A stretch of 42,823 nucleotides of DNA from Candidatus Omnitrophota bacterium (GCA_023247155.1 JAHFGZ010000001.1:20540-63362), one strand, 5' to 3'. Numbered from the stretch's first letter, positions 1 through 42,823 are shown. Notes: generated by a model from the sequence alone, not told the origin. Translations and numbers: made by a program.

Positions 1-17
1 GGCTGAGCTAACCGCCC
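1..17 (-). tRNA. partial tRNA (5' acceptor/D-arm only; the rest lies beyond the window edge)
   Basis: Reverse complement reads GGGCGGTTAGCTCAGCC: a canonical 7-nt acceptor strand, TA, D-stem GCTC and the start of the D-loop. Truncated by the window start, so the isotype is unknown. Confidence 0.4.
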
Positions 18-32
18 AAATGACGTGGATCG

Positions 33-104
33 TGGGCCGGGGACGGATCGAACGTCCGACCAACTGGTTATGAGCCAGCTGCTCTGCCACTGAGCTACCG
101 GCCC
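33..104 (-). tRNA. tRNA-Met (anticodon CAU), elongator type; tRNA-Ile2 (lysidine CAU) cannot be excluded
   Basis: Reverse complement is GGGCCGGTAGCTCAGTGGCAGAGCAGCTGGCTCATAACCAGTTGGTCGGACGTTCGATCCGTCCCCGGCCCA. Acceptor GGGCCGG/CCGGCCC, D stem GCTC/GAGC, anticodon loop CTCATAA, T arm GGACG-TTCGATC-CGTCC. Positions 1-72 are paired (G-C), so it is not an initiator. CCA is not encoded. Confidence 0.9.
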
Positions 105-260
105 GTCGCGCCTCTCGTCCAACTGTGGGCGCTCCCTAGGGGGGAACCCAGGTTCCCCCCTATCGGTCGCCCCGATAAGGAATGATCCCCAATGGTCATG
201 CAACTCGGTGGGGCTCCCTGGTCCCCCTCCCCACGAAAAGATCGGAAGGCTCCGGACCGT

Positions 261-301
261 CTAAAAGCATAAAGTGGAATGTTCCCCACGTAACATTCCA
301 C
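261..301 (-). terminator. rho-independent terminator downstream of rpoD
   Basis: Minus strand: 10-bp stem GTGGAATGTT/AACATTCCAC (274-283 and 292-301, 8-nt loop) followed by TTTATGCTTTT. It starts 44 nt after the rpoD stop. Confidence 0.7.
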
Positions 302-344
302 TTTACACGGTTGCCGGACAACTTTCCACCGCTTTCAGCGGCCG

Positions 345-1928
345 TCAGGTGGCGTGGCTCTTCTCCTTCGCGAAGGTCAGCTCGAGGAAGTTGCGCAGGC
401 GGCGGCTCCGGGTGGGGTGGCGCAGCTTGCGCAGCGCCTTCGCCTCGATCTGCCGGACGCGCTCCCGGGTCACGTTGAACATCTGCCCCACCTCTTCCAG
501 GGTGCGGGGCGAGCCGTCCTGCAGGCCGAAGCGCAGCATCAGCACCTGCCGCTCGCGGTCGGAGAGCGTCACGAGCACGTCGCCGATCTGCTCCTTCAGC
601 ATGCTGTAGGCGGTCGCGTTCGCCGGCGAGATGGCGCGCTTATCCTCGATGAAGTCGCCGAAGTGGGTGTCGCCGTCCTCCCCGATCGGGGTCTGCAGCG
701 AGATGGGCTCCTGCGCGATCTTCAGGATCCCCCGCACCTTATCGACCGGGATGCCGGTCGCCCGGGCGACCTCCTCGGGCATGGGCTCGCGGCCCGTCTC
801 CTGGACGATCGCGCGCGAGACCCGGATGAGCTTGTTGATCGTCTCGGTCATGTGCACGGGGATGCGGATCGTCCGCGCCTGGTCGGCGATGGAGCGGGTG
901 ATCGCCTGCCGGATCCACCACGTCGCGTAGGTGGAGAACTTGTAGCCCCGCTGGTACTCGAACTTCTCGACCGCCTTCATGAGGCCGATGTTTCCTTCCT
1001 GGATGAGGTCCAGGAACGAGAGCCCGCGGTTGGTGTACTTCTTCGCGATGCTGACCACGAGGCGCAGGTTCGCCTCGACCAGCTCCTTCTTCGCCCGCGT
1101 GTACTCGAGCTCCCTCTGATCGATGGCCTTCAGGGCCTGGCGCATCTGCTCGGCCGGACCGCCCAGCCACCGCAGCTGCTCGGCCCGTTTCTTGCGCAGC
1201 TCCCGCAGCCGCCGCGCCGAGCCCGCGCGCCGCGCGCGCTTGGTCTGGGTGATCTGCCGCTCGAGGGTCTCCACGGCCCGGAGGGTGCGCTCCACCTGCT
1301 CGATGAGCCACTCGATCGCCTTGATGGTCAGGTGGCAGGCCTCGATCACCTTCCGGACGCGGGTCTTGCTGCGCGCCTTCCGGAGGCGCCGGCGCAACTG
1401 GACCAGCTGCTCCACCAGCTCTTCCCGCTTGAGGTTGGGGTCGTCCTTGGAGTACTCCTCCGGGTTGAGCCCGCCCTCGATCAGGATGTCGGTCAGCCGG
1501 AGGATCTCCCGGCGGGCGATCTTCAGCTGCAGGACCGCGTCCCGGTAGGCGAGCTCCGCCGCCTCGATCTTTTTCGCCAGGGTCAGCTCCTGCTCCCGGG
1601 TGAGCAGCGAGATCTGCCCCATCTGGCGCAGGTACATCTTGACGGGATCGTCGAGCTGCCCGACCTCCGCCAGCTCCGCCGCTTCCTCCTCGCGCTGCTC
1701 CTTCTCCTCCCGCTCTTCCAGGCGGGACCCGGTGGAGGGCTTATCGACGATCTCGATGTTTTCCTTGCCGAGCAGGGTCAGCAGCTCGTCGATCTCCTCG
1801 GGAGACGCGACGTCCTCCGGCAGGAGGTTGTTGAGCTCATCATACGTCAGCCGGCCCTTGTCCCGCCCCAAGGTGATGACCTGGGCGAGCCGCTCGCTGA
1901 TGGGCTTACGCTTCGCCGTCTCGACCAT
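345..1928 (-). CDS. rpoD: RNA polymerase primary sigma factor (sigma-70 family)
   Basis: 527-aa ORF with ATG at 1928. Region 2 has [28 protein letters not shown]. Region 4.2 has [29 protein letters not shown]. An acidic region 1 is present. Conserved dnaG-rpoD order. Confidence 0.97.
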
Positions 1929-1943
1929 CGTCGCGCCGCTCCT

Positions 1944-3755
1944 TCACGGTTGTGACCCCCCTGCCGACGCCGCCACCGGTTCCAGGCGCGGGGCGCCGGT
2001 CAGCTGGTGCTGATACGCCGCCAATAACCGCTGGACCTCCGCCTCGTGCCCGGCTTGCTGGGCGGCCTGAATCTGCTCCCGCATCGCCGCCAGGTCCCGG
2101 GAGCGCGTTGCGGCCTTGATGCGCTGCACACAGTCCTCGAACGCCTCGTCTTTCGACGGGGTGGACCGGGCCAGCTCGACCAGCTCCGCGACCAAGGCCG
2201 CCTGCCCTTCCTCTGAGAGGCGCGAGGCCACCTGGGCCGGCGAGGCCGGAGAGCCGGCCGCCTCCAGCTCGCAGACGACGGCCAGGATCCGCCGCAGCGC
2301 CGGATCGATGATGTCGCCAAGCGACAGCGGCTCCGTCCCGCGGGTCCAGCGGGCCGGCCCATCCAGCACGAGCGCGGTCAGCAGCCTTTCAGGGCCCCTC
2401 GCCGCGGGGCGCGCCGCCGCCTGAGCCGCCCTCGACAGCCCGCCCTGCCCGGCACGCAGCGCGGCGGACCCGCGCGCGTCGGCCTTCGCCAGCTCCTCGG
2501 CCACCGCCCCGGCATCGAGCCGGAGCCGCTCGGCCAGGAGCCGGACGTATTCGCTGCGCCTCATGGCGCTGGGCACCTTGGCAATCGTGGGAAGCACAAC
2601 CTGTGCCGCCTGAACCCGGCTCTCGGTGTCCCCGCCGGGATGCCGTCGAAGCGCCGTCTCGATGAGCACGTCGAAGATCCCGGCGCTGCGGTCCAGGAGC
2701 TGCTCGAACCGTTCGCGCCCATACGCCAGGAGGTACTCGTCCGGGTCCACCCCCTGCGGCAGCCGGGCGACGCGGACCTGCAGCCCGGACTCCACCAAGA
2801 GGTCGATGCCGCGCAGCGTCGCCTGCTCCCCGGCCGCGTCCGCGTCAAAGGCCAGGATGGCCTGCTCCGCGTACCGCTTCAGCAGCCGCGCCTGCTCCGC
2901 CGTCAGCGCGGTCCCCAGCGGCGAGACGACGTGACCCACCCCCCCGTCCGCCAGCACCGCGCAATCGAAATAGCCCTCCACCACCACCGCGGTCTTGGCG
3001 CGGATGATGGCGTCCTTCGCCTGGGCCAGGCCGAAGAGGTGCCGCCCTTTGGTGTAGAGCGGGGTCTCCGGGCCGTTGAGATATTTCGGCTCCTGCGCAT
3101 CGAGGCTGCGCCCCCCGAACCCCACCACGCGGCTCCGGAGGTCCACGATGGGAAACATCAGCCGATGGCGGAAGCGATCATAGGAGCCCGACCGTCCGTT
3201 GATGATGAGCCCCGCCGCCTCCAGCTCCTCCGCCGACACGCCGGTGGCCTTGGCCGCCTGGAGCAACCCCTGCCAGCCGCTGGGCGCCAGGCCCAACCGG
3301 AACGCCTGGCGCGTGCGTTCCGAGACGCCGCGCCGCTCCAGGTACGCCCGCGCGGCCCTGCCGCCCGCCGGGTCAAGGAGCCGGCGCTCGAAGTGCTGGC
3401 AGACCTTCTCCAGGAGCGCTCCCAGCGACGCATGCGCGGCCCGGCTCGACGCCGCGGCCTCGTCGGGAATCGCCACGCCCGCATGGTCGGCCAGCTGCCG
3501 GACCGCCTCCGGGAACGTCAGCCGGTCATGCTGCATGAGGAAGCTGAAGATGTTCCCCCCGACCCCGCAGCCGAAGCAGTGGAAGACCTGTTTCTCCGTG
3601 TTCACCATGAACGACGGCGTCCGCTCCTTGTGGAACGGGCAGCAGGCCTTGAAATGGCGGCCCGCCCGCTTGAGCGGGACGTAGCGGCCGATCAGGTCGG
3701 CGATGTCGGTCCGCGCCTGGACTTCGTCAATGACCCCTTCGGGAATCAACGGCAT
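1944..3755 (-). CDS. dnaG: DNA primase
   Basis: Zinc ribbon CPFHKERTPSFMVNTEKQVFHCFGCGVGGNIFSF and TOPRIM motifs (VVVEGYFD, AFDADAAG). I place the start at ATG 3755 (MPLIPEGVIDEV) because the 28 upstream codons of the track ORF overlap the cvpA 3' end. Confidence 0.93.
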   Translation of the reverse strand: MPLIPEGVIDEVQARTDIADLIGRYVPLKRAGRHFKACCPFHKERTPSFMVNTEKQVFHCFGCGVGGNIFSFLMQHDRLTFPEAVRQLADHAGVAIPDEAAASSRAAHASLGALLEKVCQHFERRLLDPAGGRAARAYLERRGVSERTRQAFRLGLAPSGWQGLLQAAKATGVSAEELEAAGLIINGRSGSYDRFRHRLMFPIVDLRSRVVGFGGRSLDAQEPKYLNGPETPLYTKGRHLFGLAQAKDAIIRAKTAVVVEGYFDCAVLADGGVGHVVSPLGTALTAEQARLLKRYAEQAILAFDADAAGEQATLRGIDLLVESGLQVRVARLPQGVDPDEYLLAYGRERFEQLLDRSAGIFDVLIETALRRHPGGDTESRVQAAQVVLPTIAKVPSAMRRSEYVRLLAERLRLDAGAVAEELAKADARGSAALRAGQGGLSRAAQAAARPAARGPERLLTALVLDGPARWTRGTEPLSLGDIIDPALRRILAVVCELEAAGSPASPAQVASRLSEEGQAALVAELVELARSTPSKDEAFEDCVQRIKAATRSRDLAAMREQIQAAQQAGHEAEVQRLLAAYQHQLTGAPRLEPVAASAGGSQP

Positions 3756-3762
3756 CGAGTGC

Positions 3763-4311
3763 TCATTGGGCCGCGGCCCGCATCGGGGGCACCAGCCCGC
3801 CGCTGCGGCCTGCGGCGCCGGGGAAGACCTCCGCCGCACGCGCGAGGCCCTCGCGCGAGACGCTCAGCAGCCGGGGGCCGAAGACGGACCGCTCTTCCAC
3901 GCTCTGCCGCAGGAAGACAAACCCGCTCGAGGCCAACACCACGACTAGAAACCCGGCCCACCACAGCGCCCGGGCGCCGCCGAAGACGAGGCCGATCCCC
4001 TGCACCATCCAGTGGAGCCGCTCCCACTTGATCACCTCGGTCACCCGGCGCACGACGTAATGCACCGCCGCCATCAGCACGAGAAACAGCCCCCAGAACC
4101 CCGCCAGCGCCGCCACCTGCGGCGTCAGCCACCCCCCCTGCCCCAACCACGCGCTCACTGTCTCCGCGTAGTTCAGGGTCAAGGACGTGATGGAGACTGC
4201 CCCCGTCACATTCAACAGCTCCGTCAGGAGGCCTCGACCGAACCCATTGTAACACCCTCGCATTACAATGGTTATAATAATCAAGTCAATCCAGTTCGGC
4301 CACGTGGTCAC
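3763..4311 (-). CDS. cvpA: CvpA (colicin V production) family membrane protein
   Basis: 182 aa with multiple TM segments. N-terminus WIDLIIITIVMRGCYNGFGRGLLTELL is typical of the CvpA family. GTG start at 4311 is preceded by an AAGGAG SD 6 nt upstream. Confidence 0.7.
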   Translation of the reverse strand: MTTWPNWIDLIIITIVMRGCYNGFGRGLLTELLNVTGAVSITSLTLNYAETVSAWLGQGGWLTPQVAALAGFWGLFLVLMAAVHYVVRRVTEVIKWERLHWMVQGIGLVFGGARALWWAGFLVVVLASSGFVFLRQSVEERSVFGPRLLSVSREGLARAAEVFPGAAGRSGGLVPPMRAAAQ

Positions 4312-4342
4312 GGGGGCTCCTTCCGGAATACTCCTCGACCGA

Positions 4343-4372
4343 AGTATACCTGACCGCTCAGAAGCGTGTCAA
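4343..4372 (-). promoter_or_regulatory. sigma70-type promoter for cvpA-dnaG-rpoD
   Basis: Minus strand TTGACA (4372-4367), 18 nt, TATACT (4348-4343), about 30 nt upstream of the cvpA SD and start. Confidence 0.6.
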
Positions 4373-4404
4373 GGTAGCGCTACCTTATTTATGGTAGCGC
4401 TACC
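4373..4404. promoter_or_regulatory. twin 12-bp perfect palindromes GGTAGCGCTACC (candidate regulator binding sites)
   Basis: Identical dyads at 4373-4384 and 4393-4404, 20 bp centre to centre, separated by AT-rich TTATTTAT. The proximal copy abuts the -35 hexamer. Confidence 0.45.
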
Positions 4405-4409
4405 CACAA

Positions 4410-4474
4410 ATGAGGAGACCGCTTCCCTCTTTCCCATCGGAAAACTCTGGGAAACAGGGAAGCGGTCCCGGGAC
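4410..4474 (+). repeat. junction palindromic element, family 1, copy 1
   Basis: ATGAGGAGACCGCTTCCCTCTTTCCCATCGGAAAACTCTGGGAAACAGGGAAGCGGTCCCGGGAC. A 12-bp outer stem GACCGCTTCCCT/AGGGAAGCGGTC plus an inner TTTCCC/GGGAAA stem. Homologous copies at 6751-6820 and 25191-25260. Confidence 0.8.
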
Positions 4475-4499
4475 AGTCGACCGGACTTGCTCGTAGGGA

Positions 4500-4781
4500 T
4501 TAGTTCAGGGTGGCGCGGACCTTGATGATCCGCAGCTCTTCCATCACTTCGTCGAACCGTTGGAGGATTGTGTCCTGATTCGCGAGGACCTGGTCGAGCT
4601 TGGCGGCGATTTTCGTATCTGCTTGCGCGCCCGTCTCCGTGCTGCCGGAGGCTTTGGCTCGGCTGGTCCGCGACCGCTCCGCCGCCTGCACCTCCGCCAC
4701 CATCCAGGCTCCGACCATCAGCGCAAGCGCTAGCCCGAGCGCCTGCCGCCATCGCACCGTCCAATGCTGCCTCTCTTGCAT
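4500..4781 (-). CDS. small secreted/periplasmic coiled-coil protein (unknown function), last gene of the pilMNOPQ unit
   Basis: 93 aa with ATG at 4781 preceded by a strong SD (AGGAGGAG). Signal-peptide-like ALGLALALMVGAWMVAEVQAA, then a predicted helical C-terminus. No family recognised. Confidence 0.55.
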   Translation of the reverse strand: MQERQHWTVRWRQALGLALALMVGAWMVAEVQAAERSRTSRAKASGSTETGAQADTKIAAKLDQVLANQDTILQRFDEVMEELRIIKVRATLN

Positions 4782-4814
4782 GTCGCTCTCCTCCTACGTG
4801 CTACGTGGACCCGG

Positions 4815-6344
4815 TTACTGCGCGGCCGTGGACGCGACCGCCTGCTGTGGCACGTCCTCCCGCTTCTCCAACGTCACGGTGAGGAAGATCAGCAGGTCCT
4901 GCTGGAGGGTGGGCCCGCTGCTTCCGTCGAATTCCCGGTTGTTGGTGAAGAGCAGGCCGACGACCGGGATGTCCCCGAGCACCGGGACCCTGGTCGCTTG
5001 CTTGACCTTGGTCTCCTTGATCAGCCCCCCGATCGCGATCGTGTGGCCGTCGAGAATCCGGACCTGCGTCGTGACGGTCTGCGTGCTGAACCTCGGCAAG
5101 GACACGGAGTTCCCCCCGCCGACGTCGAAGGTCACATTGGCCACGGGGGTAATCACCTCCGGCTTCAAGTCCACGACGATCTCCTGGCTGGGGTTGACGT
5201 GCGGGCTCACAGTGAGCACGGTGCCGATCGTCTTCGTCTGGAACCCGCTCACCGTTGTCCGGCCCGTCGAGGGATCCACCGAGAAGGTTGGGATCGGGTA
5301 CTCGTCGCCGATGTGGATCTTCGCCTCCTGGTTGTTGAGGACGGTGAGTGTCGGGTTGGAGATGACCTTGGTGTTGGTGCGCTGCTTGAGCGCGTTGAGC
5401 GTCAGGCTCATCGCCGGCCCGGTCAGCGTCCCGAGCGAGACGGTGTTGGATTTGGTCACCGGGCTCGCCAGGAACCGGTTGCCCAACCCGCCGAGGGTGG
5501 TGTCCGCGGGAAACGGGAAGCTGGACCCGAACGACGTGGCGGTCTGGCTCATGCTCACCGAGTCTGACCAGTCGATCCCCAGGTTCTCGGTCTTTTCCAG
5601 CTTCGTCTCCACGATCCGCGATTCGATGAGGACCTGGGGGGTGCGCTGGTCCAGCCGGGCGACGACCTCCTTGATCTGGAACAAGGTGCTTGGCACGTCG
5701 GTCACGATGACGGTGTTCGTCCGCTCGTCGAACTTGACGCGGCCCCGCTCCGAGAGCATCTCCTGGATGACGTCCGGGACGTCCTTCGCCGTGGCGTAGC
5801 TCAACGGAAACACCTCGGTGGCCAGCGCCTCCTGCTCCAGCGCGTCCAGCGTCATGACGCGGACGATGTTGCCCTTCCGCTCGTAGGTGAACCCGTAGGT
5901 GCGCAGCAGGATGTCCATCGCCTGCTCCCAGGGCACGTTGGTGAGCTTGATGGACACCAACCCCTCGACGTCGGCGCCGGCCACGATGTCCACGCCGCTC
6001 TTCAACGAGATGACGCGGAGGACCTGTCGGATGTCCGCGTCCTTGAAATCGACGCTGACGAGGCGGGTTTCGCCGGCGGCCGGCGGCGGGACCTGGGCGG
6101 CCTCCTCCTCATCCGGCGCGCTGGTCTGTCCCGTCTCCCCAGGCGCCGTGGCGGCGGCATCGGTTTTCGGCGGGTCGGCTGGCGCCTTGGACGGCGCCGC
6201 CGGCTCATCAGCCTGCGGCGAGCCGGCATCTTCATCCCATCTGGGCCAGCCCCTCTCCGGATCCGCAAAGACGCGCGCGGTCCCTGCCCCGACCAGCGCG
6301 ACCCCTACGACCAGCAGCACCCCGTGCCATGCGTGTCTCTTCAC
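4815..6344 (-). CDS. pilQ: type IV pilus secretin
   Basis: 509 aa. GTG start at 6344 (GTGA overlap with the pilP stop) with GGAGGTG SD. Signal peptide, P/A-rich linker, N-domain DFKDADIRQVLRVISLKSGVDIV, secretin C-domain ending VPVLGDIPVVGLLF. Sits after pilMNOP. Confidence 0.92.
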   Translation of the reverse strand: MKRHAWHGVLLVVGVALVGAGTARVFADPERGWPRWDEDAGSPQADEPAAPSKAPADPPKTDAAATAPGETGQTSAPDEEEAAQVPPPAAGETRLVSVDFKDADIRQVLRVISLKSGVDIVAGADVEGLVSIKLTNVPWEQAMDILLRTYGFTYERKGNIVRVMTLDALEQEALATEVFPLSYATAKDVPDVIQEMLSERGRVKFDERTNTVIVTDVPSTLFQIKEVVARLDQRTPQVLIESRIVETKLEKTENLGIDWSDSVSMSQTATSFGSSFPFPADTTLGGLGNRFLASPVTKSNTVSLGTLTGPAMSLTLNALKQRTNTKVISNPTLTVLNNQEAKIHIGDEYPIPTFSVDPSTGRTTVSGFQTKTIGTVLTVSPHVNPSQEIVVDLKPEVITPVANVTFDVGGGNSVSLPRFSTQTVTTQVRILDGHTIAIGGLIKETKVKQATRVPVLGDIPVVGLLFTNNREFDGSSGPTLQQDLLIFLTVTLEKREDVPQQAVASTAAQ

Positions 6345-6820
6345 GGACCTTCACCTCCCGTTGTGGCGCCCGGGGAGGGCTGGCCGGGTGCCGGCTCATA
6401 CGTGATCCGGAGCACCACCGGTTCCCCCCCGCCGTCCAGCACCACGGCGTCCCGTTGAATCGCCTTCACCCGGAAGCCGGCGATCGTCTCGCCAGCCCTG
6501 ACCTCCACATCGTTGATCAGCGCGATCGAGTCTCCCTGCGGATCCCACAGGATGCCGTAGAGCGTCGGCGTCGCCGCGTCGACGTGCGCCCCCTGGGTGG
6601 TCCCGACCAGCCGCCCCTCGCGGACCAACGGGATGAACGGGTCCCGCCGCCCGCCCGAGTCGTAGCGGAACGGCTCGGCACGAGGCTCCTCCGCCGCCCT
6701 GGCGGCTGGCGCAGCTACGGTGACGAGCAGCACGGTCGCGAACGCCGCCACGATAGTCCCGGGTCCGGTTCCCTGTTTCCTTGAGTGTTCCGATGGGAAA
6801 GAGGGAACCGGACTCCTCAT
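6341..6820 (-). CDS. pilP: type IV pilus assembly protein PilP
   Basis: C-terminal 159 codons of track ORF 6341..7369. RDPF motif (GGRRDPFIPLV) and a beta-rich C-domain (LYGILWDPQGDSIALINDVEVRAGETIAGFRVKAI). ATG at 6820 overlaps the pilO stop (ATGA). An in-frame GTG at 6751 would give a clean signal peptide MAAFATVLLVTVAAPAARA. Confidence 0.8.
   Translation of the reverse strand: MRSPVPSFPSEHSRKQGTGPGTIVAAFATVLLVTVAAPAARAAEEPRAEPFRYDSGGRRDPFIPLVREGRLVGTTQGAHVDAATPTLYGILWDPQGDSIALINDVEVRAGETIAGFRVKAIQRDAVVLDGGGEPVVLRITYEPAPGQPSPGATTGGEGP
6751..6820 (-). repeat. junction palindromic element, family 1, copy 2 (at the pilO/pilP junction)
   Basis: Minus strand ATGAGGAGTCCGGTTCCCTCTTTCCCATCGGAACACTCAAGGAAACAGGGAACCGGACCCGGGACTATCG. 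Both stem arms carry matched changes relative to copy 1 (GTCCGG../..CCGGAC versus GACCGC../..GCGGTC). Confidence 0.8.
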
Positions 6821-7440
6821 GTGTTGCCTCCGCTGATCGCCACCGTGTTGCTTGTCGCGAAGTAGGCTTGGATGACCAGCTTGATGCGGAACCGCTTGGA
6901 TTCCCTCGGCTCCGGCGCAATCTCCAGGCTGGAGACCTGCATCGGGGTGTCCCCCGTCTCCACCAGGCTCAACAACGTCCCCAGCTGGTGGTAGCCGGCC
7001 AGCGCGTCCACCTGGATGAGCACGTCCTTGTAGACCACGGGCACGGAGCCGGCCTGCGCAGGAGGCGTCGTCGGCGACCCCGGCGCCTCCGGGGGACGCT
7101 GGGGGAAGATGGTCTGGATCTTGACCTGCGACCGGCCCGCCAGGTCGGAGAGCAGCTCGATGACGCGGGGCACGTCTTCCTCTGCGGGCAGGAGGCTGCG
7201 CAACGACGCGACGGTCTCCTGGACCTGGCGATGCTGCTCCCGCAGCGCCGCTTCGTTCATCGTCGAGAGCTCCAGCACCTTGAGCTGCTCGCGGGCAGCG
7301 CGCACCTGCTCCCCGCCGCGCCGCGCCTCCCGCAGCAGCGGCCCGATGATGAGGGCGACGTACACCCACGCGATCACGAGGAAGAGCCCCACGACCACGG
7401 CCAGGGTGCGCTGCTCGCGGGCGGAGATCCGAAGCTTCAT
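6817..7440 (-). CDS. pilO: type IV pilus assembly protein PilO
   Basis: 207 aa from ATG 7440 (ATGA overlap with the pilN stop). N-terminal TM (LAVVVGLFLVIAWVYVALIIG), a coiled coil, then a C-terminal domain. Position between pilN and pilP. The upstream part of the track ORF (to 7944) overlaps pilN in another frame. Confidence 0.8.
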   Translation of the reverse strand: MKLRISAREQRTLAVVVGLFLVIAWVYVALIIGPLLREARRGGEQVRAAREQLKVLELSTMNEAALREQHRQVQETVASLRSLLPAEEDVPRVIELLSDLAGRSQVKIQTIFPQRPPEAPGSPTTPPAQAGSVPVVYKDVLIQVDALAGYHQLGTLLSLVETGDTPMQVSSLEIAPEPRESKRFRIKLVIQAYFATSNTVAISGGNT

Positions 7441-8027
7441 GAGGTCGGCGCGGCCGGCGACGCGGTCACGAGCGCGCCGGTCAGCGTGAACTGCGCGATC
7501 TCGATGTCCTGTTCCTGAACCCGCTTGATCGATTCGATCTGGATATCCCCCACCGCCGCGGCGAAATCGGGATCCGCCTGCAGGCTCTGGACGAGCCGGC
7601 CCACCCGTACCATCTCCGAGCCGCCCTCGCCGATCACCGACCCCTGGATCACCAACCCCTTCGCCTGGTCGAGCGTGAGCTCGGTGAACCAGACCCCGTC
7701 GGGCGTCACGTCGGAGAGGACGTTCAACCGTTTGGACCACAGCCCCTGCCCCCGCTTCAGGCCGCGGAAGGCCGCCTCCTGCACTCGGAGCTGGTGCAGG
7801 AGCTGCTGAATCTGGTCGACCTCGGCCTTCTTCGGAGCGAGGACCTGGATCTTGGCGTTGAGCGTCTGCAGCTCGCGATGGCCCAGGGCCACCGGAACGG
7901 AGAGCGCGACGGCAAGAAGCACCATGGCCGCCGCCGCGAGCCACACCAAGGGGGTCCGATGCAGCTGCTCAAGCGGGGACAGGGTGGTCTTGCGCGCGCC
8001 CTCAGGCAGCAGGTTGATCTTGAGCAT
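7437..8027 (-). CDS. pilN: type IV pilus assembly protein PilN
   Basis: 196 aa. N-terminal MLKINLLPE motif followed by a TM (LVWLAAAAMVLLAVALSV), typical of the PilN/fimbrial assembly family. Confidence 0.88.
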   Translation of the reverse strand: MLKINLLPEGARKTTLSPLEQLHRTPLVWLAAAAMVLLAVALSVPVALGHRELQTLNAKIQVLAPKKAEVDQIQQLLHQLRVQEAAFRGLKRGQGLWSKRLNVLSDVTPDGVWFTELTLDQAKGLVIQGSVIGEGGSEMVRVGRLVQSLQADPDFAAAVGDIQIESIKRVQEQDIEIAQFTLTGALVTASPAAPTS

Positions 8028-8030
8028 GGG

Positions 8031-9062
8031 CTAGGCGGTCCTCAAGGCGAGCCCGTAGGCGACGGCGAACTGGCCCGTCAGCCCGCGCCCAGGCGTCCAC
8101 GGCGTCACCGGTTGGGTGAGGTGGCGCTTCAGCACGTCGAGGAAGACGGCCGACTGGCCCAGCCCGCCGCTCAGGAAGGTCTCCTCCGGGGCGTGGCCAA
8201 ACCGGTTCTCAAAGTAGTCGAACGACAGCTGGAGCTCATCCACCAACGCCTGGGTCACCAGCTCCATCGAACTCCGCTGGTCCGGGGTCAGCTCCCCCTT
8301 GACGAGCGCAGCGCCCACGGCCGCCGCCTCGATGCCCAGATGGTCGGCGACGCCGCGGACGAGCTTGTCCGCCCCCCAGGGGATGTCCCGCACGAGGTAG
8401 GGCACCTCGCCCTGAAGGATGACGAGGTTGGTGAGCTGGGAGCCGACGTTCATCAGCGCGCGGGTCCCCTCGCGGCGACCGCTCCCGCTCGCCTGGAAGG
8501 CGTTGGTGAGCGCCAGGGCGTCCACGTCGATCAGGGCCGGTTCGCAGCCCGCGCGCTTCACCCCATCCATCCGGCGCTCGATGAGCTCCTTCTTGCAGGC
8601 GACGATCAGGACCCAGTTTTTCTTGGGGCCCGACGACCCAAGCACCACGCCGTCGAGCATGACGTCATGCACGTTGAAGGGCAGGTACCGCTGGGCCTCA
8701 AACGGGAGGGCCTGTTTGACTTCCTGAGGCTTCATGACGGGCATCTCCACCACCCGCATGATGACCCACTGCCCGCTGACCGCCACGTTGACCGACCGGC
8801 TCGGAAGCTTGAGCGCGCTCAGGGCCGCCCTGATCGCTTCGGACGCGTCCGCCTCCTGCCCCGCCTCAAGGGAGACGAGGTGCTGGCCGATCAGCGGACG
8901 GGATCCGATGCCCTTGCGCGGGCCCAAGGCGATCGCCTTGATCGAGGCCGAGCCCACATCGAGCCCGATGGTGCACTTCGCCTCTCGGAGCCGAACGGTC
9001 GTGAGGCGGTTGAAGAGCGGCGCCACGTGCGACAGCACGTTGGCGAACGGCACGGAGGGCAT
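8031..9062 (-). CDS. pilM: type IV pilus assembly protein PilM (actin-like ATPase fold)
   Basis: 343 aa. IGLDVGSASIKAIAL phosphate-1-like motif, typical length, and position directly upstream of pilN. Confidence 0.9.
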   Translation of the reverse strand: MPSVPFANVLSHVAPLFNRLTTVRLREAKCTIGLDVGSASIKAIALGPRKGIGSRPLIGQHLVSLEAGQEADASEAIRAALSALKLPSRSVNVAVSGQWVIMRVVEMPVMKPQEVKQALPFEAQRYLPFNVHDVMLDGVVLGSSGPKKNWVLIVACKKELIERRMDGVKRAGCEPALIDVDALALTNAFQASGSGRREGTRALMNVGSQLTNLVILQGEVPYLVRDIPWGADKLVRGVADHLGIEAAAVGAALVKGELTPDQRSSMELVTQALVDELQLSFDYFENRFGHAPEETFLSGGLGQSAVFLDVLKRHLTQPVTPWTPGRGLTGQFAVAYGLALRTA

Positions 9063-9179
9063 CGTCCGCTACGAATGCCGAAGCAGCGTCATCAGAACAT
9101 GGGGGGACGGCCCAATGCTCCCGGCCATTGAGCCGCCCCTGTCACAACCTTTCTCTTATACAGCTCCAAGTGCCGCGTG

Positions 9180-9722
9180 TTACGGACAGGCGGCATTCAC
9201 TGCTTGGTCGATGGTATTGCTCGCGACAGTGGCCTGCGTACCCTGCGCGACTGTCGTGCAGTGGCGCACGATCCCGCTCTCATCTGCAAAGAACGACCGC
9301 GTGCCGGTATTGTTGACTACCGAGGGGGTGGCTTGGAGCGTGTAATTGGTGCCCGCAGCATTCCCCGTGTAGGTCCACAGAAACCCTTGCACGAGCCCAG
9401 TGGCTGCGGTGGCACCTCCAGCCATCGTATTGCAGAACGACGGCGGTCCAAAGTCTGGCGTTGGCGCAGCTTCTACTGCGCAGTTCGCCTCATACATGGC
9501 GGGTTGCCACCCGACGCCGGTCGTAGGATACAGATTGTTCACAGACCGGAACATCTCTAGCGACGAAACGAGCGCTCGCATATTCCCGATGGCCGCCGAC
9601 TCGTTGGCCGTCGTGCGGCCGCGGAGCACGTTCGGGATCGCGATCGCCGCCAAGAGCGCGATGATGGCGACCACGATCATGATTTCAACGAGCGTGAAGC
9701 CTCCTTCGCGTGAACGTGTCAT
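9180..9722 (-). CDS. pilA: type IV (major) pilin, prepilin with N-terminal cleavage/methylation motif
   Basis: Leader MTRSREG then G|FTLVEIMIVVAIIALLAAIAIPNVLRGRTTANESAAIGNMRAL. Four Cys in the C-terminal half. Start placed at ATG 9722 because AAGGAGG lies 7 nt upstream; the track start at 9746 has no SD. Confidence 0.9.
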   Translation of the reverse strand: MTRSREGGFTLVEIMIVVAIIALLAAIAIPNVLRGRTTANESAAIGNMRALVSSLEMFRSVNNLYPTTGVGWQPAMYEANCAVEAAPTPDFGPPSFCNTMAGGATAATGLVQGFLWTYTGNAAGTNYTLQATPSVVNNTGTRSFFADESGIVRHCTTVAQGTQATVASNTIDQAVNAACP

Positions 9723-9826
9723 CGTCGTGCCTCCTTCATTGGACAAGAGATGGATAAAGCCTGACGACTCCTGACACCTGCCACGAGTTCAAGATCGCTC
9801 GCCGACCGTCACCTCCCTTCCAGACG

Positions 9827-9856
9827 AAAAAAGCCATTGCCGCATGGACAATGGCT
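9827..9856 (-). terminator. intrinsic terminator inside the pilin leader
   Basis: Minus strand AGCCATTG-TCCATGCGG-CAATGGCT followed by TTTTT; lies 105 nt upstream of the pilin ATG. Confidence 0.65.
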
Positions 9857-10042
9857 CTTCGTGCTTTCCAGCGGCAACCCAGCCACCCTCAGGACAGACG
9901 TAGACGTTTCCGCCATCCTGACCGCCGGTCCCGGGAAGACCAACGGCCTGACGGCTTCCTCACGCCTCGCCAGCTCCCAAGGGTCTGTGGTTTTCCGACC
10001 CCGCCTCACGGCGAGTGTGGCCTGAACGCTGAATCAGTTGTC
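9857..10042 (-). ncRNA. unclassified structured leader RNA or sRNA upstream of the pilin gene
   Basis: Non-coding stretch between a promoter-like site and the terminator. Contains GC-rich hairpins, e.g. CUCGCC-GUGA-GGCGGG (GNRA loop), GGUC-N11-GACC and UCAGGA-N21-UCCUGA. No credible ORF on either strand. Confidence 0.4.
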
Positions 10043-10048
10043 GCCCCA

Positions 10049-10077
10049 ACTATGCCATACAACCCCTACGGAGTCAA
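10049..10077 (-). promoter_or_regulatory. sigma70-type promoter for the pilin leader
   Basis: Minus strand TTGACT (10077-10072), 17 nt, CATAGT (10054-10049). The -10 context ATAGTTGG(G/T)GCG is shared with the riboswitch promoter at 16807-16836. Confidence 0.45.
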
Positions 10078-10102
10078 GCAGTTCTTTGGAGGGCGCTGGG
10101 GA

Positions 10103-10125
10103 AACATGGTGTCTGACACCATGTT
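10103..10125. repeat. 10-bp-stem palindrome AACATGGTGT-CTG-ACACCATGTT just after the pilC stop (possible weak terminator or REP-like unit)
   Basis: Perfect inverted repeat with core GTGTCTGACAC. The 3' tail on the minus strand is UCCCCAG, a poor U-tract. Confidence 0.4.
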
Positions 10126-10127
10126 AG

Positions 10128-11339
10128 CTAGTGGCTGACCAGGGTGGAGATCTTGAAGATGGGCAGGAAGAGCGCGATGACGATGCCGCCGATGACCACC
10201 CCCAGGATCGCGATGACCAGCGGCTCAATGATGCTCGTCAGGGCGGTGACGGCGGCGTCCACCTCGTTCTCATAGAAGTCGGCGATCTTGGTCAGCATCT
10301 TCTCCAGCTCGCCGGTCTTCTCTCCCACGGAGATCATCCGGGTCACCATCGTGGGGAATACCTGGCTCAGGGCGAGCGGGCTCGCGATGTTCTCCCCTTC
10401 TTTGATGCTGGCCCTGGCCGCCAGGACCGCCCCCTCCACCACCTTGTTCCCGGCCGTCTTGGCCACGATCTCCAGGGCAGTGAGGATCGGCACGCCGGAT
10501 TTCACCAGGGTGGCGAGGGTGCGGGCGAACCGCGCGATGAAGACTTTCTGCAGCAGCTTGCCGATGACGGGGACCCGTAAGGTGAGCCGGTCACACCAGA
10601 GCCGGCCGGTGGGTGTCCCGATGTACAGGCGCGCGCCGATCACCAGGGCCAGGCACGCCAGCACCTCGTAGGCGAGATACTTCCCGATGAACTCGCTCAA
10701 GCCCAGGAGGAGCTGCGTCGGCACCGGGAGCTCACCGCCCAACGCCAGGAAGATCTCCTTGAACTTCGGCACGATGACCACGAGCAGGAAGGTGGTGATC
10801 CCGATGGCCAGGACGGTGACGAACGCCGGATAGAAGAGGCTGGCGCGCACCTTCCGCTGGAGCACGCTGACCTTTTCGATGTACGCGGCCACCCGGTCCA
10901 GGATCTCGTCCAGCCGGCCGGAGGATTCCCCCGCCCGGACCATGTTGACGAAGAAGTGGGAAAACGCCCGCGGGTGCCGGCCGATGGCCTCGGAGAGGCT
11001 GGACCCGGCTTCGATGTCGCCCCGCACCTTCTTGAGGATCTGCCGGAACGTCCGGTCCTCCATCTGGTCCCCCAGGACGTCGAGCGCCTGAGCGATCGGG
11101 ATGCCGCTGTCGACCATCGTCGCCAGCTGGCGGGAAAAGATGACGAGCTGCTCGGATTTGACGTGGGACTGGCCGACCTTCAGGACCGCGAACGCGCCGT
11201 GCCCGCGCTCCTCGATCGACAAGACGACGAACTCCCGCCTCCAGAGCTGCTCGATGAGGGTGTTGCGCGACTCGGCATCCAGCGTGCCGGTATGCGTCTT
11301 GCCGAGCTTGTCCTTCACCACGTACCCGAACGTCGGCAT
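10128..11339 (-). CDS. pilC: type IV pilus platform protein PilC (GspF family)
   Basis: 403 aa with two T2SS-F repeats and three TM regions. ATG at 11339, 15 nt after the pilB stop. Confidence 0.93.
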   Translation of the reverse strand: MPTFGYVVKDKLGKTHTGTLDAESRNTLIEQLWRREFVVLSIEERGHGAFAVLKVGQSHVKSEQLVIFSRQLATMVDSGIPIAQALDVLGDQMEDRTFRQILKKVRGDIEAGSSLSEAIGRHPRAFSHFFVNMVRAGESSGRLDEILDRVAAYIEKVSVLQRKVRASLFYPAFVTVLAIGITTFLLVVIVPKFKEIFLALGGELPVPTQLLLGLSEFIGKYLAYEVLACLALVIGARLYIGTPTGRLWCDRLTLRVPVIGKLLQKVFIARFARTLATLVKSGVPILTALEIVAKTAGNKVVEGAVLAARASIKEGENIASPLALSQVFPTMVTRMISVGEKTGELEKMLTKIADFYENEVDAAVTALTSIIEPLVIAILGVVIGGIVIALFLPIFKISTLVSH

Positions 11340-11354
11340 CGTCGCGCTGCTCCG

Positions 11355-13052
11355 TTACTCTTCTGACGTCACGGCGACCACTTCCTCGAGGGTCGTCAGG
11401 CCCATCGCGGCCTTCTGCAGGCCGTCCTGACGCAACGGGACCATCCCCAGCGCCTTGACGGCGTGCTCCTTGATCTCCCACGACTGGGCCCGCGAGACAA
11501 TCAGCTCCCGGATCCGCTCGTCCACCTCAAAGACCTCGATGATGCCCAGGCGGCCCCGGTAGCCCGTCCCGCGGCAGTGCCGGCAGCCCTTGGCCTCGAA
11601 GAAGGTCGTCTCCTTGGAGGGGCGCACGTCCAGGCGCTCGAGGAGGGCGGGGCTCGGCGTGAACGGCTCGCGGCACTTGGCGCACAGCGCGCGGACGAGC
11701 CGCTGGGCTTCGATGAGGCTGACGCTGGAGGCCACGAGGAACGGCTCGACCCCCATGTCGATGAGCCGCGTCACCGCCGAGGCGGCGTCGTTCGTGTGCA
11801 ATGTCGAGAGCACCAGCTGCCCCGTCAGGCTCGCCTTCATGGCGATGTCGGCGGTCTCGAAGTCCCGGATCTCCCCGATCATCACGATGTCCGGGCTCTG
11901 CCGCAGGAGGGCGCGGAGGCCGCTCGCGAACGTCAGCCCCGCCTCCGGATGGACCTGCACCTGCGTGATGCCTTCAATCTGATACTCCACCGGGTCCTCA
12001 ATGGTGATGAGGTTCCGCGTCGGTTGGTTCAGCTGGGTCAAGACGGAATAGAGCGTGGTCGATTTCCCCGAGCCGGTGGGGCCGGTCACCAGGATCATCC
12101 CGTGAGGCCGTTGCACCGCGGCCTTGAACTGCTCGATCGACCCCGGGAGGAACCCCAGGTGATCCAGGCCGATCGACAGGTTGGCCTTGTCCAGGAGCCG
12201 CAGGACCGCCTTCCCCCCGTGCGTGATCGGGAGGATGGACACACGGAAGTCCACCTCCCGCTCCTCCAGCCGCACCTTGAACCGGCCGTCCTGCGGGGTC
12301 CGCCACTCGGTGATGTCGAGGCCGGACATGATCTTGAGCCGGGTCAGCATCGGGTTCTGCACCGCCTTGGGGAAGCGGTGGGATTCGACCAGGCGCCCAT
12401 CCACCCGATAGCGCACGCGCAGCGTATCCGCCATCGGCTCCAGGTGGATATCCGAGGCGCGGGACCGCATCGCTTCGATCACCAGGAGGTTGAGCACCTG
12501 GACGATCGGCGCGTCGGTGTTCTCCTGCTCGCTGAGCAGCAGGGCGATCGCCGTGTCGATGGTGTCGTCCGGCCCTTCGCTGCCGGAGCCGCGGTCCATC
12601 GCGTCCGCCGCCGGCCCCTGTTGCGCGTAGGCCTGCTCGATGGCCCGACGGATCTCCACCTCGGAGGCCAGCACCGGGTCGATGGCGACCTGGGTCAGGG
12701 CCTTGAGATCATCCACAGCCACGATGTTCATCGGGTCGCTCATCGCCACGACCAGGCGGTCCCCGAACTTCGCCAGCGCGACCAAGGTGTATTGGCGGGC
12801 GAACCGTTCCGGGATGAGCCGGGTCACGGCGGGATCCATGCGGTACTTCTCCAGGGAGATCATGGGGAGGCTGAATGCCTTGGACAACAGCTCAATGAGC
12901 TTGGATTCCGAGATCACGCCCTGCTCGATGAGCAGGCGGGCGAAGCTCTTGCCGTTCTGGGACGACTCGGTCTCCAGCTTGTCCAGCTGCTCCGGCTTGA
13001 CGAGCTGCTGCGCGATGAGCAGCTCGGCGACCCGCTGTCTGAAGCTGCTCAT
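11355..13052 (-). CDS. pilB: type IV pilus assembly ATPase PilB (GspE family), paralogue 1
   Basis: 565 aa. Walker A GPTGSGKSTT, Walker B DPDVIMIGEIRD, His box TGQLVLSTLHTN, tetracysteine CAKC...CRHC, N-terminal GspE-N/MshEN-like domain. ATGA overlap with the upstream paralogue. Confidence 0.93.
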   Translation of the reverse strand: MSSFRQRVAELLIAQQLVKPEQLDKLETESSQNGKSFARLLIEQGVISESKLIELLSKAFSLPMISLEKYRMDPAVTRLIPERFARQYTLVALAKFGDRLVVAMSDPMNIVAVDDLKALTQVAIDPVLASEVEIRRAIEQAYAQQGPAADAMDRGSGSEGPDDTIDTAIALLLSEQENTDAPIVQVLNLLVIEAMRSRASDIHLEPMADTLRVRYRVDGRLVESHRFPKAVQNPMLTRLKIMSGLDITEWRTPQDGRFKVRLEEREVDFRVSILPITHGGKAVLRLLDKANLSIGLDHLGFLPGSIEQFKAAVQRPHGMILVTGPTGSGKSTTLYSVLTQLNQPTRNLITIEDPVEYQIEGITQVQVHPEAGLTFASGLRALLRQSPDIVMIGEIRDFETADIAMKASLTGQLVLSTLHTNDAASAVTRLIDMGVEPFLVASSVSLIEAQRLVRALCAKCREPFTPSPALLERLDVRPSKETTFFEAKGCRHCRGTGYRGRLGIIEVFEVDERIRELIVSRAQSWEIKEHAVKALGMVPLRQDGLQKAAMGLTTLEEVVAVTSEE

Positions 13053-14764
13053 CCCACCACCTCCCCGATGGTGGTGCGAAACACCTCATCGAGGGTCGTG
13101 CTGTGCGCCACCACCTTCGCCAAGCCATGGTCCCGCAGCGTCTTCATGCCTTCCTTGCGGGCCGCGTTCTGCACCTCGCGCTCCGGCGCCCGCCGGAGGA
13201 TCAGCTCCCGGGTCTGGGGGCTCATGATGAGGGTCTCGGCGATGACCTCCCGCCCGGCGTAGCCCGACTTGAAGCACGCGCGGCAGCCGGCGCCTCGGAC
13301 GAGCTCCAGCGGCTCCCCCCGCTTATCCACCAGGCCCAGCTTCTCGGCCATCCCCTTCGGAGGGCGGTAGCGCTCGGGGCATTTCGGACAGACCTTGCGG
13401 ACCAGCCGTTGGCCGACGACCGCCATGACGCAGGAGTTGATGAGGAAGGGCTCCATCCCCATGTTGACCAGCCGGATGACCGAGCCCGCCGCGCTGTTGG
13501 TGTGGAGCGTGCTCAGCACCAGGTGGCCCGTCAGCGCGGACTTGATCGCCATGTCCGCCGTCTCGGCGTCGCGGATCTCCCCCACCATGATCACGTCGGG
13601 GTCTTGGCGCAGGATCGACCGCAGCGTCTTGGCGAACGTCAGCCCGATGTCCGTCTTCACGTTGACCTGGTTGACCCCTCCCAGGTCGAACTCCACCGGG
13701 TCCTCGACCGTCACGATGTTTTTCTCGGGGCTGTCGATCATCTTCAGCAGCGCGTAGAGCGTCGTGGTCTTGCCGGACCCCGTCGGGCCGGTCGACAGGA
13801 GCATCCCGTGCGGCCGGCGGGCGCAGGCCTTCAGCCGCTCCAGGTCCTCGGGGGAAAACCCGAGGGTGTCGATGTCGAGCTTGACCTCGCCCTTGTCGAG
13901 GACCCGGACGCAGACGTTGCCGCCGAAGCTGGAGGGGAGGACGGACACCCGGAAATCGATCAGGCGCTCATCCACGCGGAAGTTGAAATGGCCGTCCTGC
14001 GGCAGCCGGCGCTCGGCGATGTTGAGCTCCGACATGATCTTGATGCGGGAGACCACCGCTGGCTGGAGGTGCTTGGGCGGCGCCGGGCCCTCCTGGAGGA
14101 CGCCATCGACCCGGTAGCGGACCCGGACGCTCTGCTCCCGCGGCTCGATGAACAGGTCCGAGGCGTGCATCCGGACCGCGCGGGTCAGGATGGCGTCGGT
14201 CAGTTTGATGACCGGCGCTTCCTGCGTCTGCCGCAACAGCTGCTCCGCCTCCGACCCTTCCTCGCCGGTGATGACCGTATGGGAGTTGGATTCGGTCTTC
14301 CTCACCATCTCGCGCAGCGTCTCCTCGACCCCGGTCCCATAGAAGGTGTCGATGGCGTCCCGGATGTCCTTGGGCGTGGCCAGCACCGGGCTGATCGAGA
14401 GGCCGGTCATCGTGGCGAGGATATCCAGGGCGAACACGTTCAACGGATCGGCCATGGCGATGGTGAGCGTCTGGCCGGTGCAGGAGATGGGGATGAGCTG
14501 GTATTGGAGGGCGAGGTCGCGGGGGATCAGCGCCTTCAGGCCGACATCCAGCTTCATCCGGGACAGGTTGATCGGCGGGATGCCGATGCCCTGGCTGACG
14601 GCCGCGACCAGGTCCGCCTCGCTCACCAGGCCGCGCTCCATCAGGAGGGCCTGCAGGCTTCCCCCCTGCGTCCGCTGCACCGCGAGGACGCCTTCCATCT
14701 GCTCCGGCGTGAGGAGGCCCCGGGAGAGCAGGGCGTCAATGATGCGTTTCTGAAGGCTCGCCAT
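13049..14764 (-). CDS. GspE/PilB-family secretion ATPase, paralogue 2
   Basis: Walker A GPTGSGKTTT, DPDVIMVGEIRD, TGHLVLSTLHTN, CPKC...CRAC. Start placed at ATG 14764 (MASLQKRIIDALLSRGLL), which begins the N-terminal MshEN-like domain. The track extension to 14857 is Arg-rich and overlaps the upstream gene. Confidence 0.88.
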   Translation of the reverse strand: MASLQKRIIDALLSRGLLTPEQMEGVLAVQRTQGGSLQALLMERGLVSEADLVAAVSQGIGIPPINLSRMKLDVGLKALIPRDLALQYQLIPISCTGQTLTIAMADPLNVFALDILATMTGLSISPVLATPKDIRDAIDTFYGTGVEETLREMVRKTESNSHTVITGEEGSEAEQLLRQTQEAPVIKLTDAILTRAVRMHASDLFIEPREQSVRVRYRVDGVLQEGPAPPKHLQPAVVSRIKIMSELNIAERRLPQDGHFNFRVDERLIDFRVSVLPSSFGGNVCVRVLDKGEVKLDIDTLGFSPEDLERLKACARRPHGMLLSTGPTGSGKTTTLYALLKMIDSPEKNIVTVEDPVEFDLGGVNQVNVKTDIGLTFAKTLRSILRQDPDVIMVGEIRDAETADMAIKSALTGHLVLSTLHTNSAAGSVIRLVNMGMEPFLINSCVMAVVGQRLVRKVCPKCPERYRPPKGMAEKLGLVDKRGEPLELVRGAGCRACFKSGYAGREVIAETLIMSPQTRELILRRAPEREVQNAARKEGMKTLRDHGLAKVVAHSTTLDEVFRTTIGEVVG

Positions 14765-15230
14765 CGCCTGCCCCGTTGTCTGCCCCCTTCGGCCCCGCAT
14801 AATGCTTGGTGATCGCCTTCTCGATCTCCGTCGGCGTGCTGACGAACGTCTGGACAATGCACTTCGTCAGGAGCTCGATCTCCTCGATCGCCTTGACGTT
14901 GGAGGGATCGGCCATGACCAGGGTCAGGGCGTTCCCGATGCGGTCGATGGGGATCAGGCAGTACTGCCGGGCGACCCCTTCGGGGATCAGGGCCGTCAGC
15001 CCGCCGTCGATCTCATAGTTGTCGAGCGGCAAATAGGGAAAGCCGTATTGCGCGGTCAGCGCCAGGGCGATCTCCTCTTCCGTGGTGTACCCCAGGTGGA
15101 TGAGCACCTGGCCCAGCAGCCCGCCGTGCGCCTTCTGCTTCGCCAGGGCCTCCTCGAGCTTCGCCCGCGTGAGGACGCCGCGCTCAAGGAGGATCTCCCC
15201 AATCCGCTTGGTGATGATCCGTTTGGCCAT
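14736..15230 (-). CDS. stand-alone GspE-N/MshEN domain protein (predicted c-di-GMP receptor)
   Basis: 164 aa. RIGEILLERGVLTRAKLEEALAKQ, a 5-aa spacer, then LLGQVLIHLGYTTEEEIALALTAQ match both halves of the published MshEN motif RLGxxLLxxGLLxxxxLxxxLxxQ. No ATPase domain. Confidence 0.8.
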   Translation of the reverse strand: MAKRIITKRIGEILLERGVLTRAKLEEALAKQKAHGGLLGQVLIHLGYTTEEEIALALTAQYGFPYLPLDNYEIDGGLTALIPEGVARQYCLIPIDRIGNALTLVMADPSNVKAIEEIELLTKCIVQTFVSTPTEIEKAITKHYAGPKGADNGAGDGEPSETHH

Positions 15231-15251
15231 CAGCCTGCCGCTCCCCTGCGG

Positions 15252-16328
15252 TCACCGGTTCATGATCCGCGTGAGGTCGTCCGGGTCGCTGGAGCGCGCC
15301 AGCGCGTATTCCAGCGTGATGACCCGGTTGGCGTACAGCTCATAGAGCGACTGGTTCATCGTCTTCATGCCCTCTTTCTGCCCCGTCTGGATCACCGAGT
15401 AGAGCTGATGGATCTTTTGCTCGCGGACGAGCGAGCGGACCGCGTGGTTCACCATGAGGAACTCCATCGCCAGCACCCGACCGCGGCCGCCCGCCTTGGG
15501 GATCAGCTGCTGGGAGATGACCCCGAGGAGCTCCAGGGAGAGCTGGACGCGGACCTGGTTCTGCTGGCTCGCCGGAAAGACATCCACGATGCGGTTCACC
15601 GTCTGCATCGCGTCGGAGGTGTGGAGGGTGGCCAGGACGAGGTGGCCCGTCTCCGCGACGATCAGCGCTGTCTCGATGGTCTCGAGATCGCGCATCTCCC
15701 CGATGAGGATGACGTCGGGATCCTGCCGCAGGACGTGCTTCAGCCCCTGGGCGAACGACTGGGTGTCGCTGCCCACCTCCCGCTGGTCCACGATGGACCG
15801 CTTGCTCGTGTGCGTGTACTCGATGGGGTCCTCGATGGTGACGATGTGGAACGATTTGTTCGTATTGAGGTAATCCACCATGGCGGCGAGCGTCGTGGTC
15901 TTCCCTGACCCGGTGGCCCCGGTGACGAGGACCAGCCCCTGGGGCTTCTCGCACAGCTCGGTCATCAGCTTGACCGGCAGGCCCAGCTCCGCGAAGTTCA
16001 TGATCCGAAACGGGAGCATCCGCAGCGCCATGCCCACGTAGCCTTGCTGGACGAAGTAGTTGGCGCGGAACCGCGCCAGCCCCTCCACCGAAAAGGCGAA
16101 GTCCAGCTCCTTCCACCGCTCGAAGCGCTCGATCTTCTCCGGCGCGAGCAGGCTGTAGGCGAGCTCCTTCACCTCGGTGCCGGAGAGCGCTGCGTGGTCC
16201 GTCGCGACCAGGCGGTCGTCCAGGCGCAGGCGCGGCGGACTGTTCGCGCCCAGGTGGAGATCGGTCGCCCCCTGCTCGACCATGGCCCGCAGGAGCTCCT
16301 CCATGGTGGGCTTCACTGACACGGCCAT
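15252..16328 (-). CDS. pilT: twitching motility (retraction) ATPase PilT
   Basis: 358 aa from ATG 16328 (MAVSVKPTMEELLRAMVEQGATDLHL). Walker A GATGSGKTTT and PilT signature AVRSLVREQKIHQLYS. The upstream 101 codons of the track ORF overlap the RHH gene and leader. Confidence 0.93.
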   Translation of the reverse strand: MAVSVKPTMEELLRAMVEQGATDLHLGANSPPRLRLDDRLVATDHAALSGTEVKELAYSLLAPEKIERFERWKELDFAFSVEGLARFRANYFVQQGYVGMALRMLPFRIMNFAELGLPVKLMTELCEKPQGLVLVTGATGSGKTTTLAAMVDYLNTNKSFHIVTIEDPIEYTHTSKRSIVDQREVGSDTQSFAQGLKHVLRQDPDVILIGEMRDLETIETALIVAETGHLVLATLHTSDAMQTVNRIVDVFPASQQNQVRVQLSLELLGVISQQLIPKAGGRGRVLAMEFLMVNHAVRSLVREQKIHQLYSVIQTGQKEGMKTMNQSLYELYANRVITLEYALARSSDPDDLTRIMNR

Positions 16329-16600
16329 CAGGAGCGCCTCCCCCGCATCTTGTGCATCATGGCATCCACGATCCGCTGCTCGAACTGCCCCGCGGTGCTG
16401 ACCCCCTCGCCGGTCAGGTTGAGCCGCTTCAGCGCATTGACCATGGCGGCGAGGATCTGGGTCCTGGAGAGCTTCACCCCTGAGGAGAACTGGGCGTCCT
16501 TGCCCAGCTGATCGAGGTAATCCACCTGCTCGCGGTTGAGCGAGGCGATGACGCGATGGGCGTGACGGTGATTGCCGGTGTCTCGTGGCGATTGTCGCAT
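16328..16600 (-). CDS. small ribbon-helix-helix-like protein, translationally coupled to pilT
   Basis: 90 aa from ATG 16600. HRVIASLNREQVDYLDQLGKDAQFSSGVKLSRTQILAAMVNALKRL fits a strand-helix-helix pattern. Its TGA overlaps the pilT ATG (ATGA). Confidence 0.5.
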   Translation of the reverse strand: MRQSPRDTGNHRHAHRVIASLNREQVDYLDQLGKDAQFSSGVKLSRTQILAAMVNALKRLNLTGEGVSTAGQFEQRIVDAMMHKMRGRRS

Positions 16601-16619
16601 CGGTGACCGTTTCTGTTCC

Positions 16620-16658
16620 GGTGCCAGGCACTCCGCCTTCGGCGGAGAGCCAGGCACC
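16620..16658 (-). promoter_or_regulatory. long 5'-UTR hairpin between the riboswitch terminator and the first ORF
   Basis: Minus strand GGUGCCUGGC-U-CUCCGCC-GAAG-GGCGGAG-U-GCCUGGCACC, about 16 bp with one U.U mismatch. Ends 20 nt before the ATG at 16600. Confidence 0.5.
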
Positions 16659-16659
16659 G

Positions 16660-16695
16660 AAAAAAAGACAGACGGCCGGTGAAAAGGCCGTCTGT
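16660..16695 (-). terminator. intrinsic terminator (expression platform of the GEMM-I riboswitch)
   Basis: Minus strand ACAGACGGCC-UUUUCACC-GGCCGUCUGU, then C, then UUUUUUU. Confidence 0.8.
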
Positions 16696-16696
16696 T

Positions 16697-16795
16697 CGAT
16701 CCCGGTGGCAGCCCAACCATCCCCGCCGTGGGCGGGGACTTGCGGCTTTGCGCCCCCACGTCACCGTGGGTTTGCCCTTTTCACGCGGTCAATGT
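16697..16795 (-). promoter_or_regulatory. c-di-GMP class I (GEMM-I) riboswitch aptamer
   Basis: Minus strand ...GUGAAAAGGGCAAACC-CACG-GUGA-CGUG-GGGGCGCAAAGCC-GCAAGU-CCCCGC-CCACG-GCGGGG-AUGGUUG-GGCU... reproduces the GEMM-I hallmark GGCAAACC / GNRA-capped hairpin / GGGnCGCAAAGCC / second hairpin with a tetraloop-receptor-like internal loop. Confidence 0.75.
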
Positions 16796-16806
16796 CAAGC
16801 GCACCA

Positions 16807-16836
16807 ACTATACCACATGGCGCGAACCCGCATCAA
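16807..16836 (-). promoter_or_regulatory. sigma70-type promoter driving the riboswitch and pilus-motor operon
   Basis: Minus strand TTGATG (16836-16831), 18 nt, TGG-TATAGT (extended -10; hexamer 16812-16807). Confidence 0.55.
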
Positions 16837-16848
16837 GTCGACTTGATG
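16831..16848. promoter_or_regulatory. 18-bp perfect palindrome CATCAAGTCGACTTGATG overlapping the -35 (candidate operator)
   Basis: Perfect dyad. Its promoter-proximal half is the -35 hexamer itself. Confidence 0.4.
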
Positions 16849-16870
16849 AAAAAGGACATCGGGACATTTG

Positions 16871-17956
16871 TCACTCGTGCACTTCCCACCGGCGGAGGCT
16901 CTGGAGGAGGCCGAGGGCCATCCAGACGGTGATCATGGAGGATCCACCGTAGCTGATCAGCGGCAGCGGGACCCCCACGACCGGGACCAGCCCCATGACC
17001 ATCCCGATATTCACGAAGACCTGGTACCCGAGCCAGGCGCAGATCCCAGCCAGGAACAGGCGCCCCTGCGGGTCGGAGAGCTCCCGGGCGATATGGAGCG
17101 TGCGCCCCAGCAACATCCCGAACAGCGCCACGACGGCCGCGGAACCCGCGAACCCCCATTCCTCTCCGATGACCGAGAAGATGAAATCGGAGTGGCGCTC
17201 CGGCAGGAAGCTCAACTGGTTCTGGGTGCCCGCGAACCATCCGCGCCCCAGCCATTGGCCGGAGCCGATGGCGATGACGGACTGGATGATGGTATAGCCG
17301 GCCCCTAGCGGATCCGCATGGGGATTGACGAAGACGAGCAGGCGATCCCGCTGGTAGTCATGCAGCAGGTGCCAGCCGATGGGGAGGAGCGCCAGGAGCG
17401 ACGCGGCGATCCCCGTGAAGAGCCGGGGGGACCCACCCGCCATCCAGACCATCCCGACCCAGATCGCGCCGAAGATGGACGCGGAGCCGAGATCCGGCTG
17501 CAGGAAGATCAAGAGCGCCGGCACGGAGGCCATCAGCAGGGAGACCCCCACGGCCCGGAGCGGCAGCGGCCGGGGCTGCCCGGCCAGGTACCGGGCGAGC
17601 AGCGTAATCGTCGTCAGCTTCATGAGCTCCGACGGCTGCAGGCTCAACCCGAAGACCGAGAGCCAGCGGGTCGCGCCGAGGCGCACCGCGCCGGCGCCAA
17701 GGAGCAGCGCGAGCGCGGACACGGTCAGGCCGTAGGCCACCCCTGCGGCGTCCATCCACCGTTGGGGGGAGAGCCTGGCGACGACGAACGACAGGGCCAG
17801 CCCCAGCGCGATCCACGTCGCATGGCGCAGGCCCAGCTGGGGGTTCACGGCCGAGGTCGCGCTGCACATCGCCAGGCCCCCGAGGAAGGCCAGCGATGCC
17901 GCGGCGGCCAGCACGGTCCCATCCCAGGCGCGCGAGGAGCGGAGCGACAGCCTCAT
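16871..17956 (-). CDS. rodA: SEDS-family peptidoglycan glycosyltransferase RodA
   Basis: 361 aa from ATG 17956 (7 nt after the mrdA stop). Polytopic membrane protein with C-terminal signature PLPLISYGGSSMITVWMALG. The track ORF extension to 18472 overlaps mrdA out of frame. Confidence 0.9.
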   Translation of the reverse strand: MRLSLRSSRAWDGTVLAAAASLAFLGGLAMCSATSAVNPQLGLRHATWIALGLALSFVVARLSPQRWMDAAGVAYGLTVSALALLLGAGAVRLGATRWLSVFGLSLQPSELMKLTTITLLARYLAGQPRPLPLRAVGVSLLMASVPALLIFLQPDLGSASIFGAIWVGMVWMAGGSPRLFTGIAASLLALLPIGWHLLHDYQRDRLLVFVNPHADPLGAGYTIIQSVIAIGSGQWLGRGWFAGTQNQLSFLPERHSDFIFSVIGEEWGFAGSAAVVALFGMLLGRTLHIARELSDPQGRLFLAGICAWLGYQVFVNIGMVMGLVPVVGVPLPLISYGGSSMITVWMALGLLQSLRRWEVHE

Positions 17957-17963
17957 CGCCACG

Positions 17964-19661
17964 CTAGAGCGCCTCCGGCGCCGCCACGTACTCGCAGACG
18001 CTTCTGGCGATCTCCGCCGGGAGGTCTCCGCCGGAGCCGCCGTACTCGGCGAGGACGGCCATCGCCGCGCGCGGATGGTCGACAGGGCAAAACCCCACGA
18101 ACCAGCCGTGGGTCTTGCCGGGGAGATGGGTCTGCGCCGTGCCCGTCTTGCCCGCGACGCTGACGAGGGGGCTGAACGCCCGATGGCCGGTGCCGTTGGG
18201 ATCCTGGACCACCGCCTCCATCCCGGCGCGCACCACCTCAAGCGTCTCCGGGGACCAGGGGATCCGCCGCCGGGACGGCCGACGGGGCAGCGGCCGATGG
18301 TCGATCTCCCGCACCACCCATGGTTCCACCGCCCAGCCGTGGTTGGCGAAGGCCGCCGCCATGACCGCGCCCTGCAACACCGTGACCAGCACCTCCCCCT
18401 GGCCCATCGCCAGCATGGCCACTTCCCCTTCCGTGAGATGTCGATCGGGCAGATGCCCGCGCTGCTCCTCAAGCGGCCATCCCGTCCGCCGGGAGAACCC
18501 GACCGCTTCGAGGGCCGCGCGCAGGCGCTTCAGCCCCAGCCGCCGGCCGACCTGCATGAAGTACACGTTGCAGGACTGCACGAGCGCGTCCCGCAACGTC
18601 ATCGGCCCATGGCCGTCCAGATTCCAGCAATGGAAGACCCGATCGCCGATCGTGAGCGACCCCGGGCACCCCATCGTGGTCGCTGGGGTGATCACGTGCG
18701 CCTCCAAGGCGGCGGACGCGGTGACCAGCTTGAGGATCGAGCCCGGCAGGTACACCCCGACCGTCGCCCGGTTCATCAACGGCGCCCGCGGATCGTCGAG
18801 CAGCGACCGGACGACGCTCGTGTTTGGCCCGATGAACGCTTCCGGAGGGAACGCCGGCACGCTGACCATCGCCAGCACCTCGCCGGTCTCCGGGTCGAGG
18901 ACCACGCACCCGCCCGGCTGCGTCCCGAACGCCTGTTCGATGAGCGACTGGAGCGGCGCGTCGAGGGCCAGGGTGACCTGAGCGCCGGCTTCCGGCGCGC
19001 GCCGCCCGATCACCCGGACCTGCCTGGCGCGATGGTCGACCTCCACCATGAGGCCGCCTGGTCGCCCGCGCAGCTCCTGATCCAGCAACCGTTCGAGGCC
19101 GGTCCGCCCCACGAGGTGCTGCGGGCGGACGCCGTACGGCTTGAGGGCCGGGAGCTCCTCAGCGGTGGGCTGACTCAGGTACCCCAGGAGGTGCGCGGCG
19201 CTCGATCCCCCGGGGTAATGCCGGACCGTTTCCGGCTTCACCAGGAGCCCCGGAAACTTCCACCGCGTCTCCTCGAGGCGAATCGCCACGTCCTTGGGGA
19301 CATACGACACCACGGTGGCCGGCATGAAGGCCAGGCTCCGCTCGCGTCGGTACTCGCGTTTCAGGGCATCGGGCGGCCGGTGGGCGAGGGCGCTGACGTG
19401 CTGGATGACCGCGGGGAAGTCCTCCAGTTCCTGCGGCACGATGGCCACGCGAAAGACGGTCTGGTTGGAGGCCAGGAGGCGCCCGCGTCGATCGACGATG
19501 AGCCCCCGAGGGGCCGGCTCGGGCACGAGCCGCAGGCGGTTCTGTTCGGCGAGCCGGCGGTAGTACGCGCCCCGGACCAGCTGCAGGTGCGCGAGCCGGA
19601 CCACCAGCAGCCCCAGCGCCAGGAAGAGGATGACCTGCAGCCGGACGAACCGAGCCGTCAT
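17964..19661 (-). CDS. mrdA: penicillin-binding protein 2 (elongasome transpeptidase)
   Basis: 565 aa. N-terminal TM, SxxK (GSILK), SxN (QSCN) and KTG (GKTGTAQ) motifs. Located between mreD and rodA. Confidence 0.92.
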   Translation of the reverse strand: MTARFVRLQVILFLALGLLVVRLAHLQLVRGAYYRRLAEQNRLRLVPEPAPRGLIVDRRGRLLASNQTVFRVAIVPQELEDFPAVIQHVSALAHRPPDALKREYRRERSLAFMPATVVSYVPKDVAIRLEETRWKFPGLLVKPETVRHYPGGSSAAHLLGYLSQPTAEELPALKPYGVRPQHLVGRTGLERLLDQELRGRPGGLMVEVDHRARQVRVIGRRAPEAGAQVTLALDAPLQSLIEQAFGTQPGGCVVLDPETGEVLAMVSVPAFPPEAFIGPNTSVVRSLLDDPRAPLMNRATVGVYLPGSILKLVTASAALEAHVITPATTMGCPGSLTIGDRVFHCWNLDGHGPMTLRDALVQSCNVYFMQVGRRLGLKRLRAALEAVGFSRRTGWPLEEQRGHLPDRHLTEGEVAMLAMGQGEVLVTVLQGAVMAAAFANHGWAVEPWVVREIDHRPLPRRPSRRRIPWSPETLEVVRAGMEAVVQDPNGTGHRAFSPLVSVAGKTGTAQTHLPGKTHGWFVGFCPVDHPRAAMAVLAEYGGSGGDLPAEIARSVCEYVAAPEAL

Positions 19662-20083
19662 CGTAGGGCAATCCGGCGGACCAGGGGGAGCGCAGCGCAG
19701 GTCATCGCCACGTGGGCGCTGGCCAGCCCCGCCAGCGGCAGCGACCAGAGATCATGGAGCCAGAGCGAACCGAAGGTCATGAAGGCGGCGGCCCACCCCA
19801 GCAGGACCAGCTGCACCTTGGCATCGGCCGCGTCCCAGCGCCTGCCCAACGCCTGCGCGGTCCATCCGACCGCCAGGTAGCCGACGAGGAGCGGCACATG
19901 GAACCGAACCGCCCAGAGGACAGTCCATAGCCCCGCGATCCCCGAGAGGACCAGCCACCGCCGTGGCGAGCGAACGACCGCCAAGACCAGGCCTACCAGC
20001 GTCAGGTCGGGCACCCACCACGGCCACGGGATCAGCTGGACCATCACGGCGTGAACGAGGAGGCAGCCAAGCAGCAGGGCCAT
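19658..20083 (-). CDS. mreD: rod shape-determining protein MreD
   Basis: 141 aa, very hydrophobic. Position after mreC, with a TAATG overlap with mreC and an ATGA overlap with mrdA. Confidence 0.75.
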   Translation of the reverse strand: MALLLGCLLVHAVMVQLIPWPWWVPDLTLVGLVLAVVRSPRRWLVLSGIAGLWTVLWAVRFHVPLLVGYLAVGWTAQALGRRWDAADAKVQLVLLGWAAAFMTFGSLWLHDLWSLPLAGLASAHVAMTCAALPLVRRIALR

Positions 20084-20862
20084 TAGAGTCCGTCCGGTGA
20101 CAGGCAGAGGACTTCTTCCAACCGGCCCAGGCGCGCCGCCGGCGCGACGGAGGCCCAGGACGCCCCGACCTGCTCATCCCGCGTGACCCGGACCACCGTC
20201 CCGAGCGGCACGCCTTTCGGGAACGGGCCCCCGAGGCCAGCCGTCACGATCCGGTCCCCTTCCTGGATATCCGCGTCCGCATCGAGATAGAGCAGCTCAC
20301 AGCGCCCCCGCCCGCGGCCCACGAGCAACCCGGTCTCACGGGAACGCTCCACGAGCCCCGCGACGCGGCTCTCCGGATCCGTCAGGAGCGTCACCAGGGC
20401 GGTCGTGGCGTGCAGTTCGGTCACGCGGCCGACCAGGCCGGACGTGTCCAGGATCACGCTCTCCCGGCTGAGGCCCTGGCGCTGGCCCTGGTCCAACAGG
20501 ACCGTCTGTTGGGTCGGAATGGTGGAGCGGCCGATGACGAGCGCGACGAGGCCCCGGCGGCTGGGCGGGATCGCCTCGAGCAGCCGACCGGTCTGCTGGA
20601 CATGGCGCAGCGCCTCGCGCAGCCGGGCCTCCTCCACCTGCTGCTGCAGCAGCTCGGCCTGGAGGCCGGCGTGCTGGCGAGCCAGGGAGGGCAGCTGGGG
20701 GAGGCCGACGAGCACGGCCACGCCGGTCTTCGCGATGACAAACGGCAACCGGAGGACGGTGAGGGCGCTGTGTCGAAGCGGATCGAGGAAGACCAGCGAC
20801 GCCCCCACGAGGATCACGCTTACGAGCCTCGCGCGGGGCAGGTGGCGAGCAAACAACGACAT
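20083..20862 (-). CDS. mreC: rod shape-determining protein MreC
   Basis: 259 aa. N-terminal TM, a coiled coil, and beta-domains with GDRIVTAGLGGPFPKGVPLGTV typical of MreC. Confidence 0.9.
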   Translation of the reverse strand: MSLFARHLPRARLVSVILVGASLVFLDPLRHSALTVLRLPFVIAKTGVAVLVGLPQLPSLARQHAGLQAELLQQQVEEARLREALRHVQQTGRLLEAIPPSRRGLVALVIGRSTIPTQQTVLLDQGQRQGLSRESVILDTSGLVGRVTELHATTALVTLLTDPESRVAGLVERSRETGLLVGRGRGRCELLYLDADADIQEGDRIVTAGLGGPFPKGVPLGTVVRVTRDEQVGASWASVAPAARLGRLEEVLCLSPDGL

Positions 20863-20882
20863 GTCCTAGCCGCTCGCGCGTC

Positions 20883-20930
20883 AACGTACCAGGTACTTCG
20901 CAAAGCGGGAAAAGTGCCCGGTACTTCTTC
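20883..20930 (+). repeat. junction palindromic repeats, family 2 (two units) between mreB and mreC
   Basis: CGTACCAGGTACTTCGCAAAGCGGGAAAAGTGCCCGGTACTTCTTCG is about 85-90% identical by eye to the reverse complement of the 42428-42506 array. Confidence 0.7.
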
Positions 20931-20931
20931 G

Positions 20932-22014
20932 CTAGAGCTCGGCCCGGGTCGAGACGGCGATCCGGCTGCGGAGGTACCGGATGTTGTCGAGCCCTTTCCC
21001 CACCCCGATCACCACCGCGGTCATGGGGCTGTCCGCGATGTGGACGGGCAGGCTGGTCTCTTCGGCGAGCAGCCTGTCCAGCCCCCGCAGGAGCGAGCCG
21101 CCGCCCGCGAGCACGATCCCCCGGTCGATGAGGTCGGCGGAGAGCTCCGGCGGGGTCTTTTCCAGCGTCTGGCGGGCCGCGTCCACGATGGCGCGGATCG
21201 GCTCCGAGAGCGCCTCGCGGACCTCTTCCGACGTGATGGTCACGGTCTTGGGCAGGCCGGTCACCATGTCGCGGCCGCGGACCTCCATGGTGAGCTCCTC
21301 GTCCAGGGGGTAGGCCGAGCCGATGCGGATCTTGATCTCCTCGGCGGTCCGCTCGCCGATCATCAGGTTGTAGGCCTTGCGGAGGTGCTCGATGACGGCC
21401 TGGTCCATCTCATCCCCCGCGATCCGGATGGAGCGCGAGACCACGATGCCGTCGAGGGAGATCACCGCCATCTCGGTCGTCCCCCCGCCGATGTCGACGA
21501 TCATGTTCCCGCCCGGCTCATGGATGGGCAGGCCGACCCCGATCGCCGCCGCCTTCGGCTCCTCGACGAGGAAGACCTCGCGGGCGCCGGCGCGCAGCGC
21601 CGAATCCCGCACGGCCCGCTTCTCCACCTCGGTGATGCCGGAGGGGATGGCGATGACGACGAGCGGCTTGTTCAGCTTCCGCGGCTGGACCTTCTTGATG
21701 AAGTAGCGGAGCATCGCCTCGGTGATCTCGAAATCGGCGATGACCCCGTCCTTCATCGGCCGGATGGCGGAGATGTTCCCCGGCGTGCGGCCGATCATCC
21801 GCTTGGCCTCGTTGCCCACCGCCAGCACCTGGGAGGAGCCCCGCTGGATGGCCACCACGGACGGCTCGCACAGCACGGTGCCCCGTCCCTTGACGAACAC
21901 GAGGCTGTTGGCGGTGCCGAGGTCGATGGCGATGTCGTTCGAAAACAGCCCGAGCACGAAATGGGAGGAGGTCTGGACGGCGTCCCTCAGGCGTTGGAGG
22001 AAGGGTGTCGGCAT
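20932..22014 (-). CDS. mreB: rod shape-determining actin homologue MreB
   Basis: 360 aa. [41 protein letters not shown]. Confidence 0.97.
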
Positions 22015-22026
22015 GCAGGTGCGCCC

Positions 22027-22055
22027 ATCGTAACAAAGAGGCTATCCCTTGTCAA
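22027..22055 (-). promoter_or_regulatory. possible promoter for mreB embedded in the aroA 3' end
   Basis: Minus strand TTGACA (22055-22050), 17 nt, TACGAT (22032-22027). It would give a very short mreB leader, and the -10 is only moderate. Confidence 0.3.
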
Positions 22056-23373
22056 CCGTTTTCACCGTCGGGGAACCGGCCGCTCGCCGCAGGAAATCGA
22101 AGAATTCCGGAAAGGATTTGGCCACGCACTCGACCCCCCGGACGGTCGTGGCCCCATCGGCGACCAGGCCGGCGACGGCCAGGCTCATCGCGGTGCGGTG
22201 GTCGCCGGCGCTGTCCACCACGGCCCCGCGCAGCCGCCCGCCTTCGAGCTCCACGCCCTCTGCCGCGCCCAGGCGGATGCGCAGGCCGAGGCGCCCTAGG
22301 GCAACGACCATGGAGCGGACGCGATCCGTCTCCTTGACGCGCAGCTCCCCCAGGCCCTGCAGGCGGGTGGTCCCCCGGGCGCAGGCGGCGGCCACCATCA
22401 GGATGGGCAGCTCGTCAATGAGGCCCGGCACATCCGCGGCCTCGAGGACCAGGCCCTGCAGCGGGCCCGCCTCGAGCTCCACCGTTCCCCGGGGCTCCCA
22501 CGACGCCTCGGTCACGGTCCAGCGCACCGCCGCCCCCATGCGCTGGAGGATCTCCAGCAGGCGGATGCGGGTGGGGTTGAGCCCCACGCCCTGAAGCGTC
22601 ATCCGCGACCCGGGCACGCAGGCGGCGGCGACGAGCAGGAACGCCGCGCTGGAGAAATCCCCGGGCAGCACGAGCGGGCCGGGCGATCGCAACGGACTGG
22701 GCTCGACGGTCACCGCGCGCCCCTCCCGGCGCACCCGGGCCCCGTAGTGGCGCAGCATCCGTTCGGTGTGGTCCCGGGTCGCCTGCGGCTCGATCACCGT
22801 CGTCGGGCCGTCCGCCCACACCCCCGCCAGGAGGATCGCGGATTTCACCTGGGCGCTGGCTACGGGCAGCTCATACCGGAGGGCGCGGAGCGGGCGGCGG
22901 CCGTGCACGGTGAGCGGCGGGCGCATCTCCTCGCCCGTCTCGGCCGACGCAGCCGCCTCGATCCGCGCGCCCATCCGGGTGAGCGGCTCAACGATCCGCC
23001 GCATGGGCCGCCGGCTCAAGGACGGACCGGCGGTGAGCCGCGCCGAGAACGGCTGGCCGGCCAGCAGCCCGGCGGCAAGGCGCAGCGTCGTGCCTGACTC
23101 GCCGCAGAAGAGGTCCGGGCCGGGAGCGCGCAACCCCTCCGGTCCCGCGCCGCGGATCCGGGCCGCCTCGGGGGAGGCGGCGACCGACACCCCGAGCTGC
23201 TGCACCAGGTGGAGGGTCCGCTGGCAGTCCTCCGCCGACGGCCAGGGACGGATGTCCGTCTCGCCCTCCGCCGCCGCTGCCAGGAGCACCGCCCGGTGGC
23301 AGATCGCCTTATCGGGAGGAACGGTCAGGGTCCCGCGGAGCGGATGGTGGGCTGGGCTGATAATCGCGTCCAT
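22042..23373 (-). CDS. aroA: 3-phosphoshikimate 1-carboxyvinyltransferase (EPSP synthase)
   Basis: 443 aa. LRGTLTVPPDKAICHRAVLLAA, GESGTTLRLAAGLLAG, DHRTAMSLAVAGL. Confidence 0.95.
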   Translation of the reverse strand: MDAIISPAHHPLRGTLTVPPDKAICHRAVLLAAAAEGETDIRPWPSAEDCQRTLHLVQQLGVSVAASPEAARIRGAGPEGLRAPGPDLFCGESGTTLRLAAGLLAGQPFSARLTAGPSLSRRPMRRIVEPLTRMGARIEAAASAETGEEMRPPLTVHGRRPLRALRYELPVASAQVKSAILLAGVWADGPTTVIEPQATRDHTERMLRHYGARVRREGRAVTVEPSPLRSPGPLVLPGDFSSAAFLLVAAACVPGSRMTLQGVGLNPTRIRLLEILQRMGAAVRWTVTEASWEPRGTVELEAGPLQGLVLEAADVPGLIDELPILMVAAACARGTTRLQGLGELRVKETDRVRSMVVALGRLGLRIRLGAAEGVELEGGRLRGAVVDSAGDHRTAMSLAVAGLVADGATTVRGVECVAKSFPEFFDFLRRAAGSPTVKTVDKG

Positions 23374-23379
23374 GGAGAG

Positions 23380-23400
23380 AAAAACCCCCCTCGCGGGGGG
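23380..23400 (-). terminator. short GC hairpin plus T-run directly upstream of the aroA start (terminator-like)
   Basis: Minus strand CCCCCC-GCGA-GGGGGG followed by TTTTTCTCTCC and then the ATG of aroA. Lies 66 nt after the stop of the upstream coiled-coil gene. Confidence 0.45.
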
Positions 23401-23465
23401 TGTGCGACACGGAACTCACACGCGCCTGGGTGGCGGGCAGCTCAGGGCGTTCGCCTCGCCGGGCG

Positions 23466-25256
<1,791 letters not shown>

Positions 25257-25260
<4 letters not shown>

Positions 25261-26471
25261 TTGATGGCATCCGCTAGCGCATCAACGAGCGTCTCGATCT
25301 GCGCCTCGGTGTGGAGCGCGGTGACGCTCAGGCGCAGCCGGGCCGTGCCCTCCGGCACCGTCGGGGGACGGATGGCCGGCGCCCAGCAGCCCCGCTCCCA
25401 GAGCCGACGGGCCACCTCCACCGCCCGCACCGTGGAGCCCAGGACGAGCGGGACGATGTGGGAGGCTGCCCGCTCGGCCGTGGCGGGCAGCCGCAGCTTC
25501 GCGAGGCGCTCCTGCAAGCGCCTGGCCCTCCGGTGAAGCACCTCGCGCCGCGCCGGCTCCTCCGCGAGCACGCGCAACGCCGCGACCGCGGCGGCCGCCA
25601 CGGGCACCGCGAGCGCCGTGGTATAGAGGAAGGTCCGCGCTCGGTTGTGCAGGTAGTCGATCAGCGGGGCGGGTCCGACGACGAACCCGCCCTGAGCGCC
25701 CAACCCCTTGCCGAGCGTCGCCATATAGAGGAAGCGCTCGTGCGGCACGCCCGCCGCCTCAGGCGTGCCGCGCCCGGTGGCGCCCACCACGAACGCGCCG
25801 TGGGCGTCGTCGACATAGAGGAGCGTCTCATGGGAGTCGGCCAGGTCCGCGAGGTCGGCCAGCGGGCAGGCGTCCCCCTCCATACTGAAAACGCCCTCGG
25901 TCACCACCAGGCGCCGCCGGGCCCCACCCGCGCGCGCGAGGAGTGCCGCCAGGTGTGAGAGGTCGTTGTGGCGGAAGACGCGCAGGGTGGCCGGCGTGCG
26001 CCGGATGGCATCGACGAGGCTCGCGTGCGCCAGGCGATCCACGAAGACCGCATCCCTGGACGAGAGCAGGGCGCCCAGCGTGCCCAGGTTGGCCAGGTAG
26101 CCGCTGGGATAGACGATGGCGGCGTCCGTCCCGCACCACGCCGCCAGCCCCTCTTCAAGGCGGGCGTGCCACCGCGTGGAGCCGGCGAGCAGCCGGGAGG
26201 CGCGGGCGCCAACCCCCCACTCGCGGGCGGCCGAGGCAGCAGCTTCCGCGAGCGCCGGATGGGCCGCCAAGCCGAGGTAGTCGTTGGAGCACCAGGTGAG
26301 GAGCCGGCGGCCGCCGATCTCCACCCACGGGCCGTCGACACGGTCCACCACGGTGAGGCGGCGGCGCAGCGCGCGGTCGTCAAGCGCCCGGAGCTCGCCG
26401 GAGAGGTCATCCAGGAGCCGCTCCTGCGTGGAGGGCAGCGTGGACGCGGAAGGCACCGTGAGACGGGTCAT
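25257..26471 (-). CDS. bioF: 8-amino-7-oxononanoate synthase
   Basis: 404 aa, class-II aminotransferase fold. PLP-lysine context ATLGKGLGAQGG. Next to bioD. Confidence 0.9.
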
Positions 26472-26495
26472 GCGGCGGCGCCCGCGAGGTAACGG

Positions 26496-27542
26496 CTAGC
26501 GGACGACCATGGGCAGGAACTCCGTGGACCCGAAAACGCCGAAGAGACCGCGCGCCTTGAGCCACAGGCCGCGCTTGAGGTAGCCAAGCGCCGGCCCGAT
26601 GACGTTCGCGGCCATCGTCGTCTCATCCCCCAGGATGAACGTGTGGCTGGCGCGCTTGCCGTCAAACGTCCGCCCCGTGAGGGTCATGGTGGTCGAGACC
26701 GGCTTCTTCGGATGGCGGGTGTCCATCACCCCGCCCACCTCCACCTGGTCCCGATGCTCCACCACGCCGACGCGCTCAAGCAGGAGATCGTCGGCGTGCT
26801 CCATGCGGCGCAGCTCGAGGAGGCCGTTCGTCCGCGACAGGAGCGCCTCGACGTCGGCGTCGGTCATCGCCTTGGCGCGTTCCACCGTGTACCCGGGCAG
26901 GTGGGCGATGTCCTCGCGGATCGTCGCCTTGTACGCGTCCCAGCTGGCGATCCCCACCCCCCACCAGATGTCCACCCGCTCGACCTCGATGAACGACTGG
27001 GCTGCGAGCACCGCGGCGGCCGCCAGGATCCCCGGCGTCGCGCCGCAGCCCGTCATGACGACGCTGCGGGAGCGCTTCACGAGGGGGTCCAGCGCGAAGA
27101 GCTGCTCCACGGCGCGGGTGCGCTTCAGCACGTCCACGAAGACGAGCGACGCCTCGGCCGTCGCGAACCGCTCGATCACGCCGGGGATGAACTCGTTGGG
27201 CAGGTTGGGCAGCGCCACCAGCACGCCGTCGAGCGTGGGGGCCATCGCCAGGATCTCCCCGATCGGATCGTCGCAATGACGTGCTTCGACCGCCGCCAGG
27301 GTGGCCACGCCTCCCGCGTCCTCTTCACCAGCCTCCTGCAGATGCCGACACCCCTCGACGAGATCGCCGGAGATCCCCGCGATCAGCTCGCCGGGCAACC
27401 CCGCCTCAGAGCACACCAGGCCCCGGCTATCGCAGATGGCCTGCAGGGAGACCTCCCGCTTCAGGCCCATGATCCGGGCGGCGGCCTTCCCGAGCCCGCC
27501 GGCCCCCAGCACCGCCACGTTCATCCGCGTCTCGTCAGGCAT
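26496..27542 (-). CDS. NAD(P)-binding Rossmann-fold oxidoreductase-like protein, first gene of the bio cluster (possible BioU-type DAPA-forming enzyme)
   Basis: MNVAVLGAGGLGKAA dinucleotide-binding motif near the N-terminus. The track start (27566) is TTG. I prefer ATG 27542, 9 nt after GGAG (stop+SD junction TGAGGAGTCG). ATG 27548 and 27524 are also possible. Confidence 0.6.
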   Translation of the reverse strand: MPDETRMNVAVLGAGGLGKAAARIMGLKREVSLQAICDSRGLVCSEAGLPGELIAGISGDLVEGCRHLQEAGEEDAGGVATLAAVEARHCDDPIGEILAMAPTLDGVLVALPNLPNEFIPGVIERFATAEASLVFVDVLKRTRAVEQLFALDPLVKRSRSVVMTGCGATPGILAAAAVLAAQSFIEVERVDIWWGVGIASWDAYKATIREDIAHLPGYTVERAKAMTDADVEALLSRTNGLLELRRMEHADDLLLERVGVVEHRDQVEVGGVMDTRHPKKPVSTTMTLTGRTFDGKRASHTFILGDETTMAANVIGPALGYLKRGLWLKARGLFGVFGSTEFLPMVVR

Positions 27543-27555
27543 GTCCATCGACTCC

Positions 27556-28560
27556 TCAATGGTCAAGCCACGTCTGCCGGCACGACTGCCGTTCGACCAG
27601 TTCCGTGGGGAGCACCAGCTTGACGGGCCGACGCGCCTTGCCCTTCACCTGCTGGAACAGCAGCTCCGTCCCCCGGCGCGCCATCTCGCTGAGCGGCTGA
27701 CGGACGGTCGTCAGCGGGACGTGGGCGGTCGCAGCGCTCGGGATGTCATCGAACCCGACGACGGATAGCTCCTCAGGCACCCGGATCCGTTTCGCCGACG
27801 CCATATGGATGGTCTCGAGCGCCATGTCATCGCTGGCCACGAAGATCGCCGTCGGTCGCTCCTTCAGGGCGAGCAGCGCTTCGGTCGCCGCCCGCGCGCT
27901 CGGCAGGCCGAAATTGCCGAACCGGACATACCCGTCCCTCACGGCGAGGTGACGGGCTCTCATCGCTTTCATGAAGCCGTCGAGGCGATCGAGCCCGGCC
28001 TGCACCTTGAGGTCGCCGGTGATCGTGGCGATGTCCCGGTGGCCCAAGCGGACCAGGTAGGCCACGACGCGCTCGGCCGCCGTCCGGTTGTCGATCGCCA
28101 CGCACGTGACCGGCAGCTCTTCGAGATAGTGATTGAGGACCACCACGGGCAGCCGGTCATCCACGACGCGGTCCAGGAGCTCCTCGCAGCCGAACAGATC
28201 CGCAAAGAGGAGGCCGTCAACCGCCGGCAGGAGGGGCGTGTTCCCGCCGGCGACGTGCAGCAACAGATCGCACTGAAGGCGTTCGGCGGCGATCCCGCAT
28301 CCCTTGATGACCTGCAGCGCATAGTAGGAATGGAAGATCCCCTCGAAGCGGGGGATGATGAGGCCCAGGGTCGGCTTGGCCTTCCCGGAGGCCAGCCGCT
28401 GGGCGCTCGGGTTGGGCCGGTAGCCCAGCTGCTTGATCGCGGTGAGGACCCGGCGCTGGTTCTCCGCCGAGACCGTGGGCACGCGGTTGATGACCCGCGA
28501 GACCGTCATGGTGGACACCCGGGCGGTCTTGGCGACGAGGGCGATGTCCACTTTCTTCAT
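27556..28560 (-). CDS. LacI-family transcriptional regulator
   Basis: N-terminal HTH MKKVDIALVAKTARVSTMTVSRVINRVPTVSAENQRRVLTAIKQLGYRPN plus a periplasmic-binding-protein-like core. Start at ATG 28560; the track extension is unsupported. Confidence 0.92.
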   Translation of the reverse strand: MKKVDIALVAKTARVSTMTVSRVINRVPTVSAENQRRVLTAIKQLGYRPNPSAQRLASGKAKPTLGLIIPRFEGIFHSYYALQVIKGCGIAAERLQCDLLLHVAGGNTPLLPAVDGLLFADLFGCEELLDRVVDDRLPVVVLNHYLEELPVTCVAIDNRTAAERVVAYLVRLGHRDIATITGDLKVQAGLDRLDGFMKAMRARHLAVRDGYVRFGNFGLPSARAATEALLALKERPTAIFVASDDMALETIHMASAKRIRVPEELSVVGFDDIPSAATAHVPLTTVRQPLSEMARRGTELLFQQVKGKARRPVKLVLPTELVERQSCRQTWLDH

Positions 28561-28585
28561 GGTCGAGCGCGGCCTTGCCACACGG

Positions 28586-30178
28586 CTAAAACGCTGCGGG
28601 GGAATCGCTCGCGAGGCGCTCACCGGCGGGGGTGATCAGCTGGGCGGTGACGAAGATCAGGAGGTTGGAGCGCTCGATGCTGTCGTCCTCTTTGCGGAAC
28701 AGCTTGCCGAGGAGCGGGACGGAGCCCAGGACCGGCACCTTGGTCACCGTCTTGGACGTCGTGTCCTTCATGAGGCCGCCCAGGACCACCGTCTCGCCGT
28801 TTTCCATCACGACGCTCGTCTCCAGGTTCCGGGCGGTGAACCGGGGCAGGCTGACCTCGCCGCCGAAGGTGTCGTCGGTCTTCTTCTCGCTGACCTCCGG
28901 CTTGAGCGCCAGGGTGATCGTCCGTTGGTCCTGGCCGATGCTCGGCGTGACGTTCAGCAGGATGCCCAGGTCCTTGGTCACGAAGCCCTGCGGCACGTTC
29001 ACGAACCGCGTCTCGCTCGTCCCGCTGACGGTGTCGAGGAAGTCCCCGTCGCTGTTGAGGTCCTTCCGGACCACCGAGGCCTCGTACTGCGTGGCGTAGA
29101 CGAATTCGGTCACGATCTTGATCGTGGCGGTCTGGTTGTTCAGCGTGGTCACGCGGGGCGCGGAGAGCGTCTTGGTCTTCTTGTTCTGGGCCAGGGCGTG
29201 GAGGACCGCCTGGTACTGGGTGCCGGTCAGGATGCCTTGAAAGGTCAGGTTCAAGGCGTTGCCGGAGGTCTGGTTCGTGAAATCGGAGAACGCGGTCTTG
29301 GTCCCGCGCAGGAGCGAGGTGCCCGTCTTGGAGAGCTGCAGCGCCGCCCCGCGGGTGCCGTCCTTATCGGTCCTCTTGAGGAGCGTCGCGTTGCCCGTCA
29401 GCGCGCCGTCCAGCGCCCACTCCTTCGTGTCCGTGAACGTCACCTCGATGAACCGCGCCTCGATGAGCACCTGCGAGGGCGTCACGTCCAGCGCCGTGAG
29501 CAGCTGCTCGATCTGCTGGAGGTAGTAGGGCGCATGCCGAACGATGAGCGAGCCGCTGCGCTCATCGAGCTGCATGGAGCTGTCTCCCAGCTGGGGGACG
29601 ACCTCGTCCAGGACGTCTTTGATCGTCGTCAGCTCCCGCAGGCTCGTCGCCTGAAGCGCGACGCTCTCCCGGGTTTCCGACAGCGGCTCAAACGTGGCGA
29701 ACAGCCCCGGACCCCTGGCGAGGGAGAACACCCGGGTCTCCATCGGTTCGGCCTCCATCTCGTCGCGGGTCGCCACCCAGATCGCCTCCTCGTCAAACCG
29801 GTACAGGAGCCCCTGGCCCTTGAGCAGGTACTCCAGGACCCGGATGAACGGCACGTCCACCAGGTGCACCGTGACCGGGCGGCCGAGTGACGCGGCCTTC
29901 TCCGACACGATGACGTTGACGCCGGCGCCTTCCGCGAGGAACTGCATCGCCGAGCTGAACTCCAGCTCCTCGAAGTCGGCCGTGATGGGTTGCGCCATCG
30001 GCCCGGCCAGCGCAGGCGGCACCGCGCGGCTCAGCCCCCCCAGATGCTCCGGCACGCGCTCCGCCGCTGCGACGACCAGGGGTCCGGCCGTGACGAGCGC
30101 GGCGACTGCAAAAAGTGTCAGACACTTTTCGACCTGGCGTCTCGTCTCGGGAAAAGTATCTGACACGTTTTGGATCAT
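28586..30178 (-). CDS. secretin (GspD/PilQ family), paralogue A
   Basis: 530 aa. Signal peptide, N0/N1-like EELEFSSAMQFLAEGAGVNVIV, secretin C-domain ...VPVLGSVPLLGKLFRKEDDSIERSNLLIFVTAQLI. ATGA overlap with the upstream secretin. Confidence 0.9.
   Translation of the reverse strand: MIQNVSDTFPETRRQVEKCLTLFAVAALVTAGPLVVAAAERVPEHLGGLSRAVPPALAGPMAQPITADFEELEFSSAMQFLAEGAGVNVIVSEKAASLGRPVTVHLVDVPFIRVLEYLLKGQGLLYRFDEEAIWVATRDEMEAEPMETRVFSLARGPGLFATFEPLSETRESVALQATSLRELTTIKDVLDEVVPQLGDSSMQLDERSGSLIVRHAPYYLQQIEQLLTALDVTPSQVLIEARFIEVTFTDTKEWALDGALTGNATLLKRTDKDGTRGAALQLSKTGTSLLRGTKTAFSDFTNQTSGNALNLTFQGILTGTQYQAVLHALAQNKKTKTLSAPRVTTLNNQTATIKIVTEFVYATQYEASVVRKDLNSDGDFLDTVSGTSETRFVNVPQGFVTKDLGILLNVTPSIGQDQRTITLALKPEVSEKKTDDTFGGEVSLPRFTARNLETSVVMENGETVVLGGLMKDTTSKTVTKVPVLGSVPLLGKLFRKEDDSIERSNLLIFVTAQLITPAGERLASDSPAAF
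30111..30170. repeat. two GT(G/A)TC(A/T)GACAC palindromes at the secretin/secretin junction
   Basis: AAAAGTGTCAGACACTTTT (30111-30129, a perfect 19-bp dyad) and GAAAAGTATCTGACACGTTTT (30151-30170, imperfect). Same outer arms AAAAGT/ACTTTT as the family-2 units. Confidence 0.6.
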
Positions 30179-32409
30179 GTCGTGTCTCCCCGCGGCGCCA
30201 GCAGCCGCGCGGTGATGAAGATGAGCAGATTCTTGCGGGTGCTGGAGTCCTCCGTCTGGCGGAACAGCCCGCCGAGGAGCGGGATGTCCCCCAGGACCGG
30301 CACCTTGGTCACCGTCTTGGAGGTCGAGTCTTTCATGAGGCCGCCCAGCACCACCGTCTGCCCGTCTTCAATGATGACGCTGGTCGTCAGCTGGCTCGAC
30401 GTGAACTCGGGCACGGTCACCCCCCCGCCGAGGTCGCGGAACTGGCTGAAGCTGCTCACCTCGGGCGCCAGCACGAGCGTGATCGTCTTCAGGTCCTTCC
30501 CGACGCTCGGGGTCACGTTCAGGAGGATGCCCACATCCCGCTTCTGGAGGTCCTGGGGCACGTTGGCGAACTCCGTCTCCCCGGCGTCATCGAAATCGCC
30601 GTCGCCGTTGATGTCGAACTGGATCAGGGACACCTCGTAGCGGGTCGGGTAGTTGAACTCGTCCACCACCCGGATCGCCGCCGACTGGTTGTTCAGCGTG
30701 GTCACGCGGGGCGCGGAGAGCGTCTTGGTCTTCTTCGACTCTTCCAGGAGGTGCAGCACCGTCTCGAACTGGGTGCCGGTGAGCACCCCCTGGAGGGTGA
30801 GGTTCAGCCCTTCGTCCTCCCGCGACATCGCCGGGAACTTGAAGCCGCCGCCGCTGGCGACCTGATTCCCGACGCCCTGCGTCCTGTCGGAGGCCTCCTT
30901 CTTCGACAGCGTGGCCGCGCCGGTCAGCACCGACTCAAGGCCCACGTGCTCCAGGTCGGTCAGGGTCAGCTCCACGAACCGCGCCTCGATGAGGACCTGG
31001 ATCGGCGTCACGTCCAGCTGGCTCAGCAGCCGCTCCACCAGGCGGAGGTTCTCCGCGGTGTTCGTCACGATGAGCGAGCCGCTGCGCGCATCCACGATGA
31101 ACTTGCTGTCCGGCACCTTGGGGATCGCTTGCTCGATCAGCTTGGTGATGGGCTCCATGGCCAGCGAGGGATTGGGCGACAGGGCCGCGGTTTCCAGGGC
31201 GAAGGGGCCGAGCCCGCTCTGCAGCAGGAACACCCGGGTCTCCATCGGCTCGCTCGAAAACTCCTCTTGGGTGGAGATGAGGATGGCGTCCTGCTCGACG
31301 CGGTAGGCGAGCGAGAGGCTCTTGACGAGATACTTGACCGCCCGCTCCAGCGGCAGGTCCTTCACCTTGAGCGACACGCGGCGGGTCTTGAGGTCCAGCT
31401 GCGGCGAGGGGACGACGCTCACGTTGGCCGCATCCGCGATGAAGTCCAGCACATCGCTGAGCGCGACGTCGTTGAACTCAAAGCTGATGGGCTCCTGGAG
31501 CCTCGCCGTGATGGACCGCTCCGGCTCCGTGGCGAGGAGCTGGCGGCCGGACGCCAGCGGGGCCTGGCGCAGGGCGGGCAGCAGCTGGGCTCTCAGGACC
31601 TCGTTGTACATGGCCCGCTCGTCCCGCGTGACCTGGCGCGTGGCGCGCCGCTCCTCGTCGTCCAGCTTGGCCATCTGCGCCTGCTCGATGAGGCGGTGCG
31701 CCTCGCGGTTCGACGGGTCCTGCACCAGCACGGCGGTCAGGAGCTTGATCGCGATGTCATACTTCCGGTCCTGGATCGCCTCCTTGGCGTATCTGAACGC
31801 CGTCTCCAGCTCGATCCGCTTCTGCGTCAGCGCCTGCTCCAGCTCCGGCACGATCGCCCCGGACCGCTGCGGCGACTCGAGGCTGGCGCGCAGCCGCGCC
31901 TCGAAATGCTTCATCTCGGCCTGCGCCATCAGCCGGTCGGCGGCCTTCACCAGCGCATGGCCGGGATCGATCAGCGCCATCTGCTGGAAGAGCTGCACCG
32001 CTTCCTCGTACGCCCCGTCGCGGTAGTGGGCCAGCCCCTGCTGGTAGAGCGCCTTGAGCTGCCGTTCCCGCGCCAGTTCGAGCTGGCGCTGCGCCTCGCG
32101 CTCCTGCGCCTGTTGCCGCTCGAGCCGCGTCCGGCCGACGGCGATCGCCTCGCGCTCAGCCTCCTCGCGCGCTCGGGCCCGCTGCCGCTCCAGCTCGCGC
32201 TGGCGCTCCGCTTCCAGTCTGGCCTGTTCGCGCTGGCGCTCCGCTTCCAGCTTGGCCTTGGCCGCCTCAAGGAACTGCTGGGCCATCGGCGTCAACCGTC
32301 CCTTCGGCGCTTCCGCCTGCGCCTGCTCCGCGGCGGATAACCGGCCAACGCAGGCGGCAGAGCACGCCAGGGCGATGAGCAGTGCGAGATTACGGCGCGG
32401 TGCGGTCAC
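30175..32409 (-). CDS. secretin with a long N-terminal coiled-coil/TPR-like extension, paralogue B
   Basis: 744 aa with GTG start at 32409. About 250 aa of E/R/Q/A-rich coiled coil plus GAYEEAVQLFQQMALIDP (TPR-like), then N-domains (FEFNDVALSDVLDFIADAANVSVV) and a secretin C-domain VPVLGDIPLLGGLFRQTEDSSTRKNLLIFITARLL. Confidence 0.88.
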   Translation of the reverse strand: MTAPRRNLALLIALACSAACVGRLSAAEQAQAEAPKGRLTPMAQQFLEAAKAKLEAERQREQARLEAERQRELERQRARAREEAEREAIAVGRTRLERQQAQEREAQRQLELARERQLKALYQQGLAHYRDGAYEEAVQLFQQMALIDPGHALVKAADRLMAQAEMKHFEARLRASLESPQRSGAIVPELEQALTQKRIELETAFRYAKEAIQDRKYDIAIKLLTAVLVQDPSNREAHRLIEQAQMAKLDDEERRATRQVTRDERAMYNEVLRAQLLPALRQAPLASGRQLLATEPERSITARLQEPISFEFNDVALSDVLDFIADAANVSVVPSPQLDLKTRRVSLKVKDLPLERAVKYLVKSLSLAYRVEQDAILISTQEEFSSEPMETRVFLLQSGLGPFALETAALSPNPSLAMEPITKLIEQAIPKVPDSKFIVDARSGSLIVTNTAENLRLVERLLSQLDVTPIQVLIEARFVELTLTDLEHVGLESVLTGAATLSKKEASDRTQGVGNQVASGGGFKFPAMSREDEGLNLTLQGVLTGTQFETVLHLLEESKKTKTLSAPRVTTLNNQSAAIRVVDEFNYPTRYEVSLIQFDINGDGDFDDAGETEFANVPQDLQKRDVGILLNVTPSVGKDLKTITLVLAPEVSSFSQFRDLGGGVTVPEFTSSQLTTSVIIEDGQTVVLGGLMKDSTSKTVTKVPVLGDIPLLGGLFRQTEDSSTRKNLLIFITARLLAPRGDTT

Positions 32410-34114
32410 CTGAAGATGCCCCTTCCAAGACGGCTTCCTTGGTGATGACCTGCTCGAAGAGCGCCACCGATTCCTCGTACGCGCCCTTCTGAAAGGTCTC
32501 CATCGCGCGGGCGAAGAGCCGCTCCAGCTCGGCCGCCTGGGCTTCGCGCCTGGCGCGCTCCTTCTCGGCGAGGAGCTGCTCGTGCAGGACGGTCACGCGG
32601 CTCATCTGGGGCGGGTTGAGCGCCTGGGCTTGGATCACGAGGCGGAGCGCGTCGTCAAACCGCCCCTTGCCCGCCAACTCGCCGGCACGGGCGATCAGGT
32701 CTTCCGCTTTGCGGCTGATGGCTTCCCGCTCGCGCTGCTCCGCCAACCGGGCCTGCTGGTAGCGGGCTTCCATCTCACGCGCCACCTGCAGCGCCAGCTG
32801 ACGCTCGCGCAGCACGCGCTGCTGCTCCTCCAGCTGCTTCTCTTCCCGCACCTGCGTGACCAACCGCTGCTGGAGCAGGCTCAGCTCGGTGGAGAGCTCC
32901 GCGGGCGCCTGCTGAATCGCCTCGGTCAGCCAGGCGATCCCCTCCACCCGCTGGCCGCGATTCGGTTGCTGGAACGCCTGCTCCAGCCGCGCCAGCGAGA
33001 CCTGCCGCTCGGCCTGAATCGATTCCGCCCGATGGAGCTTGGCCGTCATCTCTCGGCCGAGCTCCTCCTCGCGGCCCTGGAGCGCCGCCTGCTCCTGCGC
33101 CAGCGCCTGATGCCGCCGCTGGATTTCCGCCACCTCATCCCGCTTGGCCTGGAGGTACGCGGCGTCCTGGCGGTGCGTCTGATAGAGCAGTTCGGCCATC
33201 GACTGCCGCAGGGTGGCCTCTTTCACCGTGAGCCGGCGCTGCAGTTCAAGCGCCTGCTCCGATTTGAGCTGCTCGCCGAACTGGGCCCGTCCCCGCGCGA
33301 CATACGCGTCGCGCTCGGCGCTCAGCTGGGCGCGGCGGGCGTCCAGCTCGGCCTTCCGCCGCGCGAGCACCTCCTGCATGGACCGCTCGATCGAGCTGGC
33401 CAGCGCGGGATTCGCCTCCACGCGGGCCAGGCGGTCGAGGAGATCCTGCGTCTGCAGCTCGATCTCCTTGCTCAGCTGCTGCAGCTCGCGCTCCTTGAGA
33501 TTCAGCTCCTGATCCGACGTCTTGTCGATCGCCGCCTGTTGGCGTCCCTCAAACGTCTGCAGCTGGCGGACGTACTCCTGCTGGAGCTCCTCCGTGATCA
33601 GCTGGCGCGCCTGCGTGAGTTCGGCTGTCAGCCGGACCTCCAGGTCCTTCCGCAGGGCGGCGAGCCGGTCCTGCTGCTCGCGCTCAAGCGCCCCCAGCTC
33701 CTGCTCCATGCGCTGTCGTTGCTCACCGAGCGCCTTCAGCTGGCCGGACACCGTCGCCAGCTTCGTCTTCACGCTGTCCTGCGCCGCGCGCAGCTGCCGG
33801 ATGTCGCGCTGCGCCGCCTCGTTGGCGGTGTAGGCCCGAAACACCTGCTGGAGGACCGGCGCGATGGGCCGGGCTTCAGCCGGCACATGGGCGAGGAACG
33901 AGGAGAACGAGGCAGCCGTGCCGCCTGCCGAGTTGATGCCGTCCTCGGCGGACGTCCGGGCCGACGGAGCGGCGAGCAGGCCGGCCGCCAAAACCACAAC
34001 GGCGCGGAGGGCGTCTGTCTTCCGTCCGCGCCGATCCCACGAGGCGTTGTCACTGATCTTGCGTCCGTTCACTCGATGCGACCTCCCCTTCCGCGCCACC
34101 GCTTCGCACTGCAT
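32390..34114 (-). CDS. periplasmic coiled-coil protein with a C-terminal TPR-like segment (unknown function)
   Basis: 574 aa with ATG at 34114. Hydrophobic signal/anchor ALRAVVVLAAGLLAAPSA. More than 400 aa of heptad-like Q/E/R/L/A sequence. C-terminus GRFDDALRLVIQAQALNP...QKGAYEESVALFEQVI resembles the N-terminus of secretin B. Confidence 0.65.
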   Translation of the reverse strand: MQCEAVARKGRSHRVNGRKISDNASWDRRGRKTDALRAVVVLAAGLLAAPSARTSAEDGINSAGGTAASFSSFLAHVPAEARPIAPVLQQVFRAYTANEAAQRDIRQLRAAQDSVKTKLATVSGQLKALGEQRQRMEQELGALEREQQDRLAALRKDLEVRLTAELTQARQLITEELQQEYVRQLQTFEGRQQAAIDKTSDQELNLKERELQQLSKEIELQTQDLLDRLARVEANPALASSIERSMQEVLARRKAELDARRAQLSAERDAYVARGRAQFGEQLKSEQALELQRRLTVKEATLRQSMAELLYQTHRQDAAYLQAKRDEVAEIQRRHQALAQEQAALQGREEELGREMTAKLHRAESIQAERQVSLARLEQAFQQPNRGQRVEGIAWLTEAIQQAPAELSTELSLLQQRLVTQVREEKQLEEQQRVLRERQLALQVAREMEARYQQARLAEQREREAISRKAEDLIARAGELAGKGRFDDALRLVIQAQALNPPQMSRVTVLHEQLLAEKERARREAQAAELERLFARAMETFQKGAYEESVALFEQVITKEAVLEGASSGDRTAP

Positions 34115-34135
34115 GCCTTTGTTCGTTCTTCCTGG

Positions 34136-34675
34136 TTAGTGCGCTTCCGCTTCGGCCTTACGCTTTATGATAATTTGCTGAGCGGTTTTAACGTCAGATA
34201 ATACCACTTGAGCCTGCGAAATGTCAAGCACTTTGAATCCTGCAACCTCTTGTCCGACTTCAAGAAAATACGTCTTCTCCGTGGTGGTCTCCTCTACGAC
34301 GGCCCGCTGGCGCTGGCCCAAGTTGATGTGGCCCTTGTAGAGGAACTGGGGCGTGACCGGCGCGCCGGCGGAGTCACCGGCGCCGCCGCCTGCGGTCTGC
34401 TCGGCCTCCTCCGCGCTGACCGGGCGGCGCTGGGGCGAGAAGGGGTTCGCGTTGAGGACCGCGTCAAGCCATCCCGGCTCGGCCTCCGGGATCCCCTCAG
34501 ACGGTTCCGCGAGGATCGGGAACTCCTCCCGCACGCGATCCCACGACTCGCCCGTGAGCTCGACGCGCTCCGTGCGGACCGCGGCGGAGCGCCACTGCAC
34601 GACGGCGACGGCCACCACCGCGAGGCTGGCCGCGAGCGCCACCGGCGGACCGACAACCGTGCGGCTCGTCGTCAT
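34136..34675 (-). CDS. PilP/GspC-like inner-membrane-to-secretin connector
   Basis: 179 aa. N-terminal TM, NPFSP motif (compare RDPF in PilP), and a C-terminal beta-domain YKGHINLGQRQRAVVEE...YFLEVGQEVAGFKVLDISQAQVVLSD. Confidence 0.65.
   Translation of the reverse strand: MTTSRTVVGPPVALAASLAVVAVAVVQWRSAAVRTERVELTGESWDRVREEFPILAEPSEGIPEAEPGWLDAVLNANPFSPQRRPVSAEEAEQTAGGGAGDSAGAPVTPQFLYKGHINLGQRQRAVVEETTTEKTYFLEVGQEVAGFKVLDISQAQVVLSDVKTAQQIIIKRKAEAEAH
34198..34227 (-). promoter_or_regulatory. near-consensus sigma70 promoter embedded in the 3' end of the PilP-like CDS
   Basis: Minus strand TTGACA (34227-34222), 18 nt, TGG-TATTAT (hexamer 34203-34198). Points at the coiled-coil and secretin genes. 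Confidence 0.55.
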
Positions 34676-34706
34676 GGGTGGCCACGCCTCGCCATCAGTC
34701 GGTAGT

Positions 34707-34818
34707 GGTCACGTGTGGCGGGTGCCGCGGAGCCGGGGTCCCGCCGCCTGCCCGCAGGCCGTCGAGGCCGAGGACAGCCGGCGGGGTGGCGCAGCGGCAG
34801 GACCCGCCACACGTGACC
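34707..34818. repeat. 17-bp perfect inverted repeat flanking a 78-nt GC-rich spacer (intergenic)
   Basis: GGTCACGTGTGGCGGGT (34707-34723) and ACCCGCCACACGTGACC (34802-34818). The spacer has further partial self-complementarity (GCCGC...GCGGC). Confidence 0.75.
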
Positions 34819-34826
34819 ATCACCCA

Positions 34827-35696
34827 TCAGTTCGGTCCGGGCTTGGCGCGCGATGGGGCGCGGCGGGCGCGCGGCTTCGCGGTGGGGGACGGCTTCGCGG
34901 CCTTCGGCGTCTCGGACTCGGCACGGGCCGGCTCCGCCGCCTCCTCGACGACGAGATAGCGCGCGAGCACCAGCTCCGCCTCCAGCCGCTCAGCCGAAGC
35001 CCCGCCTGACCCACCCGTCGACGCCGGCCGCACGCGGAGGGCCCGCACATCGATGAGCGGCCGCGCCCGCTGCAGCGCGCCGAGCGCCTTCATCACGTAG
35101 GGCAACGAGGCGGACAGGCGGACCCGGATGGGCAGCCGCAATAGGAACGCGCTCCCATCCTGCCGATCCGGCACCGGTTCCGGATCCTCCACCTTCAAGG
35201 ACGACACGACCGGCACATCCTGCTCGAAGAGCAGCGTCGTCACCTCCTCGATCAACGAGAGCTGCGCGAGCAGACGCGGGACCGTGTCGGACGGGGGCAG
35301 CTCTTTCGGAAACCCCAGCTGCTCGGGCACCGGCACGCCCCGCGCCGCGGAGAGTCGGTCCAGCGTGCGCTGGACCTCGTGGAGGTGCTCTTGGAAGTAG
35401 AGCTGCGGATCGGCCTGGGCGGCGTCGGCCAGCGGAGGGGCGGTGACCGCCTTCAGCCAGTGCTGGTAGCGCCGATCCAGCGAGAGCTGGTGGGCGGTGA
35501 GATGGTCCATCACCTCCTGCGTCGGCGGGATCCCGCCGCTGAGCGCGAGCTTCTTCAGCGCCGCGCGCTTGGCCCGGATCTGGGCGTCCAGGCTCTGGAG
35601 GCTGAGCCGCCAGCCGATGACGCCGGCCAGCGCGGCGCCGGCGACGGTCGCGGCCAGGAGCGGCGGCCACGCGATGGGCGGCCGAGGCTGCGCCAT
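34827..35696 (-). CDS. PilO/GspM-like assembly protein
   Basis: 289 aa from ATG 35696 (ATGA overlap with the upstream gene). TM PPLLAATVAGAALAGVIGW, a coiled coil, a C-terminal alpha/beta domain, and an A/P/K-rich tail. The track extension to 36182 is out-of-frame overlap. Confidence 0.6.
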   Translation of the reverse strand: MAQPRPPIAWPPLLAATVAGAALAGVIGWRLSLQSLDAQIRAKRAALKKLALSGGIPPTQEVMDHLTAHQLSLDRRYQHWLKAVTAPPLADAAQADPQLYFQEHLHEVQRTLDRLSAARGVPVPEQLGFPKELPPSDTVPRLLAQLSLIEEVTTLLFEQDVPVVSSLKVEDPEPVPDRQDGSAFLLRLPIRVRLSASLPYVMKALGALQRARPLIDVRALRVRPASTGGSGGASAERLEAELVLARYLVVEEAAEPARAESETPKAAKPSPTAKPRARRAPSRAKPGPN

Positions 35697-37156
35697 CACG
35701 GGGCGGCTTCGGGTTGCAGGGGGCGCTGGACCTGCACGCTGAAAGCGATGACCTCTTTCCCGAGCGCCTCGTCGGTGATGACGTTCGTCGAGAGCGGTTT
35801 CACCGTGGTCATGCCCGCCTGGCTCTTGAGCTGTTCCAGGAACTTCGTGACGTCCTGAAACGAGGTGGCCCGTCCCTCGAGCAGCCCCTCCAGCAGCCTG
35901 TCGCCTGTTGAGCCGTCCAGCGCCGTCAGCCAGACCTCGCGCGGCATCGCCCCGGCGATCTGCGCAAGGCACCGCGTCAGCGCGGGGGAGTCCGCCGCGA
36001 GCTGCGCAAGCTGGAGGCTGCGTCCCTCGGTGCGTTGCTGACGCTGGATCAGGACGCGGATCTCGGGGCGCAGCGTCTGGTAGAGCCGTTCCCGCTGCTC
36101 GAGCGCCCGCTGGACGCCGATGCGCCTTTCGCGCACCGTGAGCATCCCGTTGGCGCCGGCGAGGAGGGTGACCGCCAGGCACACGCCGCCGGCGACCAGC
36201 GAGGCTCGATGAACCATCCGGGCCTGCGCCTCGCGCTGCGTCCCGTCCAGCAGGTTCAACGGGAGCGGCGCCGCCCCCACCCCTTGCAGGGCCAGGCCCA
36301 GCGCCACCGCCACCCGGTCCGGCGCTTCGACCCGGGCCGCGCCGAAGCTGACGGCTTTCGTGAAATCGGCGCGCTCCACCGCCACCCCGGCCAGCGCCTG
36401 TTGCGCCGGCGCGAGCGCCTCAGGCGGACCCACCAGCCAGACCGGGGGGCCCGCCTCGACGCCCTCCGCACGCAGCGCCTGCCAGGAGGCGGCGACGTGC
36501 TCCCAGAGCGCATCGGCTGAGGGGCTCGTCACCGGCACCACCTGCAGACGGTCGGGGCCCAAGACGCTCCACTCCGCCTGCTGCGGATCGACCAGCGTCA
36601 GCCACGCCGTCGTGGCGCCGCGCGACGGAGGCGCAAGGAGGCTCGCCGCATTCAGCGCCGCGACGCCGTTGACCGCCACCGCGCGCACGGCGAACCCCGC
36701 GCGGCGGCACGCGGAGAGCCGCTCCTCGAGCAGCGAGTGCCGCATGGCCGCCGCCACCGCCTGACGAGGCCGCTGGAGCCACTGGTAGTGCCACGCGGCG
36801 TCGGCCAGCTCAAAGGGGAGGTGCTGTTGGAGCTCAAACTGCACGGCGAGCGCCGCCCGGCGGGGGGTGACCACCAGGGGCTGGACCGTCGTGAGGATGG
36901 CGCTCGTGCTCGGCACGCCGAGCACCACCGGGGCGGTGACGCGCAGACGCTGCCGCACCTCCGCGAGCGCCCGGGTGAGCGGCTCCCCCTGCGAGGTGTC
37001 GCAGGGGGTCTCCTGCGCGGCGAGGAGCCGGAGGCGCGGCCCCGCGCGCTCCACGACGACCGCCCGCAGCGACGAGGGGCCCAGCGCGATGCCGACCCCG
37101 ACCCGCCTCGACGCACGGGCCCGCGTCAGGAGGCCGAGGAATCCGCGGAGGGGCAT
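35696..37156 (-). CDS. PilM-PilN fusion (GspL-like topology)
   Basis: 486 aa. An N-terminal actin-like PilM-type domain (VGVGIALGPSSLRAVVVE), then the LNLL motif, TM (LVAGGVCLAVTLLAGANGML) and a PilN-like periplasmic domain. Confidence 0.65.
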   Translation of the reverse strand: MPLRGFLGLLTRARASRRVGVGIALGPSSLRAVVVERAGPRLRLLAAQETPCDTSQGEPLTRALAEVRQRLRVTAPVVLGVPSTSAILTTVQPLVVTPRRAALAVQFELQQHLPFELADAAWHYQWLQRPRQAVAAAMRHSLLEERLSACRRAGFAVRAVAVNGVAALNAASLLAPPSRGATTAWLTLVDPQQAEWSVLGPDRLQVVPVTSPSADALWEHVAASWQALRAEGVEAGPPVWLVGPPEALAPAQQALAGVAVERADFTKAVSFGAARVEAPDRVAVALGLALQGVGAAPLPLNLLDGTQREAQARMVHRASLVAGGVCLAVTLLAGANGMLTVRERRIGVQRALEQRERLYQTLRPEIRVLIQRQQRTEGRSLQLAQLAADSPALTRCLAQIAGAMPREVWLTALDGSTGDRLLEGLLEGRATSFQDVTKFLEQLKSQAGMTTVKPLSTNVITDEALGKEVIAFSVQVQRPLQPEAAP

Positions 37157-37217
37157 CGTTCAGACGGAGCGATCCATGGGTGGTAGCTTACACCTTCGAC
37201 GCGCGCCTGTCACGGAA

Positions 37218-38753
37218 TCACTCGAGTCTCCACAACTTGATGTGGGGCCCTTTGGGGAATGAGAAGAGCGAGGGCTCGACGCCGACGACCCACGTCCGCT
37301 CCGCCGGAGACGGATCCTCCTCGTCCGGCTGGATGCCCGGGGTGCCGTTGACGTCTTTCGCGGCCTTCACCCGGAAGTAGTGGTTGCCGAAGACCAGGCC
37401 GGAGGCGGCCGCGGTGGCCGTCGGGCTCCAGTCGGACCACGTGTCGTGGTCGAACGCGAAGGCGAACACGCAGCCGCCCTCAGGGCAGCTGAACGTGAAC
37501 GTGGCCGACGGCTCCGGGCTGAACCCTGCGGGCCCGCTGGTGATCGCCGTCTCCGGCGAGAGCAGCAGGAGATCGATGACATCCGACACGGGGCTGGAGG
37601 TGTTGCCCGCTTTGTCGACGAACTTCACGTACACCCGCTGCGGGCCGCGGATGGCCGTCAGCTTCCAGAACTTCCGGATCGCCGCGTAGGGCTCCGCCAC
37701 GTAGCCGGTCACCTCGTCGTTGCTGACGAGCATGCTCGAGAGGCCCGACGTCGCGTCGGAGGCGTCCAGCCCCAGCGTGACGTGGAGGCTCGTCGTCAGC
37801 TCCGCGTCGCCGTTGATGAGGACCGTCCCGGTTGGCGGCTTCGTGTCCAGGGTCACGCTCCAGACGAGCGGCGTCTGGGCGTTGCCCGCGGCGTCGGCCA
37901 GGCGCAGCTCGAGGCTGTTGGCGCCTTCCTTCCAGCCGCCGCCGGTCGCGGTGAGCGTCCCGGTCGCCGGCGCGTAGGACACGCTCGCGGCGCTGCCGTT
38001 CACCAGGAGGCTCAGCGAGGAGGCGTCGACGCCGCTCGCCGCATCCGAGAGGGTCGCCGTCACGTTGGCGGCGGCGTTGAGGAGGCCGCCGGCGTCCGGC
38101 GTATGGGTGGCGATCTGCGGCGGCGTGGTATCCATCCAGAGCTCAATCGACAGCGGCTTCCCGGCGTTGCCCGCGCTGTTGAGCGCCTTGACCGTGAAGG
38201 TGTGCACGCCATCGCTCAACGTGTTGGGGGTGGCCGTCGCCACGTCGAACGAGGTGGAGGTGGTGTCCACGACGTCATCCGGGGCCACGTCCAGGCCGTA
38301 GCTGTACCCCGCCACCTGCTCCGCCCTCGTCACCGGCGGTTCCCAGAGGAAGAGCGGATCGGCGTCCTGCTGCCACGTCTGCGGCGTGATCTTCAGCCCC
38401 AGGGCGTTGGTCTTCGCGTACAGGTCGGCGAGGTCCAGATCGGTGATGGGCGGCGGGGTCGTCGCGGAGAGGCTGGCGCCGAGGAAGCCGGGGACGATGC
38501 GGAACTTGGAGCTGGAGATGCCGACGGCCGATACGCTGTCCCCGATGGACACCTGCTGCCGGAAGTTGGACGAGCTGGAGGTGCCGCCGCCCTGATTGGT
38601 GTTGCCCGTCTCCAATTTCTGGCTGGTCCCCTCGCTGAGCGCCGCCTCCGCCGGGAGCGGGAAGCTGAGGGCGAGGAGCGCCAGTCCCGGTGCCAGGCAC
38701 CATTTGGCGATGCTCATCGCGAGCGAGATGGAGCCAGGCACCGGCCGTCTCAT
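37218..38753 (-). CDS. secreted protein with tandem Ig-like (Big-type) domains
   Basis: 511 aa. Signal peptide ...LLALSFPLPAEA. Repeated DTTPP/DTKPP-initiated domains (MDTTPPQIATHTPD, LDTKPPTGTVLINGD). ATGA overlap with the GspK-like gene. Confidence 0.7.
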   Translation of the reverse strand: MRRPVPGSISLAMSIAKWCLAPGLALLALSFPLPAEAALSEGTSQKLETGNTNQGGGTSSSSNFRQQVSIGDSVSAVGISSSKFRIVPGFLGASLSATTPPPITDLDLADLYAKTNALGLKITPQTWQQDADPLFLWEPPVTRAEQVAGYSYGLDVAPDDVVDTTSTSFDVATATPNTLSDGVHTFTVKALNSAGNAGKPLSIELWMDTTPPQIATHTPDAGGLLNAAANVTATLSDAASGVDASSLSLLVNGSAASVSYAPATGTLTATGGGWKEGANSLELRLADAAGNAQTPLVWSVTLDTKPPTGTVLINGDAELTTSLHVTLGLDASDATSGLSSMLVSNDEVTGYVAEPYAAIRKFWKLTAIRGPQRVYVKFVDKAGNTSSPVSDVIDLLLLSPETAITSGPAGFSPEPSATFTFSCPEGGCVFAFAFDHDTWSDWSPTATAAASGLVFGNHYFRVKAAKDVNGTPGIQPDEEDPSPAERTWVVGVEPSLFSFPKGPHIKLWRLE

Positions 38754-41700
38754 CGCTGGACCACGGTCAAGATGCGCTGCGTGGCGCCGGCCCGATCGTC
38801 GTCCATGGCCTGGCCCACGCTCTGGACCTGGAACACGTCGGACCGCGTCGTCAAGAGATGCGCCACCCGGCGGAACACCGCCAGCTTGGTTTCCTCGTCG
38901 GCCCCCAAGATGTCGCCGAGCAGGAGGTCGCCGATCCCCCGGCCTTTCTCATCTTGGTCCCCGTACGGACGGCCGGCGATGATCCGCGAAATGAGGGCGT
39001 CCGTCATGCCGGGCAATGCCCTGAGGACTTCCAAGGGGGCGGTGTTCACATTGACCGGGCCGACGCGGACGAGCTGCGGGTCGAGCCGGATGTAGTCCAG
39101 GTGGCAGACGCCGCTGGGCGAGGCGCACTGCACCTCGACGGCCAGCGCGTTGGCCGACGGCCCCGTGCCCGCGGCGCCGACCGTCACCTGGCCGACGAGG
39201 AGACGCCCCTGCGCGTTGGCCGACAGCGCCGGCGACCAGTCGGTCAGCGTCCCGTCCGCCTGCTCCCACCGAACGGACATCTGTTCCCCGCTCCAGCCGT
39301 ACAGGCTCAAGCGGTACTGTCCGTCCAGAAGCCCCGGCCACCGCCACCGCGCCGGCACGGCCGGCTGGTCGGTGCTGCTGTGCTCGTAGGAGCCCTCCGC
39401 CTTCTCCTGCCAGGCGTCCCCGCCCGCCTCCAGGCGCCCTTCAGCCTCCAGGCGCAACCCCTCGACCGTCAGCCGGTCGACGAGCCTGGCCAGGTCGGCG
39501 CTCGCGAACGGCTCCCAGGCCTTGCCGCTCGGCAACCCCGCCAGCTCGCCGACCCCCTCGAGCGGCCGGTTCACCACCGTGATCTCCTCGGCCGGATCAT
39601 GCACGATGACCTCCAACCCGATGAGCTCCTTGAGGCCGTTGTTGTCATTGGGCAGGCCGGGGGTGTAGAGCTGCAGCGACGGATACCACTCGTCATCCAC
39701 CCCATCCCCGTCCCCATCCGAGCGCACGCTGGGATCCCCCTTCTCCAGGCTCTGAAAATCGGCCGTCGTCTGCGGCGGCAGCGCGTACTCCACCTCGTCC
39801 ACGGTCGCCGTCCCGTGCTGGAGCCTCAGGCGCGGGACGCCGCCGGCGGCCAGCGACGCCTTCAGCCAATCATCATCGGCCGACGGCGCGCCGTCCGGGA
39901 ACTCGAGCTGAACGGCGTTGACGTCGTCGGCCATCCCCCAGGCCGCGCGCGCCGAGATGCCGTTGCCCCCGAGGCCGGCCGGCGCATCGTCGAGGTCGAC
40001 CGCCGCGACCAGCAGGCCGTGCGCCCCGATCGTGGCACCGTCCGGCAGCCGGGCGGCTCGTCCGCCGGCCAGCTCCCCGGCGATGGTCCAGCCGCCCACG
40101 TCCACGTCCTGATCGCTGAGATTGATGAGCTCCACGTACTCCGCGTCCGGCTGCAGCGAGACGCTGATGCTCTTTAGATAGTATGTCCCCTCGGAGGCGG
40201 TTTTGCCAATAGCGAGGGTGATTTTTCCGTCGGAACCGACCAGGACCGTGGAGGGGTGGCGCTGCTCGTGGGACAGGAGCGCGCTGTTCCCTCCGACCCG
40301 CACCTCTCCGACGGTCTGGCCCGGCGCCGAGCCGAAGACGCGCAGGTGGTACCGGCCGGCCGAAAGCGCCGGGCTGGTCCAGACCCAACGAGCCTGTCCC
40401 ACTCCGCTGTTGGTGCAGACCCCCTGGCCGGCCGGACAGGCCCAGTCGGAGCCCTGGGCGTCAAAGGTCGCCGCCGCGACCTCGAGCGTCTTCGTCGGCT
40501 CCACCATCAGCTCATTGAATCGGACCGCCTCGATGCCGGCCACCACCACCCCGGCGGAGCCGGACGATTCCGAACTGAGCTCAAGGCCCCGGAAGGCGCA
40601 CGCCGTGCCCGCCGGCTCCTGATTGTCCACCTGGACCGTCAGGGTCCCGCTGAGCGTGAAGGTCCCCATCGATTCGTTGGCATCGACCGAGGGGTTGAGC
40701 TGTCCCGCCACCGTCACGTCGCCGACCTTCACCCCGCTCACCCCCAGGGCTCGAATCCGGAAATCCCCGACAGGCACCGGCAACACCCAGGAGAGCGGCC
40801 CTCCTCCCGGAGCGTCGCTCGCGTAGTGCCCCTCCGGCTCATCGCTCCACTCCCACGAGCCCAATGACCCCTGATTCGAGATGATCAAGGTCTGGGCGGA
40901 TTTCGTCACGCGGGAGAGCTCCACGTCCTCATCCACATAATCCGCCATGTTGACCGCCGCCTGCCAGGGATCCGCCACGCCGGCCTCGAACAAGACCGCC
41001 AGGAGCTCCTCGGCGGTCGCGGTGTTCACGTTGACACGCGCAGCACCGGTCACGGCGGCGTTCAGGTCCCAGCTATAGACGGTGGCCACGCGCGAGAGGC
41101 GGCGGATGGCCTCCGCGTCCAGCCCCGCGATGGCGGCCGGATCCTCCAGGCTCTCCAGCCGCCGGTCATCGCCCTGAAGCGCCAAGGGCTGATACTCGTC
41201 CGGCTCGTCGATGGCGCCGTCTCCGTCATCATCGACGCCGGACACGCCGGGCCGCCCGTCCTCCCCATTCCGGTACGCCTCAATCGCTTCGGCGACGGCG
41301 GCGTCGACCCCCGCTTCCCCCAGGAGCGTCGTGAGGTTCAGCGCCCCGAGGACGAGAGGCGACGGGTCGGCGTGCCCGGCGTTGAGGTTGGCCTTGCCGG
41401 ACTCATCCGCCACCAGCACGGCGTACCGCCCGACGGTCCGCTGGCTCGCATCGGCCACCGGCTGCCACTCGGCATCCGGCGTGCCGTCCCCGTCGACATC
41501 GACGTCGCTGCCCTGGAACGCCCTCACCCACGCCTCGGTCGCGTCGTCCACCCGGGACCCCAGGCGGTCTTCATCGAGCAGCGCCCGGGCCACGTTGACG
41601 CCAGCCTCCGCCAGGTACCGGGCCTGGGTCGTCGAGACGAACTGCCGCGTGGCCTGCGTCTCCAGGTACATGGAGAACGCGAAGGCCACGCCCATGATCC

Positions 41701-41839
41701 CGACCACGGTCAGGAGGCTCACCACGATGAGGAGGGCAATGCCGCGTTCAGAAGACCAGCGGTCCAATGCGGAGTGCGGAATGCGGAGTGCGGAATGAAC
41801 ACCAGACCAATGCCGAATTCCGCATTCCGAATTCCGCAT
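38750..41839 (-). CDS. giant GspK-like minor pseudopilin with a lamin-tail-like (LTD) insertion
   Basis: About 1029 aa. N-terminus ERGIALLIVVSLLTVVGIMGVAFAFSMYLETQATRQFVSTTQARYLAEAGV is GspK-like. Two helix-hairpin-helix-like motifs (RVNVNTATAEELLAVL, VNVNTAPLEVLRALPGMTDALISRIIAGRPY). LTD-like AEYVELINLSDQDVDVGGWTI. Start is ATG 41839 or TTG 41767. Confidence 0.75.
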   Translation of the reverse strand: MRNSECGIRHWSGVHSALRIPHSALDRWSSERGIALLIVVSLLTVVGIMGVAFAFSMYLETQATRQFVSTTQARYLAEAGVNVARALLDEDRLGSRVDDATEAWVRAFQGSDVDVDGDGTPDAEWQPVADASQRTVGRYAVLVADESGKANLNAGHADPSPLVLGALNLTTLLGEAGVDAAVAEAIEAYRNGEDGRPGVSGVDDDGDGAIDEPDEYQPLALQGDDRRLESLEDPAAIAGLDAEAIRRLSRVATVYSWDLNAAVTGAARVNVNTATAEELLAVLFEAGVADPWQAAVNMADYVDEDVELSRVTKSAQTLIISNQGSLGSWEWSDEPEGHYASDAPGGGPLSWVLPVPVGDFRIRALGVSGVKVGDVTVAGQLNPSVDANESMGTFTLSGTLTVQVDNQEPAGTACAFRGLELSSESSGSAGVVVAGIEAVRFNELMVEPTKTLEVAAATFDAQGSDWACPAGQGVCTNSGVGQARWVWTSPALSAGRYHLRVFGSAPGQTVGEVRVGGNSALLSHEQRHPSTVLVGSDGKITLAIGKTASEGTYYLKSISVSLQPDAEYVELINLSDQDVDVGGWTIAGELAGGRAARLPDGATIGAHGLLVAAVDLDDAPAGLGGNGISARAAWGMADDVNAVQLEFPDGAPSADDDWLKASLAAGGVPRLRLQHGTATVDEVEYALPPQTTADFQSLEKGDPSVRSDGDGDGVDDEWYPSLQLYTPGLPNDNNGLKELIGLEVIVHDPAEEITVVNRPLEGVGELAGLPSGKAWEPFASADLARLVDRLTVEGLRLEAEGRLEAGGDAWQEKAEGSYEHSSTDQPAVPARWRWPGLLDGQYRLSLYGWSGEQMSVRWEQADGTLTDWSPALSANAQGRLLVGQVTVGAAGTGPSANALAVEVQCASPSGVCHLDYIRLDPQLVRVGPVNVNTAPLEVLRALPGMTDALISRIIAGRPYGDQDEKGRGIGDLLLGDILGADEETKLAVFRRVAHLLTTRSDVFQVQSVGQAMDDDRAGATQRILTVVQR

Positions 41840-41842
41840 TGG
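41764..41842. repeat. 34-nt-arm imperfect inverted repeat built from tandem 11-nt units, at the gspJ-like/gspK-like junction
   Basis: CCAATGCGGAGTGCGGAATGCGGAGTGCGGAATG, then an 11-nt loop, then AATGCCGAATTCCGCATTCCGAATTCCGCATTGG. Confidence 0.8.
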
Positions 41843-41843
41843 T

Positions 41844-42521
41844 CTAGCTGGTGGGGATATAGATGACCGTCTCGAAGCGCTCAGGTCTCTGCCGTCCGAT
41901 CGCCAGGAGGATGTCGACGGCTTTGGGCAGCTGCCCGTCCGGGCCGGTGTGGGTGCGGCCGTCCCAGCGGTCGAGCCATTCGCTCCCGTCGAAATAGGAC
42001 ACCGTGAGCTGGGCCACGTCGCTGCCGCAGAGCTCGCTCGTCCCGGTCGCATAGTCGCCGTCGGCGGGCTCCTCGTCGTGGCACATGAGGTCGCCGTCGG
42101 CGGTGACCCAGTAGCCGCGCTCCACGAAGCCGGTGCGCCCCGGCAGCGTCCCCACGAAGAAGAGCTCATCGGCCGCGCTGCCCTCCCGGAGCGGGTCGTC
42201 TTCGCCGGCCCGGAGGCCGATCAGGGGATAGCGGCTGCTCGCCACGGCGGAGGTCAGCTCGCGGCTGAAGAGGTCGAACAGGAGCCGGGCCTGCTGGTAG
42301 CGTTCCGTCCGCAGCTCCCCGGTGCGCCAGGCCCGGATGATCCCGCGGAACAGCAGGGTGGCCGATGCGCTGACGGTGATGAGGATGGTCATGGCGACAA
42401 GGAGCTCCACCAGCGTCACTCCCCCCCTAAAAAGTACCGGGTACTTTTCCCGCTTCAAAAAGTACCGGGTACTTTTCCCGCTTTGGGAAGTACCCGGTAC
42501 TTCTTCAGTCCTGCCGGACAT
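41844..42521 (-). CDS. GspJ-like minor pseudopilin (prepilin-type N-terminus)
   Basis: G|VTLVELLVAMTILITVSASATLLF methylation motif. C-terminal VSYFDGSEWLDRWDG...LPKAVDILL is typical of GspJ. The start is uncertain: ATG 42521 or TTG 42458 (leader MKREKYPVLFRGG). The track start 42581 is unlikely. Confidence 0.7.
   Translation of the reverse strand: MSGRTEEVPGTSQSGKSTRYFLKREKYPVLFRGGVTLVELLVAMTILITVSASATLLFRGIIRAWRTGELRTERYQQARLLFDLFSRELTSAVASSRYPLIGLRAGEDDPLREGSAADELFFVGTLPGRTGFVERGYWVTADGDLMCHDEEPADGDYATGTSELCGSDVAQLTVSYFDGSEWLDRWDGRTHTGPDGQLPKAVDILLAIGRQRPERFETVIYIPTS
42428..42506 (-). repeat. family-2 palindromic units, 2.8 tandem copies of a 28-bp repeat
   Basis: AAAAAGTACCGGGTACTTTTCCCGCTT(C/T) occurs twice (42429-42456, 42457-42484), followed by GGGAAGTACCCGGTACTTCTTC. 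Each unit contains the dyad AAAGTACC(G/C)GGTACTTT. Confidence 0.85.
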
Positions 42522-42823
42522 AGGTGAGGAACGTGAGCTCGCGCGGCCGGCCGTCCTGCACAAACCGGAGCCGGACTTCAATGGCTTTCAGGCGGCTTTT
42601 GTCCACGAGGTCCTGGGGGGCCGGCTGGCTGATGCGCGTCGTCACGTCAAACCCGTCCTCCTCCGCCGTCGTCTCCCCCTCCGCGAGCGCCTCCCAGGGC
42701 TCCAGCTTCAGCGACTCGATGGTGCGCTGCGCCACCAGGGCGGCCCGGCTGTGCCGCTCGGCGCGCAGCGACGCCCGCAGCCCCATCGGGAACACCCGCA
42801 TCGCGCCGACGAGCCCCACCGAC
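42505..42823 (-). CDS. GspI-like minor pseudopilin, C-terminal part (N-terminus beyond the window)
   Basis: The frame is open to the window end. ...FPMGLRASLRAERHSRAALVAQRTIESLK...LKAIEVRLRFVQDGRPRELTFLTYV resembles the GspI fold pattern. Precedes the gspJ/K-like genes. Confidence 0.55.
   Translation of the reverse strand, partial: SVGLVGAMRVFPMGLRASLRAERHSRAALVAQRTIESLKLEPWEALAEGETTAEEDGFDVTTRISQPAPQDLVDKSRLKAIEVRLRFVQDGRPRELTFLTYVRQD

Follow-up and report, generated by a model that had tools for sequence, protein, structure and literature searches.

A c-di-GMP-I riboswitch with a terminator platform as the probable OFF switch of a type IV pilus motor operon in Candidatus Omnitrophota

A c-di-GMP-I (GEMM-I) riboswitch with its own promoter probably controls the type IV pilus motor operon of a Candidatus Omnitrophota bacterium through an intrinsic terminator, with c-di-GMP turning the operon OFF. 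The element lies in a stretch of 42,823 nucleotides (GCA_023247155.1, JAHFGZ010000001.1:20540-63362), referred to here as the window, whose positions are used throughout; all features described below are on its minus strand. A GEMM-I riboswitch with a terminator platform ahead of this operon had been proposed in an initial annotation, which gave no direction of control; the riboswitch is confirmed by the present analysis, and the evidence points to OFF. From sequence and folding models we infer ligand binding, the sign of regulation and the co-transcription of all six genes. The case is built on the conserved promoter, on the covariation of the aptamer and terminator among orthologous leaders, and on a conserved complementarity between the ligand-pocket strand of the aptamer and the apex of the terminator.

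Genomic setting and promoter of the leader

The minus-strand order of the locus is PBP2, RodA, the leader, an ORF of 90 aa, PilT, a stand-alone MshEN protein, PilB1, PilB2 and PilC. Related loci were retrieved by a search with the small protein encoded by the 90-aa ORF (19 genome loci and 62 metagenome loci), and the order of rodA, leader, small ORF, pilT and MshEN gene is conserved in the genome loci. The sequence quoted in the initial annotation matches the minus strand of 16836..16660 exactly.

The leader is preceded by a sigma-70-type promoter (16836..16807) composed of the -35 hexamer TTGATG (16836..16831), a spacer of 18 nt and the extended -10 element TGgTATAGT (16815..16807); in a promoter scan of the window, its hexamers gave 9 of 12 matches, with TG upstream of the -10. 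The TTGATG element and 18-nt spacer read at first from the sequence are borne out by this TATAGT element and by its conservation, as 62 of 64 distinct orthologous leaders keep the TTGnnn-N18-TATAGT architecture together with the TG (TTGATG itself is present in 51 of the 64, and TGGTATAGT in 45). Conservation of the promoter architecture argues for a transcription start upstream of the aptamer, and transcription of the motor-operon leader would start near 16800. No terminator is present between rodA and the motor-operon promoter, and read-through from rodA could add transcripts to the motor operon.

The interval between the terminator and the first ORF holds a very stable, near-perfect hairpin of 39 nt (16658..16620; about -40 kcal/mol). 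This hairpin was not found in the closest relatives (L001 and L020), and a check for a dispersed repeat found no second copy in the window; it has the appearance of an insertion particular to this lineage and probably plays no part in the switch. No obvious Shine-Dalgarno sequence is present just 5' of the ATG of the first ORF.

The aptamer and its predicted ligand

Scanning of the whole window with cmscan against all 4227 Rfam models identified a c-di-GMP-I aptamer of 83 nt at 16785..16703. The match is to RF03167 (clan CL00126; gathering score 59), covers model positions 1-80 of 80 and reaches 61.9 bits with an E-value of 2.3e-12; a second CL00126 model also attains its own gathering score on the aptamer and was masked through clan competition. 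The covariance-model check proposed in the initial annotation therefore returned a significant match within the GEMM-I clan, but with RF03167 rather than RF01051 as the top model. The aptamer of L001, nearly identical to that of the window, scores 53.8 bits with RF01051 (gathering score 35).

In the fold, P1 pairs CCG(C)GUG (16788..16782) with CACCGG (16707..16702), P1a contains the pairs G16775-C16750 and C16774-G16751, and P2 carries an AAG/AUGG internal loop (CAAG/GAUGG). The P1b hairpin is capped by GUGA, confirming in sequence the GNRA tetraloop described earlier, and GNRA loops cap P1b in 20 of 20 aligned orthologues. The equivalents of G20, A47 and C92 (Vc2 numbering), whose ligand-contact roles have been described (PMC5888326), fall at 16776, 16749 and 16708, respectively. 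These three columns are invariant in a MAFFT alignment (A1) of 20 compact orthologous aptamers from Omnitrophota genomes and metagenomes, and each of 48 distinct orthologous leaders has A at the position-47 equivalent.

Covariation was assessed on the same alignment, in which 93.8% of the cells of helices P1, P1a, P1b and P2 are paired and 16 of the 24 pairs are compensatory; no shuffle out of 500 attains these values, and the paired share is 44% or less once the structure is slid by 1-3 columns. Chance resemblance to GEMM-I is ruled out by the E-value and by this covariation. The GEMM-I junction is not reproduced in the unconstrained full-length MFE fold, as expected, because the aptamer depends on tertiary structure. 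Judged by its sequence, the element is a canonical c-di-GMP-I aptamer with the G20/A47/C92 set. The GEMM-I assignment made at the outset is upheld by the covariance-model match and the orthologue covariation, and with G20, A47 and C92 all in place, c-di-GMP rather than cGAMP stays the predicted ligand.

The top-scoring model raises the question of whether the aptamer belongs to the c-di-GMP-I-GGC variant class (RF03167), with a ligand other than c-di-GMP. RF03167 tops Rfam on the window at a score above its gathering score, and is also the top model for the orthologues L002, L003, L005 and L009; nevertheless, membership of the variant class is very improbable. According to the two Rfam consensus lines in the cmscan alignments, from which the variant-defining base was taken, RF03167 has CGCGAAGCC where RF01051 has CGCAAAGCC, the two differing at the Vc2 A47 equivalent, so that “GGC” would denote G20, G47 and C92. 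The window reads CGCAAAGCC, and its sole mismatch to RF03167 in that block is the defining column: the variant-defining G at position 47 is replaced by A, both here and throughout the 48 orthologous leaders. Furthermore, RF01051 is the best model for the closest relative, L001, and for six other orthologues (L004, L006, L007, L015, L018 and L019). Since A47 is found in the window and in all orthologues, the higher RF03167 score stems from similarity across the sequence as a whole rather than from the defining nucleotide, and the GGC label is, on these consensus lines, an artefact of that similarity. This constitutes an annotation trap, as automated Rfam annotation would mislabel the canonical-A47 aptamers of the clade as GGC variants. 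As for cGAMP, the GEMM-Ib element of Geobacter pilM has A at position 20, and GEMM-Ib selectivity is said, from work of Kellenberger in 2015 and of Nelson in 2015, to require A20. It is very improbable that the present element is a cGAMP-selective, Geobacter-like GEMM-Ib riboswitch: Geobacter GEMM-Ib elements do control pilus genes on the same scaffold (pilM operon, PMC9262584), but the window (16776) and every aligned orthologue have G at the position-20 equivalent. On selectivity, PMC9262584 says no more than that the equivalent position guides selectivity between two cyclic dinucleotides.

Expression platform and direction of control

An intrinsic terminator (16695..16660) is located between the aptamer and the first ORF. 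Its 10-bp stem ACAGACGGCC/GGCCGUCUGU (16695..16668), with 7 G-C pairs and a loop of 8 nt, is followed by C 16667 and U7 (16666..16660). The stem, the C and the U7 agree with the initial annotation, but the spacing given there does not: the stem lies 7 nt, not 5, past the model-defined end of the aptamer, and starts 14 nt after the GGCU with which the annotated aptamer closed. Across 42 orthologous leaders, 92.6% of the cells of the terminator stem are paired and 6 of 10 pairs are compensatory, values (percentage paired and covariation score) matched by none of 500 shuffles. Among the orthologous leaders, the apex of the terminator (CCUUUUCAC.GG) is unusually conserved, and the base of the stem varies.

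The conserved apex is complementary to a segment at the 5' end of the aptamer. The 5' strand of this antiterminator, CCGCGUGAAAAGG (16788..16776), comprises the P1 5' strand and the A-rich junction, including G19 and G20, while the 3' strand, CCUUUUCACCGG (16687..16676), runs from the top of the terminator 5' arm through the loop into the opening bases of the 3' arm; together they form 12 pairs in the window. Over 42 distinct leaders, pairing with the 5' segment extends to 92.2% of cells, whereas slid controls give 34-61%; the mean duplex energy of the two strands is -17.6 kcal/mol, and that of shuffles -10.7 kcal/mol (p<=0.05 in 39 of 52 leaders). Only 2 of the 11 antiterminator pairs covary in the 42 leaders, because both strands are conserved (the 5' strand being constrained anyway through aptamer function), and the support is therefore one of conserved complementarity rather than covariation.

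Folding energies for the window were computed with ViennaRNA, which leaves out tertiary contacts and folding kinetics, and amount to -65.7 kcal/mol with the antiterminator enforced, -63.4 kcal/mol with the Rfam aptamer pairs enforced (a structure that also contains the terminator) and -66.5 kcal/mol for the unconstrained, terminator-bearing full-length MFE. In these models, the antiterminator state and the state with aptamer and terminator are nearly iso-energetic. For window transcripts that end before the 3' arm of the terminator, the antiterminator is the MFE structure; among the orthologous leaders, it is contained in the truncated-transcript MFE of 41 of 43, and the terminator is contained in the full-length MFE of 36 of 43. 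As modelled, such a fold pattern is characteristic of a transcriptional OFF switch with two stable states.

Under low c-di-GMP, the 5' P1 strand of the aptamer and the junction (CCGCGUGAAAAGG) would capture the emerging terminator apex CCUUUUCACCGG, and the resulting antiterminator would block the terminator stem, letting RNA polymerase read into the operon. Under high c-di-GMP, the bound ligand would keep P1 and the junction in their aptamer fold; no antiterminator could then form, the 10-bp terminator with its U7 would fold, and transcription would stop near 16660, the net effect being that c-di-GMP switches the motor operon OFF. The model makes two predictions. A change of the loop from CCUUUUCAC to CCAAAACAC with the stem kept should cause constitutive termination, and the added change of GUGAAAAGG to GUGUUUUGG should restore the antiterminator and destroy the aptamer, giving constitutive read-through.

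The opposite sign, with termination averted and the pilus motor operon induced upon c-di-GMP binding, has general biology on its side: c-di-GMP often activates type IV pilus functions, and pilA1 of C. difficile is under a class II ON riboswitch. Likewise, MshE and PilB-type ATPases bind c-di-GMP (PMC5013675), the operon itself encodes a c-di-GMP receptor domain (MshEN), and the full-length MFE pairs P1-flanking bases beyond the U tract. Nevertheless, induction by c-di-GMP is unlikely here in view of the layout of the leader. The aptamer ends at 16703, clear of the terminator stem (16695..16668), and once bound therefore cannot sequester the terminator directly. The only conserved alternative pairing is that of the 5' ligand-pocket strand of the aptamer with the terminator apex, so that a bound ligand would make this strand unavailable. 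Furthermore, in the four leaders that have no terminator (L006, L014, L015 and L018), the start codon lies 2-6 nt past P1, an arrangement that suggests occlusion by the folded aptamer and a translational platform for the same gene, and that is compatible with repression by the folded aptamer. Taken on the sequence evidence, the sign of regulation is likely to be OFF.

Relation to characterised GEMM-I riboswitches

The family owes its name to the link of GEMM-I RNAs with genes for pili and motility. An association of riboswitch and pilus is accordingly expected for the family; the host here belongs to an uncultivated phylum. Among characterised riboswitches, the nearest counterpart is Cd1, which precedes the flgB flagellar operon of C. 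difficile; it likewise combines a GEMM-I aptamer with an intrinsic terminator in a transcriptional OFF switch of a large motility operon, and its aptamer and terminator are able to form side by side, in competition with an antiterminator (PMC9262584). The antiterminator of Cd1 is made with the 3' aptamer-stabilising strand (A + T + H, PMC9262584), whereas that of the Omnitrophota element uses the 5' P1 strand and the G20 junction. Moreover, the Omnitrophota platform is much shorter (7 nt between aptamer and terminator), its target is the type IV pilus motor instead of flagella, and its host phylum is Omnitrophota. Use of the 5' ligand-pocket strand is a well-supported and conserved, if somewhat unusual, variation of the expression platform, and not a new principle.

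Vc2 of V. cholerae, the structural archetype, has the same helices, the GNRA loop of P1b, the receptor-like loop of P2 and the G20/A47/C92 set (PMC5888326), but acts on translation (PMC9262584), whereas the Omnitrophota element has a terminator platform. The pilM GEMM-Ib element of Geobacter shares the GEMM-I scaffold and the transcriptional control of a polycistronic pilus operon (PMC9262584); it is, however, an ON switch that senses cGAMP and has a terminator overlapping the aptamer, in contrast to the G20, the separate terminator and the predicted OFF direction of the Omnitrophota element.

Variation among orthologous leaders

Matches to the GEMM-I clan are found directly upstream of the small ORF in 11 of the 19 genome loci, and the aptamer motif is recognisable in 48 distinct orthologous leaders. 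In 23 of these 48, the spacing between GGCAAAC and GCAAAGC exceeds the canonical 25 nt by 4-87 nt, and in 22 by at least 36 nt (insert-bearing leaders: L008, L010-L013, L016, L026, L027, L029, L030, L037, L041, L043, L045, L051-L053, L056-L059 and L069). In the folded examples, the inserts add one hairpin or two to the P1a/P1b junction; these lie 5' of P1b or else between GGGAC and GCAAAGCC, and frequently have a recurring CGCCAC..GUGGCG-like sequence in common. The Rfam scan at gathering scores misses most of the insert-bearing leaders; in effect, the two Rfam models miss roughly half of the orthologues, namely those with junction inserts, which may represent an undescribed multi-helix sub-architecture of GEMM-I. 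Other departures from the common arrangement were also observed: about 1.5 kb separates the small ORF from pilT in L014 and L015, and in L017 the promoter is kept and the aptamer is apparently absent.

The motor operon and its products

The first regulated gene is the small ORF of 90 aa (16600..16328), which has no family match. It is followed by pilT (16328..15252; retraction ATPase, Pfam T2SSE, E 2e-47), the gene of the stand-alone MshEN protein (15230..14736; Pfam MshEN, E 2e-18), two pilB paralogues (14764..13049 and 13052..11355; Pfam T2SSE and MshEN in both) and pilC (11339..10128; Pfam T2SSF). The six genes are tightly packed or overlapping, the stop of the small ORF and the start of pilT sharing TGATG. 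Between the start of the small ORF at 16600 and the end of pilC at 10128, the window scan revealed neither a convincing terminator nor a minus-strand promoter (the promoter scan uses the sigma-70 consensus, and internal promoters of other type may go unrecognised), which makes a six-gene operon plausible.

The earlier statement that no further terminator occurs until after pilC agrees with the scan for the interior of the operon. After pilC, however, comes a 10-bp hairpin, AACAUGGUGUC-AGA-CACCAUGUU (10122..10098), which directly follows the pilC stop and is succeeded by UCCCC with no U tract, and then a second unit of promoter, riboswitch and terminator. The hairpin may serve as a 3'-end stabiliser or a weak terminator of the motor operon; it is not a canonical terminator.

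Among the regulated genes listed in the initial annotation, PilT, MshEN, the two PilB paralogues and PilC are confirmed by Pfam, but the label “RHH” for the first ORF has no sequence or fold support. The small ORF gave no Pfam match even at E<=10 and none in NCBIfam, no PDB sequence match below E 0.6, and a best Foldseek match at E 2; its AF2 model (pLDDT 72) is all-helical and has no strand, the N-terminal beta-strand of an RHH protein included. An RHH identity is unsupported by any of these comparisons (Pfam, NCBIfam, PDB, AF2 and Foldseek), a monomer model being unable to fully exclude a dimeric RHH. The small protein has 464 homologous matches, of which the best 120 listed are 75-99% identical. 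Every source name among the matches listed is one of Candidatus Omnitrophica/Omnitrophota, with a few related loci deposited as Planctomycetales; the PilC homologues likewise point to Omnitrophota. The protein has an almost invariant core of 66 residues (HAHRVIASLNREQVDYLD.LGKDAQFSSG.KLSRTQILAAMVNALKRLNLTGEG...QFEQRIVDAM), and its gene is directly upstream of pilT in most related loci.

The c-di-GMP-binding portion of MshEN consists of tandem 24-residue motifs that together span 53 residues (PMC5013675). In the stand-alone MshEN protein, residues 9-61 match positions 1-53 of NCBIfam NF053729 (c-di-GMP_motif) with 60.8 bits against a cut-off of 38, and the motif spacing is identical to that of V. 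cholerae MshE (PMC5013675); motif 1 fits the relaxed published pattern, and motif 2, which is without the leading basic residue, does not match it. PilB1 is borderline with the same model (38.8 bits against the cut-off of 38), PilB2 falls below it (32.7 bits), and neither fits the published relaxed 24-residue pattern. As opposed to both PilB paralogues, only the stand-alone MshEN protein is a confident predicted binder of c-di-GMP. Since this protein passes NF053729, the proposal that c-di-GMP is sensed at both the RNA and the protein level in one operon is a fair reading. A search for GGDEF motifs in the window found none, so there is no local diguanylate cyclase to cite.

A second riboswitch at the pilin gene

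The region that separates pilC from the pilin gene (9722..9180) holds a second c-di-GMP-I riboswitch unit (10077..9827). Its parts are a promoter found in the promoter scan (10077..10049), an aptamer (10031..9870) that matches RF01051 with 42.5 bits (gathering score 35, E 4e-5), and, just upstream of the pilin gene, a terminator identified by folding (GCCAUUG...CAAUGGC followed by U6, about 9855..9827). The aptamer has an insert of 89 nt in P2 and a swapped P1a pair (GCC...GGA instead of GGC...GCA), and keeps G20, A47 and C92. In the fold of this unit, the antiterminator pairs the P1 3' strand with the loop and 3' arm of the terminator, a classical arrangement that would again imply OFF. Of 7 relatives retrieved via PilC homologues, 6 have a recognisable pilin leader (L082, L083 and L085-L088), and in only 2 of these does it attain the Rfam gathering score. 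The initial annotation of the motor riboswitch does not mention this second riboswitch at 10031..9870.

With the second element, the motor operon and the pilin/pilMNOPQ operon each have their own c-di-GMP riboswitch. Omnitrophota are, to our knowledge, uncultivated and without genetics, and the conserved pair of riboswitches provides a direct and testable statement on surface attachment or motility in the phylum, namely that high c-di-GMP would mean less pilus machinery. Beside the expected family association, it is this dual-riboswitch wiring, together with the first ORF and the insert-bearing orthologues, that stands out. A wider reading, about which we are rather more doubtful than confident, is that the G20-bearing strand invades the apical loop of a stand-alone terminator in an unusual switching scheme, and that the recurrent paired hairpins in about half of the orthologues form a multi-helix sub-architecture, possibly with an added function; with the second riboswitch, the entire pilus machine of the phylum would be wired to c-di-GMP through RNA. 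Elsewhere in the window, a tRNA gene with the anticodon loop CUCAUAA (anticodon CAU) was identified at 104..33 (68.3 bits).
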